DNA of 215 nt. Source: Escherichia coli. Lineage in GTDB: Bacteria; Pseudomonadota; Gammaproteobacteria; Enterobacterales; Enterobacteriaceae. Numbering within the stretch: position 1 is the stretch's first letter; each line of letters starts with the position of its first letter. The stretch lies in assembly GCF_003334335.1 (NCBI RefSeq), contig NZ_QOWQ01000243.1; one strand, given 5' to 3'. Positions 1-215 of the stretch are shown here, piece by piece. The notes beneath the pieces are model-generated. The model did not search any database, was not told where the DNA came from, and saw only the letters and a program-made list of their open reading frames with translations. Both the position numbers and the translations under genes were made by a program.

Positions 1-215
1 ACGGAATTTATCCGTGAAGGTGTGGGCGTTCATGCGTTTAACGGCGAAATCTTTGTGCAGCCGGTCTGGGATACGGAAACCACGCAGTTATTCCGTACGC
101 GTTTTAAAGCCGTGAGTCCGAAACGGGTGGACACGCCTGGACACGGTATGGGGAACCGTTTTCTGCGGGCCGGTGTGGAGGTCGATCGATATGGCCGTGC
201 CGTCGCGTACCATAT
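1..215 (+). CDS. Phage portal protein, lambda family (gpB homologue); internal fragment, partial at both 5' and 3' ends, codon phase 0 at nt 1
   Basis: Seen in sequence: frame +1 is open across the full window (71 codons plus 2 nt), while frames +2 and +3 contain stops (e.g. TGA at nt 14-16 in frame +3 and TGA at nt 113-115 in frame +2). Translation: TEFIREGVGVHAFNGEIFVQPVWDTETTQLFRTRFKAVSPKRVDTPGHGMGNRFLRAGVEVDRYGRAVAYHI. Established knowledge, recalled from memory and not database-verified: lambda gpB contains a segment of the form IREGVAMHAFNGELFVQATWDTSSSRLFRTQFRMVSPKR...RAGV, which aligns colinearly with this translation at roughly 55-60% identity. The matches are strongest in IREGV, HAFNGE, FVQ, WDT, LFRT, VSPKR and RAGV. 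Codon usage (cgt, ggc, gtg, ccg, gaa, aaa) is typical of enterobacterial genes. Confidence 0.85.

What the first reader, a model, noticed from the sequence alone, without database searches (positions are those of the whole stretch)
1..215. Window lies inside a lambdoid phage or prophage head-morphogenesis module (portal gene)
The translated frame +1 matches the lambda-family portal protein. In lambdoid genomes the portal gene sits just downstream of the large terminase gene and upstream of the head protease/scaffold, decoration and major capsid genes. This places the window in a mobile, phage-derived region even though no element boundary is visible here. It is a context marker rather than a novelty.
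Basis: partly seen in the sequence, partly recalled or inferred. Interest (0 to 1): 0.3.

Follow-up and report, generated by a model that had tools for sequence, protein, structure and literature searches.

The report
Fragment of phage 21 portal gene
The window is an ordinary internal piece of the well-studied portal (head-entry ring) gene of the lambda-like coliphage 21, a gene also found in prophages of about a third of complete E. coli genomes.

Summary
Confirmed and ordinary. Frame +1 is the only frame open across all 215 bases. Its 71-residue translation matches the lambda-family portal models: Pfam PF05136 at E=1e-10, NCBIfam TIGR01539 portal_lambda at E=2e-28, and PHROG 21 at E=8e-22. 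The DNA is 100% identical to phage 21 gene 4 (portal). It lies in frame and covers codons 132-202 of a 530-codon gene. The same sequence occurs in phage ev017 and in many E. coli prophages; 1,860 of 5,426 complete genomes carry a copy at 90% identity or more. In phage 21 and in an E. coli Nissle 1917 prophage the gene order is small terminase, large terminase, small W-like head-completion gene, portal, protease/scaffold, decoration protein, major capsid. Diverged copies differ mostly at third codon positions (dN/dS about 0.04-0.09), so frame +1 is the frame under selection. By alignment to the solved lambda portal (8k38) the window encodes lambda gpB residues 135-205, which lie in the wing domain. 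No RNA family, stable fold, promoter, terminator or meaningful repeat is embedded. Prophage versus free phage cannot be decided from 215 bases.

The parts
1..215 (+). Internal fragment of a phage 21-type portal gene (lambda gpB family). It covers codons 132-202 plus the first two bases of codon 203 of a 530-codon gene, and encodes part of the portal wing domain (equivalent to lambda gpB residues 135-205).
   Evidence: Only open frame. 100% identity to, and in phase with, phage 21 gene 4. Matches PF05136, TIGR01539 and PHROG 21. Alignment to the lambda gpB structure 8k38, with wing domain boundaries 24-249 taken from PMC10721106. dN/dS 0.04-0.09 in frame +1.

Best explanation
The window is a piece of coding sequence from the portal gene of a phage 21-type lambdoid phage or prophage of E. 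coli. Shown here: it is in frame, identical to phage 21 gene 4 codons 132-202, a member of the lambda gpB portal family, and under purifying selection. Inferred from the lambda paradigm: twelve copies of the protein form the ring at the one special vertex of the prohead. That ring nucleates head assembly, docks the terminase-DNA complex, provides the channel through which DNA is packaged and later ejected, and then binds the W-like adaptor protein for tail joining. The 71 residues encoded here belong to the wing domain, the outer part of the ring that lies inside the capsid and faces the coat-protein shell. They are not in the clip or the tunnel loop, which contact terminase, adaptor and DNA. 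Whether the source molecule is a free phage genome, an intact prophage or a defective prophage cannot be decided from 215 bases. Prophage copies are far more numerous in the records searched.
For: Single open frame. Profile matches to lambda-family portal models: PF05136 E=1e-10, TIGR01539 E=2.1e-28, PHROG 21 E=8e-22. 100% DNA identity to phage 21 (M81255.1, OL657228.1), ev017, PhiR5_1 and others, annotated as portal, and to many E. coli chromosomes, annotated as phage portal protein. The window is in phase with CDS 2824-4416, at codons 132-202. The full-length phage 21 protein scores 712.9 bits against TIGR01539 (curated cut-off 172.7) and 335 bits against PF05136. It also matches the solved lambda portal gpB at E=8.8e-214 over residues 5-523. 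Gene order is terminase small, terminase large, W-like, portal, protease/scaffold, decoration, major capsid. Against nine diverged copies, no stop codon appears in frame +1. In the seven copies that differ by 3-56 bases, most differences (67-100%) are at third codon positions. dN/dS is 0.04-0.09 for the six copies with a usable estimate: five at 93-96% DNA identity, plus Gifsy-1 (159 of 215 bases identical), where synonymous sites are close to saturation. Wing domain boundaries and portal roles are from PMC10721106 and PMC4669245.
Against: Nothing contradicts it. There are three limits. The window holds no start, stop or flanking gene of its own, so the intactness of its own gene and the state of its element are unknown. 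The domain assignment rests on sequence alignment to lambda gpB (52% identity over this stretch), not on a structure of the phage 21 protein. Function is inferred from lambda and from phage 21 genetics, not tested here.
Confidence: 0.97

Rival explanations
1. The window comes from a decayed portal pseudogene in a defective prophage remnant. In that case the sequence is portal-derived but no longer makes a functional portal.
For: Such remnants exist. In E. coli 2013C-4974 only window bases 1-39 survive, in a truncated portal pseudogene fused to a truncated gene G. The Nissle 1917 copy sits in a prophage whose integrase is truncated beside an IS3-like element.
Against: The window is 100% identical to the gene of viable phage 21 and has no stop or frameshift across 71 codons. 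In the spread sample of E. coli copies, 29 of 30 cover at least 99% of the window and lie under a 'phage portal protein' annotation; across all matches, 1,863 of 1,864 records have a copy covering at least 80%. The fetched reference copies all sit in annotated portal CDSs, and where the coordinates are given they span 1,581-1,602 bp.
Confidence: 0.08
2. Besides coding for the portal, the window holds a second functional element, such as a structured RNA, an antisense small ORF (for example 88-213 on the minus strand, 41 aa) or a regulatory site.
For: Two short minus-strand ORFs and one short plus-strand frame +2 ORF are listed mechanically. There is an imperfect inverted repeat at 1-16/81-96 and a 5-bp hairpin at 1-15.
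Against: No Rfam match at E up to 1. Folding energy is no better than shuffles on either strand (z=+0.74 and +1.71). No promoter-like or terminator-like site. Synonymous sites are free to change (pS 0.13-0.23 in close copies, 0.73 against Gifsy-1), which argues against an overlapping constraint. The repeats are short two-copy chance-level matches.
Confidence: 0.01
3. The open frame and its portal resemblance are due to chance.
For: None.
Against: E-values of 1e-10 to 2e-28 against three independent profile libraries, and 100% identity to an annotated, genetically characterised gene.
Confidence: 0.001

Closest known systems
Phage 21 gene 4 portal protein (GenBank M81255.1 / OL657228.1, UMO75419.1)
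   Same: Identical DNA over all 215 bases, in the same reading frame, at codons 132-202.
   Different: Nothing within the window. The source replicon of the window is unknown. Many prophages, and phages such as ev017 and PhiR5_1, carry the identical stretch.
Bacteriophage lambda portal protein gpB (PDB 8k38 and related entries; Pfam PF05136; NCBIfam TIGR01539)
   Same: Same family and same position in the head operon. The full-length phage 21 protein aligns to gpB over residues 5-523 at E=8.8e-214. The window aligns without gaps to gpB 135-205 in the wing domain.
   Different: Only 37 of 71 residues (52%) are identical in this stretch. Synonymous sites are saturated, and lambda-type B genes were not detected at the DNA level by blastn. 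It is therefore a different allele class (21 type) rather than lambda's own B gene.
Gifsy-1 (Salmonella) and N15 / phi80 portal genes
   Same: Homologous lambda-family portals in the same gene position. Gifsy-1 is 60/71 identical in protein, with 82.9% DNA identity over bases 1-140. N15 is 38/71 identical in protein.
   Different: More diverged, and from other hosts or phage lineages. The second half of the window (about residues 47-71) is the variable part.

Membership tests
Lambda-family portal protein (Pfam PF05136 Phage_portal_2; NCBIfam TIGR01539 portal_lambda) | Significant match of the window's translation to the family profile | tested here: met
   PF05136 i-E=1e-10, 41.7 bits. TIGR01539 E=2.1e-28, 99.1 bits. 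PHROG 21 E=8e-22. The fragment alone is below the 172.7-bit whole-protein cut-off, but it covers only 71 of 457 profile positions.
Lambda-family portal protein (Pfam PF05136 Phage_portal_2; NCBIfam TIGR01539 portal_lambda) | The whole protein passes the curated family cut-off | tested here: met
   Tested on the phage 21 gene that contains the identical 215 bases: TIGR01539 712.9 bits against a cut-off of 172.7, covering profile positions 1-457, and PF05136 335.4 bits. The window's own full gene is not available.
Lambda-family portal protein (Pfam PF05136 Phage_portal_2; NCBIfam TIGR01539 portal_lambda) | Canonical portal fold (wing, stem, clip, crown) forming a dodecameric ring | not tested
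   Inferred from sequence homology to the solved lambda gpB dodecamer (8k38, E=8.8e-214; domains from PMC10721106). No structure prediction or fold search was run, because it would add nothing at this level of similarity.
Lambda-family portal protein (Pfam PF05136 Phage_portal_2; NCBIfam TIGR01539 portal_lambda) | Reading frame maintained by purifying selection | tested here: met
   No stop codon in nine diverged copies. In the seven copies that differ by 3-56 bases, 67-100% of the differences are at third codon positions. dN/dS is 0.04-0.09.
Lambdoid head-morphogenesis module | Gene order on one strand: small terminase, large terminase, W-like, portal, protease/scaffold, decoration, major capsid | tested here: met
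   Seen in phage 21 and in the Nissle 1917 prophage, around DNA identical to the window. Not testable on the window itself.
Integrated prophage (as opposed to a free phage genome) | attL/attR, an integrase, and host genes at the borders | not testable with these tools
   The window is 215 bases with no flanks. Identical copies occur both in phage records and in E. coli chromosomes, for example beside icd in Nissle 1917.

The most novel reading that the evidence does not exclude
The most novel reading the evidence leaves open is a second function carried within the coding sequence. For example, this wing-domain segment, whose second half is the variable part between 21-type and lambda-type portals, might carry a nucleic-acid signal or an antisense product. 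It might also be a preferred recombination or deletion junction in prophage decay, since one deletion end maps to window base 39.
Probability: 0.01. Interest if true: 0.3.

Novelty: already known. Interest (0 to 1): 0.04.

Why it matters
It matters only as a context marker. The window shows that its source is phage-derived DNA of the phage 21 / lambda head-gene type, which is very common as prophage in E. coli (1,860 of 5,426 complete genomes). The gene, its protein family, its structure (through lambda gpB) and its role in head assembly and DNA packaging are textbook knowledge. Nothing here opens a new question.

Tried and rejected
(1) I looked for a second, non-coding feature and found none. 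Rfam at a permissive E-value gave no match. RNA folding of both strands was no better than shuffles. The promoter and terminator scan found nothing. The repeat scan found only short two-copy matches and one 75%-complementary inverted repeat. (2) The alternative-frame ORFs (14-115 +, 30-134 -, 88-213 -) were rejected as mechanical. Substitutions follow the frame +1 codon pattern, and synonymous sites vary freely. (3) I tried to decide prophage versus free phage. This is not possible from the window, because identical copies exist in both kinds of record. (4) Plasmid hits are few: 10 records, 9 of them non-mobilizable, and many of them 150 kb to 1.4 Mb. They do not change the reading. (6) Structure prediction, large protein-database searches and metagenome scans were deliberately not run, because 100% identity to a characterised gene makes them uninformative.

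Full report
Observation. The 215-base window has one frame, +1, that is open from end to end (71 codons plus two bases). The other five frames each carry between one and four stop codons. The ORF lister returns only three short mechanical ORFs of 33-41 aa in other frames. The frame +1 translation is TEFIREGVGVHAFNGEIFVQPVWDTETTQLFRTRFKAVSPKRVDTPGHGMGNRFLRAGVEVDRYGRAVAYH.

Is it a portal? Three independent profile libraries say yes. NCBIfam gives the equivalog model TIGR01539 portal_lambda at E=2.1e-28 and 99.1 bits, positions 103-173 of 457. PHROGs gives phrog_21 'portal protein' at E=8e-22. The fragment falls below the NCBIfam whole-protein cut-off (172.7 bits) only because it covers 71 of 457 positions.

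Exact identity. Megablast against GenBank phage records finds 19 records, all Escherichia phages. Seven of them are 100% identical over all 215 bases, among them both phage 21 records (M81255.1, the 'head gene operon', and OL657228.1, the complete genome), ev017 and PhiR5_1. In each case the match lies under a portal annotation. In OL657228.1 the window lies at 3217-3431, and the portal CDS runs 2824-4416. The offset of 393 is a multiple of three, so the window covers codons 132-202 of a 530-codon gene in the annotated frame. The full-length phage 21 protein scores 712.9 bits on TIGR01539, spanning the whole profile, and 335.4 bits on PF05136. It aligns to the solved lambda portal gpB (8k38 and six further entries) at E=8.8e-214 over residues 5-523.

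Context. In phage 21 the order from cos is: small terminase (gene 1), large terminase (gene 2), a 207-bp W-like head-completion gene (gene 3), portal (gene 4), protease/scaffold (genes 5 and 6), decoration protein (shp), major capsid protein (gene 7), an FI-like gene, an FII-like gene, then the tail genes. All are on one strand. The same order surrounds a 100% identical copy in the E. coli Nissle 1917 chromosome. That copy sits within a lambdoid prophage that begins beside icd and ends before sitD.

Distribution. Among 5,426 complete E. coli genomes, 1,860 carry at least one copy at about 90% identity or more, with a median of two copies and a maximum of five. Of the 2,974 places found, 2,967 are on chromosomes. 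By best hit per record, 663 records are at 99% identity or more, 893 at 95-99% and 307 at 90-95%. PLSDB has 10 records with a copy, nine of them non-mobilizable. The sequence is thus a very common prophage allele. The window alone cannot show whether its source is a phage genome, an intact prophage or a remnant.

Selection on the frame. I compared the window codon by codon with nine diverged copies. None has a stop codon in frame +1. For the five copies at 93-96% DNA identity, differences by codon position (1, 2, 3) were 1/1/9, 1/1/7, 2/1/12, 1/1/10 and 1/1/8, and dN/dS was 0.06-0.09. An O157:H7 copy had three differences, all synonymous. Gifsy-1 of Salmonella had 56 differences (11/5/40), 60 of 71 residues identical and dN/dS 0.04, though its synonymous sites are close to saturation. 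N15 and the lambda-like HK630 retain 38 and 37 of 71 residues, with synonymous sites saturated. This is the signature of a protein-coding sequence read in frame +1. The freely varying synonymous sites also argue against any overlapping nucleic-acid element.

Which part of the portal. The HMMER alignment places phage 21 residues 132-202 opposite lambda gpB residues 135-205, without gaps. In the cryo-EM structure of the lambda virion, gpB has a wing (24-249 and 368-452), a stem (250-279 and 343-367), a clip (280-342) and a crown (453-511). A wing loop at 208-218 morphs to fit the coat-protein shell (PMC10721106). The window therefore encodes only wing-domain residues and ends just before the equivalent of that adaptive loop. 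The first 46 or so residues are well conserved between 21-type and lambda-type portals. The last 25 or so are the variable part.

How it works. The steps shown here are identity, family membership, reading frame, selection and genomic context. The mechanism is inferred from established knowledge of lambda and its relatives. Twelve portal subunits form the ring at one vertex of the prohead. The terminase-DNA complex docks on it, DNA is translocated through its channel, terminase leaves after cutting at the next cos, and the W-like adaptor and FII-like stopper then bind to allow tail joining (PMC4669245; PMC10721106). The wing segment encoded here would contribute to the body of the ring that faces the capsid interior and shell, rather than to the terminase-, adaptor- or DNA-contacting clip and tunnel loop.

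Search for anything else. There is no Rfam match at E up to 1. Predicted folding is no more stable than dinucleotide shuffles on either strand (z=+0.74 and +1.71). There are no promoter-like or terminator-like sites. The repeat scan found only short two-copy direct repeats and one imperfect inverted repeat. Nothing suggests a second feature.

Comparison with the known, and novelty. This is the known phage 21 gene 4, a member of the lambda gpB portal family, and every family feature that could be tested was met. It differs from lambda's own B gene in allele class. It shows 52% protein identity over the window, and blastn finds no DNA match to lambda-type B genes, with only 70-72% identity to N15 and phi80 over bases 10-128. 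The finding is already known. Its value is as a marker that the source is phage-derived DNA, and interest is very low.

Noticed in passing
L013:5608-6151 (E. coli 2013C-4974, NZ_CP027587.1); corresponds to window 1-39: Only the first 39 bases of the window survive here. A truncated portal pseudogene is fused directly to a 5'-truncated tail chaperone G gene, which implies a deletion of the head genes whose left junction falls inside the window's coordinates. The large terminase gene is also truncated. This decayed prophage carries the type III effector genes nleH and cif, plus IS3 copies.
   Followed up: partly
L003:1-40215 (E. coli Nissle 1917, NZ_CP022686.1): The 100% identical copy sits in a lambdoid prophage that starts next to icd. 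The integrase is truncated, with an IS3-like ISEc52 beside it. An ompC-like porin gene and iss (increased serum survival) lie between the Q antiterminator and the terminase genes. The prophage is probably unable to excise, but it has a complete-looking structural module.
   Followed up: no
MW057783.1 3157-3369 (hit H78): A record named 'Campylobacter phage CJLB-4' (48,361 bp, host C. jejuni) has a lambda-type portal match with the same identity and score as lambda-like coliphages, at lambda-like coordinates. It may be lambda DNA deposited under another name.
   Followed up: no
window 1-180 (aa 1-60) vs phrog_3993: PHROG 3993, labelled 'unknown function' (195 positions), matches the window at its C-terminal end (positions 135-194, E=1.5e-16). 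It looks like a family made of N-terminal portal fragments from truncated prophage genes rather than a distinct protein.
   Followed up: no
M81255.1 2990-4582 (L002): The 1990s phage 21 head-operon record labels the product of gene 4 as 'head-tail preconnector gp5', the same product name as gene 5. This is an annotation slip that could mislead automated transfer.
   Followed up: no
PLSDB hits H139-H148: Copies occur on 'plasmid' records of 17 kb to 1.4 Mb, nine of ten non-mobilizable. Several are so large that they may be chromosome pieces or phage-plasmids labelled as plasmids.
   Followed up: no
window 141-215 vs Gifsy-1 (L006) and lambda-type portals: DNA similarity to Gifsy-1 stops at window base 140, and the last 25 or so residues are the most variable between portal alleles. 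This is consistent with a variable wing surface segment or a mosaic boundary.
   Followed up: partly

What the first reader, a model, noticed from the sequence alone, without database searches (positions are those of the whole stretch)
124..215. Second half of the fragment is more diverged from lambda gpB than the first half and contains a short imperfect tandem repeat
Residues 1-41 (nt 1-123) align to my recalled lambda gpB with frequent identities. From about residue 42 (VDTPGHGMGNRFL...) the match becomes sparser until the RAGV motif, and this segment looks like a variable stretch. Within it, nt 128-137 (tggacacgcc) and nt 138-147 (tggacacggt) form an imperfect tandem 10-bp repeat sharing tggacacg, encoding D-T-P-G-H-G. 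This may reflect a small duplication or slippage event in a variable loop. It is most likely ordinary sequence variation among portal homologues.
Basis: partly seen in the sequence, partly recalled or inferred. Interest (0 to 1): 0.15.

Follow-up and report, generated by a model that had tools for sequence, protein, structure and literature searches.

The report
Phage 21 portal gene, ordinary variation
The window is a known piece of the phage 21 portal (head-entry) gene; its second half changes faster among close relatives because it holds a short variable loop of the portal's wing domain, and the 10-base 'repeat' there is a coincidence of codon choice, so the finding is ordinary.

Summary
The 215-nt window is 100% identical to codons 132-202 of the phage 21 portal gene (gene 4, the lambda B homologue). 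Matching copies at 80% identity or more occur in 1860 of 5426 complete E. coli genomes.

Window aa 1-41 are 66% identical to lambda gpB and aa 42-71 are 33% (Fisher p=0.009). tggacacg occurs twice, 10 nt apart, at nt 128-147.

The "variable stretch" reading holds only at short range. The first half is better conserved in 82 of 87 relatives at 60-95% identity. In 113 of 122 deep relatives the second half is better conserved. It carries R173, P177, R187, Y201 and G189, one of only two invariant columns in the family. The truly variable part is an 8-residue, fixed-length, ordered loop (residues 178-185, nt 139-162) in the wing domain. dS is saturated and uniform, and dN/dS is about 0.15, so this is weaker purifying selection, not a mosaic junction.

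The repeat is chance. The period is not a multiple of 3, there is no peptide repeat and no indel in any relative. It is eroded by synonymous polymorphism and absent where the same V-D-T-P-G-H peptide uses other codons. About 0.08 such repeats are expected per window.

Verdict: ordinary, already known.

The parts
1..215 (+). Internal fragment (codons 132-202, frame 1) of the phage 21 portal gene (gene 4, the lambda B homologue). It lies in the wing domain.
   Evidence: 100% nucleotide identity to M81255.1 and OL657228.1. Annotated CDS at L001 2824-4416. TIGR01539 portal_lambda E=2e-28 for the fragment and 712.9 bits for the whole protein. PF05136 E=5.7e-100. Wing domain is lambda gpB 24-249 (PMC10721106).
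1..42 (+). Alpha-helix (portal residues 131-145). Well conserved among close relatives, poorly conserved across the deep family.
   Evidence: AF2 model secondary structure, block pLDDT 94-97. Per-residue entropies.
46..114 (+). Beta-hairpin (strands 147-154 and 164-169) with a variable turn (residues 155-161). Contains the conserved G146-E147 just upstream, plus W154 and T164.
124..138 (+). Conserved anchor R173-[VI]-x-[TN]-P177 that opens the irregular coil. R173 and P177 are each present in 95% of the weighted family alignment (>=90% in alignment A1).
128..147 (+). The reported imperfect 10-nt direct repeat (tggacacgcc / tggacacggt). A chance coincidence of codon choice that spans codons V-D-T-P-G-H-G, with the two copies in different reading frames.
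139..162 (+). The truly hypervariable segment: an 8-residue loop G178-F185 (lambda gpB 181-188). Its length is fixed in the enterobacterial clade, and it is ordered in the model.
   Evidence: Per-column entropy 2.2-3.7 bits. No gaps or insertions in 90 near relatives and small insertions in a few deep relatives. 76 distinct versions of the 18-residue segment 173-190 (which contains this loop) among 90 sequences. Block pLDDT 92-94. Lambda gpB was modelled in this region, since only 303-319 and the termini are missing.
166..177 (+). The R187-A-G189-V190 motif. G189 is one of only two invariant columns (with G80) in the 148-sequence family alignment. R187 is at least 90% conserved.
175..215 (+). 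Second beta-hairpin (strands 190-192 and 198-204, cut by the window end) with conserved G196 and Y201. It leads into the capsid-contacting wing loop just beyond the window (phage 21 residues 205-215, lambda 208-218).

Best explanation
The window is an ordinary internal piece of the phage 21 portal gene, which encodes part of the wing domain of a lambda-family portal protein.

The second half looks more diverged from lambda because it mixes two kinds of position. One kind is a few structural anchor residues that almost never change (R173, P177, R187, G189, G196, Y201). The other is a short, ordered, fixed-length loop (residues 178-185) plus hairpin turns, which are under much weaker purifying selection and saturate quickly. 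At short evolutionary distance (lambda, N15, Gifsy-1) the fast positions dominate and the half looks variable. At long distance the anchors dominate and it is the better-conserved half.

The 10-nt repeat has no function and no mutational history of its own. GTG-GAC-ACG-CC (V-D-T-P) and T-GGA-CAC-GGT (G-H-G) happen to share 8 bases in the 21-type allele, in different reading frames.

Shown: identity, family membership, the conservation pattern, the dN/dS pattern, the absence of indels, and the chance level of the repeat. Inferred: that the variable positions are solvent-exposed wing-surface positions. This rests on a predicted monomer model and the published domain map, not on computed accessibility.
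For: Identity and context:
- 100% match to the phage 21 portal gene, which lies between the gpW-like and gpC-like genes, downstream of terminase.
- TIGR01539 712.9 bits against a cut-off of 172.7; PF05136.
- AF2 model, pLDDT 85.6, best structural match lambda portal 8K38 with TM 0.79/0.90.

Rate pattern:
- Identity to lambda is 66% in the first half and 33% in the second.
- The first half is better conserved in 82 of 87 relatives at 60-95% identity. The second half is better conserved in 113 of 122 relatives at 30-60% identity.
- Residues 173-186 rank in the top 10% most variable 14-aa windows in the near family and only at the 51st percentile in the deep family.
- G189 is invariant and R173, P177, R187 and Y201 are at least 90% conserved.

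Selection:
- pS is 0.65-0.8 everywhere along the gene.
- Against Gifsy-1, dN is 0.04 for codons 132-172 and 0.24 for codons 173-202. dN/dS for 173-228 is 0.15.
- The other two identity troughs (residues 285-325 and 495-530) coincide with parts that are disordered in the lambda cryo-EM model (303-319 and the last 20 residues).

Repeat:
- Chance frequency is 3-5% per shuffled window and 0.08 per window in the real genome.
- The motif is not enriched in the genome.
- No RNA structure (z=0.42) and no Rfam match.
- Stepwise point-substitution intermediates are seen: p21 TGGACACGGT, PhiR12_1 AGGACACGGT, P0025 AGGATACGGT.
- The same peptide with other codons shows no repeat (P0007, P0009, P0034).
Against: - Surface exposure of residues 178-185 was not computed, because no coordinates could be analysed.
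- dS is saturated, so it cannot exclude an old exchange of the segment.
- Weaker constraint and partner-driven diversification cannot be separated with pairwise dN/dS below 1.
- DNA-level BLAST alignments to Gifsy-1, N15 and phi80 end abruptly at nt 128-140. Taken alone, that looks like a junction.
Confidence: 0.87

Rival explanations
1. The repeat is the scar of a small tandem duplication or replication slippage in a loop that tolerates it.
For: Two adjacent 10-mers share 8 of 10 bases. They lie partly in the hypervariable loop.
Against: - A 10-nt gain would shift the frame, yet lambda, N15, phi80, Gifsy-1 and all 90 near relatives are colinear with no gap here.
- There is no peptide repeat.
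- The first copy covers the conserved T176-P177 codons.
- The second copy is reached by single point changes that are seen in living alleles.
- A synonymous T/A polymorphism at nt 138 already breaks it in 48 of 80 close relatives.
- The repeat is at chance level.
Confidence: 0.02
2. A mosaic (recombination) junction lies at about nt 124-140, and the second half was imported from a more distant portal lineage.
For: - BLASTN alignments to Gifsy-1 (nt 1-140) and to N15, phi80 and mEp237 (nt 10-128) stop at this point.
- Portal genes of this group do recombine internally. Natural 21/lambda chimeras have a crossover at codons 270-276.
Against: - Synonymous divergence is equally saturated on both sides (pS 0.70 versus 0.77 against Gifsy-1).
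- The drop is graded and is seen against 82 of 87 relatives, whatever their lineage.
- The loop comes in 76 versions rather than a few discrete allele classes.
- The anchor residues are retained.
- The BLAST stop is explained by nonsynonymous change added on top of saturated synonymous sites, which pushes nucleotide identity down to 42-64%.
Confidence: 0.05
3. The fast-evolving wing loops (178-185, and 205-215 just beyond the window) are partner-specificity surfaces. They co-evolve with the capsid, scaffold or protease proteins, or with terminase or gpW, so their divergence is adaptive rather than neutral.
For: - Lambda gpB loop 208-218 (phage 21 residues 205-215) morphs to fit the coat protein at the symmetry mismatch (PMC10721106). 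It lies in the same identity trough, 171-225.
- dN/dS is 7-8 times higher here than in the neighbouring segment.
Against: - dN/dS is still about 0.15.
- Natural prophages combine the complete 21-type N-terminal wing (codons 1-270) with lambda-type C, D and E genes. This argues against a strict match between this segment and the capsid proteins, although the viability of those prophages was not tested.
- No direct contact data exist for residues 178-185.
Confidence: 0.1

Closest known systems
Phage 21 gene 4 product (portal protein; M81255.1 / OL657228.1 UMO75419.1)
   Same: Identical over all 215 nt. Same gene order: terminase small subunit, terminase large subunit, gpW-like, portal, protease/scaffold, decoration protein, major capsid protein.
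   Different: Nothing. The window is this gene, or one of its many identical prophage copies in E. coli.
Lambda gpB portal protein (PDB 8K38, 8K39, 8XOT, 8XOW; Pfam PF05136, TIGR01539)
   Same: 60% identical overall, colinear across the window, and the same predicted fold (TM 0.79/0.90). Same wing-domain location.
   Different: 33% identity in window aa 42-71. The 8-residue loop is GHGMGNRF in phage 21 and NNTGDSRN in lambda. Lambda has no DNA repeat at this position.
Gifsy-1 portal (STM2606) and Salmonella/Citrobacter relatives
   Same: 83% identical protein with the same R-V-D-T-P-G start of the segment and the same length.
   Different: The loop is Y-A-R-G-N-R-Q. The second 10-mer is GGGGTATGCC, so there is no repeat.

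Membership tests
Lambda-family phage portal protein (Pfam PF05136 Phage_portal_2 / NCBIfam TIGR01539 portal_lambda) | Profile-HMM match above the curated cut-off | tested here: met
   The whole phage 21 protein scores 712.9 bits against a cut-off of 172.7 and covers 457/457 of the profile. PF05136 E=5.7e-100. The 71-aa window alone matches profile positions 103-173 with E=2.1e-28 and 99.1 bits. That is below the whole-protein cut-off only because it is a fragment.
Lambda-family phage portal protein | Canonical portal fold (wing, stem, clip, crown) | tested here: met
   AF2 model with pLDDT 85.6 and pTM 0.81. Best Foldseek hits are lambda portal 8K38_A (E=6.8e-58, TM 0.79/0.90) and then the phage Chi portal 8VHX. 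This rests on a predicted structure, not a solved one.
Lambda-family phage portal protein | Gene position in the head-assembly operon: after terminase and the gpW-like adaptor, before the gpC-like protease/scaffold | tested here: met
   Annotated order in OL657228.1 and M81255.1. The same order is found in Gifsy-1, N15, phi80 and PhiR12_1.
Lambda-family phage portal protein | Forms a dodecameric ring at one capsid vertex and passes DNA | not testable with these tools
   Known for lambda gpB from cryo-EM (PMC10721106). For phage 21 it is inferred from 60% identity.
Tandem duplication / slippage product | Length difference (indel of one repeat unit) relative to homologues | tested here: not met
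   No gaps or insertions at residues 173-202 in 90 near relatives. The codon alignments are colinear in nine phages and prophages.
Tandem duplication / slippage product | Repeat compatible with the reading frame, or a peptide repeat | tested here: not met
   The period is 10 nt. Copy 1 is read as (V)DT(P) and copy 2 as GHG.
Tandem duplication / slippage product | More similarity between copies than chance gives | tested here: not met
   3.4-5.3% of shuffled windows reach the observed run. 0.08 such repeats are expected per window from the real genome. TRF finds nothing.
Functional DNA/RNA motif (binding-site pair or RNA element) | Conservation at nucleotide level beyond what the protein requires, motif recurrence, or a stable structure | tested here: not met
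   Synonymous changes erode it. The motif occurs only twice in 42.9 kb, against 1.3 expected. RNA fold z=0.42. No Rfam match at E<=1.

The most novel reading that the evidence does not exclude
The hypervariable, fixed-length wing loop (residues 178-185), together with the adjacent capsid-contacting loop (205-215), could be a specificity surface that has to match a partner encoded upstream (terminase or the gpW adaptor) rather than the capsid proteins. The natural 21/lambda chimeras hint at this. They always keep portal codons 1-270 with the 21-type terminase and gpW, and they switch to lambda type at codons 270-276, ahead of the C, D and E genes. Nothing here excludes it, but simple physical linkage and a crossover in the most conserved stretch of the gene explain the chimeras equally well.
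Probability: 0.07. Interest if true: 0.3.

Novelty: already known. Interest (0 to 1): 0.04.

Why it matters
It matters very little. The fragment is a long-sequenced gene of a classical phage. The uneven divergence is the normal pattern of conserved anchor residues and fast-changing loop positions in a structural protein, and the repeat is a coincidence.

The one useful lesson is methodological. A segment that looks 'variable' against one close homologue can be the better-conserved segment across the family, so pairwise identity to lambda alone is a poor guide to constraint.

Tried and rejected
- Tandem Repeats Finder and the generic repeat finder on the window found nothing at nt 128-147.
- Rfam scan at E<=1 gave no match.
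- RNA folding of nt 100-180 was no more stable than shuffles.
- A genome-wide search for TGGACACG in phage 21 showed no enrichment.
- The mosaic-junction idea, raised by BLASTN alignments ending at nt 128-140, was rejected after the sliding dN/dS analysis showed uniform, saturated dS and the drop proved graded and lineage-independent.
- A length-preserving 'templated replacement' of 10 nt by a copy of the preceding 10 nt was considered. It was rejected because intermediate alleles differ from phage 21 by single point changes.
- Gu et al. 2024 (J Virol, PMC11092355) on portal-vertex morphing could not be read because it is not held. No coordinates were available, so solvent accessibility and contacts of the loop were not computed.
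- The cluster of six linked substitutions at nt 78-93 turned out to belong to a generally more diverged allele class (PhiR12_1-like), not to a clear conversion patch.

Full report
**What the window is.** Frame 1 of the + strand is open across all 215 nt and encodes TEFIREGVGVHAFNGEIFVQPVWDTETTQLFRTRFKAVSPKRVDTPGHGMGNRFLRAGVEVDRYGRAVAYH. The three short ORFs in other frames are chance ORFs of 33-41 aa. Megablast finds 100% identity to the portal gene of Escherichia phage 21 (M81255.1, OL657228.1) and to several newer lambdoid phage records. At 80% identity or more, copies occur in 1860 of 5426 complete E. coli genomes, with up to five copies per genome. In OL657228.1 the window is nt 3217-3431 of the portal CDS 2824-4416, which makes it codons 132-202 of a 530-aa protein. 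That gene sits between the gpW-like adaptor gene and the gpC-like protease/scaffold gene, downstream of the two terminase genes.

Family membership is unambiguous:
- The whole protein scores 712.9 bits on TIGR01539 portal_lambda, against a cut-off of 172.7. The 71-aa fragment alone gives E=2e-28.
- Pfam PF05136 gives E=5.7e-100.
- The nearest solved structure by sequence is lambda gpB (8K38 and six other entries), aligned to gpB residues 136-205 without gaps.

**Checking the divergence claim.** A full-length alignment of phage 21 and lambda is 60% identical. Window aa 1-41 are 66% identical, aa 42-71 are 33%, and the stretch RVDTPGHGMGNRFL before the RAGV motif is 21%. The contrast between the halves gives Fisher p=0.009. 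The trough extends beyond the window to about residue 225. It is one of three troughs in the protein; the others are at 285-325 and 495-530. At DNA level the same boundary shows up independently. BLASTN alignments to Gifsy-1 stop at nt 140, and those to N15, phi80 and mEp237 stop at nt 128. Nucleotide identity falls from 63-81% in nt 1-123 to 42-64% in nt 124-215.

**Is it a 'variable stretch'?** I collected 84 near-full-length relatives at 60% identity or more and 122 cluster representatives at 30-60% identity, then aligned them.

- In the near set, mean column entropy is 0.94 bits for residues 132-172 and 1.39 bits for 173-202. Residues 173-186 are among the 10% most variable 14-aa windows. 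The first half is better conserved in 82 of 87 relatives.
- In the deep set the pattern reverses. Entropy is 2.54 versus 2.17 bits, and the second half is better conserved in 113 of 122 sequences, with mean identity 38% versus 23%.
- The reason is visible per residue. R173, P177, R187, G196 and Y201 are conserved in 82-95% of sequences.
- Between these anchors, residues 178-185 (window nt 139-162) are hypervariable, at 2.2-3.7 bits per column. The 18-residue segment around them has 76 versions among 90 sequences. The length never changes in the enterobacterial clade, and only a few deep relatives have small insertions.

So the segment is a fixed-length hypervariable loop set in a strongly conserved frame. 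It is not a generally variable region.

**Structure.** An AlphaFold2 model of the phage 21 portal built on the family alignment has mean pLDDT 85.6, with 92-97 across the window. Its best structural matches are the lambda portal (8K38_A, TM 0.79/0.90) and then the phage Chi portal. The window comprises:
- a helix (residues 131-145),
- a beta-hairpin (147-154 and 164-169),
- an irregular coil (170-189) that contains the variable loop,
- a second hairpin (190-192 and 198-204).

The published lambda structure assigns gpB residues 24-249 to the wing domain. It reports that loop 208-218 (phage 21 residues 205-215, just past the window) morphs to fit the coat protein. It also reports that only residues 303-319 and the termini are disordered (PMC10721106). 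The other two identity troughs therefore coincide with disordered parts, and the trough studied here coincides with ordered loops of the wing domain. I could not compute solvent exposure, so surface location is inferred.

**Constraint or mosaicism?** Sliding Nei-Gojobori estimates show that synonymous differences are saturated and roughly uniform along the gene, with pS about 0.65-0.8 against both Gifsy-1 and lambda. Nonsynonymous divergence rises from 0.04 (codons 132-172) to 0.24 (173-202) against Gifsy-1, and from 0.30 to 0.76 against lambda. dN/dS for 173-228 is about 0.15. Three points favour weaker purifying selection over a recombination junction or positive selection: the drop is graded and lineage-independent, the loop does not fall into discrete allele classes, and the anchor residues are retained. 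Saturated dS means an ancient exchange cannot be strictly excluded.

**The repeat.** nt 128-137 (tggacacgcc) and 138-147 (tggacacggt) share an exact 8-nt run at period 10.

Statistically it is unremarkable:
- 3.4-5.3% of shuffled windows contain a run at least as long at periods 4-15.
- The real 42.9-kb phage 21 genome has 16 such repeats, or 0.08 per 215 nt. The only 11-nt cases are the annotated attP subsites.
- TGGACACG occurs nowhere else in the genome, against 1.3 expected.
- TRF is silent.

Mechanistically a duplication does not fit:
- Ten is not a multiple of three.
- The copies are read in different frames (GAC-ACG gives D-T; GGA-CAC-G gives G-H).
- There is no peptide repeat.
- No relative differs in length here.

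Evolutionarily the repeat is not maintained:
- In 80 loci that are 98-100% identical at protein level, nt 138 is a synonymous T/A polymorphism (32 T, 48 A). That shortens the run to 7 nt, and further variants break it.
- Alleles one or two point mutations away are PhiR12_1 (AGGACACGGT) and P0025 (AGGATACGGT).
- Relatives encoding the same V-D-T-P-G-H peptide with other codons (P0007, P0009, P0034) have runs of 3 nt or less.
- Gifsy-1, lambda and N15 have no repeat.

There is no RNA structure (z=0.42) and no Rfam match. The repeat is a coincidence of codon choice in one allele.

**Comparison with the known, and verdict.** The window is a member of, and in fact identical to, a known gene of the lambda portal family. 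Every testable defining feature was met: HMM score, fold and gene position. The features that would define a slippage product or a functional DNA motif were tested and not met. The 'variable loop' idea needs narrowing to residues 178-185, and the duplication idea should be dropped. Interest is very low.

**Seen in passing.** Several E. coli portal proteins (P0018, P0019, P0021, P0022, P0025) are natural 21/lambda chimeras. In locus L089 every diagnostic site is 21-type up to portal codon 270 and lambda-type from codon 276 onwards. The upstream terminase and gpW genes are 21-like and the downstream C, D and E genes are lambda-like. The crossover lies in the most conserved stretch of the gene. 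This shows that the 21-type N-terminal wing, including this window, coexists with lambda-type capsid genes, which weighs mildly against strict capsid matching of the variable loop.

Noticed in passing
L089 7001-8593 (also L090, L091, L094); proteins P0018, P0019, P0021, P0022, P0025: Natural chimeric portal genes in E. coli prophages. They are 21-type (98-100% identical) through codon 270 and lambda-type from codon 276 on. Upstream terminase and gpW are 21-like, and downstream C (439 aa), D (110 aa) and E (341 aa) are lambda-like. The single clean crossover lies in the most conserved stretch of the gene (the stem helix). P0018 alone was read on 13 contigs.
   Followed up: yes
P0048 (507 aa): A protein that is phage 21 portal for about 370 residues and then unrelated. 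It carries Ail/Lom (PF06316) and OMP beta-barrel (PF13505) Pfam hits. It looks like a deletion fusion in a decaying prophage, or an assembly or annotation artefact.
   Followed up: no
L002 (M81255.1) 2990-4582; P0078; P0075: Legacy naming slips that have propagated. M81255.1 labels gene 4 (the portal) as 'head-tail preconnector gp5', the same label as gene 5, and a Shigella homologue carries that name. A Cedecea neteri portal homologue (65% identical, PF05136) is named 'plasmid partitioning protein ParB'.
   Followed up: no
window 78-93: Six linked substitutions within 16 nt (A78G, C80G giving T->S, G87A, T88C, A90G, C93T) in 20 of 80 near-identical loci, and also in PhiR12_1 and ECO111 5-P. 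Carriers are more diverged over the whole N-terminal part of the gene (3-6 differences per 100 nt, versus about 1.5). It therefore marks a second allele class rather than a clear conversion patch.
   Followed up: partly
window 1-215 versus E. coli genomes: This portal allele is very common. Matches occur in 1860 of 5426 complete E. coli genomes, with a median of 2 and up to 5 copies per genome. Seven of the 2974 copies are on plasmids.
   Followed up: no
L092 27565-27599 (phage 21 attP): In the genome-wide scan for short adjacent repeats, the only 11-nt exact cases were the annotated attP subsites (TTCCCCAAAAC, three copies). This served as a positive control showing that the scan can pick up functional repeats.
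   Followed up: partly

Follow-up and report, generated by a model that had tools for sequence, protein, structure and literature searches.

A Shine-Dalgarno look-alike and an out-of-frame ATG inside the phage 21 portal gene as a probable by-product of portal coding sequence

The Shine-Dalgarno (SD)-like GGAGG and the out-of-frame ATG inside the portal gene of Escherichia phage 21 are almost certainly coincidental, a by-product of how the portal protein is encoded, the frame +2 open reading frame (ORF) behind them being an ordinary off-frame ORF. Selection is seen on the portal frame only, and the frame +2 ORF carries no sign of it; we infer that this ORF is not meaningfully translated. The original prediction had rated a coincidental motif far above an embedded or overprinted ORF, a ranking supported here by the lack of conservation, the lack of purifying selection and an ORF length at chance level.

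The stretch of DNA analysed (215 bases, the window) matches Escherichia phage 21 (OL657228, 3217-3431; M81255, 3383-3597) at 100% identity, and likewise many E. coli prophages. Its positions 1-215 (plus strand) form a segment of the phage 21 portal gene, i.e. gene 4, the lambda B homologue, read in frame +1 from codon 132 to codon 202 plus two bases. In the curated phage 21 record the annotated portal CDS spans OL657228 2824-4416, and as (3217-2824)/3 = 131, frame +1 of the window is the annotated portal frame. It is free of stops across the whole window and reads ...RAGVEVDRYGRAVAYH, in line with the earlier reading that the portal frame continues straight through the motif region. The whole portal protein matches phrog_21 "portal protein" (E=2e-190) and shares 60% protein identity with lambda gpB, and the gene order W-B-C around the portal is the same in OL657228 and lambda. 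Both the phrog_21 match and the position between W-like head-completion and C-like protease/scaffold genes place the host gene in the lambda-family portals (lambda gpB; phrog_21).

The p21-type portal gene is carried by 1877 of 5426 complete E. coli genomes (about 35%), with a median of 2 and a maximum of 5 copies per carrying genome, almost all at 95% nucleotide identity or above. Portal identities in the phage collection are bimodal, at ≥95% and about 66%, with none in between. In the 1993-era record M81255.1 (portal at 2990-4582), the product of gene 4 is labelled "head-tail preconnector gp5", the same as for gene 5; across the portal, M81255 and OL657228 are 99.9% identical. According to the 2022 announcement, the new phage 21 sequence fixes single-base errors of earlier fragments (PMC9119081).

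The motif is present as originally described. GGAGG occupies window positions 177-181 (plus strand) and is contributed by the portal codons GTG-GAG-GTC (Val-Glu-Val), the 9-nt spacer TCGATCGAT follows at 182-190, and the ATG at 191-193 (plus strand, frame +2) arises at the junction of the portal codons TAT-GGC (Tyr-Gly). Likewise, frame +2 is open from this ATG to the window end and reads M A V P S R T I; these first eight codons of the ORF (191-215, plus strand) are judged non-coding. Where the lambda portal has Gln-Ile-Asn-Asp-Ser, the p21-type portal has Glu-Val-Asp-Arg-Tyr, and it is the p21-type residues alone that create the motif. GGAGG with a 9-nt spacer represents good initiation geometry, at the better end of such look-alikes, and the SD lies in the loop of the predicted fold. 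On the strength of this geometry and of the predicted loop, some ribosome loading at GGAGG/ATG may occur in vivo. The RNA around the motif (80-nt region) folded no better than shuffles (z = +1.39), and no structural element was detected in it. The out-of-frame ATG is flanked by a 7-bp inverted repeat, GATATGG...CCATATC (window 188-215 plus the next base; OL657228 3404-3432), which is paired in the predicted MFE fold. As the 80-nt region is no more stable than its shuffles, this repeat is probably due to chance.

A stop within a few codons of the window end, which the original prediction had named as decisive against an embedded ORF, does not occur. In the phage 21 genome, frame +2 extends for 60 codons from the out-of-frame ATG (OL657228 3407), and the peptide starts MAVPSRTISVR... 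(MAVPSRTISVRMIFR...). The ORF runs to OL657228 3589, 158 bases past the window end, with its stop codon at 3587-3589; counted from an upstream GTG at window 173-175 it comprises 66 codons. With no early stop, the question is to be settled by chance expectation and conservation. The peptide is found in no database family, gene call or curated annotation. The 60-aa peptide gave no match in PHROG at E ≤ 0.1, and a look-up of the exact 60-aa and 66-aa sequences among about 15 billion predicted proteins found neither, i.e. they were never called as a gene. The OL657228 annotation was built with GLIMMER, MetaGeneAnnotator and manual work and lists 73 genes (PMC9119081). Embedded and dual-start genes are marked in this hand-curated annotation (the o-spanin, the Nu3-like scaffold and the dual-start holin/antiholin), and no gene is entered at the frame +2 ORF inside the portal. 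Among the papers listed by the literature searches, none was found to describe a product encoded within the phage 21 portal gene.

Viewed in isolation, the motif appears rare. The pattern GGAGG-N5-10-ATG is expected 0.01 times in a single 215-base window and was found in 3 of 200 shuffles, although this single-window expectation takes no account of how many windows are scanned. Across the 42.9-kb phage 21 genome, 13 matches were observed versus 8.0 ± 2.7 expected from dinucleotide shuffles, roughly what chance would give. Seven of these are annotated gene starts, and the match at 22819 re-uses the GGAGG of the gene start at 22822 with the next ATG. The remaining five, the portal-internal one included, are orphans, a number below the chance level. 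Counting in the sense strand of annotated genes only, phage 21 coding sequence contains 37 GGAGG motifs; an ATG follows 5-10 nt downstream in five cases, three of them being starts of the next gene and two orphans.

The length of the ORF was evaluated in a similar manner. Inside phage 21 genes, 9.4% of the frame +2 ATGs (n=382) open ORFs of at least 60 codons. When synonymous codons of the portal gene were permuted, keeping both protein and codon usage (n=3000 shuffles), 99.6% of the shuffled genes had a frame +2 ORF with an ATG start and 60 codons or more (P = 0.996). Because so many frame +2 ATGs and nearly all synonymous shuffles reach it, the 60-codon length carries no weight; an overlapping gene may be expected to be longer than host protein and codon usage predict, and the frame +2 ORF is not. 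Requiring in the same 3000 shuffles that the ORF of ≥60 codons be headed by GGAGG and ATG gave P = 0.08 for the portal gene alone, and P = 0.525 was obtained for an ATG with a 4-mer SD core. One long ORF headed by GGAGG and ATG among about 57 phage genes is thus unsurprising. The portal gene also holds a second, longer frame +2 ORF of 115 aa (OL657228 3860-4207, plus strand), for which there was no PHROG match. It too is expected by chance, as 77% of the synonymous shuffles had a frame +2 ORF of 115 codons or longer.

Variation was followed in a clade sample of 62 distinct portal sequences with 96-100% nucleotide identity and in a second sample, drawn independently by scanning viral contigs with a degenerate pattern for relatives in which the local portal peptide is retained. 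All of the roughly 120 distinct p21-type sequences examined have GGAGG and ATG unchanged, and most variants keep the full 60 codons. Still, this invariance is uninformative, since the clade is shallow (≥96% nucleotide identity) and the surrounding 44 nt likewise show no variation at 9 of about 14 synonymous sites. Only 2-3 synonymous sites are critical for GGAGG/ATG, and by our own arithmetic the probability of finding them invariant by chance is roughly 0.2-0.4.

The two overlapping frames differ markedly in how they vary. Among the 62 sequences, 18 of the 60 residues of the frame +2 peptide are variable, compared to 4 of 61 for the portal over the same stretch. The polymorphic codons of the frame +2 ORF comprise 1 silent versus 18 amino-acid-changing ones, while the portal frame across the same overlap has 14 silent versus 4 changing. 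Portal third positions are ORF second positions, so each portal-silent change there alters the ORF peptide. With this ratio and with nonsense variants in circulation, the frame +2 ORF does not display the purifying selection to be expected of an overlapping gene. Specifically, 7 of 61 distinct variants have premature stops that leave 56 or 42 codons, and in the second sample it is reduced to 56, 42 or 25 codons in 9 of 62. Examination of synonymous-site constraint in the portal frame, as had been proposed together with the original prediction, revealed no reduction over the overlap: 16 of 61 portal third positions are variable inside it (pi 0.067) versus 129 of 470 outside (pi 0.063), and in a sliding-window comparison of portal third-position variability the overlap falls at the 53rd percentile. 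Hence the lowered host-frame synonymous variation associated with overlapping genes is not seen in the clade sequences.

Conservation was also traced among more distant portals. The portals of lambda, phi80, N15, HK225, vB_EcoM-705R4 and Aeromonas phiARM81ld (54-61% protein identity) have neither the GGAGG nor the ATG, and no other start was found at the homologous place in these six phages. A one-genome-per-species scan with the conserved FEPxEDGQTRG motif retrieved 24 portal homologues. The GGAGG/ATG motif and ORF are found in only three of them, all p21-type (98-99% identity), and one of the three has the 56-codon form. GGAGG is absent in all relatives at or below 65% protein identity, the species-level ones (46-65%) covering about 20 other species. 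The only relative of intermediate divergence from the species-level scan, the Trabulsiella guamensis portal (78%), has GGAGA, and its ATG, formed from CAT-GGT, leads to a stop after 28 codons. In the Hafnia portal (65%) an ATG likewise arises from CAT-GGT, with a stop after 4 codons. These two are the only relatives outside the p21-type motif in which an ATG is formed via CAT-G. In the relatives Ser, Asn, Ala, Gly, Val or His takes the place of the portal Tyr, so that otherwise there is no ATG; in the Motiliproteus portal the Tyr is retained but spelled TAC, with the same consequence. An absence of the ATG and the frame +2 ORF from related portal genes had been named beforehand as evidence against an embedded gene, and this is the observed pattern, both being restricted to the clade of ≥96% nucleotide identity. 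Start, ribosome-binding site and open frame are accordingly not conserved across homologues of the host gene, as they would be for an established overlapping gene.

In lambda, phi80, N15 and other relatives, frame +2 is mostly free of stops across the homologous 40-56 codons, and this includes distant portals with no start at that position. Its end usually falls at one of two shared sites (within ...YSVME and ...LKM). This openness is attributed to conserved portal residues and rare xTA codons rather than to a selected ORF.

By this explanation, the features have a simple origin. GGAGG is Val-Glu-Val in the p21-type spelling, the ATG is a Tyr-Gly junction, and the 60-codon open frame reflects how open the +1-shifted frame ordinarily is in coding sequence of the E. 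coli type, where a stop needs an xTA-A/G or xTG-A codon junction. Codons of the xTA type are rare, and given this requirement the shifted frame is likely to stay open. Initiation at the out-of-frame ATG, if there is any, would amount to translational noise yielding an unselected peptide. The case resembles spurious off-frame ORFs with chance SD-like motifs in every respect considered: a stop-poor +1-shifted sense frame, a motif made of ordinary codons, no conservation, no constraint, and a frequency and length that fit the null models. No notable difference was identified.

Three other readings have been weighed against this by-product explanation. The GGAGG/ATG could head a young, clade-restricted overprinted gene, with a functional 60-aa protein made from frame +2 of the p21-type portal gene. 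This is very unlikely, even though SD and spacing are good and the ATG with its 56-60 codon ORF is found in most clade members. Portal synonymous diversity is not lowered over the overlap, the polymorphic codons of the ORF are nearly all amino-acid-changing (1 silent versus 18), about 11-15% of distinct variants carry premature stops, motif and length fall within chance expectation, and there is neither a homologue nor a family. Moreover, the peptide is rich in R, S, V, P and G with Cys and Trp, which we judge to be a typical off-frame read-out. That a 60-aa protein started at GGAGG/ATG is instead very young, or is a translated but still-unselected proto-gene of the p21-type portal, we consider similarly improbable, and the same holds for low-level translation of the ORF. 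A genuine embedded gene of the same phage offers a comparison: the o-spanin (Rz1-like, OL657228 40795-40977, within the i-spanin gene at 40575-41036) is likewise out-of-frame, 60 aa long, on the same strand as the larger gene that contains it, and preceded by an SD. Across lambdoid phages, o-spanins of the Rz1 type are conserved, with a recognisable lipoprotein as their product. In contrast to the portal-internal ORF, which lacks conservation, recognisable features and a family, the o-spanin has its own entry in the curated annotation, supported by literature references.

Both remaining readings concern translation of the portal itself. As a perfect anti-SD complement that is invariant in the clade, GGAGG could act in cis, either as an anti-SD pause site or as a stimulator of frameshifting of the dnaX/prfB type, a reading even less probable than an overprinted gene. 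Pausing by internal SD-like motifs is disputed in the ribosome-profiling literature, and with 37 GGAGG motifs in phage 21 coding sequence the present one is not special. More distant portals all lack the motif, with Gln-Ile, Lys-Ile, Ser-Val and others in place of Glu-Val, and the local RNA is no more structured than shuffles. An SD-stimulated frameshift site of the dnaX/prfB type was rejected specifically: the sequence after GGAGG is TCGATCGATATGGCC, which contains neither an X-XXY-YYZ heptamer nor an in-frame stop, and over the 3-15 nt downstream (GTC GAT CGA TAT GGC) no slippery heptamer or in-frame stop is found. Alternatively, GGAGG could serve an internal in-frame start giving an N-terminally truncated portal, by analogy with the C/Nu3 arrangement of the next gene. 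In-frame internal starts do occur in this operon, where the scaffold CDS (5309-5911) lies inside 4406-5911. Yet GGAGG is followed by the portal codons GAT, CGA, TAT, GGC and CGT, and no in-frame ATG, GTG or TTG is found 5-15 nt past it; internal in-frame initiation is already refuted by the sequence itself, and the probability left to a truncated portal is practically negligible.

The by-product explanation thus amounts to a clean negative that in itself matters little. It shows that even a strong SD look-alike, an ATG and 60 open codons in the +1-shifted frame can occur together in an E. coli phage gene within chance expectation, so that flagging such an arrangement needs evidence of constraint or expression. 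Were an overprinted gene to exist in this very widespread prophage portal, it would be a modest addition to the known phage overlapping genes, and a young 60-aa protein would represent the de novo birth of a gene through overprinting of a prophage structural gene.

The opposite strand of the portal gene contains an ORF of 168 aa that enters the window at positions 88-215 (minus strand; OL657228 3304-3810), lies in the codon-aligned antisense frame and is judged non-coding. Stops in this antisense frame require TTA, CTA or TCA in the sense frame; the whole portal gene has 8 such codons, and none lies between portal codons 160 and 337. Among the 62 variants, the polymorphic codons of the antisense ORF are 3 silent versus 59 amino-acid-changing, and 4 of the 62 carry premature stops. 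Based on this variation pattern and on the codon-aligned frame, the ORF is a shadow ORF despite its match to phrog_19427 "unknown function" (E=5e-37), a family that probably consists of genes mis-called on the strand opposite portal genes. Finally, JAIJJM010000092.1, a 7.7-kb contig labelled "MAG: Collinsella sp." (an actinobacterium), carries a portal with 98% identity to the phage 21 one. Most likely, this is an E. coli prophage contig mis-binned into the Collinsella MAG.
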